From assembly GCF_006345805.1 (NCBI RefSeq), contig NC_043004.1, positions 15,562,001 to 15,626,000 of the forward strand: a stretch of DNA of 64,000 bases, written 5' to 3'. The notes below the pieces were generated by a model, which was given only the letters and a program-made list of their open reading frames with translations, made no database searches and was not told where the DNA came from. Below, in pieces: positions 1 through 64,000 of the stretch. Within the stretch, counting starts at the first letter, position 1. Each line of letters opens with the position of its first letter. The position numbers and the translations under genes were made by a program. The DNA comes from Octopus sinensis. Taxonomy: Eukaryota.

Positions 1-50
1 TAGAAAAAATATATGCGAAAATCCAGTTGCGTTAGACTTTGATGAAGTAA

Positions 51-93
<43 letters not shown>

Positions 94-1706
94 GTATATT
101 TGTGAGGTGTGTTATATGTTTCTGTGAATTTGGTCAAAGGTTATATGGGAGAACGTATCAACTGAAATGGATGTATAGTTAACATACCTACGTGTTATGC
201 TCGTTTCACTTTGGTAATCCGAATTCACTAAATATGAAAAAAAAACAAATCAAATTCTTTGAATATCTTAATATCTTTATCTCAGTAAGTGTACCCACCA
301 CACATATATATATTTAAAAGTCTAAATTTAAATTTTTAAGTGACGAAATACAGTTCAGCACCCTTATTATTTTTCCCCAGTAACATATTCATGTCAGGGT
401 TACTAAATTATATTCTATAAATCTTTGAACCTCGTTACTCTTTATTGGCGGCGGAAACAGTTTCAGTTTTTGAAACTGAACTGCGCGTGTCATGTTGTGA
501 TATGCAATAACTCTCCCTTCCAAGTACATAACCGTCATTTTAACCTCCAGTATCAATATATTTGTAGCAAAAATAACCTAGCAACTCGTACATAATTTTC
601 AATAGGGACATAGTGTCAATAAAATGAACGCGGTATTCAATAAGTCGATACACTCTTCGCACCAAGTGACCACGAAATTGGTTTCGAAGTTGCCAGATAT
701 TACTTGTTCATGAAGCTTACTTTGACTTCATGAAAAGATAGAACGATGTAAGACTCTACTCTATGCTTTCTACGACTAGCAGTGAAATTCCCTTAAATCA
801 CATGCTACTCCATAAAAATGAATTGGATCGTATATTCTTAAATATGACGCATGGAAAAATGTTTTGAGAATGATTATATAGCCTTTTAACATATAAATCT
901 TAAATGAGACCTAAACTCACGCTTAACTGCAATAAAAAAATGCCGGAGGACTTCGTCATTATTTAATAACATCACAGTATAAAAGCACCCAAGAACTTCT
1001 GGTCAGAGCATCGCAGCTCCAAATCGTCTGACCTATATTGCTTAAAGTTCGATTCATCGCCACTTCGTATTTCTATGTGTTTCCCAAATGCAAGCTAGGC
1101 AACTCACTGATGACCTCTAATGATACTTCGAACAATCGGATGTAATTTCAAATAATCAATGAAAACCTGGTTAACCCCTTTTCAATCGCAAATTATGCAA
1201 AGGTGTCGGTCATATCTAACACATTCAAATGTAGGGAAAAGGAAACTGCCTAGAGTTCTTAAGAAGCACTTCAGTTTCATAGAATTTTAAAATGACGGAT
1301 GTAGTCAAGAGATACAAAACGCTTGTCTTAAGACTATACGAGAATGATCAAAAGTAAATACTAATATGCTTCTTAAAATCTATCTGATGCGACACCATGT
1401 GAGTGTTTTGGAGCCGATTTAATGAAGATGTTATGGAAATCTGACATTAAAAGATGTCCAGTTATGCTGAAGTTGTTATGTTTAGGGACCAGGGAATGAG
1501 ATCCAATACATTTACGATTTTGATGTTGCGAAATACATGCCTACGGATGGTGCGTAAAGTATAATAATTAAAGATTGTAACCTATGCAAGACATGTTGAT
1601 CGTTGAGAGATCCTGACCAAAGACAGATATATTTTCGTCGTTTCAATAAGTTTTCACAAGTTATTGTGTATCAAAATCTATGACGATAGTATAGTCGTGG
1701 TGGTGG

Positions 1707-1718
1707 TGAGTGTAGTAT

Positions 1719-1763
<45 letters not shown>

Positions 1764-1790
1764 CAGCAGTAGTAGCAGAAGCAGCAGCAA
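1707..1790. repeat. (GTA)n/(GCA)n microsatellite
   Basis: Directly visible. Confidence 0.95.
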
Positions 1791-3574
1791 CAGGCGCAGT
1801 ATCTGACTGCTGCTACTACACACGTGTGCCTATAATTAGCGTTAATTTTATCAATTATGGTTTCTAATATAGAGCATTAATTTTCTCAGTGTGTATGAGT
1901 GTATCATATAAGCATAGTAAAGTGTAATAGGGTGGGGTGTAATGTAATGTTGTAATCCTCTTCATTTGCCCAGGTATAATAACTGAAAATTACAGACGTA
2001 ATGAAGATAAACGATGTTAACATTAACGATTCACTCTATAAAAACAATCTAATTGAAATAATGATTCGTTGAGAAAATTACAGTATTAGCGAAATCCTTG
2101 TTATCAGACCTTGTCGGCAAAGCTTAAAGGTCGCAGGATTTACTGAAACATGGATGAGAAAATCTCTGAGTATTTATACACTATTGTACATGGCTGTTAA
2201 GTCTCATGTCAGTTCTCTACACTATTACTACTGTACGGGCAATATAGTTTCTGCTTCACCGATGTCTAACGAGACCAAAATAAACCTGGATTTGTTTCTT
2301 TTATAGTTGAAATGATAGAGGTAAAGTTGGTCGTTGAGAGCTAATTTTGCCATATTTTTCCTCATCACATAATTCTATATTACTGAAATTTTTGACTCTC
2401 AATGCTATACATATGTTTACAGGAACATGCACATTGCTTCTCATGAAGCGGGCTTGTTTCTTTGAAGAAATTTCCTCTCTGATGCTTAAGTTCGATATTG
2501 ACATTTATAATTTTGTATGTGTCTGTGGAGGAGGGAAATTAGACGGCAGGGCAGGTAGGCGGTGGGGGGGTGTCTGAGATGTCAGTGCCGGAAGTGAAGG
2601 AGGAAGGGTGAGGTCTGCATCTGAAAGGAATGATGAAGTGACGTTATGTCAAGAAACAAGGGATTCGATTTACCTCTTTCTTCGTGAGATATCCGGTCCG
2701 AACGCCTGTGTGAAACCAATTTAGGGTCATAGAAGATTCTGGCCATAGGCCAGGTAGCGTAACCATTTAGGTGCGAGAAACAGATCTTTTCTGAATCTTA
2801 TGGCGAGTAGTTTTCAATCCTGTTTGAAGTTTGTCTTAAGCTAAGACTCTTGCTATCCAATGAACAAGCTATTTCGTTATGTTCATCTAAAGATGGGATT
2901 TTCTTTTTTATTCTCTTCCACCGTCGATACACAATATGGTCATAAGGATACGGTTTAGTAGCGATATTTTATGACCGTTTTCCGGCAATGTGGATGATGT
3001 GGCCTAGCAAAAATATAAAAATATGAGGCTTGTGAAGCTACAGGTCATACAAGACTTAGCCAGACTTATGCCGCTGTACTTAGAAGATGCAAACAGAATC
3101 TTCCGTTTTTTGACGTGACGTTATTCCTCCCTCACATCCGGTTTGGATTATCCCTTCCCACCTCCACTGTTTCAGTGGTTTTGTGGTGAACCTACATATT
3201 CCTTGATAACCAATATTTTGGCTGCCATTTTCCCTCTTTTGTTAAGTGCTGCGGTAAGATATCCGCAGTAAAAAATCTTACTATAAGATATGCATGTGAT
3301 GCGATTGATATAAAAGAGGCGTAAAATAAAATTTAAACTCTTATTCATGAAATATCACAAGAAAAATCTTAAAATTACTTAATGTTTCCTGAAGTAATGA
3401 GAGATTATCTTAGATGAATGGGAGACTGATTAGTAACATACGTTTGCGATTGGCTTCACGTAATAGAATGCTTATTGAAACACTGCGACGTTTCAAACCA
3501 TATGTATTTGTACACACATGCGCATACACGTAGATACCCCGCCTCACATCTACACTCCACACACTTGTATACAT

Positions 3575-3611
<37 letters not shown>

Positions 3612-3915
3612 TATCTGAGTACCTATATAGATATACATATGTGAATATATAAGAAAAATGTCAATGAATACTTGCCATTACATTTTTAATCAACCAAATA
3701 TGAACCAATTTTGCTTTAACTTGATAATACCCTTTTCCCAGAACTAAGGTATCTGGGAGGGTAAGTCGAAAGGTAATCTACTATAAATCGGCACGAACTT
3801 TCCGGACAACCCAATATAATTTTCCCTGCTTATTTGATCTCACTATTCATAAATCTAAGCCTCAGAACCAGTCACTAAGTAATTCAAGTTCGTCACATGT
3901 GCAAGGCATATTGCA

Positions 3916-4120
3916 TTACAAAGAGAAGCGCTCCAGGTAACGAACTGCGTTGGAGAATGCGTAATGATAAGGCAGTAAGTTTTCTGTTCCTGAATGGGTA
4001 AATGTGTAAACACAGTCAATTATGCCGAAAGCAGCATCTCCAGAACATTTTCTGATTTCAGTTAAAACAAATGCTTGATGCTTAATTTCTGAAAAGTGGT
4101 GTTCACGCAAGAATTTTATT
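3916..4120 (-). mobile_element. Possible LINE APE-endonuclease relic
   Basis: AFVLTEIRKCSG...YTFTHSG resembles RTE APE 'AL.ETR..G...YTFF.SG'. Confidence 0.35.
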
Positions 4121-4135
4121 TCACATATATGTATA

Positions 4136-4310
4136 TCTATTATATAAAATCCGTTCTGTCTGTCTGTGTATGTGTCTTCTAGGATTTCGAGCATCCTCCA
4201 TCCGATTGCGCTCAAATTTGATATTTAGATTTCATCAGTATCAGGGTGTGTGTAAGTCTTGAAAAAAATACAAAAATCGATTCCAGGTGAGAATGCGATC
4301 GATAAAGCTG
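4136..4310 (+). mobile_element. Non-autonomous Helitron-like 5' end
   Basis: A|TCTATTATATAAAA followed by a (CTGT)n block and CCGATTGCGCTCAAATTTG, the layout of Lep1/HINE-type Helitrons; no 3' CTRR hairpin found. Confidence 0.45.
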
Positions 4311-5324
4311 TTTTTGTCCTGCTTTTCTTCCGTCAACCTGTACATAACTGCACCTTCCATGTTTTGTTGTTGTTGTACTGCTTAAAGGTACGTTTCTTTC
4401 CTGCCAAGCTTACTGTTTAAACCATGTTTGTGTTCTCCCAGTCAACAGCCTTATCATTACTGGTACTTTAAACTCTTCGGTTGTATATTTGTGTGAATAA
4501 AATCGTTTTTCTTTGGAACAGAAAGAAAAGTCTATCTTTATTTTTTTCTTTTGCTGGTGTCTCAAATTTAGGTTAAATCAGTGTTTCTCAAAGGAGGGGG
4601 TCTATTGGACGGTCGGACAACTTGTTTTGAGAAAATTTCGTTTAAATGTTTGACAATATATATACATACTTTGCTAACAATATATACTCGTAACGACATT
4701 TCGACTATTAGGATTAGAATTATGTAGCTGAGTAAGCCTGATATTTTTCAACTTTGATTTATTTATATATGAACCAAATTCATATTTGAGAAATGAAAGG
4801 TTTACGTATATTGCAGGGGTAGTGTTTTACGTGCAGATATAAGCGGGGAAAGGATTACTCACAATTACTCCTGTTGCATCACATTATACATTTGATTTTT
4901 GTTTGCTTGTCATAAATCATTTCTTTTGATGTAGTTTATAAAGCGTTCTGTCTGCCGTTTATGTGACTCACTTTCAAAGGAATTCCTATATATGTATGCT
5001 TATATCTGTGTATATTCATCCATTAGTATATGATCTATACTATGATTACACTATTTACGTCTGAGTGTATCTCTGTATCAAAATTTTGTCAACAAACACC
5101 TCCGCAAACACAGGGCCGATTTCGACCAAATTTAGCGAAGGGAGCCGTGAGTACGAGGAGAATGTCAACATCTATATGGGATTCACGACTATTAACCTGT
5201 CCGGTCCCAGCTTAGTAAAATCCGACAAAACGAATTACCTCTCTTTCACAGTTCAGTGACTCTCCCACAATTCCTCACGCTTACTACCTCTTTCTGTTAA
5301 TGAGAGTTGTAGTGTGAGGAGTGG

Positions 5325-5517
5325 TGCCCGAAACTTTTGAGGAGGTGGGTAGAAATTTAGATCGACCCCAGTACGCAACTGGTACTTAATTTATCGAACT
5401 GAAACGATGAAAGGCAAAGTCGACCTCGGCGGAATTTAAACTCATAACGTAAAGACAGATGAAATGCCGCTAAGCATTTCGCTCGGCATGCTAACGTTTC
5501 TACCAGTACACCACCTT
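5325..5517 (-). mobile_element. tRNA-derived SINE, family A (GTCGACTTTGCCTTTCATCC...GTCGATAAA core)
   Basis: A/B-box-like head plus a core shared with many copies in the window. Confidence 0.85.
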
Positions 5518-5616
5518 GGTTATTAACAGAATTGCAGAGATAGTTACCTCCTTTAACTCACTCTCTCTTAACCGGTTGCGCTCTTTTCCAGGTCTCCTTC
5601 AGTGTTACTTTGATGT

Positions 5617-5642
5617 CACACACACACACACACAACACACAA

Positions 5643-5718
<76 letters not shown>
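5617..5718. repeat. (CA)n-(TA)n compound microsatellite
   Basis: Directly visible. Confidence 0.95.
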
Positions 5719-5879
5719 TATGTATTGTATTCACTCACTATACAATGTTACCTCTCATAACTGTCTCTCTTATACACATAATTACCACTTCTTTTACTTC
5801 ATTCTCTCTTAACCAGTTGCGTTCTTTCGATGTTTCTATCGATGTCTGACGAAAAAAAAAGACCAACAAATACAGTTAC

Positions 5880-6350
5880 ACTTTGGTGAAAACTACAGTT
5901 ACACCATACTCGTTAATTACTATCTTAAAGTGCGATATTTATGTTATTGAATTGCTCTAAACGAATTTGACCATAAGAATGTTGTCCATTTTGTATTCTT
6001 TAAGATACTAATAAAATTTGTCGGACCTATCTTTATGCAGTCGGAGCTATTCTTATTTCTGTTTACGTTGTTGCGTGTATGAATGTGTTATTGAATGTAC
6101 TGTCGTCTGATATTCCACGCATGTGTCGAATTTTGAAATTGCAGGCGTAAAATGTATGGAAATATCGGAAACTTTACGCATTCGACTGCATGAAAATATG
6201 TTCGACTAATTTTATTATTGCCTTGAAAATACTAAATTTCCAAAATTTCTATGGTCAAATTGGTTTATTGCAATTCAACAACATAAAAATCGCACTTTAA
6301 AATAGTGTTTAGCGAGAGTCATGTAATTGTAAATATATATCCAAGGTAAA
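5880..6350. mobile_element. MITE/foldback-like element with ~180-bp imperfect inverted arms
   Basis: ~5880-6060 is the reverse complement of ~6170-6350 (e.g. AAAGTGCGATATTTATGTTATTGAATTGC vs GCAATTCAACAACATAAAAATCGCACTTT). Confidence 0.7.
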
Positions 6351-7084
6351 TATTTACAATCAATACCATGAAAACTTCCCGTTCAGAGAAATTAACTCAA
6401 ATAGTAGCCGAATCGTCTCGAAACTTTCACTGTATAATTGTAATAAATTTTCACGTTTTCAACAGTACACTATGCCCAGAAATAGAAAGGGCAACAACTT
6501 GACCCGAAATGATTTCCCGTTCACAAAATTGTCGTGTATATACAACAGACGCTAATAGAAGAAAACATGCAAGCACCTAGCTCTTCCCAGTGTCTCGAAA
6601 TAAAGCGAAGGAGAATGCAAGAAACCCGTGCAATGGCAACAGCTAAAGAAGCACAAACACAGAGAAATGAAGATCGGCTGAGGAGACAGTAAACTGCATA
6701 TATACAATCCATGTGTCAAAAGTTTTAAACAGGCTATTTGTATAATCAAGGAATATTCTGCACTAGGAAAATGTTCTACCCGTGATATTATTATAAGTCA
6801 TGACAAACGGCTTATTTGTGCTAGGTCAAATGAGAGAACCTGTAATCCACTGGCTTCACCAGTGATCATGGTGGGAGACAATACCAATAATCCAAACATT
6901 ATGTACATCTGTTTCCCTATGGGGATGATGGCTAGAATGTGCTCTTGATAGACAATGACTGAAACAAAAACATGACTGAATGTAACTTTCATTGTTATCG
7001 GCTTCAGGTAAGAAAGGACGAGTTCAATGGCATACCGAAAAGTAGACGTCTGATGGAAGAATATGCTGTAGTTCAATATACGGT

Positions 7085-7560
7085 TCTCCTGCAGTTGCCA
7101 AAGAATATCCAATTCTCATCACAAGTAACGATTTGATGCAAAAATTGTCTTTTCCATTCGACGAAGCAGTAAGGACCACACTTCGAAGCGTCAATTCATT
7201 TTTTTTAAAATCTTGTTCAGTTGATGTGGAACAAACCTATCCGTTTTCTTCACTTTTCCAGTTTTTTTACAGCTGTCCAAAAGCAGTTGGGCGCGTTGTT
7301 TGGACTTCTGATGAAAGTTTTCGAACGTTTGTTCTCGGATTTTGTTCAGCCAAAGCATTTAAATCATCATTCCGAATAACTGATTTTTGCCTTTATTTTC
7401 AAGGCTATAATCTCCCGAACGAAACCTTTGGAACCATCCATGAACAGTTCTGATATCAACAAAACCACTACAAAAGGCCCACTTGATGAGCTTTTCTCAT
7501 ACAAGAAAATCACTCAACAGAGTTTGGTTGTTAAAATTTTCATAATGTCTGTACGTACGA
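7085..7560 (-). mobile_element. Mariner (Tc1/mariner) transposase relic
   Basis: RTVHGWFQRFRSGDYSLEN; GKVKKTDRFVPHQL (WVPHEL motif); ILHQIVTCDENWIFFGNCRR (first catalytic D region). No TIRs identified. Confidence 0.8.
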
Positions 7561-7686
7561 ATTTTGTATACCAATATTGTTGGGAAAGAATAAGTGTCAA
7601 GATTAAATGCAAGGTATACCTAAAGAATTTTAAATGACTAAAATAACAAGTAATTAAGAATGCGACATTTCACGTGAAACAACCTA

Positions 7687-7736
<50 letters not shown>

Positions 7737-7953
7737 AGTAAATGTAATGAAACGAAATTTAAGCAAGACGTCTTGCCTAACTCGCTTGACATTATATTTA
7801 CTCATCTACCGGCTCAAGATCGAATCTCTTGTGTACTTCGAAGTGTATTCTCTATAGAGAACACTGTCTCTAAACTACAAACTACATATATATATTATAA
7901 ATAATATATAAATATATGCATATGTACGTACATATATATATATATAGGTATAT

Positions 7954-7996
<43 letters not shown>

Positions 7997-9300
7997 ATAA
8001 ATGTATATGTGTGTCTGTGACGATACACACACACACACACATATATGTATATACAAACACATACAAATATATGTATGCATGCGCCACTGTGCATGTGAGT
8101 ATGTGTGTGTGCGTGCGCCACTGTGCATGTGAGTATGTGTGTGTGTGCGTATGTGTGTATGCATTATGTATGTCTCTTCCAATATTTCTTTATCAATTAA
8201 TAAAGAATTATGTTCTTAAAGGAAATATAATTAAATGTGTCTTGGAGAGAGTTAAGCTCCTTCTTTTATTATATTTATTCATATACTCGATAAAAATTTT
8301 ATATTAGTCTGATGCAACGACATTGTCTTGTACTTCGATTAATCCAATGTTAAATTAAATTAAATCCAAGTATATACATAAAATATTTTCAAATTATCTT
8401 GTTTTCCTTCGTTTCTATTTGGAGATTAACTATTTTTACATGCAGTTCCAAAACGAATATTACAAATTTCAAAAGCTAACTATTTTTGTTCTTAAACATT
8501 ACCAAGAACTTCAAATGTTGTTATTGAAAACATTGAAATTAAAATATATTTCATATTTTGTAGTGATGTAACGTTTATGATTCCTTCGTATATATATATA
8601 TATGTATGTATGTATGATATATGTATGTATATATGTATGTATGTATAAATATATTTGTGTTTGAGTGTGTAAATATATGTAGGCGCACATTGTAAATATA
8701 TATAAACTGCTTTTCCCATTTTAAAAGCGATTATACATTTTCACGTGTAAACAAGTTGACATCTGTGATTCAGTTGGTATGTGACCTCTCAGAGTACTGG
8801 AAAATTTTAAACGAACTACCGAAACCATTTCAAACCTCGTTATATAACGACAAGAAATGATATAAAAGCGACCTCGTGCTTCTTGTATGAATAAATACTC
8901 GTAATTTATTCTCAAACTTGCAAAATATCAGGATTATGATATATGAAAATACGAACTCTAAATATTTAATTTAATTATTTTCAAGCATATTTTTCGTAAT
9001 TAGTTATGATGTGTATCAGTTATTTAAACTTGAAAAGTAGTAAAAAAACACAAAAAAAACAAAGTAACAGTTATACATGAATAAAACAACTTGTCTGATA
9101 TAAAATATATGTATGTATGTATGTATGTATGCATGTGTATATGTATGAATAAATGAATGCGTGTATGTATGCACATATGTATATGCATATATAGATATAG
9201 ATGTGCGTATGCTTGTGTGTATATAGATATGTAAACATAACACGTGTGTATATATATATATATTATATATATATACATATATGTGTGTGTGTGTGCTTGT

Positions 9301-9488
9301 GTGGGGGCTGTGTGGTAAAAAGCTTCCCTCCCAACCACATGGTTCCAAATTAAGTCTCACTGCGTCGCACCTTGGGCAAGTGTCTTCTACTCTAGCCTCG
9401 AGCCGAGCAAAGCGTTGTAAGCGCGGATGTGGTAGGCGGAACTAATATTAGTACTTCTATACATTTATGTATACATACATAATATATA

Positions 9489-9536
<48 letters not shown>

Positions 9537-9580
9537 TATATACATGTATATGTATATATATATGTATATATATGTACGTA

Positions 9581-9611
<31 letters not shown>

Positions 9612-9790
9612 GTGTGTGTGTGTCTTTGAGCCTGTGTTTGTCCCAACCTCACACCGTTTGACAATAGGGGGTTGATGTGTTTGCGTCCCGTAACTTAAAC
9701 GGTGCGGCAAACGAACCTATAGAATAAGCACCAGACTTAATAAAGAAGTACTGGGGTCGATTCTTTTATTTGTTGGACTAAAATGTCATG
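9301..9790 (+). mobile_element. tRNA-derived CORE-like SINE, family B, with internal microsatellite
   Basis: GCTGTGTGGTAA...GCACCTTGGGCAAGTGTCTTCTAC head; internal (TA)n/(TG)n; 3' half matches other copies. Confidence 0.8.
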
Positions 9791-12401
9791 GTTATACCCC
9801 AACAGGAATCACCTTAATCATTGAAATAAATAAAAGATAAAAGATAAGAGAACGGTAGTTTCTGATTTTTGTGCAATTATCCCACATAAAATACACGGGA
9901 AGATCATAAAATACATGGGAATGAGCTACTAAAACCGGTTCAAGTAAAACAATGGTTTGTTTACTTTATTTACGAAAGTTCTCCTGAAATTGTATGAAAT
10001 ATGTAATACATTAAACATAACTGTAAATATGGAAATAGGAAATCAAATTTTAAGATTTATCCAAGCAGGAATGGAAGTATTTACTTTGAATGACGACAAC
10101 ATTAACTGTGAATGTTAAAAGTCGGTAATCTACCACTTTTAAATACATGATTTACATGACAGAATAGAAAGCAATAACAGAAATATGAATTTGTTGTTGC
10201 TATTTATATTCCATACTGTCAGTAAAAAATTATTCATTTCTTTAATAATATATATATCGTTACCTTATATTTACATTAAATATGTTTTTTCTTTTACCTA
10301 CGTCTGGTTAGTCACAATGTCGTGACTAATTCCTGACTCAATGAAAGATATTTAGAACTAATATCTATGATAATAGAAAACATGAATTCTTCAGCAAAGT
10401 GCCTAGTTTATATTTTTACTTCTGAAGATAGACATGTGTCATGAAAGTTATATAAATGCCGAGCAGGTGAAACAAATCTGAGCCAATTCATGATATTTCA
10501 ATAGACATAACAATTATGTGGCGTTTATTCTATGTTTGTATTGTTAGGAATCGCTATGAAATATTTACCGATTTTCACAAGTTTTGCAGTGTTATACATG
10601 AATATAAAAGTTTGTAACACTTTCTGTATTCTACCTTGTGATTCTTAACAAAATGTTCAGCTATATCGCATTTTCCACCATCATTCGGGTTATAGAATCT
10701 GTTATTTTGAATTTTGTTCTTTGTCAAAGCATTGTGTTGAGTGAAATGTTTTCCAATATTCCCGTAACTTATTTGCTTTATTCGCCAAGTTATAAAAATA
10801 AAACGCAGTCTAGCAGTCAAAGTAGGGGCCAACGGGGTGCAATATATGAACCCTCCTTTCTGCTAGTTCTTCGATCCCCTGCTGATACTAGTTCTTTTAC
10901 TTCGATGCGAAGAACTCCACTGAATAATTCACCTACTTTTGGCTGATGAAGTGTTGTGTGTCTAATTGTATAGATGCACTTATTTATTTGTATGTATGTA
11001 TGTACGCGGCTATTGCAGTGCTTTCTGTGCATTAGTGCTTCAAATTCCTTGATGATAGATACCCCTGGACTGCACTTGCGGTGAAGCAAACATTATCTTC
11101 GAGCTGGACTTCTCCCTACCTATAAAGACACTTCCTTCATCGAGATTCCGGCTGTCACCACATCTAGAACACCTAAAAACTTTATTTCTCATCATACCAC
11201 TTGGATAGAACATACCAAAATAACAATGGATCCGACTTTCTGACAGTATGTTGATGTACGTCTATGTTCTGGCTGGTTGGAAGATGAAAACGTTTAAGTA
11301 ATATACGATGAGTTTGAACGACCTTTTGCCGAGAATTTCAAAGTTCTTTCCGCCAGTATGTATTTGTATCAGTCTTGTTTATTTGGAATTTGGCTTAAAC
11401 GTTCTTTGCTTGTTTCTGTTGCAACAACTGGGCGCATCACATTTATAGAGAAGAAAGCGAAACGGAGAAATGCAATTCCGAATACAATGGAAGATTTAAC
11501 GTAAATTCTAGATTTTGGATCCCTTAGAAATCTGGGACAAAAATGAAAATTCCGACAACGGGTGTAGTATGAATGTACTAATCATCAGTGGTATACAGGA
11601 GCGGTCACTGGCAATGGAGTATGTGTAGGAGCTGGTTATGGCAGGTCACTAAACGACTAAACTTCTATCTTGATACCTCGCAGAAGCTTCTAGAACTGTT
11701 GATGTAAATATTGCCTTCGAATAGAAAATCGTGCATATGACGCAAACGAACATAAAAGTCGTAAAAGCATAGACAGCATGCCCCAAAACTTATCTCCTGA
11801 AAATTCTGACAATACTTGATGTTAGACACTGGAGAAATCGAGTTTAACATCGAACTTCTTTCCAGTATTTTGAGAAACTACACTATACATATTGTTGCGC
11901 TCATTGGGACAAGAATACTATTTTTTTTTAAACGATGTAGGCTAGAAAAGTTAGAATGAGAAAGTATACCTCCAACATATGACGAACATCCTGCATTCTA
12001 ATTTCAATGGCTGAGACGAAGTTTAAAATTAATAAACTTAATTGTAATTCTTCTTGCACGATTTCTTTAGACCTGCGTACTAAAACAATCATGTGACATT
12101 CAAATTATTATATACTTAATAACTGAATTTCCGCCTAATTGTTGGAGTTGGACACATCTCTACTGGGATGCATAAAGAAAACCCGCGAATGAGTGATCGA
12201 AAACCATAACGATGAGTGAAATAAGACAACTGCAACAAGCTTTTTCGTCTGTATAAGGAGCAACACTCATTAGTACAAGCACCATCGTCAAGCTTAAAAT
12301 ACTTCCCACAGATGAATCTCAAATATAAACACCGCCATCTTACAAACAACTTCTTGGTCAAGAGGGAAACGTTCAAAAATATTCGGTAGCAGAGTGACTG
12401 A

Positions 12402-12469
12402 GTATCTGATATGCATACATATGATATTAACATTGGTATCTGATATGCATACATATGATATTAACATTG
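12402..12469. repeat. Perfect 34-bp tandem duplication
   Basis: GTATCTGATATGCATACATATGATATTAACATTG x2. Confidence 0.97.
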
Positions 12470-12666
12470 GCACAAATAAAGCAATTTAAGGGAGAGGGTA
12501 AGTTGATGACACCGACCACAGTGCTCGCCAGGTACTTATTTTAACAACCCTGTAAAGGTGAAAGGCAATGTCCACCTCGGCGGAAATTCAATTCAGAAAG
12601 TAAAATCAAACAAAATGCCGCTAAGCATTTTACCCGGTGTTCTAACGATTCTACCAGCTCTCCGCT
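12469..12666 (-). mobile_element. SINE family A, diverged
   Basis: Same head and core. Confidence 0.75.
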
Positions 12667-13600
12667 CTGAAGCATGATATCTATATTAATAACTATTAGA
12701 TGAAACTGTGCTTAAAATGACTCTCAGAATATCCATAGGCCACGAGGCTTGCATACTGCAAAACTCGACTTCCCGCTATTAATTAAGAATTTCTTTATAA
12801 TTTAGTTGTCATTCAGGATGCCTTGTATCACTCGAAAGATGGATCGCCTCACAAATGATTTTCCAACATTATGCAGCAGCTTGTGAGGGAGTGAGATTCA
12901 CAATAAAGAAGTCATATGGAACTCGCGAAGTCAGAAATCTAGAGAAATCGGAATATTCTTCAATGGTATGTAAGATGCCCACAGAGAACCAGTGCATACC
13001 CATGATCTAAACCTCTACATATTTTTGGCGTATTCCTTAAAGTGAGATTCACTTCAGTATGTTTACACTACGAATGTTTATTCACAGAACTTAAGAAATC
13101 CATACGCATGGTGATACACGCAATTATTATGATGCAGTAAAGACACACTTTTTGTCCAGTAATCTTTCTGGACAAATATATGTTCGATGAAAACCCTTTT
13201 GAATTGTTGAAGCCGCTACTGTTTAAAATAAATTAAAGCTTTAAAAATGTATAAATAATCCTTTTGGCCGGACGGTATGAATATCAGAAAATATCACAAC
13301 TGGACACGGGAAGAGCTGATGGTTGATATAATTTTTAACAGGCATATTCATCGCAAATGCTTGGGCCAACATCAAAATCTGTTTGTTGCATTTGTGAAAC
13401 AAACAAGTACAGTTCTCTGTGTAAACAGGGAAATTCTATGCAGTGATATTAGGCACTTTGCTTGTCCCTGTAAATTGAAGTTACGATAGCAACAATTCCA
13501 CATAAGTACATGCACTCAAAATGTCGTTGAAGAACAGAAATTTTGGTTCATCAGAGCCAAAACAGGTTAGGCACGCTGTGCGCCCTTTTCTATGCTGTTG

Positions 13601-14034
13601 ACTCTTTACTCTTTTACTCTTTTACTTGTTTCAGTCATTTTGATTGCAACCATGCCGGAGCACCGCCTTTAGTCGAGAAAATCGACCCCAGGACTCATTC
13701 TTTGTAAGCTTAGTACATATTCTATCGGTCTCTTTTGCCGAACCGCTAAGTGACGGGGACGTAAACACACCAGCATCGGTTATGAAGCGATGTTCGGCGA
13801 CAAAAACAGACACACAAACACGCACATATATATTTACATATATACGACGGGCTACTTTCAGTTTCCGTCTACCAAATCCACTCACAAGGCTTTGATCGGC
13901 CCGAGGCTATTGTAGAAGACAATTGCCTAAGCTGCCACGCAGTGGGACTGAATCCGGAACCATGTGGTTGTTAAAGAAGCTACTTACCACACAGACAATC
14001 CTGCGCCTGGCTACTTACCACACAGCCTCTCCTG
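13601..14034 (-). mobile_element. SINE family B, full length, with duplicated 5' ~25 bp
   Basis: (AAAAGAGT)n tail at 13601; head ends ~14008; GCTACTTACCACACAG repeated at 14010. Confidence 0.9.
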
Positions 14035-14644
14035 TTTAGTACCATCTTATTTGATATATTTTTTCTCTAAAACTCAGGATTAACTATAAATCTTGGATGT
14101 AACGGGCACTTTTTCATTATCAAGGTGCTATCATAACCAAGCTGAAATTTAAACAATTTGTCGTGTTTAAATATTTTTTTGAAGAGTAATATCACTTTGC
14201 TTATATAAATGGTCATAGAGGCAAAACATTTTTAGCCTTTATATGGATATAGTATCAGTGATAGAACATTATGGCAAATATCTGCAAAATATCAACAAAA
14301 TAGTTGTTTAGAAAAGGATTATACAAGAATTGTATAAACTAAAACACTGCCAAATACATCCACTAGTAAAATAATAAAACAACAACATCTACAAAGACTT
14401 AATCGATATAAAATTAATGTAATCTGGACAGAAAAGCTCTTGGGAAAATTGCTATTCAGAACTCAGTAAAATGTTCTTAGCTTAATTATGTTTTGATCTC
14501 ATTAAAGAAACAATATACAAAATATTCATATGACGTTAAATTCCGGAAGGATGCCAAACAAAAATGGACAACGAGAAAATAATTAATTTCATGATTTCAT
14601 CTTATTCAAAATTAAATTAACGCAATAAATTATGTCTCAAAATT

Positions 14645-14646
14645 GA

Positions 14647-14711
<65 letters not shown>

Positions 14712-14720
14712 TATTATTAC
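14645..14720. repeat. (TTA)n microsatellite
   Basis: Directly visible. Confidence 0.95.
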
Positions 14721-15205
14721 TTTGTAAACGACGCTGAAAGTGTGAAAGGTGCAAATATTTGTCGAGATCCTCTAGAGAATGTGATAAGCGTAGTAAATTA
14801 TTTGGTTCGATCAAAGAGAGTAATTATAGCATATCATCTAAAAAAATTAACTTAGCCAACATTATCTACGAAATATTTAGCCAACTACAATAGTCATGAA
14901 CTAGCTGTTATTGAATAGGTGCTGAAACTCATCATATAGGCAGTGTTAAAACGAATACCTACTTGACAAGTTCTTGTTTACAAATGTGTTATTGGGATGT
15001 GATAGCACGAATCCAGATCAGAACTAGAGTCGACTATGCAACTGGTCTATCCATAAGTTTTTCATAAATAATGGATGCATTTAAATAATGACATGTTTTG
15101 GTTTAATTGGCCGCATAGAGATAAATATGCATACATGCATACACATACATACGTATATATAGATATCTGTGTTGCGTCTCTCTCACTATATATATATATA
15201 TATGT

Positions 15206-15694
15206 TCATGTAAATACGTGTCTGTCACAAAGAGTTTTGAAATACCGCACGTGGTAGTTTTTGCTAATTATGACCCTGATACAAGTAAAATGAGTGCCGA
15301 TAGATGGGACATCCGTCCGATAACACCGGCAGATAATACAATGATTTTTAAAGAAATACTGGAGGAATTTCTTGATAATGAGATTAATAATGAAGATATG
15401 CGTCCGTTAAAAGAATGGGTTTTCGGAAGCTCCGACACCGACATAATAGACGAGATGTTTGACAGATCAGAATGTGAACTGGAGATGGAGAAAGTTAATA
15501 AAAGAAAGAGATACAATTCACCTGTTCCTTTAAATAGACATGATGCAATTGATGGAAACATTTCTTTCTTTTGCAATAACAATGTGGAGAAGTGTAACTG
15601 TCAATTTGTAAGAAGAGAGAATGAGATGTTAATGGAAAAAATAAAAATGTTGAATGAAAAACTTGACAAATACGAGGAAGTTGATTCTGAATAA
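15206..15694 (+). CDS. rep: Endogenous CRESS-DNA-virus-like Rep fragment (C-terminal SF3 helicase) with an acidic/coiled-coil C-terminal extension; 5'-truncated
   Basis: In-frame read [39 protein letters not shown] fits the SxKY (motif B'), hhhFAN (motif C) and DRW (arginine finger) pattern of CRESS Reps. The frame is open to TAA at 15692-15694. Flanked by (TA)n on both sides. HUH endonuclease and Walker A/B motifs are absent. Confidence 0.75.
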
Positions 15695-15706
15695 AAGTTT
15701 TATTCA
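15688..15706. terminator. Palindromic bidirectional polyadenylation signal
   Basis: TGAATAAAA-G-TTTTATTCA is a perfect 9-bp inverted repeat carrying AATAAA on both strands and overlapping the Rep-like stop codon. Confidence 0.5.
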
Positions 15707-15763
15707 ATTTAATTACATGAGTTTGTTTTTATTGCATGTTTTCTTCCTTCTGCACGTTTTATG

Positions 15764-15802
<39 letters not shown>

Positions 15803-15930
15803 AACATGTATATGTTAAATAAAATGAGACAACAAAGTCAAGGTTGTGTGGAATTCTTATTTCCATCCTTTTCCAAAATAACACCTTATATTTAACTCTA
15901 CTATTTCCCTCTATTCACCCATCTCACATC

Positions 15931-15978
15931 GTCTCCGATGAAGGGATAGCTCTAATATCCCAGGAACATTTGCATGAC
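15931..15978 (+). ncRNA. Degenerate minimal hammerhead-ribozyme-like fold, possibly from a Penelope-like element remnant
   Basis: GTC-TCCGATGA-A-GGGATA-gctctaa-TATCCC-AGGAAC-attt-GCA-T-GAC: near-CUGAUGA core, perfect 6-bp stem II, GGAAC in place of GAAAC, GCA in place of GUH, and GTC/GAC stem I closure. Confidence 0.45.
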
Positions 15979-16640
15979 TAACCTTCTCCCGAAAATTCCA
16001 CACAATCTTGGCTTTTATGTATCATTTTGTTTAACACACATACACACATACACACAGACACACAAATACATAGATAGATACGCACATACATACATGCATG
16101 TTATCCGAGGGCCGTTCGACGCTCTAACCACTAAGCCATTCGTCTTCACTATATTTATGCATAATACATAGATATATATGTCTATATTAGCTTCATATGC
16201 TTCAATTCCCTAAGAGAATATATGTGCTCATGTTTTCTGTGTGAGTGTTCCTAGTACGTAATTCCTGAAAGCAATCTTAATATTGTAAATATAGGGCCAT
16301 ACGTCAGGCTATGTATGATATAATTCTAAAAATTAGCATGTAGATTTCCCCTATTCTAATTTGTTTAAGCCGTCTCCTATAGTTGCTTGGAGCATAAAAG
16401 CACACACACAAGTCGGTAGCAGAATAGAATTGTCTGTCATGGGTACCAGGCTTCCCATGCCGTGATTTGATTCTTCTGGAAGTGTCCAGTCACCGTATGA
16501 GAGTCATTTTGCAGCTACCATATATAGAATACCAGCATGTTTTCAGGCATTGGTGTTGCAAATAGACTGTAGGCTTATAAAAACAATTAATTATTAGAGA
16601 CGAAAGCAGGAAGCGGTATTAATACCATCATGTAGTCTTT

Positions 16641-17228
16641 CTTATTTCTTTATTGCCGACAAACAAAGAGGGGACAAACAAAGACAGACAAAGGCATTAA
16701 GTCGATTACATCGATCCCAGTACGTAACTGCTACTTAATTTATCGACTCCGAAAGGATGAAAGACAAAGTCGACCTCGGTGGAATTTGAACTCAGAACAT
16801 ACGAAATACCGCTAAGCATTTCGCCCGGCAAAAGAAATACCTATTTCTTTACTACCCACAAGGGGCGAAGCACAGAAAGGACAAACAAGGACAGACAAAG
16901 GGATTAAGTCGATTATATCGACTCCAGTGTGTAACTGATACTTAATTTATCGACCCCGAAAGGATGAAAGGCAAAGTCGACCTCGGTGGAATTTCATCTC
17001 AGAACGTAGCGGCAAACAAAATGCCTATTTATTTACTACCCACAAGGGGCTAAATACAGAGAGGACAAACAAGGACAGACAAACGGATTAAATCGATTAT
17101 ATCGACCCCGGTGAGTAACTGGTACTTATTTAATCGACCCCGAAAGGATGAAAAGCGGAAATTGAACTCAGAACGTAAACACCGATAAGCCTTTTGCCAG
17201 GCGTGCTAATGTTTCTGCCAGTTGGCCC
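16641..17228 (-). mobile_element. Tandem trimer of SINE family A
   Basis: Three ~190-200-bp core+tail units, head to tail. Confidence 0.85.
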
Positions 17229-17936
17229 CCTTTTTTTTTTGTAGCCTTTTTGTCCAGCTTAACATGAATGTCTTGTTATGAATGTCGGAATGTTGCTTAA
17301 TTAGCCTTGAGAGATCATTTCGTATAAGCGCTTGGTGCGTTGAAACAAGCACATTGATCGTAGCATAAGAGAATTGTCTATCATGGGACCGGAATTCCCA
17401 TATAACGTTATTTCATTCTACTGCAAATCATCAGTGCAAGGAGTCCGGTAACCGCATTCCAGTCAAATTTCGCTATTACGGTATATAGAATATTAGTACC
17501 TTCTCAAAAACTGATGTCGCAAATAGTCGTATTAAAAATTAATTACCAGTTTCTAGTATAATGAAATAACGTTTAGTGGAATTTGTGGCACCATCCCAGA
17601 CGGCTCTCGTCTAATTCTGTCTATGCGTGGGTCTTTTACACCAAGCATATATATATGAGATCTCTCAGGGCAGCAATTTATGTTAAAAAGACATCCATGT
17701 TAAGCTGGATATAAACATTACATTGTCGTATAAACAGTGTTACCGTCGCTAATAATTAATTGTCCAATATACATGGAAATTTTTAGCCAAGAACTGTGGA
17801 GAATTATGCAGACACACAAACATTCATCTACATATGTAAGTTTATGTCATTGTATTGTTGAATTATATATGAAAATAAATTAGCTCTAAAATGTGTGATG
17901 ACTCAATTCTCTTTAATAGAGTATATATTCATTAGT

Positions 17937-18164
17937 GGAGGCGCATGGCTTAGTGTTTAGAGTGTCAGCAACATGATCGTAAGATTGTGGTTTCGACCCC
18001 TGACCGGGCTGCGCGTTGTGTTCTTGAGCAAAACACTTCATTTCACGTTGCCCAGCTGGCAAGAATGAGTAATGCTGCGATGGACTGGCGTCCCGTCCAG
18101 CTGGGGAACACATACGCCATTGAAACCGGGCCCATGAGCCTGGCTAGGCTTTCAACGGGAGCAT
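17937..18164 (+). mobile_element. tRNA-derived SINE, family C head with V-domain-like body
   Basis: GGAGGCGCATGGCTTAGTG...GTGTTCTTGAGCAAAACACTT then TGCGATGGACTGGCGTCCCGTCCAG. Confidence 0.85.
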
Positions 18165-18858
18165 AAAAAATATATATTCATTAGCATTTACATTACAAAC
18201 CTTGACAATACCTTCAAAATTTGGCTTTGAGCGGATTCATTAGAATGCCTGATGAAGTTGAAGAAATGGAATTTGCCAAATCATTTTACACCTAAAATTT
18301 CATAAGTATGCGTGTGTATGTATATGCCGGTTTTTCTGTGTTTGCGAATGTGTGTATTTATCTGTGCCGACCAGTAGCATGGCATGCGTAAATAAGCAAT
18401 TCGATAAATAGGAACCAATAAATATTTAATTGACCGAAATAATATTTCAATTGGTCAATATGATGCAGACTTGAAGATATGATGGACTTGAAGGACTTGA
18501 TGAATGATATGATGAAGGATTTGAAGATTATAACGTTTTAATAAGGGCCAAACATTTATTTGTTGATCCGTAAATGTAAAAGAAAAGTTGTAATTTCATT
18601 AATACTCTCGTCTAACATTGTAAAGCAATTGTATGATAACGAACTACAATAGGTCGGAAGTAGAAGATATGTAATAGGTCCATAGGAAACAAGTCGTGTA
18701 ATTATGACGTTAGTGAGATGTGGCAATCCAACTTTCACAAGGATTGAATTGAAAACCCAAAGCTCAGGCTATAAAAGGTTACTATGGCTAATTGACTTCA
18801 GGAAAGCTCATTTCATAGTTCAACCTATTTACATATTAGAACATTATTTCCATTACAT

Positions 18859-19005
18859 AAGGCGGTGAGATGGCAGATTTTGTAGTTACCCGGGCATTTA
18901 TTTCGTCATTACGTTCTGAGTTCAAATTCCGTCGAGGGCAACTTTACCTTTCATCATTTTCAAGTCGATAAAATAAGTAGCAGTCGAGCTGTAATCAATT
19001 AAGTC
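18859..19005 (+). mobile_element. SINE family A, diverged
   Basis: GGCGGTGAGATGGCAG...GTTCTGAGTTCAAATTCC...GTCGATAAAATAAGT. Confidence 0.75.
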
Positions 19006-19804
19006 TCTTTATCTCTTTCCAAACATGCTCGTGCAAAAATTCGATATTATTTCAAACTCATGTAAGTGAATGAGATCTGAAGCAGCGGCACAAATATCTT
19101 GATCCAGCAGTGAAATACGCCTTTAATAATGTCATGTGGATCTGAAGTGAAGCGAGCTATTTCATAATGGAGTTCTAGCTAAATTTGAATGGATCGACAA
19201 TCCTTGCTCAGGAACTTGACACGGGGATGCACAGTGATAACAATAACAACTTCAGTGTTTTAGAGTTGAATCATGACAGCGTTTTTTTTATTTTATTTAT
19301 TCCGGCATATATTGATTTCCAACTTTTGTAAAGCGATGGGTTTGGAACATCTATAGAAAACTAATATCATGAAGAGAATCGACATTTAGACAAATCAGAC
19401 AATGAAATCCACAAACAACAAGAGATGAAATGTGAATTCAACACTGGAACGATTGGAATTCAGAAAACGCAGGTTTCAAATGTGCATTGCTGCAATGAGC
19501 TAAAATACATCTATATAACACTGCCATTGCTGCTGTGTCTGTTACTACGTTATAGAGGTAGGCCAAGGAAGAGTAAGGGTAAGATAAAGAGAGAGGGATG
19601 TAGGGAGGGAGTGAGAGTTGATTGGCGAAGGAGAATGTAGGAACAGTGAATGGTTCAACGGTGGGGCCGATGTAATTTACTTACTCCTCCCAAAAATGCA
19701 TGTCAAAATATGAAGCCATTGTTAATGTCTGCATCAGGCAGCGAGCGGACAGAATCATTAATGCAATGGAAAAAGGATTAGCGACATTTCATTCAACTTT
19801 ACGA

Positions 19805-20205
19805 TCTGACTTCAAATGCCACAGCAGTTGGCTTTGCCTTTCATTCTTCCGGGTCGGCAGAATAAGTACCCGGTGTCGATGTAATTTACGAGCCTCGTCC
19901 CTCGAAATGTTTGGCTTTATGCCAACATTTGAAACCAATATTAAAACCTGCTAAGTCAGTGAGCTGGCCGAATTGTTTGCAGGCTGGACATTTCGTCCGT
20001 CGTTATGTTCAGACAATATTTTTTGCTTAGCGGCAATTCGTCATTCCTTACGTTCTGGTTTCAAATTCCATCGAGGTCTACTTTGCATTTTATTCTTTTG
20101 GGGATCGATAAAATAAGTACCATTTGAACTCTGGAGTCGATGTAATCGACTTACCCTTCCCCCAGAAATTGCTGGCCTTGTGTAGAAATTTCAAATCAAT
20201 ATTAA
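19805..20205 (+). mobile_element. Two adjacent diverged SINE family A copies
   Basis: Core and tail seen at ~19805-19950 and ~19955-20205. Confidence 0.7.
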
Positions 20206-22175
20206 AATATATGAGCAACTTGCTACTCTTAAAAGTTAGACAATACTTCAAACGAATATCATTCTTCCATTAAATGCATATCATTATTAACATTGTAACT
20301 ATAGCTGTTGTAAACACACCTGATATTATTTATATCTGATTCTATCTAAAGTACGAATTTTGATATTTTTCAAGTATGACTTACGTCATCATTACTCTAT
20401 ATCTATGAAAAAAATTATTTTCGAAACTCTATCGCGAAGAGAATTCTGAAGACAATGACGTACTACATTTTCAGCGCTTAAGAAATTTTCTTTAAATCTT
20501 TATGAAGTATTTAGTTGATGTATCACTATCATATATGTTTAAGTTTGACGATGTTCTTGAAATCAATAATAAAATACAAAACCATATTATGTATCTTCCT
20601 ATAAGTGTTGTGTTTATTAGTATTCGCCAACGTACTTCAATTTGCAATAATAATTGCTTTTGACATTTTAAGCAATTCCGTCCACTCTAAGATATCGTTT
20701 ATATGGTAAATAGCTAGTCCCAAGAGATAAACACTTATTTCTCAATGAGGATATTTGTGTTAAAGCGTTCAGTAGATTTCTCTTTCCGGTTTTTTTTTGT
20801 GTGTATATGTTTTGACGCCTAATTACTAGAGCGCTGTTTTGTGGCCGATAAACACCTCATTCTCTGCCAAACGAATCATCACGTTTATAAATGTCTACGA
20901 TGAAATAGATTTTCTAAAAAGGAACTGGGAAAGAAAAAAAATACAGCCATATAGAGAGACAAAGAAAAATAAGAATCGAGAACATTAAGAAAAATATTTG
21001 AATAACTTCTTCGAAATTTTCTGTCTCTGCTTCAATATCTTATTTTTTTATTTTAGTCATAGAATTTCATATATATAAAAGCGGACTGGAAGACTATTAT
21101 ATTTAAAAATGTAGAAACATCCCTTGGCAATAAGAACAGTGGAAATAATCCAACTCCATTGACATATTACAGACTAGACACATATATACAAAACATATAA
21201 GATCACATGTATATATGCAAAAACACGTCACTACGCCACACGCAAATATACATACATTCACCAAAAAAATTCTGGTTCCTCTACACACAAACATATATAC
21301 ATGTTTGTATGAATTTATATATACATGCATGCGCACGCAAGCACATATACGTATACATGCAATCATACATAAACACGTTGTGTGAATAAACACGGAAGAG
21401 TCTACACAAAAGTATGCGGTAGCTAGCTTTCTGTATTTATTAAACATATTCCCTTTGGAATTTTGATTTGAAATATGTCTTTTCTACAGAACATCTATAT
21501 GCCAAGACATACATTAACAAAACAGCACGAAAGCCACAGAAGGATTGTAATTCTGACTTTCTAAATTGCTTAGCTAGTCCTGTCAAGAATTACCGTAATT
21601 TATGCTGTATATTATTGTAAGATTTTAATGGTTTTTATCACTGCACGGCTGTTATGCTCGCTCACGCCCCGCAGAAAATTTCTACATTATATCTAACTTT
21701 GTTCTTTGATAATATATTCCTCTAATCGACTGTACAAGTGGGAAAGACAAAGTTAACCTTCTCAGAACAGAACTAGATTCAGGAAGGACAAAACTCCAGA
21801 AACTAGTTTAGAGAGATGAACAATTTCTTCGATCACAAGTGAAGTTACACATTTAATCGCTATAAATTTCCCAGCAGTTTCTTCTGATGAGCTTCTCTCA
21901 CTAATAATTTAAAAGGAGATATTTTCTCAATGTATTATACATATATAACTTGAATTTCTTACCTTCTGATGATGGCCGAATTTGTAACAAAGAACTGCTT
22001 CGTACATAAGTCGAGAATTTATTGGATGAAATATGTAGGAAAATGTCTATGTTTTGGGATGGATAACTAATTAAGGTTTTTATGATTCTCCATTAAGTAA
22101 TATACTTTCGCTCCCATATTTATTCTACTGCTATTTTTGTAATTACCTCCCTGTGCAGATATCGTGCATTAAGGA

Positions 22176-22186
22176 AAGCAACTAAG

Positions 22187-22217
<31 letters not shown>

Positions 22218-22277
22218 CAACTAAGTATATATATATATATATAATATATATATATATAAAGCAACTAAGTATATATA

Positions 22278-22322
<45 letters not shown>

Positions 22323-22326
22323 TATA
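22176..22326. repeat. Compound minisatellite: AAGCAACTAAG followed by (TA)n, x3
   Basis: Directly visible. Confidence 0.9.
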
Positions 22327-23118
22327 CTGCTTCTAACTTTGCATCCCCATGAAAAAAAAACACCATGGGAATACACTCACCCCACACACCATTCACTAAA
22401 ACAATTAAGTGCATGACTGATCTTGGGTTTTGAGACTGCATTGAAACGCTCACGCATTATTCTCTCCAGCGCCGTCGCTACCACTACACCATTTGCACAA
22501 TGTGGAGAATAAACCACTAGTATTGCGCAAACGATTTTAATATTAGTTTCAGAATTCATCCAAGGCTAGGCACACGTGGCATACATCTCGTATACGATTC
22601 AGCATCACAACACATAATTTCACTGCAACAAAACTGCTTTTCATCAACAGGCCCTGCTCTATTTCCCATTGTTCCAAAACAAATCAAAGGAGAAAAACAC
22701 CCCATCACACTTTCTTCAAGAGATAGCAAATAAGCAACCAATACACCAACGCCTTACTTGAATGACCCATGATACTACAAAACGTGACTTAGAAATGGCT
22801 TAGCAAATCCTAAATAAAGGTGCAATTAATTTAGATATGGGCCCGGCCAATGTTTGGCTGAATCATATATAACATATCTAAGTTACACATACGCACATAA
22901 ACACCGCAGGCACAGGCGAACACACGTAGATATGTATATAGAGAGAAAGAGAAATAGATGCACACATATATATGTGTACGTGGCAGTTGGATATACATAT
23001 GTGACAGAATTTAAACGTCGCAGCAATATACTTTCCATAAAACAATGCAAAGTTGTAATTTAACACGTTATTTTTAGTAAATTTAACAAAATTTATACCA
23101 AATATCACAACACTACGT

Positions 23119-23513
23119 AAACCATGACGTTATCAAAGAAGCTTGAGAGGCGGTTGGATGGAACCTACACTCGCCTCCTTATGAGAGCTCAAAATCTCTC
23201 GAGGAAGCGCCATCCAACCAAAATGCAAATATATGGGAAACTACCAGCTGTGTCATTTCTTGTGAAAGGTAGGAGAGTCCAGTTTGCTGGACATTGTTGT
23301 AGAGCTGAAAAAGAAGTAATTTCTACTCTTCTCCTCTGGAAGCCATCTACTCGCAATACCAGAGGGCGCACACTCTCCTACCCTGATGTAATCTCCAGGG
23401 ATACAGGCATCCAGCAACAGGACCTCCGTAATGCTATGATGGACCGTGAAGTCTGGCGTAACATAGTAAATTCCATTGTCTCGACCACGGTCGAACAATG
23501 ATGATGATGATGA
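23119..23513 (+). mobile_element. RTE-clade LINE 3' end
   Basis: LDGTYTRLLMRAQNLS...RRVQFAGHCCR...LLLWKP...DREVWR followed by a (TGA)n tail. Confidence 0.85.
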
Positions 23514-25879
23514 TTCTTCATTGCATATACTGGAAACTTATCGCTAATTTTCATATATAGTAATCTTTCTAAATTCTAAAAGTAATTATCAACATGATTC
23601 TCTTGTATTGGAATGGGATGTTTCTGAACGGAACATTCGGTAATAAGGCCCTATTTAAAATACCTTTGAGGAATTTAAAATGCCTTTCAAATGTTGCTAA
23701 AATGATCGAGAGATCAAGACATAATGGGTTTTCATTAAAACTGTTTTAAAAGCTATCAATTCCTTACACATTAGATTCGCTTTTATGAGGTATAAATTTC
23801 TAAATATTCATGCATTCTAGCAATTCTAGTTGAAATTTTATAAATTATATAAAATCAGAACACAAATAGCCATTAATCTGAAGTAAACATCATATCATAG
23901 ATGAAAATTTTGGTGAGGAGCGAAAAGGATGGAGAACCATAGAAGATGTAGCAGTTGTGCCTTATGCAATAAGGCGAATTTGAGGAGGAATTAAGTTCGA
24001 ATGAAAATTAGGTAAAATATTAGTTTCGAAAAAATATTGAACAAATTGTGACTGTATTTTGAAGATGTACAATGATGTCTGAAAAAGTTCACAAGTTCTA
24101 AATAGAAATATTGTTTCCACCAAAAGAAAATAAGTAAACGGCAGCAGACTTTTGGAAGCTTATGTTTTTCAGAGAAAACTAATCCAGTTTTCTTTTTCTT
24201 TTATTTCAACTAAGAATCAGTTACGTACTGCTTTGGGTATCGAGTAACATGTTACTTTAATATCATTTCTTTGTCTGGCTTTCTTTGAGAAATGTGTGTA
24301 AGGTGGTTAACTTCACTAAAACCGTTACTTTGAATTGACTTCAAAAATGAACGGCTTAGAGTAGTTAGCACACGAAAGACAACTAACAATAGTAGCGAAC
24401 TTCAAACTTCAAAGTCAACAAATTTCTTATGACTACAAAGAGTAAAATTGTGAATAAATACCACAAAATCTAAATATATTCATCAAATAATAAGAGTATA
24501 GCATTAACTAGATATTCGATACTGAGTTTATGATGTTTAGAAGGTATCCGCTTGCTTTATGCAGCGACTACAAAAAATATGTTCAAGTCGTCTGCCAGGA
24601 AACGAATTGCTACTACTGATCCTTTACACATATAAATATAGATAAATGTTCATTTATGCACATACGTATATATCGATATCTATACGTATATGTATCTATC
24701 AATATTTCCATTCTATCTATCACTTGATATGTGTATGTGTCTGTGTGTGTGTCTGTGTATTTGTGTGCACGCGTGCATGCGCCGTATATGAGTGAGAGAG
24801 AGAGAGAAAGAATGTATGTCTAAGTGTGCCTGTGTCTAAATATGATGTATTATAGAGAGATATGTACACATGTGCATACATATTTACTTATATGCGTCAA
24901 TATGTGTATGGATGTGTGAATGTGAGTGCTTCAGTACGAAGGAATCGCAGATACATAGAAAGGGAAAGGAAATGAGAGAGCACAGACTTTTTCTCGGTAA
25001 GTCAGTACTTCGTTTATCGCATTTATATTCGGTCAGCAACTGATACCCACAGCAGAGTAATACAATTTGATAATTTACCTTCTTTTTGCTATAATATTTT
25101 GCTTTGCAGTTGTGTAAATTAACACCGCATAAATTCCTATGTGTGCGGCAAATCTCCTAACACCTGTTTACATCGGAATTCTCTGTAGCAATTCGTTATC
25201 AAAATGTTAACATACTCGCGCGTGTATGTTAAAGTTGAACGAAGAGATAACATGAAGTAGATCAATGCCCTGCTGGGTTTCATATTTTAGAATTTTACGT
25301 AGATTATACTTCACAATGTTGCATTAGTGAAATGATTTCATAACCTTCCTGTAAATACATGGATTATATTTCTCACTCCTTTGTATGTACCGTAAAAGAT
25401 ACCCTGCTTCCCCAGTAGAGCAATTACCATATGTCTCGGGAAGTAAAACGGCATTAAAGTATAGCACTCCATTTATATTCGTTGAGAGGAAATTGATTCT
25501 GTGTCGATTTACCTTCAGATCACGTATTTTACATTACCTCCTATTTATTGAAACTGAAGATGCAGGATAATTATGAATAGTTATTGAAACGACGCCAGTC
25601 TTATTGACAACTTAATTGTATAGATCTATTTCAGAAGTGACCGTTGGATTTAACGTTTACCCAAGTAATTAAAGCAAACCAAGATACAATAATTTGACTT
25701 TCTTTGGCTGGGAAATGGAATTATCTACACACAACGATTTCTCTTGCATTCAAAAATCCATTCAATTTGTAGATTTAAAAATATATTATTTGGGTGGAAC
25801 CGTCAACTATTATTAATGTGGTGTGTGAAAATAATTCACAATATTGGCTAAAAGTTCGATTTATTGTAAAAGGAACTAT

Positions 25880-27000
25880 ATTCACATACGCTTCAGTTTT
25901 GAGAAAAATTTACGAATCCAGTACCAAGAACCAATGTGGTAATTTTAGGTACGTTTCTCTATTGCTTGTTATGGGGAAAGTTTTAGCACGTGTGTTTTTA
26001 AAAAGTTTAATAGGCTTATAGACTATAGTGCCGTATCGGAGTCAAAATGCAGTTTTTGTGCGGTAAGACGTACTGGTGATATGGCGGTTACAATCAGACA
26101 ACTGCAGGGAAAATATCTCAAAGAGAACTACTACAATTGTGTTGATGATCTCAGTAAAATATTCGATACTGTTAATAGGAATATTTAATGGCTGTTTTCG
26201 TCTCCATTTGATACTCTCAACAATTTGTAAACGTATTGGAAGCTCTTCATAAAGACATTGAAGCTAGATTAAAAGTCAGGAAATCACTTATTTTGCAGTA
26301 GATAATGGTTTGATTCAAGGAGACTTTCATATAGCTACTTGATTTGCAATGTATATTACTGTCATGCTCCCCAAGACAAAAATGAGGGAATTTATGTAAG
26401 ATAGTGTCTCTAATGTAGCAAGGAGGAAATTTAAGACCAAAGTATACACCTTAGTAATAAGAGACCAACTGTGTGATGATAACTGTGAAATTGTTAGTTA
26501 TTCGGAGCACAGATTACAATTATAGATTTCTCAATTTTATTTGGTATATAACATCTTTGGTTTGATTATAAATTTAAAGAAAGATAAGTTTTGCCTCAAA
26601 TTCCAGCTGGTCAAGTTCGGCAGTAAACTGAAATATATATGAAAGACACCCTTCTTAAAGCTGGTGAATCCATCATATACCTAGATAGTACAGTGACTGA
26701 AGATGAAACATTAGATTCAGAAATAGCTAAGGATTCATATGAAGGTTAAGTCTTTAGATAGTTTAGAATCTCGACTCTGGTCACAAAGTTATATCAACAA
26801 TGAAACAAAATATTTTATAGATTATTTGTGCTATCATCGCTTCTATTGTACATCTGGAACATGAACATACTACAAACATCACTACGGACTCCTGAAATGA
26901 TTGCTGGAAAAATGTGTATGCCGTCTTGTGAAAATGAAATGGCATTTATTTCTCGCCGACTTTGACGTTTTAGTTGCATGTTATCTTTTTTTTTCATCAG
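25880..27000 (+). mobile_element. Degenerate RTE/BovB-like LINE RT region
   Basis: NFRYVSLLLVMGKVLARVFL (cf. NYRGISLL...GKILAR.LL), IRQLQGK, DLSKIFDTVNR, FGLIINLKK; many stops and frameshifts. Confidence 0.75.
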
Positions 27001-27574
27001 TTAGTAATCAGTAATTTTCGAGAAAAGCACCTACGATCATCTGGTCATATTCTTCACATAACCAACTTTAACGGCGGTGCATCAGCATGGCCGCAGCTCT
27101 GAGCTGAAACTAGAAAAAAAAATGTTTATTCTCTACTTTACTGGGAAAAAGATAACAATGTAAGCCAAAGTAAAGTTTCAACGATATGGTGAAGACATAC
27201 TTGATAAAAAATAAAAGGGGCAGGGTAAATATCGCAGCTGATTTTTCTGGTTCCCGAAACCGGCTACGGAAAGTAAGTGTTAACAGGAAAATAATAACAA
27301 AAATACCCAATAACGGAATCTGGATTGGTGGAACATCTTGTGAACAGTTTGAAGCAAAATCTGCCTGTCTCAGGCTGGATATAAATCTCACTTAAGAGCA
27401 CGCAGTAAGGCATATTCTATTGGTTATAGAACATACCTATCAATCTGCTTTTATCGATGCCGCGTATGTTATAAGATTACAAATCTCGAGTAAGTCTGAA
27501 GAAACATTTCAAGGATCATTAAGATCAAACACCACACGCTGTTCAAGCTGCAAGAAAACAAACGTACAAATAAT

Positions 27575-27730
27575 ATGCACATATCATCAGACTCTAAGGG
27601 ATATGATCAACTGGTTAAGGGCAAACAACTGACAAGGAAATCTATGGTATTGAGCAGAATATATGCTATAGCCCATCATTTACGAAGACAAATCAATGTA
27701 TATGATAACACTTCCAGTCAGTGAAGATAA
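27575..27730 (-). mobile_element. Diverged family E copy
   Basis: Reverse complement of family E (CAACTGGTTAAGG.CAAACAACTGACAAG.AAATCT.TGGTATTGAGCAGAATAT); same orientation as the adjacent R4/Dong copies. Confidence 0.75.
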
Positions 27731-27806
27731 TCTTCCATCCAGAGATGATGTGGTTCACTGTTTCTACCACATCATTATCATCATTATAATTATCATTATT
27801 ATTATT

Positions 27807-28183
27807 CAGTAGTTTTATTTTTATAACGTGTTTTCACTTCACTACCGAGCGCAGCTGTATGTGCCTTGGGTATGTACTGTGATTTGTTGTGATGCTCTGA
27901 TGGTTACTGTATTGAAAGTGCTCTGCGTAGGATGTGTGCAGTACCTAGTAGTGCAATTTTCTGTATGTTATATGTGTTTGTAAGTCCTGGTGTTTTTGTT
28001 ATGTATTTGTCTGAATATTTCTTTATCATGTCTAATGTACCTACTATGATAGGAATTGTTTCTGCTTTTAGATTCCACATTCTAGTTACCTCTATTTCCA
28101 GGTATTTGTATTTTGAAAGTTTCTCCACTTCTTTTAGAGACAAGTTGTTATCTGCTGGTATTGATACATCAATTAAAAAGCAT
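27807..28183 (-). mobile_element. Second 377-bp 3' fragment of the same R4/Dong family
   Basis: Same endpoints and near-identical sequence to 28256-28632; bounded by (AAT)n-type repeats. Confidence 0.93.
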
Positions 28184-28218
28184 TATTATTATTATTATTA
28201 TTAATATTATTATTATTA

Positions 28219-28255
<37 letters not shown>

Positions 28256-28258
<3 letters not shown>

Positions 28259-28629
28259 TAGTTTTATTTTTACAACGTGCCTTCACTTCACTACCGAGCG
28301 AAGCTGTGTGTGCCTTGGGTATGTGCTGTCATTTCTTGTGATGCTCTGATGGTTACTGTATTGAAAGTGTTCTGCGTAGGATGTGTGCAGTACCTAGTAG
28401 TGCAATTTTCTGCATGATATATGTGTGTGTAAGTCCTGGTGTTTTTGATATGTATTTGTCTGAATATTTTCTTATCAGGCCTAATGTACCTACTATGAAA
28501 GGAATTGTTTCTGCTTTTAGATTCCACATTCTAGTTACCTCTATTTCCAGGTATTTGTATTTTGAAAGTTTCTCCACTTCTTTTAGAGGCACGTTGTTAT
28601 CTGCTGGTATTGATACATCAATTAGAAAG

Positions 28630-28632
<3 letters not shown>
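28256..28632 (-). mobile_element. 377-bp 3' fragment of the same R4/Dong family
   Basis: Encodes ...EKLSKYKYLEIEVTRMWNLK...LRRTLSIQ plus the same 3' UTR; bounded by (AAT)n-type repeats. Confidence 0.93.
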
Positions 28633-28687
<55 letters not shown>

Positions 28688-28728
28688 GCTACTACTACTA
28701 CTACTACTACTAATACTACTACTACTAC

Positions 28729-28780
<52 letters not shown>

Positions 28781-28783
<3 letters not shown>

Positions 28784-31104
28784 TAGTTTTATTTTTATAG
28801 CGTGCTTTCACTTCACTACCGAGCGCAGCTCTGTGTGCCTTAGGTATGTGCTGTGATTTGTTGTGATGCTCTGATGGTTATTGTATGGAAAGTGTTCTGC
28901 GTAGGATGTGTGCAGCGCCTAGTAGTGCAATTTTCTGTATGTTATATGTGTTTGTAAGTCCTGGTGTTTTTGATATGTATTTGTCTGAATTTTTTTTTAT
29001 CATGCCTAATGCACCTACTATGATAGGAATTGTTTCTGTTTTCAGATTCCACATTCTAGTTACCTCTATTTCCAGGTCTTTGAATTTTGAGAGTTTCTCC
29101 ATTTCTTTTAGAGACACGTTGTCATCTGCCGGTATTGATACATCAATTAGAAAGCATTTTTTTTCTTCATCATCACTGACAACTATATCTGGTCTGTTGG
29201 CCTTAATTTCTCTATCTGTGTGTATCGGCATATCCCAGAGTATGGTTGCTTTCTCGTTTTCTGTGACCTTTTCTGGTGTGTGCCTATACCATCTTTTTTC
29301 TGTTGTTATTCCATAATGTTGGCATAGCTTCCAATGTATGTAGGTTCCAACTCTGTCATGTCTGTGAATATATTCCTTCTTAGCCAGGACTGGGCAGCCA
29401 GAGGTAATATGATTTATTGTTTCTTGTCCATCTCCACATATTCTGCAGTTACTTGTAATATTTCTTTTCATTACATGTTTTTGGTAATTTCTGGTGGGGA
29501 GGCTTTGGTCTTGTGCTGCAATTAAAAATCCCTCTGTTTCTGCTTTGAGTCCTGAGCTTCTCAACCATTGCTCGGATTTTTCTTTGTCTATTTCTTTTGC
29601 GTTTAGTTTAGTCCAGTATTTACCATGAAGGGGCTTTTCTTGCCATCGTTTTATCATGGTTCGTTGCTGTTCTATTTTTAGTTTGGATTTCATTTTTTTT
29701 ATAGCTTTTGTTGTTTCTTCATCTTCTTCTTCTTCTTCATGTTTATTAGGTGGTATGATTTCTTGTTTGTATTTGTCAGCTTCCTTAAATACTGAGAACA
29801 GTTTTTTGTTTTGCTCGTGTTTTGCCGCTATCTGGATCAGTTTTCCTTCCTTCTGAAGTAGATATTTTTGCAGTCCTATGGTGGTTATTTTATAGTAGTT
29901 TTCCAGCTGTATAAGGCCTCTACCACCTTCTATACGTTGTATATATAGTCTATCTATGTCAGCTTTTGGGTGATGCATCCTAGATCCTGTCATTAGTTTT
30001 CTTATTTTCCTATCTATTTTGGTCAGTTCATTTCGTGTCCAGTTAAGGATATTGTAGCTGTAACTTAAAACTGGGACAGCTAAAGTGTTGATACCTATTA
30101 TCTTGTTATTAGCATTGAGCTCTGTATTTAGTATTGATCTAACTCGTCTATAATATTCTTTTTTATTTTCTCTTTCATTTGTGTGTGTTGTGTCTTATCT
30201 AGTTCATGGATTCCTAAGTATTTGTAAGTTTGGCTTTGGTCTAATTCTTTTATTTCATTGGTTTTATCTAGTGTGATGTTGTTACTCTTAACTAGTTTTC
30301 CTCTTTTCATGGTTACTTTGGCGCATTTTCTAATCCAAATTTCATATCTATTTCTTTGGTAAATCCATGAACTGTCTTTAATAGTGTTTCCAGCTGTTTG
30401 TCATTTGCAGCGTATAGTTTTAGGTCATCCATATATAAAAGGTGGCTGATCGTTTTGCCGTAACATTTATATCCGCATCCAGTTCTATTTAGCATATCAG
30501 ATAGAGGTGACAGTGCCAAGCAGAAAAGGAGTGGAGAGAGCGTGTCTCCTTGGAATATTCCTTTTCTAATGAGGATGTCTTTGGTTTTCATGAGTCCCTC
30601 TTTTGTTTGGAGGTGTAGGACTGTTTGCCATTTATTCTTAGAGTGCTCTATGAATTTTATGATTGTTGGTGCTACTTTGTTAATGGCTAGTGTTTCGAGG
30701 ATCCATGTGTGGGGGATGCTATCAAACGCCTTTTTGTAGTCAATCCAGGCCATACTGAGGCCTTTCTTCTTTCTGTGGCTGTCTTCAGTTATGGCTTTAT
30801 TAATCATTAGTTGATCTTTACAGCCATATGAGCCTTTGCGGCATCCTTTCTGCTCTTCTGGGAACAGTTTGTTTTCGTCCAGGTGCTTGTTCAGCCTTTG
30901 TGATATCACTGCAATAAATGCCTTGAACATAGTAGGGAGGCAGGTTATTGGTCTGTAGTTTTCTGGTTTTTCTGTTTCATTTGATTTGGGAATTAAGATG
31001 GTTTTCCCCTTCGTGAGCCATTCAGGCATTGTCTCTGGCTCTGCTAGTACGTTGTTAAAGTTTTCAGCCAGCTTTTTGTGCATTCCTGTTAGATATTTCA
31101 ACCA
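28781..31104 (-). mobile_element. R4/Dong-clade non-LTR retrotransposon (RT + CCHC + restriction-like endonuclease), 5'-truncated, young
   Basis: RT motifs NYRPITCL, IDYKKAFDS, GIFQGDTLSP, YMDD; zinc knuckle CRICGDGQETINHITSGC; YIHRHD; RLE RPDIVV...LIDVSIP. The ~100-bp 3' UTR runs into (AAT)n. Only two 1-nt frameshifts, both in A-runs. Confidence 0.95.
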
Positions 31105-31223
31105 ATAATAATAATAATAATAATAATTATTATTATTATTATTATTATCATTATTATTATTAATTGTTGCTGTTGTTATTATCATCATTTTACATGTACA
31201 CGCATATACACACATACACACAC

Positions 31224-31515
31224 GAGTGAAGTTGCGTGGCTTAATGGTTAGCGATATTCGGTCAGGAGTTCAATTACCACTGAAGCGTAATGTTCTTGAG
31301 GAAACATTTTATTTTATGCTGCTTCAGTTCACTCAGCTGGTAAGAACGAGTTGAACCCTGTTTTAAAAGGCCAGCTTTGTCACATTGTGTGCCACGCTGA
31401 ATCTTTCTGAGAACTACCTTAAGTGCACATATGTCTGGGGAAGGCTCAGTCACGTGCACGTCAATTCCACCAGCTGGTTGTTCCCTCAATCGCTTCAACT
31501 GGGCCCGCCGTTGTC
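31224..31515 (+). mobile_element. SINE family C, diverged
   Basis: Homologous to 37031-37351 along its length. Confidence 0.75.
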
Positions 31516-32197
31516 CTAACCAGCTGCGTGTCATATATAAATAAACACAATCACGCACACAGACACCCACTCGCGTACACACATACACATATATGAAGGC
31601 TCATCGACGCAGTTATTACACACACAAATGAGTCTTACGTTTTTTTTATCGTTGCATATACGTATATACTGTGCGTCACTCGATCTCACACACCTGAACG
31701 TGATACACACGTATACAATATCACATATGCACATATACATTATTGCTCATGTTTCTACTGAATTCATTCTCATAACCTATGTTTACAGATGAATACACTA
31801 AGAAACTTAACGTATACATCGCAGTTTTGCGACAACCACTCCTAGGAAAAGAAACAGTGATAAGAATAATATCAACTTATAAGAATACCAAAAGAAAAAT
31901 AATAGGAAATCATTTTCAGAAAAATCGGGTAAAAATTATTAAAGTACACGGTAAGATATGCAAGTAGAAACAAAATGAAAGATAAAGGAGACGGCAAAAA
32001 AATAATGATTATCGATATAAGGGCGAGGAAAATGGCGGAGATGGCGTGACGAAGATGGCGGAGAATTAAATAATTTTGTTCCAGTATACATAAGTATGAA
32101 AGAATGTGTGCATATATGTTTGTATGCACGTTTGAACAGACACACACATATATATTTATACATTCATGTATGTATATATCAATACAAGTATGTATGT

Positions 32198-32242
<45 letters not shown>

Positions 32243-33612
32243 TTATATATATATATATATACAGAGAGAGAGTGAGAGAGTGGGAATGAAAAAATGAGAT
32301 TAAAAATACTGGCAGATATCAAGTAAGCACTCGGTATAAAGGAGTAACATTAAATTCCCAACAAGCAGATATCAGTAAATATATGTAGAATACAAATCCC
32401 ATGTAAATTTTCAGGTATGGCAGGTAAATCCAACGATCCTTATGCAGAATTTAAGAAATTCAGTGTATTAACAATAATCAATAATATGTAGGAAGAACAT
32501 CATAGCTTTATTTTAGATGACACCTTGAAAATCCCAAAATTGTTTCAGTTGACATATACATACACACACACGCATACCTATATATATATATTCATACACA
32601 CACACAGACACTCTCACACATACACACACACACACATATATCTATATATATATATATGTATAAATGTATAAGAGGGTATTGTAGTTCGCCGGATGCGTTA
32701 AGAAATGACAGACTGTATTCTGAAGTGACAGATAAACCACGACCAGGATTGAGGTGCGACTTACTACCGCCTGGTCTGATATTTGTAGACGGAGACAATC
32801 ACATAACAAATACAAGACCAATTCATCAGAAAGAACAGTAGATTACCTATCTCATTAAAATACACAAGGATACTCGATTTTGTTTTTATGCACAAGGGAC
32901 AAACGTATAATACATAACTTCGAAGCCACTCAATGGATATGCCCACACACACAACATAGAGACATGACCGCCTCCACGCACGTCTCCCGAGGAATTCCGG
33001 AAGGAACTTCGTGATTCCAGTGCAGGGACGCCCCGACAAATTTCAGTAAACGTTGCAAAACCGACTATGACCGTGACTCCATTACTTCCTAGCAATATCT
33101 AAAGAAGGAATTTTTATACTCCGAAATATATTAGACGATGAATCATTGAATTATATATAACAGTTCTTATAGTCCACTCTGCATTGTTGTGCCATTCAAG
33201 AAACGTTATATTTCACACACACACACACACACACACGCACATACATATATACATAATTTTATAAAAAGAAATAATAATACGTAAGAAAATTTATGTCATC
33301 ACAGCATTATCACGGTAATCTATATTGGTGAAATTTTAACAGAGCAACTCAAAAAATTTTAGTTGTTAAAGAACGCTAACAATAAGAAACGCCAAATCAA
33401 ATTTTACTTTAGACATTCATTCATTCAATCAAGAGCGTTGCCATTGAAAAACTAATTTAGTTTATAAAAATAAAATATAAGAAATAACATACTTATTCCA
33501 TATTTTCGACAATTTGAAATCTACACAAAAAATAAAAAATGAAATGAAGTGAAAAAAAACAAACATAGAGTGTGATTATATTTATCTACTAATATCCCTT
33601 TCTATTATAGGA

Positions 33613-34016
33613 GCCAGTTGATTATATCGGTCCCAGTACACAACCACGAACGGAATTTGAACACAGAACGTTGCGGCAGACGAAATACCTATTTGTTTAT
33701 TGCCCACAAGTGGCTACACATAAAGGGGACAAACAAGGACAGACAAAGGGATCGAGTCGATTACATCAACCCCGGTGCATAACTGGTACTTTATTTATCG
33801 ACCCCGAAAGGATGAAAGGCAAGGCCCGAAATTTTGGGGGAGAGGGCTTGTCGGTTAGATCGACCGCAGTACGGAACTGGTGCTTAATTTCTCGACCCCG
33901 AAAGGATGAAAGGCAAAGTCGACCTCGGCGGAATTTGAACTCAGAACGTAACAGCAGACGTAATACGGCTACGCATTTCGCCCGTCGGGCTAACAATTCT
34001 GCCAGCTCGCCGCCTT
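33613..34016 (-). mobile_element. Tandem/chimeric SINE family A array
   Basis: Full head at ~33920-34016 plus repeated core units with two different tails. Confidence 0.85.
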
Positions 34017-34435
34017 GTTTATCTAATAATGATAACGTCACTTAATGTCTAAGAGAACAAAAATTGCAGACAAAATTCTGCGTTATGCTTAATAGATAAG
34101 TAAACAATAAAAACTACAGATAATAATTCTACGTAACGCTTAATAGAAACCAGTATACTTTACGTCACAATAATTAATTACCTCCTAATTTTTTTAGTAC
34201 AATAATCACTTCTATAGGAATTAACTTTATTTTATAATAACTGGTGAATTATTGTATTCAACTATAGACACGACCACCGAGGATTTCACTGCAGAATGAA
34301 AAAAATTACAGAAATAATCATATGAGAATTAACATTATTATAATTAATAATAATATATACCATTATTGATAACTACGGAAAATACCTAAATAATAAAGAT
34401 AACGGATAGGATAATCAAATAACTATATATATATG

Positions 34436-34508
<73 letters not shown>

Positions 34509-34979
34509 AGATAGATAGATAGATAGATAGATAGATATATAGATAGATAGACCCTGGGAAAATTATATTTTGTAATTACTTCTAAATTAATTTTATTTAA
34601 TTTTAATGGGTATTTAAGTTTATGATGTTGCCATAATCTTAAAAAGGATATTTAAATTATTAATCACAATACATTATTTATTATATAATATAATTAATTT
34701 ATATTAAAGGGCTCAATATAGTGACTAATTAATTATAGCGATGTAAATTATATTAGCTTAAATTAAGGATAACGTAGCAGTCTTATCTATAAGTTTTATT
34801 CTCTAATTATCCACCGAAGTCATTAAGATTTGTATTTATTATTAATTATAGTAAATTTTCTATCATTATCACATAATCTTAATTCATATGGAAGGGATTA
34901 ATATAAACATCAAAAGATATTTAATTATCTTATCCGTTATATTTATTCTTTAGTTATCCAGTGTAGGCATCAGTAATGT

Positions 34980-35645
34980 ATCTTTTATCTTTTATTTTTC
35001 ATGTGTTTCAGGCTAAGGTTGAGGCCAAGCTGGTGCAGTGCCTTTACTGCATCAGGGGATTTACCAGTATTGCTTCTGGGGAAGTAGCGAGATGGACGTT
35101 GCGGCTCTTCTTTGTGCCTCCTGCCGCTATGTGTGTTCATCCAGTATTGCAGATAAAAATCTGTCTCAACGTATTTTGAAGACTTCCATGTCTAAACCTT
35201 GCAGATAAGTGATGTTCTATGGTAGAACATTGAAATGTTGTGGTCCCTTCGATCCCAAGCTATTACAATACTGGGTTCGTATCCTCGATGGAGAAGATGG
35301 GACCTTTGGTACTGTGCAGTGCTGTCGAGTTCGGGGATTGTTGTAGATTTCGATTCAGAAATTTTGAAGGGAAGTTGCGCTGTTGCCATGTGGATACCCA
35401 GGTCTTGCACTGACTCTAACTCTGGGATTACCTTGCCTGTAGGTACCCTGTAATTCAACTGTAGATTGTTTGTGTGCTGATATCGGGAGTGCTTGAAATT
35501 TTGCGCCTTTGAACTGCATATTGTTCTCATCATCCCATTTATATATTGCGTTCAGGTCAATCTGCAGTTCAAGGTATCAATAGGATCTTTAACCGCCTGC
35601 GATACTTTTGCATCATCGGCGTAGCTGGTGAGTGTGGCTGACTTA
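34980..35645 (-). mobile_element. CR1-clade LINE 3' fragment with internal deletion, inserted in the right arm of the large palindrome
   Basis: LTSYADDAKVSQAV...QIDLNAIYKWDDENNMQFKGAKFQAL...VQDLGIHM; 3' part MEVFKIR*DRFLSAILDE. Confidence 0.75.
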
Positions 35646-36323
35646 TTAATTACAAATTTTCAATTATTATATAATAATGTTAATTCTACATAAGTGCTTA
35701 ATATAAGGAATAAATAGATATTTCATTGTCTTTGTAATATTTACTTTTAATTATCCAGTGAGACCATCGATTGTTGTATATGTAGAATTCTATAATAATT
35801 CTACAGTTAATTCCAATTAAATGGTTTATTATATTAAATAAATAAACAGTCTATTTTATAGAAATATAGTTTTTATTAAACATTACGTAGAATAATTAAA
35901 TGTAGCTTTTATTCTTTAGTTATCTATTAGGCATAACGTAGAATTTTGTCTCCAGTTTTTGTTCTTTAGAAATTTGGTGACGTCATCAATTTTCGTAGAT
36001 AAATATAATCGCTTTCTATGTTAGTGTTTGTTTCATTTTATCGTATCATTTGTGTTTTGTGTAGAATTCAAATTGTCCCAAAACATGGAATAATTATGAT
36101 TTTTTAATATTTTATTTTTATGAACTAAATTAGCTTTTCAACGAGGTAGCTGTTGATTGATTGAATGAATGTCTAAAGTTGAATTTGGTTTGGCGTTTCT
36201 TATTGTTAGCGTTATTTAATAGGTAACGTATTTTCACATGTTCTGTTAAAATTTCACCAAATTACCTTGATTGTGCTGACATCAATTTTCGTACATCCTG
36301 TTATTAATTTTAATATTACATAT

Positions 36324-36372
<49 letters not shown>

Positions 36373-36399
36373 ATATGTGCATATATCTTTATTTTTTTA

Positions 36400-36600
36400 T
36401 CTTGCACCTCTTTCAGTCATTAGCTTGCGGCCATGCTAGAGCACTGCCTTTAATATTTAATCCAATGAATCACCTCCAGTACTTACTTTCTAAGAATGGT
36501 TCTCATTCTATCGGCCTCGTTTGGGGGAACCGGTAAGTTACATGGACATAAAATCACCAACACCGAATGTGAAGTTGTGATGAGGGAAAAACAAAGACAC
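36400..36600 (-). mobile_element. SINE family B 3' half, diverged
   Basis: TTTCAGTCAT...GCGGCCATGCTAGAGCACTGCC... Confidence 0.7.
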
Positions 36601-37030
36601 GTCTGTTGTGTAAAAAATTGGTACATACCCAAAATATTCAAAGAAGTTTTACCCTTTTGTTAAAATTTCATTCTTAATAATCTTCTTAATTTCCCTAAAT
36701 TTTAACTTTATACAATAAAACAATATTGTTTGAAAGGATCTTTAGAAATTACTTGATTTATCTCTTTCTTAAATGGCTCCACCCTGTTGAACTTAGTATT
36801 TATAAGGGGTTTTATATAAAGAACCCTTCTAAACAAGTACCACTAAGAAACTATAAATATCATGTAAGGAGTAACAATAATAATTTTTTACACCTATAAT
36901 TAAACCCTTAGTTCCATAATTTAAATATTCCTTTAGCTGACTTCAGTCTTATATTAATATTAGCTAAATAAGTAAATATATAATTTATATATTTTGAATT
37001 ACTATAGTTTTTTTTTTGTTTTTTTTCTAT

Positions 37031-37351
37031 AGTGAGGGCCCGTGGCTTAGTGGTTAGGGCATTCGGCTCATGATCGTAAGGTTGTGAGTTCGATTCCCGG
37101 CGACGCGTTGTGTCCTTGAGCAAGACACTTTATTTCACGTTGCTCCAGTCCACTCAGCTGGCAAAAATGAGTTGTACTTGTATTTCAAAGGGTCAGCCTT
37201 GTCACTCTCTGTGTCACGCTGATTATCCCCGAGAACTACGTTAAGGGTACACGTGTCTGTGGAATGCTCAGCTATTTGCACGTTAATTTCACGAGCAAGC
37301 TGTTCCGTTGATCGTATCAGCTGGGACCCTCGTCGTCGTAACCGGCGAAGT
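37031..37351 (+). mobile_element. SINE family C, full length
   Basis: A box TGGCTTAGTGG, B box GTTCGATTCC, GTGTCCTTGAGCAAGACACTT core. Confidence 0.9.
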
Positions 37352-38710
37352 CTTTAAGTTTTTCTATAAATCTTCTCTATTGGTGCTAATAAGCTACATG
37401 TACTTAACCATAGTATTAGTAATTAAGCTATTTTATTTCCTTTCGTATGGTGCTCTACCCTACTTGATTATTTTTATTTTAGTTCTTTATTATATTAAAA
37501 TTAGTCTTTATTTATTCATAAAATTAATGTAATTTTTGTATCTCTTTATTAACTCATACTTAGCTTATATAAAACTATACTGGTAAATACACTACTTATA
37601 AATAACCGCGTAATTTATAATTTTATTAATGTATAATTAGCATGTTCCTTTACCTCAAAACTAATTTATTAATACCAGAGTATACCAATTAATCAATATT
37701 CACAGATACCATCTGCTGAGTTAGTATTTAAGTGTACAATATGTATAAATATTAAACTATTTCTGGATAATTTATTTTCCTCCCTTTATTGTCGTAAAAG
37801 TTTAGTATATACTCAAAAGTATTCATAATTTCTATCCTTTTCTTATAATATTCTTCTTAATAATCCTCTGAATAGCCCTAAACTTTAACTGTATACAATA
37901 TAGCAACATTTTATAAAATATTTAACTATAGTACTACATGATAAGACTTCCCCTGTTTCATTATCAATGGTCTGCTAGTGGACGACCCCTTAATTTTCAG
38001 CTAAGATCTTGTTTTAACTTTTCCTTTACCAAACCTTATGATATTGCTTCTAATATCATGATTATTCTGATATCATGATTATCAATCTTGATTTTTATAT
38101 CTATACCCACTATGATGTTTGTCCGCTCCCTCAGCCCTACCCCTAACATATACTGCCCTCTGTTCTCTGAGCATTAGATAAACTAATCTATAAATTAAAA
38201 CTGACCCCATAAAAGCAAAAAAAAAAATCAGTGACAGGCAGAGTCTGTAACAATGTATATCTTCTTGAGAAGCTTAGTAACTTCTATGCTGGAGTAAGAA
38301 CAGCATGTTCTTTGTCTATCTCCTTAACTTCTTGGAGAGTTTAGGTATAATTATAATAATGTGTCCATCAGTTCAAATTTAATAAAATCCTGTCTTTCTG
38401 TAGCTGAAGATTGCTCTGCATTTTAAATTAATGTAATGATTGCACTGTTCAATAAAATGGAGTTGCATGAAACTATCGTACTGCATTACATGTGGGTATC
38501 CTTGTTGCTTATTTTGATAGATAAATAGATAGATATATAAATAGATAGATAGATAGGGAGAAAGAGAAAAGTCGAGAGAGAAAGAAGTTCACTAATTTAC
38601 ATAACATGCTATAGTTGCCTGATGCTTTATTCTACATCATATATATCTTGAGTTAAAACAGATGCTTATTATTTTCCTGTGCCTTAGTGAAACCGTAAAA
38701 TAGGTTAACT

Positions 38711-38790
38711 CACACACACACACACAAACATGTGCTCACACACACAAACATGTGCTCACACACACAAACATGTGCTCACACACACACACA
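38711..38790. repeat. 20-bp minisatellite CACACACACAAACATGTGCT x3
   Basis: Directly visible. Confidence 0.9.
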
Positions 38791-39431
38791 CACGGACTCA
38801 CACACACACACACACATTTATATGTATATATATAAACGTGTGATTCCGATAGTTAGCTCCTCTTACGAAACTCGGCTAAAAGTCTACGTAGTAATCTCAT
38901 AGAGAGAAATGTACCGTCGATTGTCATGCAATTGAAGTGTAGATGATCCGATCATTGATATTATTTCATGTCAAGTGTTTAATCCTTCAAAGTCAGGAGG
39001 TATGAATGATAAATATATATTTTTTGTGACTTCCATGGGAATCTGGCTGTTTTTCAACTTTCTTCATGTAGTATTAGTTTCAGTTGGAAGAAATGATGCT
39101 TACATACTTCCATTATTATGCATGCTCAGCGTTATAAATGGAAATTACATATTCCCAAATCAATGTAAATAATAAAGCTCGCTCATCATGATATGGAGAT
39201 CATATGAGTTAGAATTCTTATTTGCATTGATTTATGAATATGCCATTGTATTGTATAATGTTGAGTATGCATATTAATGCAAACATGCGAGCGGAATTTC
39301 TCCCACAATGAAATTTATACCATGTGAAGACGGTTGCCTAACCGCCGTAAGGATGTCACATAGCTAAATAAGTATACTTACACCACTTATACTTCTTGAC
39401 TTTTATGATTTGTATATATATATATATATAT

Positions 39432-39464
<33 letters not shown>

Positions 39465-40323
39465 AGAGAGAGAGAGTGAGTGAGTGAGAGAGTAAGATGT
39501 AGATAAATAGATAGATAGACTGAAATATTAGATTCGCTTTATTCATGTCATTAGCAGTGCAGGAGCGTGACGATCTGCTAAAACTAATTCAGAGTCAGTC
39601 TCTTGCGTAGCAATAGACCTGAATTGCCGCCACTCTACGAAGAAGAGGAAGCACTTATATATTTATAATTGTGTTTATCTAATAATATTTAATAAACCAT
39701 TAAGCTTTAGGAATTAATGGAAATATATTTTATTTGCTATACGAACAGTTGTGAAAAAATTATGGAGAATAACCAAAAAGTCGTTTATAGTTACAATGTA
39801 TATGCTTCAGGAGATTTATACAAGGCATATAGTTTCAAATCGTATATAGTTATAAGGTATATACTTCGGAATGTATCAGAAAGACCACAATGATTTTGCC
39901 CTTCCTTTAAACTGCGTAAATGTTAAGTACAATAAAAAAAATCTGCAGTATAATTAGCAAAGTATAACCGTGTGCTTATCTTGAATGGTGTGATATAGAT
40001 CAAATCATTAATTTTTAAATTCAATTTATTAGTTTTATTGTCTAAAAACTACATATGAACTTGAGCTAGATTCTCTTGTATTTTTTTATCTATTTGCTTC
40101 ACTGAATGCAAGAACTTATTCAATTGAATCGTTTATTATCATTTCAATCTGATATCTGGCATAGAGCCGTAATCTGCCGAGAGAAAAAACTGTGTAAAGT
40201 TATTCGATTGCGGATAGGAACAAAAAGTTCAATGTTGCCATTGGATATTCATATTAAAATGGAATGACTATTTGAAATAGCAAAATACTTGCTGTAGTCA
40301 GGGCAAATGTAAACTGAACATCT

Positions 40324-40615
40324 ACTCTTTTACATGTTTAAGTCATTTGACTGCGGCCATGCTGGAGCACCGCCTTTAGTCGAGCAAATCGACCCCAGGA
40401 CTTATTCTTTGTAAGCCTAGTACGTATTCTATCGGTCTCTTTGGCCGAACCGCTAAGTTACGGGGGGGGGCGTAAACACTCCAGCATCGGTTGTCAATCG
40501 ATGTTGGGGGGACAAACACAGACACACAAACATATATATATACATATATACGACGGGCTTCTTTCAGTTTCCGTCTACCAAATCCACTCACAAGGCATTG
40601 GTCGACCCGCGGCTA
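40324..40615 (-). mobile_element. SINE family B, 5'-truncated
   Basis: Matches 13601-13910. Confidence 0.88.
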
Positions 40616-40775
40616 TTTTATTATATCAATGATTCATAGGAAAATATAATAACTGTAATTTTGGTATTAGTTGTGGCAATATTCGTTTTTATGGTCAAAC
40701 TAAAATTGTGTCACAAAACGATACGAAATTTTTTAACAGTTTGTGACTCTTTGATTTGTTGTTTGTTTGTTCTAT

Positions 40776-41030
40776 CTCGAGCCATGCCTGGCTGATAAGG
40801 GCTGGTTTATCAGTTTCATGGGTGTATAGGTTCCCCACCTGGACGAGATACTGGTTCATCGCAGGTGAACTGCTATATGCAGGAAGAAGGAGTGAGAGAA
40901 AATTATGGTGAAAGAGTCAGCAGAAGTTCGCCATTACCTAGTACTGGAGCCGCGTGGAGATTATATGTTTCGCTCATAAACACACACATATCCCGGTCTG
41001 AGATTCGAACTAGCGATCCCTTGATCGTCG
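40776..41030 (-). mobile_element. SINE with a distinct tRNA-like head and V-domain-like 3' part
   Basis: B-box-like GTTCGAATCTC on the - strand; TGCGATGAACCAGTATCTCGTCCAGGTGGGG. Confidence 0.65.
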
Positions 41031-41039
41031 TTAATAGCT

Positions 41040-41900
41040 TATCCAGTAAGTTTTTTTGATGTTTCAGTTGATATCACTTTTATATTTCCGATTTCTTCAT
41101 AAAGGTAATTGAACAATTGAGTATCTCTAAATTGTATACTGGTGCAATAGTGATTGTTGCTCGTGATTTAGAAAATGGATTTTCGAAACTGACAGTATCT
41201 AACAGTTTATGCATTAAAATTCTGTTTACTACCGATGTTGGAATCATGTTCCTCCAGGATATTCCGTACTTATGTAATAGTAGATCTATCTTCGCTGTTC
41301 AATAGATTAGACAGGCAGAGCTTTCAAAAGTTCCCAGTAATTAAGGTTTTTAATCGAAGTTATGTTACTGGTGAGCATTCACTGTAACACTACAGTTTCT
41401 TCTATGAGATCAGATGAGTTTGGAGACTAAAGACGAGAGCAGTAATACCATCTGCTCAAACCCGAGATTTTCCATCGAGTCAGCATCTCTTCACAAGAAG
41501 GTTCATATGATATATCCTATAAGATGTCCTCATTCAGAGAATAATATTTTGATGTTATTGATGAACAACACCTCATTAGACATGATTAATTCTAAGTACC
41601 GTATTTCACTAGAGCTCCCAATCATTGTGTTATCTGGTGTCAAGTAATGTGATTTGTGTATATTTTATCCGTAACGAGGAGACCGAAATTTCGCTGCATT
41701 AAATTTCATATTCTCTGTATCTCTCCATTGATAAATGGGGTTGAACTTTGAAGTGTTGCGGTAAGTTCTAGAGTTTGAATAGCTGTCGATATGCTTAAGT
41801 CACCAAAATAACTCATAACCAGAATGTTTAAGCCATCAGAATAACCGTTGAAGTGCGCTGTAGAGCTTATGCCGAAAAGAAGAATACCAACAATCATTCT
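41040..41900 (-). mobile_element. Highly degenerate CR1-clade LINE (RT C-terminal half to 3' end)
   Basis: RYLELIMSNEV (cf. RDLG.IMS); NLNYWELLKALPV*SIEQRR*IY (cf. L.YWERLK.L.LYSL.RRR); CTSIQFRDTQLFNYL. Confidence 0.65.
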
Positions 41901-43569
41901 AATACTGAATTAAATAATGAAGACAACACACTAAGTATTTTAGGGTATAAATGCGTTGAATCATAGAATAATTTTACGTCGATGTAAATTAATTATGTTG
42001 TTTTGCAGAAGATTTCAACATTCTGAATTCAAAACTCACGTCCTATTTCACCTTACTCGACTTCATAGAATATAGGCCAAGTTCAGAAGATTGCTTGATT
42101 CTGTGGACTGCTTTTTTTTTTAAATATATTAATAAATACATAATAGTGTTCCCTTATCGATCAATATTCTGATCACCGACATATCAAGCATTTGACAATA
42201 TTTCTCTGCACTGATACTTAGATAAATATATCGTGGTTATTGTAGTATTAATAGTACTGTTGATGATGCGTGTGATAGTAATAGTTGCAGTAGTAGAAGC
42301 AAAAGTTATTCAATATGTATACTTACATACATACATACACATCGTATAAATATATATATATATACACACTCAAGCACATACACACTCACACATATAAATG
42401 TGCACAAAAATATACAAAGATATAAGAAGCTAATGTATTTATGTAGAGATAGGTAACGATGTAGCTAAATGTAGGGGAAAAAATTATATGATATTAGGAT
42501 TTAATAAATCCGCCTGTTTACAAAGCTTTAAATAGCTATGATATGAAGAAAAGAGAACAAGATTTTGTTATTAAAATATTTTTTGGAAAATATTTCCAGC
42601 AGGATTTATCAAATATATAGTTTTTGTAAGTGTATTTGTAACACATAATACGCACCTTACATACAAAGAGTTTCATGTATGCAGAAATACATACGTACGA
42701 ATACATACACACATACACACTCATACATAAACAAACTCACTTGCACACAAACGCAAGCACGCAAACAGACACACACATAAACATGAATGCATGGAAACAT
42801 TCGCTTGGGTGTCTGAGTGTGTTTGATGTATTCACGTAAGGAGATGCGCACATATATTAAAGCACATCAGCCAAATATCTATAGGCGTATGTATGTATTT
42901 ACTTTCAGTTGGATGGACACATGATTATGTTACAGTGATATATCATGTAAAGACATAAGAGGTTTAGGTGACTTCGTGGCGATAGCTAGCGTCACGTAAT
43001 GACTTGTAAATAATTGTACATGTGGTGGAACATGTGAATAACAGAAAATAAAAATGCAGTTCTGGAATGAATGTGTTTCCGTTTTCAGAACTAAAGTCAA
43101 ATTGCACTGGAAACGATATTTTACCTTATCTCTTTTGAGAGCGTAGAAGTAAATCTGGTGATGTATGCAACTTGATTAAATAAGCCATATCTCTTTTCTT
43201 TGGAATTCTCTAGTCTTGTAAGATATCTGTTTTGGATATACATTATAACGTTATTGATTACAAATAAAGTAGAATTAAATGGAAATATAAAATGAGAATG
43301 CGCAGATTATTTATACAAAGCAGGGATGTGTAAATTTCAAATCTATGTCGTTAAATAACCCAAAATTGTACAGCGCATGTTGCACAAAATTTGCATGAAA
43401 AACATTTTACACAAATTCAAAATGAATATTTAAACTCTGCTCCTCTCGAATTAACAATGTAAAGTTAGGTCGTCATAGGTACATTTCTGGACAGTTTTAC
43501 ATCTGTAAGAGCAGCATTTAAAGTAAAAAAGAATTTTTTTTAAATTAGAGGATATATATTTCCTGCTAT

Positions 43570-43740
43570 AAGCACAAGGCATAAAATCCTGGGTGAAATT
43601 GGTTAGACGATTACATTAACCCGAGTATTAAGCTGGTACGTATTTTATCGACCCTGATAGGTTGAAAGTCAAAGTTCACCTCGTCCAAGACAAACGAAAT
43701 GCTGCAAACCATTCTCCCCTGCGTGCTAACTATTCTGTGA
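43570..43740 (-). mobile_element. SINE family A, diverged
   Basis: Tail and core on the - strand, abutting a family C copy. Confidence 0.65.
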
Positions 43741-43746
43741 CGTCAC

Positions 43747-43891
43747 AACTCATTTCTACTGCTGAGTGAACTGGAGCAACCTGAAATAAAGTGTCTTCCT
43801 CAAAAACACAACAGGCAACTCGGTCCGGGATTCGAGCTCACAACCTCACGATCGTAAGCTCGACGCTCTAACCACTGAACCATGCACCTTC
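43747..43891 (-). mobile_element. SINE family C 5' half
   Basis: Reverse complement of the family C head and core. Confidence 0.8.
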
Positions 43892-44093
43892 ACACACACA
43901 CATACTCACATATATATATATAAATATATTATATAAACATGTGCTGTTTAGTTCACTGGTGATTTAAACGAATAGGTAAGCTGTGTAAATGCTACACTTG
44001 GTCATCAATCAGGTTCCAAGTTCACAGCTGTGGTTGGAGCTAGGAATCCGTAGTAGCATTCGGATATACATATATATGAGTGTGTGTGTGTGC

Positions 44094-44140
<47 letters not shown>

Positions 44141-44234
44141 GTTGTTAGTTTGTATGGCGATAACTATTATTTTCCGGGAACGCTGCCGCTGTTCTCTTTT
44201 AGAGAGACTTAGTTATTTTAATATTTCTATTATA

Positions 44235-44276
<42 letters not shown>

Positions 44277-44730
44277 TATATATGTATGTATATATATATG
44301 TATCTATGTATGTTTTCGTGTAGACGTGTGTATTATGTGCGTGTGAGTGTGCGCACACGCTAGGGTTCGTAATTACAAAAGTACCAATAGAGCAAACAGA
44401 AACGAAAGATGTAATTAACGCTGCGAAGGCGGAATAAAACATTCGCATTTCTGTTTAACAGAATTTGATTGATTATTTGAGTTATTCATTAGATAATTTT
44501 CTTTGGGAATTGTGTGTTGTTTTGTTTTCAATACTTAAGATGTGCTTTAAATATTCAGTGTTTATGTGTACACAGCGAAGTTTTCGTCTAGCTAAAATAT
44601 TTACGACAGTCATCCCAAGCGACTTATCACAATTTGCTATTAGCTTTCTTTACACCAACTTTGAGGAGCTACGCTTTTGAGAAGAGAAATATGAAGGTTA
44701 TAGTATAAGAACGTAAAATAAATTGTTTAT

Positions 44731-44906
44731 AGGCGTAAGAGTGGCTGTGTGGTAAGTAGCTTGCTTACGAACAACATAGTTCTGGGTTGAATCCCACTGC
44801 GTGGCACCTTCGGTAAGTGTCTTCTACTATAGCCTTGGGCCGACCAAAGCCTCGTGAGTGGATTTGGTAGACGGAAACTGAAAGAAGTCCGTGCTGTATA
44901 TGTATG

Positions 44907-44940
<34 letters not shown>

Positions 44941-45236
44941 GGTGTGGGTGCGTGTGGTATGTGTGTGCGTGTGGGTGCGTGTGTGTATGTGTGTGCGTGT
45001 GTGTGCGTGTGTGTGTTTGTGTATGTTTGTGTGTCTGTGTTTGTTCCCCCAACATCGCTTGACAACCGATGCTGGTGTGTTTACGTCCCGGTAACTTAGC
45101 GGTTCGGCAAAAGAGACCGATACAATAAGTACTAGGCTTTCAAAGAATAAGTCCTGGGGTCGATTTGCTCGACTAAAGGCGGTGCTCCAGCATGGCCACA
45201 GTCAAATGACTGAAGCAAGTAAAAGAGTAAATGAGT
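44731..45236 (+). mobile_element. SINE family B, full length, with expanded (TG)n
   Basis: Head AGGCGTAAGAGTGGCTGTGTGGTAAG; tail AAAAGAGTAAATGAGTA. Confidence 0.9.
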
Positions 45237-47598
45237 AGGGATATATAGAGAGATATCTATAATTTTATGATACGGATATTATGTCGACATAGCTTGTTTC
45301 TTGTCGTATGATGAAGTCGAAATTCTAATGTTAGCATGAAAGTTGTACATAAAGGTAAATATTGTTGACTTTTACAACCGGTACTACCCAATTACCTGTC
45401 TATGTAAGCCTCTGGGGTTTTTTTTTTAATGTACATTGCACTATCATATCCGTGGCAAGTTCAAATAACCCAGAACTGTAATGTTCATAAAAAAATTCTA
45501 CAAGTTTCAATAACTATTTGCAACATTTGGCTAATAAATGACACTTATTGTTATGCTTGATGCAGCAAGAATTCTTATCAAACACCCAGTTTACCTAAAT
45601 GAAATAACACTCCTATATACAGAACAATTTCAAAGACGCATCACAGCATTTCTGCTGGGGGATATAACTATGCCAATACTGATTTTGTAAAGCAACTGAT
45701 GAAGCACTTACGAATGTGATTACGATTTTCTTATTGCAAAATTACATAATCATTAAATAAATTTATGGGACTTATTTCTGCATGTGTGTGATATTTTGGA
45801 CGTGTTCTTATTATTGGGAACAGAGTTGTACGATGTAACTAAAGTTTCTATTTGTTAATTTTAGAGCAGTTCCGTGAGTGCTAACTGTTGCATAATCGTA
45901 TTATGCATTGTTGTGGGTTTTCTAAATGAAGTGGAGATTTTGTTTTAGTTGTAATAAAACTATTCATGTTTTTTTTTTTTTGCTTTACTTTGTTTTTGCT
46001 TTTGTCTTTTTATGGTATTCATATATTGGAATATGTGGGGTTTTTTTGGTTTGTAACATTCTGTTCTAGATAGCTGCAGAGCATTCTCGTCTTAAATTTC
46101 AGATTATTTGAGTAGTTTTCATTGATAATTGGTCTCCTTATCTTTGAAATTGGAAATCTCAGATTACTGAACGATATTTTCCCGTTAGGTATGTTATTAA
46201 GCGCTTTTCCGTTAAATGATCCTTTTACATCAGCGAGTATCTGCAGATGAGGTAATTTATTGGGTCTTTCTGTATATTTAATAAAATCACCGAAATTACA
46301 GTATACAGAATAGGGGAACACAGAAGCTCACGGCACTTCTCAAAACCGTTGTAAAAGAAACAAAAATGTTGTTGCCGCTCAGAATTCCTGTAGAATAATT
46401 ATATTTAATTTTTTTACTGCGTTTTCAAAAGGCGTATTTCTTTTATCAAAATTCCTTTCTGGGCAAATTATTTACTGTGTATTTAGAAGTTAATGAAATA
46501 GTATTCTTTATAGTATATTGCTATTTTATATTTACATCTACCTCTTTATTTAAGCAATAAATGTATTTAGAAATCTTCTCCGACAAAGGAATATTCACAA
46601 TAACGGTATCTCCAATTTCGAGGTTCTGTTATCTGAGAACTTTACTTGAGTCCTGTGAGTCGTCGTTTATTGTCTTTCCTATCACTATGTAAATTTTTTG
46701 GTGAGTTTCTATATTTCCTTTTGCTCTTAGAAATATTTATCATAAGTCGGTACACCGCAGCGGGATGTTTTTATCAGATACCATTCATAACTACTTCAGA
46801 ATGCGATAAAAATACTTGTGCCATATACGTGGCCTTGTCAAAAATATGTATCGGGATCGGGCGACTGTTCCAATGTCAGCAGTATCATTTATCATTTATA
46901 ATGAATTGGAATGAATTAAGGTAGTTGAATTAACGTTTAGAATAAGTTACCTGGCGGTATTAATTGAATGTATTTTTTAGATTCTCGAGTAAAGTCCTTT
47001 TAGTGCAACGCTATTGCTTCAATTTGCGACCACCACATCATTTCGGCGATGGTACTGAGAATAGAACGTGTAATTCAGTAGACTGAACTTATCTGAAGAA
47101 TCGAATACGACTATTCAGCATTAAATATTATGGAACCAGTTCGGGGTTTTATATTTCTGTTAGTAATTGTTATGATAGATAGAATAACTTTTGCGATTGC
47201 GTGAGGATAAATTACGCACATAATTGTTAGTTGCGTCTAACGAGTGCTTTACTTTTGAATAATTGCTGCTAAATTGAATATCATTAACTCTCTTGTAGCA
47301 GATACGCAGATAATGATAATTTCTCCTGCTCGCAAGGGATAAAAAGCACACACACACACACAAACACACACTCACAAACACACACATATATATTCATGCA
47401 TGTATATATATATATATATATATACATATATGTATACATATATGCGTCTGTATATATATATATATTTTTTTTTAATGTATATATACGTGTATATATATGT
47501 GTGTCTGTGCGCGTGTCTGTGTCTATCTATCTATTTATCTATCTATATGTCTGTATATCTATACATACATACACACACAAACGCACACACACACACAC

Positions 47599-47630
<32 letters not shown>

Positions 47631-47707
47631 TGCGTATACAGATACCACACAGAAGGGATGTTAACACCAAAGATTCGCCGGATTAATCTTATAAATATCA
47701 TGTCATT

Positions 47708-47748
<41 letters not shown>

Positions 47749-48328
47749 CATGCATATATAAGCATACACACACATACACATACAGACATATATAAACATA
47801 CACACATATATACACATAAATACATATCTCTATCTATATCTATCTATCCATCTATCTATATATATATATATAGTTCAAAGATGAGATCCAGATATTCTCC
47901 ATATAGAAGACGTTTAATAGTGCTCAACAGATTTATACTGAGACGCCGATGTTTTTAGAGGGATTTACCACAAGGTAGAGAGATGCATAAGAGGGATCAT
48001 GTTGACCGGGTAAAGAAGCAATTGCGGGAACAGGCAAATTAGACACATCAATACATGCAAAATTGATAATTATATCAAGGAAACAATTTTGAATTGTATC
48101 GTCCCACGTCACAACAGAGAACAATAACATGATCTAAGAACACGAGTCTTTAGACCATAAATATTTATCATCCGAAATTTCATGGTGAGGAAAAACACAG
48201 TCAATGTGCCGTAAACAACAGATCTCGACGACAAAGCATAATCATATTTCTGACTATAGCAATTATTGACCCACATCAGAGAACAGGATCGGGCCACATC
48301 AGAAACAGGATTGGATCACTTTGCATGC

Positions 48329-48366
<38 letters not shown>

Positions 48367-51300
48367 TATATGAGAAAAAAAAGAAAATAAAGGAGAGATA
48401 CGTGTGCAACAGAGTAAAACAGAAACATGGTACACTACATCTGAATGACATTCAGAAGTTCGGAAAGGACTTAACAACTATCTAAGATCCTATGTTTACA
48501 GATACTTGTCAGATACTTCCGTCAGAGCAGTGTTGTTAGCACTTTAATTTTTCGTCTCTACCCTATGACACCGTGTAACATTGTTATCTTTCTTATCCTA
48601 TGCATTCACCTTTTATCTTCTCACCATATCTAAAGTTCACAGTTATCGAATTAACGAGAATTACCCAACCACTTATATTCCAAACTGTACCAGGCAGGAA
48701 TTCATTCGCTGCTCAACAGTTGATATACGCACCAACCTAGATTTAGTTTAAACTGAAAATCCTAGTCATTGTTCTCATCACTGTTCGTGCATTTACAAAT
48801 ATCACAAAGAATGTGTTCCTTCATTTTTGAGTAAATAAATAGAATATTGTACATAAAACCGTTACACGATTTTGAGTATGCAAATTTATACTCACACTGA
48901 CATACACATACCCATAGAACAATATGCATTGAAACACAGAAAACAAATACACATATACACACCAAAACACTAACGCATTCACGTTTATAGACACAAAGCG
49001 GAAAGTTAATATATTGGCATTTTTTATGCAGTAAAAATAATTAAGAATTATTATTTGTTTTAAAACTGAAACAATTTATTAAATAGAAGGTTGCCAAAAA
49101 TTGCTTTCAAGAAAAAATATAATAAATGCTTATTTTATTTCCAAACTAAAGCAATATTTTAAACAGAAGGTTGCCAAAAATAATTCCTTTCAAAATTAAA
49201 CCAATTTATTGAAACGAAATTGTAAGTTGTGAACTATTGACCTTAAAAATAATTTTAAAAAATGGTTGTATCATAAGCGTCGAGAATATTTTCAACGCGT
49301 TTATTAGCCTTCATATATTTCTTATTATTTATACGTATGACATCAGAGTCAAGATATGTCTGAGGATTATTCAGTGTACACTATTTCCAGATGGATGTTC
49401 TTGCTTATCAATCTGGTTGTATGTGCGCCCAAGAAGACCCCTCTTTCAATTCATGCATAGCACGCCATTTTTGACGGAGGAAATACCACGTTTCACTGAT
49501 GCATTATTGAAAGCACAACCTGGAATAATATTCCAAAGTGTCATACATGCTATGTTTGACAATATTAACAGAGGTTGAAGCAATAGACAATAGTCATTTT
49601 CTTCCTGCCCATACGTCAAACTTACTCTGGGAGTTGACAGCAGGTCACATTTATCTATTTTGTCATATTGAATAAATACTGAATGAAATAATGGTGGCTT
49701 CTAATTCATAAGGAAAGCCGGTGATTTTAGGGGAAAAGATTAGTCGTTATTATTAACCAAAGTACTAATCTTAAAATTTGATAATTTGCACAAGTTTCCA
49801 TGCGGGTGATTCAGAGAACTGTTCTGCGTATATCCAGATTCATGTTTGTAGTACTTTAGACCAATACATTATCTATGTCTACTCTGGCAAAACCTTTTGT
49901 TAATCTTTGTTTACAAGAGGTTTTACAAACCTCTTGTTAAACCCTTTCCAAATATCGAATGTTTATCACCTCCTCAATGATATAAATTACTGTGTTTTCT
50001 CCACCCAATTCCAACAAACTGAAATGTGTTTGTAGTATGTATGCGCTCATAAAGGACAATAGATAAAAACTGCATATGTTTGCTAATGCTCTTTTAAGCA
50101 CATTTTGAGATACGCTAATTTTCACGTAGTTTTTGAAAACCTTATCGTTGATAACATTTTTTCTCGATATTGCATGGTCTCTACGATTGTAATCGAATAG
50201 ATTTTCGGAAATTGCTGCCAATTACTTTATGCTTTCTGTTATGAATATTGACATCGTCCGGCTGGCATCTACATTTTGAAATACTGAAATGAGCCCACTC
50301 AAGATGAAATGCTTAGGTGATGCTCATTTAACAGCAATGCAAAACATGCAAAAATACTACTATAGAACCACTTTTGCATTCTCCCTGCAGTCTCTGACGA
50401 ATAAGTTCAAAATACTTACGTCAGTTCATTCAGTCGGCGACGACATTTTCCTCCAAATATTTGGGTCGCTGCAATCTTATAAATCCGTAATTTTGCCTAA
50501 TCGTTAGGAAATTTCATCTTTTATCAGCCTCTTGGTATCTTTTATTAATTACTGCTGTTGTTTATAGATATTATGCTGTCTAATATTATTAGTATTAACG
50601 AAATCAATAACCATAATCTATCAGATATAGTAGAGTGCCATTTTCATTATATAGGTTTTGCCTTCCATTTGAAAGTAATAAATACTTCTTACCAATTCAC
50701 AATAATATACACCACCGTGCACACATATACTCGCACTCAGTACATGCACATACACATACACACGAACACAGATAAACATAAACATATATGTGCCTGTGTT
50801 TATACTTATTATATTGATTATTTTTCTACAGTCATAGAAGGTCAAAAGCGAAGGGATAGCTATAAAAGATAACTAGACTTGATGCTAAGCATACACAACA
50901 AAGTTATTGACTGAATTATCTAAAGGGTGCTGTTTGTATATCACACACATAATTCTCCATATCAAATAATCGAACGATCTGGAAATCAGAGAAAAAAAAA
51001 ACTGGTAAAATCGGAAGTATTTGCAAAGCAATATCCGCTTTTTTGCCGAAGTATTCCTATAAATATAATGTGTTGCATAGGTAAATACAATTTCGTTATG
51101 CTTTAACTATCTTATTTTTATTGAAGTATAGAATCGATCTATATATTAACTGGCAATTACAGATGCTGCATTTGTTTTATTTCTGAAGTTATGCATGTTG
51201 TGGTAAGTTTCCCTTCTAATGACTTGGTGTCCAGTTCGATCCTTTGTATCCTAAGTTTCTAGTAAGCTCTAGGTGTAGCGACAGTTCTGTATTATATATA

Positions 51301-51454
51301 ATGCTTTAATGAAAAATTTCATCTTTCTTAACAAAATGTAGACAACCCGGTTGAAACACAAATGTTACTTTGAAACGATTTGATGTGCATAATTACTTGC
51401 ATGAAGTACAGTAAAAAATTGCTGAAAAATATTAAGTGAATGTAAGAGAAGAAA

Positions 51455-52750
51455 TATTGTTTATACCATCTCCTTCGTTGATCCCCATGTATTTATAATT
51501 TTCTTCTGGGTCAAGCGCCTTGATGGTAGTGTCGGTATAAATTTAATGGAAGCTGTTCTTTTGACTTTGCCTCTTACAAAAGATGCTTTAGCACACTTAT
51601 CAAGGGCAAAATCCATCCCGATGTCATTTCGGAATTGTTTAACCGTTGTTAACAGCTCTACTTATTTTTTCTCTTCATAAAAATAAGAAAGGAGTATTAC
51701 AAGAGAGTAAGACTCAAACTAAAACTGACCTAAACTCCAAAAATCGATCTAAGCCATTAACTCCCTGGAATTTCCAGTAGTCCAACACAGTTTTAACATT
51801 ATTAACAGGAAACTTACAGAGCTCCAACGCCTAGATTGGAAGACAAGAAAACTACTAACATGTAAGAACATGCAGCACCCAAAAGCAGTACCTATCAAGA
51901 TGCCATTGCCGAAGAAGTTTACCAAATTTGCAAGGGAACTCGGCATTAAGCCTAAATTAGATGAAGAACCTGAAACTACTGTCATCAAACAAGCAAAACG
52001 GATCAACCAGACTGCAAAAAGGGACGCGCAGAAACAAGTTGAGGAGTTGTAGAACCAGAAGCCTCTGCATGGACAGTATATACTTCGAAGCCGAAATGCT
52101 GATGTAGACCAAGCAACAACCCATCAGTGGCTGACAAGTTCAGAGACCGAAGATTTCATATTTGCAGTACAAGATCAGAGCTTACCAAAAATACCAGTCT
52201 AACGTTCTTCAAAACGGTTATAATCTTAAATGTAGATTGTACGATAAATTTCATGAAACAAAAAACTATCTCGTCTTGGGATGTCCTGTGCTGACACCAG
52301 ACGAATACAAACATCACCAGGATAGTGTAGGACAGTATTTACGTTGGGAAATATGTAAACACTACAAAATCTGCATTCTGCTTACTGGTATGAACAGGTA
52401 CCTCAGTCGGTTATTGAAGGTAAAAATGTCACTATCCTCGGGGGTTTTCCAGTCAACACCGACAAAACAATCCCGGCTAAAAAACCGGACATAGTCATTA
52501 AATTCTTGTAGACTAATGGTTGTAAGTGTTTCCGCTGATAAATATATATCTGTAATGGAACTTGACAAATTAATTAAATATAAGGACCTGGAAATTGTAA
52601 TACAAAATATGCTGCATATCAAAGTGAGAACTGTTCCTGTTATTGTGGGTGCCCTACGTATTATGAGAAAGGGGTGTCAGAAACATCTAGATACTATCCC
52701 AGGAGAACCATGTCTCAGAGAAATCAAAACAACCTTAGAAAAACCCTATT
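51455..52750 (+). mobile_element. Degenerate R4/Dong-type 3' half with an inverted 5' segment (~51455-51675 on the - strand)
   Basis: Plus strand: KIRKEYYKRVR...KPLHGQY...KYKDLEIVIQNM...VPVIVGALRIM. Minus-strand piece: LLTTVKQFRNDIGMDFALDKCAKASF...NYKYMGINEGDGINN, which is the RT segment normally just upstream. Confidence 0.85.
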
Positions 52751-53499
52751 AATCTAAAAGTCTGTGTTGTATTACATGAATATATTTCGCTACTTCCCTT
52801 GCCACTTTCCCTTCCAAAGCTTTCAGTCATACTGTAGCATCACTTATCCGTCTCTCGCTCTATGACGCTTAGTATATCTCGGCAAGTGATTGTAGGGAAC
52901 GGAATTTTACTGCCATAAAAGCACAGTTTTTCCTATTCACCATGTCTCATGTGCGAAAGGCACGTGCGAAATCAGCATAGGAAAGTTTACAAACTATAAA
53001 TTACAAGTGGAACAAAACTGTACGTAAGTAAATTGATTAATTACGCATATACTTGATTGTCTATATAATTATGTATACATATTAATACCCATAAAACTGC
53101 ACATACAGCACAATTTTTACACCACTACATGAAATTTACACGACACGCATATGAAAGCATGTGTCACAAACGAAGCAAACAATAACAAAACACTTTTCTG
53201 CGAACTAACACAGAGAGACTGAACAATTCTTATGTTTAAAATGCCACAAAGACACTATGCCCAGAAGTAAATCTGTACAGAGGAAAACTAAATAAACTCT
53301 AACCAAAACCTGAAAGTTATTGGTAAAACCCACCTTGCACTTACAGATATACTTTCAGCTAATGATGTATATATTACTGATCACAGTCACTTGCACAATA
53401 TATCCGTGAAGAATACAGCTATTCTATGTGGTGAAAGGATTAGAAAGCAACAACATTGCCACAAAAAGCCTATTTTGCTAGAGCGTATCCATCACCAAA

Positions 53500-54225
53500 T
53501 TCAGTTACTTAGGACTGACAAAAATGTTTAAAAAATCTTAAATTTGACAAGAAAAACAATCCATCGAAAATTCGAAAATTAAAGATAAATTATAATATGA
53601 AGGCCATACTTGACATTGATACCACCATAGAAACTATCAAGTAAATGGTATCTGCTAAAGCTGCCAACCTAGCATGGTTTGAAAAGCGCGCTAGGTTCTT
53701 CAAGGACAAAAACATGTTCGAAAATAACCCCAAAAATGTTTACAAGAAGATAGGAAAATACCAGTTATATAAGGTCTATCCCATCAAAAGAAGTGCAGGT
53801 CAGAAGGAAAACGCACAATAAAAAGTCCCCTTGGATTGATAGATTTTCTACTAACTTAGACTTCTTTGAAGAGTAAAAGCCACAGTGTATCAACAAAGAT
53901 CTACTCTCAGGAAATCAAGCAAATGTAATTTTCAAGGAAAGGATAAAATTCCTATCTTCTGGTTGAATGCCTTTCCAGACAGTCAGAAACTGGTAACAAA
54001 ACATTACAACAATGTTTTGCAGCAACCTCGTACGATTCCCATTTGGCTACTTAATGAAGAAAAATGAAGGAAGAAATGAACCAAAAAATTATAGACCCAT
54101 CAACTGTTTAAAACCAATGTACAGAATCCTAACATCTTTCTTGATTGAATACACTTACAATGTTTTTAATGGAAAGTGGCATCTTCCCTAATTTGCGAAA
54201 AAGATGAAAACGTGGGTCCTTTTTC
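53500..54225 (+). mobile_element. Degenerate R4/Dong-type fragment (pre-RT region and RT domains 0-1)
   Basis: KRARFFKDKNMFENNPKNVYKK; DKIPIFWLNAF; KNYRPINCLKPMYRILTS; followed by (AAT)n. Confidence 0.75.
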
Positions 54226-54296
54226 TATATGAATAATAATAATAATAATAAATAATAATAATAATAATAATAATATAATAATAATAATAATAATAA

Positions 54297-54808
54297 TCTG
54301 ATCTTAACTGATTGGAAGTGTTATCATGTGCATTGTTTTGTCTTGGTATAAAAGATGGGCTACAGCAAATATTCTGCTCAATACCACAGATTTGCTTGTC
54401 AGTTGTTTGACCTTAACCAGTTGAGCATGTCCTTAGTGGCTGACGATATGTGCATCTCTGATCACGAGCAGAAGTAGTGGGGGAGCATCATAGCCATGTG
54501 TGAGAGGATTCTTTGGAGTTTGAATAATTCACCTCTGGAAACATGGGTGGTTCTTTCAACATCCTTAAACAACCCTTATTCAGGGAGCTTGAGCGGGATG
54601 GGCTACTCAACTGAAGAAAATTCTAACTGGGCCCCACCTGCAAGGTCATGTGCTGTTTGCCTTGATATGAGATCACCATGTCGCGCACATATGGTTGTGA
54701 TGCATGTGCCTGGTGTACCTTTATCAGACGGGTAGTCATGATGGGTATATTGGGCTTCGTATATTTTACCCCAGTGTCACTTTGATGGCATGCACTGCTC
54801 TCACACTC
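54297..54808 (+). mobile_element. Family E copy, short 5' truncation
   Basis: Aligns to 55059-55614 from TCTGATCTTAACTG onward; (AAT)n on both sides. Confidence 0.85.
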
Positions 54809-55058
54809 AATAATAATAATAATAATAAATATAAAGGATTGAGGTAACACTTCCAGAAGATATAGTCAAAATTAAAACAAGAGTACTATTGTCATCCAGT
54901 GAGCGATATTTCGACATCTTGTGTGTCTTCGACAAGTTCAAATAATAATGACAATAATAATAATAATAATGACAATAATAATAATAATAATGATAATAAT
55001 AATAATAATAATAATAAATAATAATAATAATAATATAATAATAATAATAATAATAATA

Positions 55059-55614
55059 AATGCCCTGATGCAGTACCAGGCAGTGGCTCTCATGGCTTCT
55101 GATCTTAACTGATTGGAAGTGTTATCATGTACATTGTTTTGTCTTGGTATAAAAGATGGGCTACAGCAAATATTCTGCTCAATACCACAGATTTGCTTGT
55201 CAGTTGTTTGACCTTAACCAGTTGAGCATGTCCCTTAGTGGCTGATGATATGCGCATCTCTGATCACGAGCAGAAGTAGTGGGGGAGCATCATAGCCATG
55301 TGTTGAGAGGGATTCTTTGGGGTTTGAATAGTTCACTTCTGGAAACATGGGTGGTTCTTTCAACATCCTTAAACAACCCTTATTCAGGGACCGTTTGAGC
55401 GGGATGGGCTACTCAACCTGAAGAAAATTCTAACTGGGCCCCACCTGCAAGGTCATGTGCTGTTTATCTTGATATGAGATCACCATGTCGCGCACATATG
55501 GTTGTGATGCATGTTCCTGGTGTACCTTTATCAGACGGGTAGTCATGATGGGTATATTGGGCTTCATATATTTTACCCCAGTGTCACTTTGATGGCATGA
55601 ACTGCTCTCTACTC
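55059..55614 (+). mobile_element. ~560-bp apparently non-coding (AAT)n-anchored retroposon ('family E'), longest copy
   Basis: Near-identical to 54297-54808 and 58409-58793; shared 3' end ...CTGCTCT(C/T)...ACTC running into (AAT)n; no tRNA head or long ORF seen. Confidence 0.85.
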
Positions 55615-55695
55615 ACATAATAATAATAATAATAATAATGATAAAATAATAATAATAATATATAATAATAATAATAATAATATAATAATAATAAT

Positions 55696-57074
55696 AACTT
55701 CTGGTTGAAATATCTAACAGGAATGCACAAAAAGCTGGCTGAAAACTTTACAACGTACTAGCAGAGCCAGAGACAATGCCTGAATGGCTCACGAAGGGGA
55801 AAACCATCTTAATTCCCAAATCAAATGAAACAGAAAAACCAGAAAACTACAGACCAATAACCTGCCTCCCTACTATGTTCAAGGCATTTACTGCAGTGAT
55901 ATCACAAAGGCTGAACAAGCACCTGGACGAAACAAACTGTTCCCAGAAGAACAGAAAGGATGCCGCCAAGGCTCATATGGCTGTAAAGATCAACTAATGA
56001 TTATAAAGCCATAACTGAAGACAGCCACAGAAAGAAAAGGCCTCAGTATGGCCTGGATTGACTACAAAAAGGCGTTTGATAGCATCCCCCACACATGGAT
56101 CCTCGAAACACTAGCCATTAACAAAGTAGCACCAACAATCATAAAATTCATAGAGCACTCTATGAATAAATGGCAAACAGTCCTACACCTCCAAACAAAA
56201 GAGGACTCATGAAAACCAAAGACATTCCCCTTAGAAGAGGAATATTCCAGGGAGATACGCTCTCTCCACTCCTTTTCTGCTTGGCACTGTCACCTCTATC
56301 TGATATGCTAAATAGAACTGGATGCGGATATAAATGTTAGGGCAAAACGATCAGCCACCTTTTATATATGGATGACCTAAAACTATACGCTGCAAATGAC
56401 AAACAGCTGGAAACACTATTAAAGACAGTTCATGGATTTATCAAAGAAATAGATATGAAATTTGGATTAGAAAAATGCGCCAAAGTAACCATGAAAAGAG
56501 GAAAACTAGTTAAGAGTAACAACATCACACTAGATGAAGCAAATGAAATAAAAGAATTAGACCAAAGCCAAACTTACAAATACTTAGGAATCCATGAACT
56601 AGATAAGACACAACACACACAAATGAAAGAGAAAATAAAAAAAGAATATTATAGACGAGTTAGTTCAATACTAAACACAGAGCTCAATGCTAAAAACAAG
56701 ATAATAGGTATCAACACTTTAGCTGTCCCAACGTGCTCTAAAAGAAATGGAGAAACTCTCAAAATACAAAGACCTGGAAATAGAGGTAACTAGAATGTGG
56801 AATCTGAAAACAGAAACAATTCCTATCATAGTAGGTGCATTAGGCATGATAAAAAAATATTCAGACAAATACATAACAAAAACACCAGGACTTACAAACA
56901 CATATAACATACAGAAAATTGCACTACTAGGCACTGCACACATCCTACGCAGAACACTTTCCATACAATAACCATCAGAGCATCACAACAAATCACAGCA
57001 CATACCCAAGGCACACAGAGCTGCGCTCGGTAGTGAAGTGAAAGCACGCTATAAAAATAAAAATAAAACTATTG
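55696..57074 (+). mobile_element. R4/Dong family copy, 5'-truncated with a ~950-bp internal deletion
   Basis: Near-identical to 28781-31104 (MPEWLTKGKTILIPK, YMDDLKLY, same 3' UTR). Jumps from ...GCTGTCCCA directly to ACGTG(T)CTCTAAAAGAAATG at ~56730. Confidence 0.93.
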
Positions 57075-57599
57075 AATAATAATAATAATAATAATAAAGA
57101 AGGAAAGGAAGAAAAGAGAAGGAAAAAAATAAATGTAAACAGGTTTGACCTTTTACTGACCATTAATGTCCTTTGTCTCCACCATCTGCTGAATCTAGTT
57201 ATAGACCCATAGAACATGACCTCTTTAACCAACTATTTCCCCACACAATGGCAGTAGTGGTGATGATGGTGGCTGTGACTACACATAAAACAATACCATT
57301 GATGATGATGATAGTGATGGTGATGTTGATGATGATGATGGTGGTGATGGTGGTGATGGTGATAGTAATAACAATAATAACTGGCAGATCCCCTTTTTTT
57401 TCTTTTCTTTCTCCGTATTTTATTCTCATTATTTCGAACTAATACAGGCTGAGTGAGCCTTTTATAAGTGTAAAAGAGGAAGGGAAAAGAAAGAAGGAAA
57501 AAGGGGAAGAAGGAGATAGAGAGAAAGAGAGAGGAAAAAAGGAAGAGATGGAGGAAAAAATCTTCGGAGATAAAACTATCAACAAAAAAATACAGACGA

Positions 57600-58200
57600 A
57601 TACAGATCTGCTAGCCTTAAGAAGCTGCGCTACGAGCAATGCTTACGTGTAGAGAACCCTAAACTGACAGATGCATCTCCTAATGTAAGAATGGAAGCTC
57701 GTCATGCTTCAATGTCAACAAATCAAACTATAAACCGCGGATTACAAAAGACCACGTACCCGAAAATTGAACCAAATTCTGATTGAAAAATCAGCTACTG
57801 GATCAAATCCTCCCAACACACAGGAATATTCCAACAGATGGCCATCCATGCTCGTCACCAAAAGAAAAAGAAGGAAAAGTGGTCTAGGGAAGATAATAAA
57901 GAAGTTCTTGAAGCCTTCTACCATGCCATATATTTCCCCACAGATAAATCTAACACTGTACAAACATACTTAAACTGGAGACAGAAACACCCCGAAGTAA
58001 GACCCTACATAGACAGTAACAAGCTTGCCAACGTCAGAAGAAACATTATGAAAAAAATTACTGACTGAAGTAGAGATTGATCAAGTTAGACAAGCAATAT
58101 CGGATAAAATGAACGAAGCTGCAGCTAGAGAAGATAATACAGAGGAAATAATTATAGACCAGCCCAGGGCTGATAAAAACGAAGTAAGGATTGAAAGAGT
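57600..58200 (+). mobile_element. N-terminal ORF segment of an R4/Dong-type element
   Basis: KEKWSREDNKEVLEAFYHA...KLANVRRNIMKK resembles the 'KWT.EEN..h...YY...LA...R.I' N-terminal region of R4-clade ORFs (recalled motif, not searched). Confidence 0.6.
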
Positions 58201-58408
58201 AGATGTTCCACTGATCGCATTGCCCGCCTGGTAGAGAGCAGTGAGTGTCTGGCAACATTCCAGATGCCAGTCACCCTGCCTGGACCTCTTCTTGACCCAG
58301 GACCAGTTCAGTAGAGGAGATGAGCTGAAGGAAGGCCCATTTGACAAAATGAGACCACACCTGTTCACGGTTTAGGCAAAATATCTGGAAATGCACCGGT
58401 CACAGCGC

Positions 58409-58793
58409 GTCCCTTAGTGGCTGACGATATGTGCATCTCTGATCACGAGCAGAAGTAGTGGGGAGCATCATAGCCATGTGTTGAGAGAGATTCTTTGGGG
58501 TTTGAATAATTCACCTCTGGAAACATGGGTGGTTCTTTCAACATCCTTAAACGACCCTTATTCAGGGACGTTTTGAGCGGGATGGGCTACTCAACCTGAA
58601 GAAAATTCTAACTGGGCCCCACCTGCAAGGTCATGTGCTGTTTATCTTGATATGAGATCACCATGTCGTGCACATATGGTTGTGATGCATGTGCCTGGTG
58701 TACCATTATCAGACGGGTAGTCATGATGGGCATATTGGGCTTCGTATATTTTACCCCAGTGTCACTTTGATGGCATGAACTGCTCTCTTACTC
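58409..58793 (+). mobile_element. Family E copy, 3' ~385 bp
   Basis: Aligns from GTCCCTTAGTGGCTG to the shared 3' end, followed by (AAT)n. Confidence 0.85.
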
Positions 58794-58814
58794 AATAATA
58801 ATAATAATTATTAT

Positions 58815-58873
<59 letters not shown>

Positions 58874-59044
58874 CGACGATGAAGACGACGACGTCGACGA
58901 CGATGATGATGATTGATGATGATGATGATGATGATGATAATAATAATAATAATAATAATAATATTAATAATAATAACAATAATATTGTATGATACCACTA
59001 ACACTGATTCTGAGGAAAGCAAAGGCCGCGAACGAAAAGCCAAA

Positions 59045-59332
59045 ATCTTGTTATTCATGGATGACTTCACGCTTTATGGTAAAGATGAAGCCCAAGTCAG
59101 TTCCTTCGTTGATAAGGTGTATAGTTTCAATGCTGATATCAGAATTGTGTTCAGACTGAAAATGTGGTGTGTTAGTCTTGAAGAGAAGGAAAATCAAATG
59201 TACGGACAGACTTGCGATACCATCGGGGAAGGTTATGAAGCAAATAGGAGAGACAGGCTATAAAATGGGTATACTACGCTTCGTATATATTACCCCAGTG
59301 TCACTTTGATGGCATGCACTGCTCTCTCACTC

Positions 59333-59372
<40 letters not shown>

Positions 59373-59384
59373 TTGATGATGATG

Positions 59385-59423
<39 letters not shown>

Positions 59424-60652
59424 CTGATGATGATGATATAAATAGTATCCCCGCTGAGGATACTGGTGATGGAATAATTGATGGAGAAAGAAATGACAGA
59501 AAAATTCAAGGTGAAGTACTTGCACAGACTGAGACTGATCCTGAAGTCGAAATTAAACGGACGTAATAAGATCGAAGCTATCAATACCTGGGCGGTTTCA
59601 CTCTTTAGATATAGAGCAGGGGTAATCGCATGGACAGTAGACGAACTAAACAGCTTAGACAGAAAGACAAGGAAGTGTCAGACTAGATATGGATACTCCA
59701 CCCAAAAATGACACAGGCAGTTTGTATGTAGCAAGAAAAAAAGGGAGAAGAGGACTTATTGGATGCAAACAAAGCATTAGAGCAGAAGAAAACAACGTAG
59801 CACGGTATGAAAAACAATGCAACTGAACCGCTGTTATGAAAGTAAGAACGTTATGCATGTGTAGGATGGAAGATTGCAAAGATAAAGCTCTGTACAAGCA
59901 CTTGACAATGAATGAAATTTAAAACAGGTGGATAAAGAAAAGAATACATGGACAATTTCATAGGGATGTTGAAGATAAGACACATAGAGATAAAAGATGT
60001 CTATAGATGACTAAAAGAGATTTAATACCGGAAACGGAGGCCCTATTCTGTGTTGCGCAAGAGCAAACATAAAGAATCAAATATAGAATAGACAACAAAT
60101 AGGAAAATGATAAGTGCAGAATTTGTAGACAAAATGGTAAAACCATATGGCATATTACCAGTCAATGTACGCCACTAGCCCAGAAAGAATATAAGAGACG
60201 TCATAACAAAATAGCAAGTATTGTTCCTTGATCACTTTGCAAAAAGTATGGACTTGACAGAGCAAAAAATTGCTACGAATATAAACTCGAAGGCATTATC
60301 GAAAATGATAATGCAAAGATCCGATGGGATTTTATGATTAAGTGCGACCATGAGACAGAGAATAGGAAACCAGTCATTGGTGTTAATTGACAAAGAATGC
60401 AAACGATGCTGGATCATAGATATAGCATGCCCAGTGAGCAAGATATGCAATAATGAAGAAAGAAAAGTCGATAGATATGACAGGTTAGGTTAAACACTTA
60501 AGCAGCTGTGGTTTCTGAAAACGTGGAGTACTTGCAGAAAACAGCAATACTTCGAACATCTTGAATACTACTGGATGGTGTTCGAAAATTAAGCGGTGTC
60601 ACCTGAGTTCACTGGTAATGAACAGCTCGTGCCGTAGAAGCTGTGCAAAGAC
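59045..60652 (+). mobile_element. Older, diverged R4/Dong-type element (RT C-terminal half to RLE), interrupted at ~59265-59440
   Basis: LLFMDD; KYLHRLRLILKSKLNGRNKIEAINTWAV; CRICRQNGKTIWHITSQC; EYKRRHN; WDFMIKCDHE...WIIDIACP; ends in (AAT)n at 60653. Confidence 0.88.
59265..59332 (+). mobile_element. Family E 3'-terminal stub inserted into the older R4/Dong element
   Basis: ATGGGTATAC...CCCCAGTGTCACTTTGATGGCATGCACTGCTCTCTCACTC followed by (AAT)n. Confidence 0.8.
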
Positions 60653-60721
<69 letters not shown>

Positions 60722-60744
60722 AAGAAGAAGAAGAAGAAGAAGAA

Positions 60745-60776
<32 letters not shown>

Positions 60777-60806
60777 AGAAGAATGAATGAATGAATGAAT
60801 GAATGA
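60653..60806. repeat. (AAT)n-(AAG)n-(GAAT)n compound tail
   Basis: Directly visible at the 3' end of the older R4/Dong element. Confidence 0.95.
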
Positions 60807-62166
60807 ATATATTAGAATCTTTATATGTATTGCTGCTATATTAACAAGATGAAGAACATATAAAAAATAAAAACCAATAATACTCTGTATGTGTAGGTGT
60901 GCGGTGTGTTGGGGGTGTTTGGGAACATCAGTTCACAGGGCAAAAATATAAGACACGAAAATGTGAGATGCTATTATAGTTCATGTATGCTTCCGGAAAT
61001 TTGGTGACTGCAACACGCTTCCACACAAAATATATTTATATTGTATACATCTGTCTATCTATCTGTCTTTCTATCTACCTATTTATATTTATATATTAAT
61101 ACACATGTATATGTATGTATGTATAAATGAATATGTCACACACATACCTACACCCACACGTACACACACATATATCTGTGTAGGGATATGTTTGTATATA
61201 TTCATAAGCGCATGACGTGGTTGTGTGAGATGTGAATATACATTTATGTTGGCGAATTTGAAACATTTTTTTTATTCAGTATAGCGACATAAACTTTGTT
61301 ACAACGTGGTATGTGTTAGCATTTTTAGAAAGCTATATTTCCTTATTGAGGAACTTGTATTAATAACGCTACATTATCTAACACTCGCTTATTATTTGAT
61401 AAGGTAACAATGAAACGCATGCTATCGCTATTACTGCTTTTTTCACTGTCACCATCACAGCAAATTCAAGATACCAAAATATAATATAATTTAAACTATA
61501 ACGAGACAAATAAGTAAAAAGACGAAGAGAAATTTTCCAATAGATAATATTGTGGCTGATATTAATTTCACCTAATGTTAATGCTTTGGTCGAAAGAAAT
61601 ATAGTTCTATATTAAACTGAGTTAAATATATTTAGTTTCTGAATACCAAGACTAGCAAATGCGTATTAAGTCACGTCAATGCAACATAAATCCAAGTAAA
61701 ATAGACTGTTTGGTTACATCAAAGAAAAGACATTGCTTATCTCTGCACATCTGCACTATATTTAATATTTGGGATGAAATATATTCTACATAAAACCGTG
61801 ATGTTTCAGTAAAGAACTTCATTTGCTGTGAACATAGCTATTTGCTTACGAGAAGTATTTTCCCCAACTCTTACTATTACATTTATCCAGATGTCAATGA
61901 ATATTAATTTAAATGTCTTTTGAAGCCCAAGTGATTACTTTCAATCTAAACTTACGAAATTGTTAAATCTATAATGGACTCGCCTAAATGCACGGTGAAA
62001 TTTGTTTTCAGTAGAAAATAATTTGAAAAAAGAAAAAAACTGAAAACAGAACGATTGAAACACCGGAAAGAAGTATATCATTGTTTTGACTGATTGTTCT
62101 AAATTGAAAGCTTGTCACACAATTTCATTAAAATGGACGAACTCAGATATTATCAGTTATAGGCGA

Positions 62167-62352
62167 AGGGCGGGGTGCTGGCAGAATCGTCAGCGCATTG
62201 GACGAAAGGCTTCGCAGTATTTCGCCCGTCGCTACGTTCTGAGTTCAAATTCCGTCAAGCAGCTCACATGCGACCGATCAGCGTCCCGTCAGGTGGGGAA
62301 ATTATACACCAATGGAACTGGGAAACCAGCCCTTATGATCCAAGCATGTCCC
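62167..62352 (+). mobile_element. Chimeric SINE: family A tRNA head joined to a V-domain-like body
   Basis: Head to ~62255, then TGCGACCGATCAGCGTCCCGTCAGGTGGGG, homologous to 18075-18125 and to 40785-40862 (reverse complement). Confidence 0.65.
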
Positions 62353-62384
62353 GAGAAGGAACAAACAACAACATGAGGCTGTAG

Positions 62385-62490
62385 GCTGGCGGTCGTTAGC
62401 AAGCCCGCTAAAGAGTCTGTGTTAACGCTCTCAGTTCGAATTCGGCCACGATCGACTTTGATCGATAACATAAGTGCCAGTTGATCACTG
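62385..62490 (+). mobile_element. SINE family A, degenerate
   Basis: CTGGCGGTCGTTAGC...GTTCGAATTCGGCC..GATCGACTTTG. Confidence 0.5.
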
Positions 62491-62540
62491 CGGTCAGTGT
62501 AACAATTTCTGCCAAGAGTAAATATAATTATTAATTATAT

Positions 62541-62665
62541 AAGCGCAGGCGCCGCCGTGTAGTAAGAAGCTTAATTCCTAAGCACATGCCTCCTACTACT
62601 ATAGCCTCAGGCTGACCAAAGCTTTATCAGTGGATTTGGTAGACAGAAACAGAAAGAGGCCCGTC

Positions 62666-62722
<57 letters not shown>

Positions 62723-63092
62723 ACGTATTTGATGACTTCTAAGACGCACGAATGCATAGGACGCACCCTAGCCTACGCTACACTTTTGTAAAATAAATTA
62801 CCACTAAAATAAAGTTTTAATTCCTCCACTTACCTGTATAACTATATGTTATTACCGGTAACTCTAAGCAAATTATTGCATCCTCATTCGATATAAACAC
62901 ACCGTAGGCGATCGTTCACTAATATATGGCAGCACACGTTTTGTGAACATATATACGGCTTTGAGCGAGTTTTGAGCCTTCATTGAAAGCATTGGACGCA
63001 GGGGGTTTATAAAGTCATTTTGGGGTGAAAAAAAATACGATACATACACACACACACACACACATGTGTGTGTGTGTGTGTGTGTGTGTGTA

Positions 63093-63157
<65 letters not shown>

Positions 63158-63338
63158 CTGTTTGTCTTCCTACCTTCGCTTGGTAACCAATGTTGCCGTG
63201 TTTACGTCCCGCAACTTAGGGGTTCGGCAAAAGAGACGACAGAACAAGTTTTAGCCTTATAAAGAATGTTCTTGAGTCGATTTGTTCGACTAAAGGTGGT
63301 GCTCCAGCACGGCAGTAGTCAAACGGCAGAACAAGAAT
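62541..63338 (+). mobile_element. SINE family B split by a ~320-bp insertion
   Basis: 5' half 62541-62720, 3' half 63064-63338. Confidence 0.8.
62721..63042. mobile_element. Possible pogo/Tc2-like MITE nested in a SINE
   Basis: Ends ACGTATTT... and ...AAAATACGA-TA, internal TAAGACGCAC/TAGGACGCAC repeats; splits a family-B SINE. Confidence 0.4.
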
Positions 63339-64000
63339 ATACAAATTAATAAGCAGCGAATATGACAGTGCGTTTTGTCAAGTTAGCAAATTCATAGATC
63401 ATGCTACCAGTAATTGGTGTTATTTATTTCTTTATAACGTGACTATTTATAAGTGTTTTTTATAGGGAGTCTGGTAGAGTTTGGTGAATGTATGTGTTTC
63501 TGATAAGATTGATACATTATTCCACATTATTCTTCCCCTCTAATTAATTTTATTGTATCAATCGAAATATATGTCGGTGATATGGTGATATAAATTATTT
63601 AAATAGCACCTTGTGCGTCTGTCTCCCTTTTTAATTCCTCTTATGTTCTCCGAAACACGTCTCACTTCTCGGAATTACTAGCCATGCAAGTGTGCTAATT
63701 TCTTAGCCGTCTATGTGACGTTTGTTTACCCTGGTAACTATTCCTCTGGGTCTTTCTTTAAAGCAGTCTCCATTAATGCCAGAACTTGGGAGAAAGAGCA
63801 CACTAACGACACACTCGGTGAGAGAATTCTAATGAAACAAATACTTATTTTAGCAGGGATTAAGATGGATCTGGAAGAGAGAAAGACACAAGGCGTCTGA
63901 ACAATATTCGTTAATATGTCCTCACACGGTTTTGTCGGTGCCTCTGTTCAACAGTGTTACAAATTAAGGATGTGTCATTAAAAGTAGAACATTACATTTG

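Follow-up and report, generated by a model that had tools for sequence, protein, structure and literature searches.

The window, by which is meant the whole 64-kb stretch of DNA analysed, contains on its plus strand a segment of 565 bases, set between two (TA)n microsatellites, that is probably the 3' part of the rep gene of a CRESS-DNA virus. The features of the locus, with the evidence for each, are the following.

15186-15203, no strand: left (TA)9 microsatellite, which abuts or slightly overlaps the boundary of the 5' truncation (read from the sequence, and repeat families D4/D5).
15199-15763, plus strand: the whole virus-derived segment, 565 bases, with the 3' part of rep and about 70 nt of 3' non-coding DNA (blastn against the O. 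vulgaris copy L001).
15206-15340, plus strand: C-terminal end of the SF3 helicase, ORF residues 1-45 (blastp relatives, alignment, and the model of the O. vulgaris protein P0001).
15341-15694, plus strand: lineage-specific C-terminal tail of Rep, ORF residues 46-162, and the TAA stop codon (blastp of the relatives, identity to the contig L004, and the P0001 model).
15690-15695, plus strand: AATAAA hexamer overlapping the stop codon (read from the sequence; at the same place in O. vulgaris L001).
15695-15763, plus strand: 3' non-coding part of the viral segment (DNA alignment with L001 up to the common TCTGCACGTTTTATG block, and blastn).
15765-15795, no strand: right (TA)15 microsatellite, directly 3' of the viral segment (Tandem Repeats Finder, and read from the sequence).

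The reading frame runs for 162 codons without a stop (15206-15691, plus strand) and is closed by TAA at 15692-15694. Upstream it extends through microsatellite DNA, giving an open stretch of 189 codons in all (15125-15691, plus strand); two retrotransposon ORFs are the only longer ones in the window. For the local base composition, a run of 162 codons without a stop has a probability of about 6e-6 per start. The 162-codon frame has no internal stops and no frameshifts, and the only length differences from the paralogues are a few in-frame ones of one codon each. The homologous part of the ORF begins without an ATG. An earlier description, made from the sequence only, of a stop-free frame of about 160 codons between two (TA)n tracts was accurate; the opening peptide quoted there was verified by translation from 15206 on the plus strand, and the end coordinate given there, 15760, agrees with the point, at about 15763, where homology to the O. 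vulgaris copy stops. The AATAAA hexamer may be the polyadenylation signal of rep transcripts in the virus.

The 162-residue fragment alone gave nothing significant against Pfam, PHROGs, NCBIfam or PDB sequences. The best matches in the direct scans, BCAS2 (E 0.017) and an O-methyltransferase (E 0.053), were taken as chance, and a scan of IMG/VR with the ORF found no close relative. An exhaustive phmmer search with the ORF over 1.84 billion representatives gave 226 matches at E <= 1e-3. The top match is P0001, a 266-residue 'hypothetical predicted protein' of O. vulgaris, which is 83% identical over the whole ORF (E 1e-78). The weaker matches are restricted to ORF residues 1 to about 45 and lie at the C-terminal ends of proteins mostly of 270-450 residues; those sampled carry an N-terminal Viral_Rep (PF02407) or Gemini_AL1 (PF00799) domain followed in mid-protein by RNA_helicase (PF00910). 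A named match is the Crucivirus-474 Rep (P0011, QMW68933.1). A search with P0001 gave 104 relatives, most of them with PF02407 and on contigs of 1-3 kb, among which the names 'replication associated protein [Cressdnaviricota sp.]' and 'Para-Rep C1 [Lamellibrachia satsuma]' were found. A profile built from 50 members of the family reaches E 1e-25 against Reps of solved structure (7lar/7las and others), the matching region being the HUH part; the P0001 sequence alone found nothing among PDB sequences.

The AlphaFold model of P0001 has a pLDDT above 90 for residues 11-150. Its top fold matches in the PDB are SF3 helicases (papillomavirus E1, AAV Rep40, SV40 large T and vientovirus Rep), and in BFVD its matches are CRESS Reps, at E values reaching 9e-19 and with an rmsd of 1-2 A over about 140 residues. 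The SF3 helicase fold is accordingly present in this paralogue by model, PDB and BFVD, and it was on the paralogue and not on the fragment that the fold was tested. The Pfam domains of the relatives, their names, the profile match to Rep structures and the fold matches of P0001 together support the placing of the window fragment, by way of its relatives, in the Rep family of CRESS viruses, phylum Cressdnaviricota. The sequence-only reading had named the locus a candidate CRESS Rep fragment, and both the domains of the phmmer relatives and the presence of diverged paralogues in two Octopus species bear this out.

The first 45 residues of the ORF are the part held in common with other Reps and are matched by 248 of the 259 relatives fetched (blastp). 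Four columns are invariant in the 50-sequence Rep alignment, namely K106, N124, S133 and R136 of P0001, which are K3, N21, S30 and R33 in the window. A further six are near-invariant (Y107, P117, H118, P127, D135 and W137 of P0001; Y4, P14, H15, P24, D32 and W34 in the window), and all ten conserved columns within the fragment are kept. The KY, FAN and DRW motifs pointed out from the sequence at the outset all fall in these columns. The PF00910 match of P0001 stops at residue 124, which is window residue 21; by what is established for SF3 helicases, this residue is the Asn of motif C and R33 occupies the arginine-finger position. The P0001 model has strands at 110-113, 118-123 and 137-141, all with a pLDDT above 90. 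Judged by this model, the core of the window fragment consists of the three final strands of the helicase fold, together with the motif C Asn and the arginine finger.

In CRESS Reps an N-terminal HUH endonuclease nicks the origin and a hexameric SF3 helicase unwinds the DNA. Most of this is missing from the window. With P0001 as query only residues 102-266 were matched (tblastn), so that residues 1-101, which hold Walker A and B, have no counterpart in the window. The full-length Rep P0165 was matched in residues 275-315 only, and the HUH domain is absent from the whole 64-kb window by tblastn with full-length relatives; it is present in the relatives themselves and, in a second frame, in the O. 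vulgaris locus L003. The absence of HUH and Walker A/B means that the gene is 5'-truncated and unable to encode a working Rep, and this truncation is the only break in the rep gene of the window. Because only the last three helicase strands and the lineage-specific tail remain, the fragment, on what its sequence retains, would be unable to bind ATP, to nick or to unwind, and it is most likely an inert relic.

The tail, about 117 residues long (ORF residues 46-162), consists of an acidic stretch, a Cys-containing block (FFCNNN..KCNC) and a long terminal helix. In the P0001 model the middle of the tail has low confidence and a C-terminal helix, residues 237-265, is confident. The tail alone matches eight of the 259 fetched proteins, all of them in the octopus group (blastp). 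Since the Rep-like frame of L004 is 74.5% identical to the window over the whole ORF, tail included, the tail is part of the viral gene and not host sequence. One further match to this region, P0003 (1491 residues, DUF7507 repeats), which aligns with the acidic part (ORF residues 38-85) in 11 stretches at E 5e-19, was judged a compositional or repeat artefact.

Compared with known CRESS Reps (7lar/7las and, in BFVD, those of Cressdnaviricota sp., Circoviridae sp., Cruciviridae sp. and the Banana bunchy top virus M-Rep), window residues 1-45 align with the end of the SF3 domain, the paralogue P0001 has the same helicase fold and the family profile matches the solved HUH domains. The window differs from them in having neither HUH nor Walker A/B, and in its 117-residue tail, which has no detectable counterpart outside the octopus group. 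The Crucivirus-474 Rep is 48% identical to the window over the first 56 residues, and 'Para-Rep C1' of the tubeworm Lamellibrachia satsuma (P0161, KAI0212790.1) shares 60% identity with the helicase half of P0001; neither has the tail. The named neighbours of the Rep are mixed, and the alignable core in the window is about 45 residues. Neither of the two names classifies the octopus lineage.

The same Rep lineage, tail included, is found at other loci in octopus genomes. The amino acid identity to the window ORF is 83% for P0001, 83% for the O. bimaculoides protein XP_014788809.1 (A0A0L8I7L6) and 42% for P0160. P0001 is encoded by L001, on O. vulgaris chromosome OX597824.1, which has helicase and tail. 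L003, on chromosome OX597828.1, holds a nearly whole Rep in two frames and has therefore at least one frameshift; its product P0160 (CAI9733846.1) carries the UniRef name 'Replication associated protein', so that automatic database names already recognise octopus paralogues as Rep. More copies, some running into microsatellite, are present in the Logan contigs L002 and L005-L007 (runs SRR11869384/391/394). The O. vulgaris and O. bimaculoides paralogues keep more of the gene than the window does (Walker A/B, and in L003 also most of HUH in the second frame), lie in unrelated flanks and are saturated at synonymous sites relative to the window. The copies in L001, L003, O. bimaculoides and the Logan contigs L002 and L007 differ in extent and flanks.

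L004 (JBFBPM010000001.1) is a contig of 2,467 bp filed under the Erwinia amylovora assembly GCA_044652805.1. Besides a convergent ORF it carries an open Rep-like frame of 453 codons, which includes an HUH part as well as the octopus-type tail and runs off the contig end. Unlike the window segment it lacks surrounding host DNA, and in both size and layout it corresponds to a free CRESS-like genome. L004 is almost certainly not bacterial, being either a contaminating CRESS-like genome or other foreign DNA. A convergent ORF is likewise found in L001, where it has 163 codons on the strand opposite to rep; its homologue in L004 is 83% identical, and one in L003, at the same position, is 37% identical (E 1e-37). 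The arrangement of rep and a convergent ORF in L001, L003 and L004 reads as the ambisense layout usual for CRESS genomes. The convergent ORF has no Pfam match, its structure model, from an alignment of three sequences, has a pLDDT of 31, and no remnant of it or of a Cap-like gene was found in the 64-kb window.

Two observations concern the surroundings of L001. A public gene model on the minus strand (10949-20801 of L001, OX597824.1; 638 residues, 7tm_1) appears to join the convergent ORF (10952-11440) to GPCR exons, and a GPCR-like first exon (9565-10032, minus strand) overlaps, in antisense, the upstream end of the P0001 frame (9911-10020). The gene model has the look of a chimeric annotation at a site where viral DNA was inserted into a cluster of GPCR genes. 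Among the more distant sequences, P0005 (MCK5919361.1, from a 3.9-kb contig of a 'Methylococcales bacterium' MAG) has 354 residues with two tandem Rep-type SF3 helicase domains and no HUH; the contig, binned as bacterial, may be a CRESS-like one in which the helicase has been duplicated, or may have been binned wrongly.

In the assembly as given the virus-derived segment is contiguous with host DNA on both sides. Comparison of the window with 53 kb of O. vulgaris DNA gave 144 interspersed-repeat matches of 70-89% identity, and the fragment is surrounded by microsatellites, SINE-like repeats and LINE fragments common to O. vulgaris; on such likeness an octopod origin of the window is well supported. 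L001 (10304-10857) aligns with the window at about 15199-15763 with 75.7% DNA identity over 577 columns (blastn), and the similarity ends at both (TA)n tracts, the flanks being unrelated (blastn and DNA alignment). The DNA identity of the viral segment is 73.4% to L004 and 73.1% to L007. The window copy showed neither terminal repeats nor flanks in common with other copies, and no second copy of its flanks was found in the window. What would have become lodged in the octopod genome is thus the last 162 or so codons of rep with the stop codon and about 70 nt of non-coding DNA downstream. Entry was probably by non-homologous or microhomology-mediated joining at a break, and a single (TA)n microsatellite is proposed as the site because the same repeat borders both ends.

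The divergence between copies was estimated as pS and pN by Nei-Gojobori counts. The window differs from L001 by a pS of 0.79 and a pN of 0.116 and from L004 by 0.76 and 0.171, and the corresponding values between L001 and L004 are 0.70 and 0.142. Across the copies pS is 0.70-0.92, which is saturated, while pN among the window, L001 and L004 is 0.12-0.17. Saturated pS together with low pN shows that the copies diverged under selection, nearly all of the divergence having accumulated under coding constraint, and rules out an origin of the copies by duplication followed by neutral decay. As extents and flanks vary from copy to copy, separate integrations from viruses that had already diverged are the simplest reading; selection on the host copies is the alternative. 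Several octopus copies with nearly all synonymous sites changed and the amino acids kept would then reflect repeated independent integration and a long association with octopods. The segment at 15199-15763 is regarded, with good but not full confidence, as a 5'-truncated endogenous relic of a CRESS rep gene in an octopod genome, one of several copies that fit repeated independent integration from a diversified lineage.

The intact frame may be best explained by the youth of the insertion. Stops are created by 73 of the 1458 possible substitutions in the window frame, and with no stop present the neutral change accumulated after integration can be at most about 0.12 substitutions per site (95% bound, substitutions only), or about 0.05 if frameshifting indels occur at an assumed rate of about one tenth of that of substitutions. 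The window has 10 unique amino acid states, compared with 4 in P0001, 4 in P0159 (O. bimaculoides) and 16 in L004, and thus shows no sign of accelerated decay.

An undamaged frame without an excess of unique changes is also what is expected from selection on a product expressed by the host. The fragment or its tail could have been adopted by the host and be held open by selection, yielding a small protein or forming one exon of a host gene. The conservation of all the conserved columns would fit such a role, as would the annotation of paralogues as intact proteins in O. vulgaris and O. bimaculoides and the low pN/pS between copies. The last of these is equally explained by divergence in the virus before integration, given the different extents and flanks, and adoption is further opposed by the lack of an ATG at the start of the homologous part, by the microsatellite nature of the frame upstream and by the cut through the middle of the helicase, which according to the model would leave residues 1-45 unable to fold as they do in Rep. 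Host adoption is for these reasons considered unlikely. A young, inert relic is favoured because the helicase fold is cut mid-way and no start or splice signal is evident.

The fragment might instead act as RNA, as a template for small RNAs in a memory of infection of the piRNA type, the open frame being incidental. Such a role has been proposed for viral fossils in other invertebrates. The DNA around the fragment is rich in repeats and transposons, and octopus genomes have retained several such pieces from this virus group, both of which would suit it; an RNA template, however, does not need an open frame, and this explanation is given the same low probability as host adoption.

Still less probable is a source in a non-viral, Rep-bearing mobile element, plasmid-like or transposon-like, that multiplies within octopus genomes. 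The presence of several copies per genome with coding constraint between them might be so explained, as might a neighbouring convergent ORF that lacks a Pfam match and is modelled at low confidence. The nearest relatives, however, are Reps on contigs of 1-3 kb, as is typical of CRESS viruses, and such names as they bear are viral, the combination of rep and convergent ORF on the 2.47-kb contig has the layout of a CRESS virus, and the window copy has no terminal repeats or flanks shared with other copies. The helicase moreover is SF3, unlike the SF1 helicase of Helitrons, whose RepHel protein is an HUH domain fused to a Pif1-like SF1 helicase; an origin from a Helitron, as a transposon-borne rep, was rejected on this helicase class, which is SF3 by Pfam and by fold. 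Least credible of all is that the segment is not integrated and that reads of a free virus or contaminating DNA were joined to the host at (TA)n during assembly: both junctions do lie exactly at low-complexity (TA)n, where assemblers can join falsely, and the related, free-looking L004 is a contaminant in a bacterial assembly, but two false joins around just 565 bp of one gene would be required, related copies lie within chromosome-scale O. vulgaris scaffolds at other sites, and truncated copies that run into microsatellite are found in independent read sets too (including P0002).

Most CRESS-DNA viruses from metagenomes have no known host, and integrated fragments are one of the few direct links between such a virus and a host. 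Through the window fragment and the diverged paralogues present in O. vulgaris and O. bimaculoides, one Rep lineage is tied to octopods, in line with the cephalopod-associated CRESS lineage that had been suggested from the sequence. An inert relic of this kind alters nothing in the understanding of Rep or of viral fossils. Endogenous elements derived from Rep are widespread in eukaryotes, including Aplysia among molluscs (Liu et al. 2011, PMC3198968), and endogenous CRESS Rep elements have been described in Mytilus, Modiolus, Biomphalaria and Conus (Dennis et al. 2018, PMC6069186). Fragments of rep that have coding potential are frequent among endogenous CRESS elements (PMC3198968, PMC6069186). 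The O. bimaculoides assembly v2_0 was screened by Dennis et al. 2018 and does not figure in their list of species with elements (PMC6069186). The window fragment resembles the circovirus-like and other CRESS elements of animals in being a rep-derived fragment within host DNA, the host here being a cephalopod, and a literature search found no paper on CRESS elements in cephalopods. A wider and doubtful, though somewhat less improbable, proposition than any of the alternatives above is that octopods have long been associated with a distinct CRESS lineage that has a unique Rep tail, Cys-containing and coiled-coil, and has integrated repeatedly; L004 might then be a free member of it that is still in circulation, and at least the copy represented by P0001 and XP_014788809.1, with intact helicase and tail, might have been kept by the host to serve a function of the host's own.

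The neighbourhood of the fragment holds several other elements. About 500 nt upstream, at 14647-14719, is a (TAT)24 microsatellite, and the G+C content at 14100-14850 is only 21-28%. Directly 3' of the right (TA)n tract is an inverted repeat (15769-15855 and 15994-16080) with arms of 87 nt, 74% complementary and separated by 138 nt, which has a foldback or MITE-like look and no second copy in the window. A short repeat at 17935-18055 is 80% identical to L001 8398-8520 and has an inverted, partial partner at 16118-16151; no tRNA-like genes were found by ARAGORN, either there or elsewhere in the window. A repeat unit of about 150-200 nt occurs in three tandem-like copies at 16619-17231 and also at 5326-5512 and 12463-12704. 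Its family is abundant in L003 on both sides of the Rep element (about 23949-24792 and 27712-28212), and the unit probably represents a SINE or satellite that is very common in octopus. Further away, non-LTR retrotransposon ORFs of 438 and 318 codons with zf-RVT and RVT_1 matches lie at 28881-31269 on the minus strand, and a second RVT_1 fragment of the same family, with a peptide stretch in common with that copy, lies at 56341-56790 on the plus strand.
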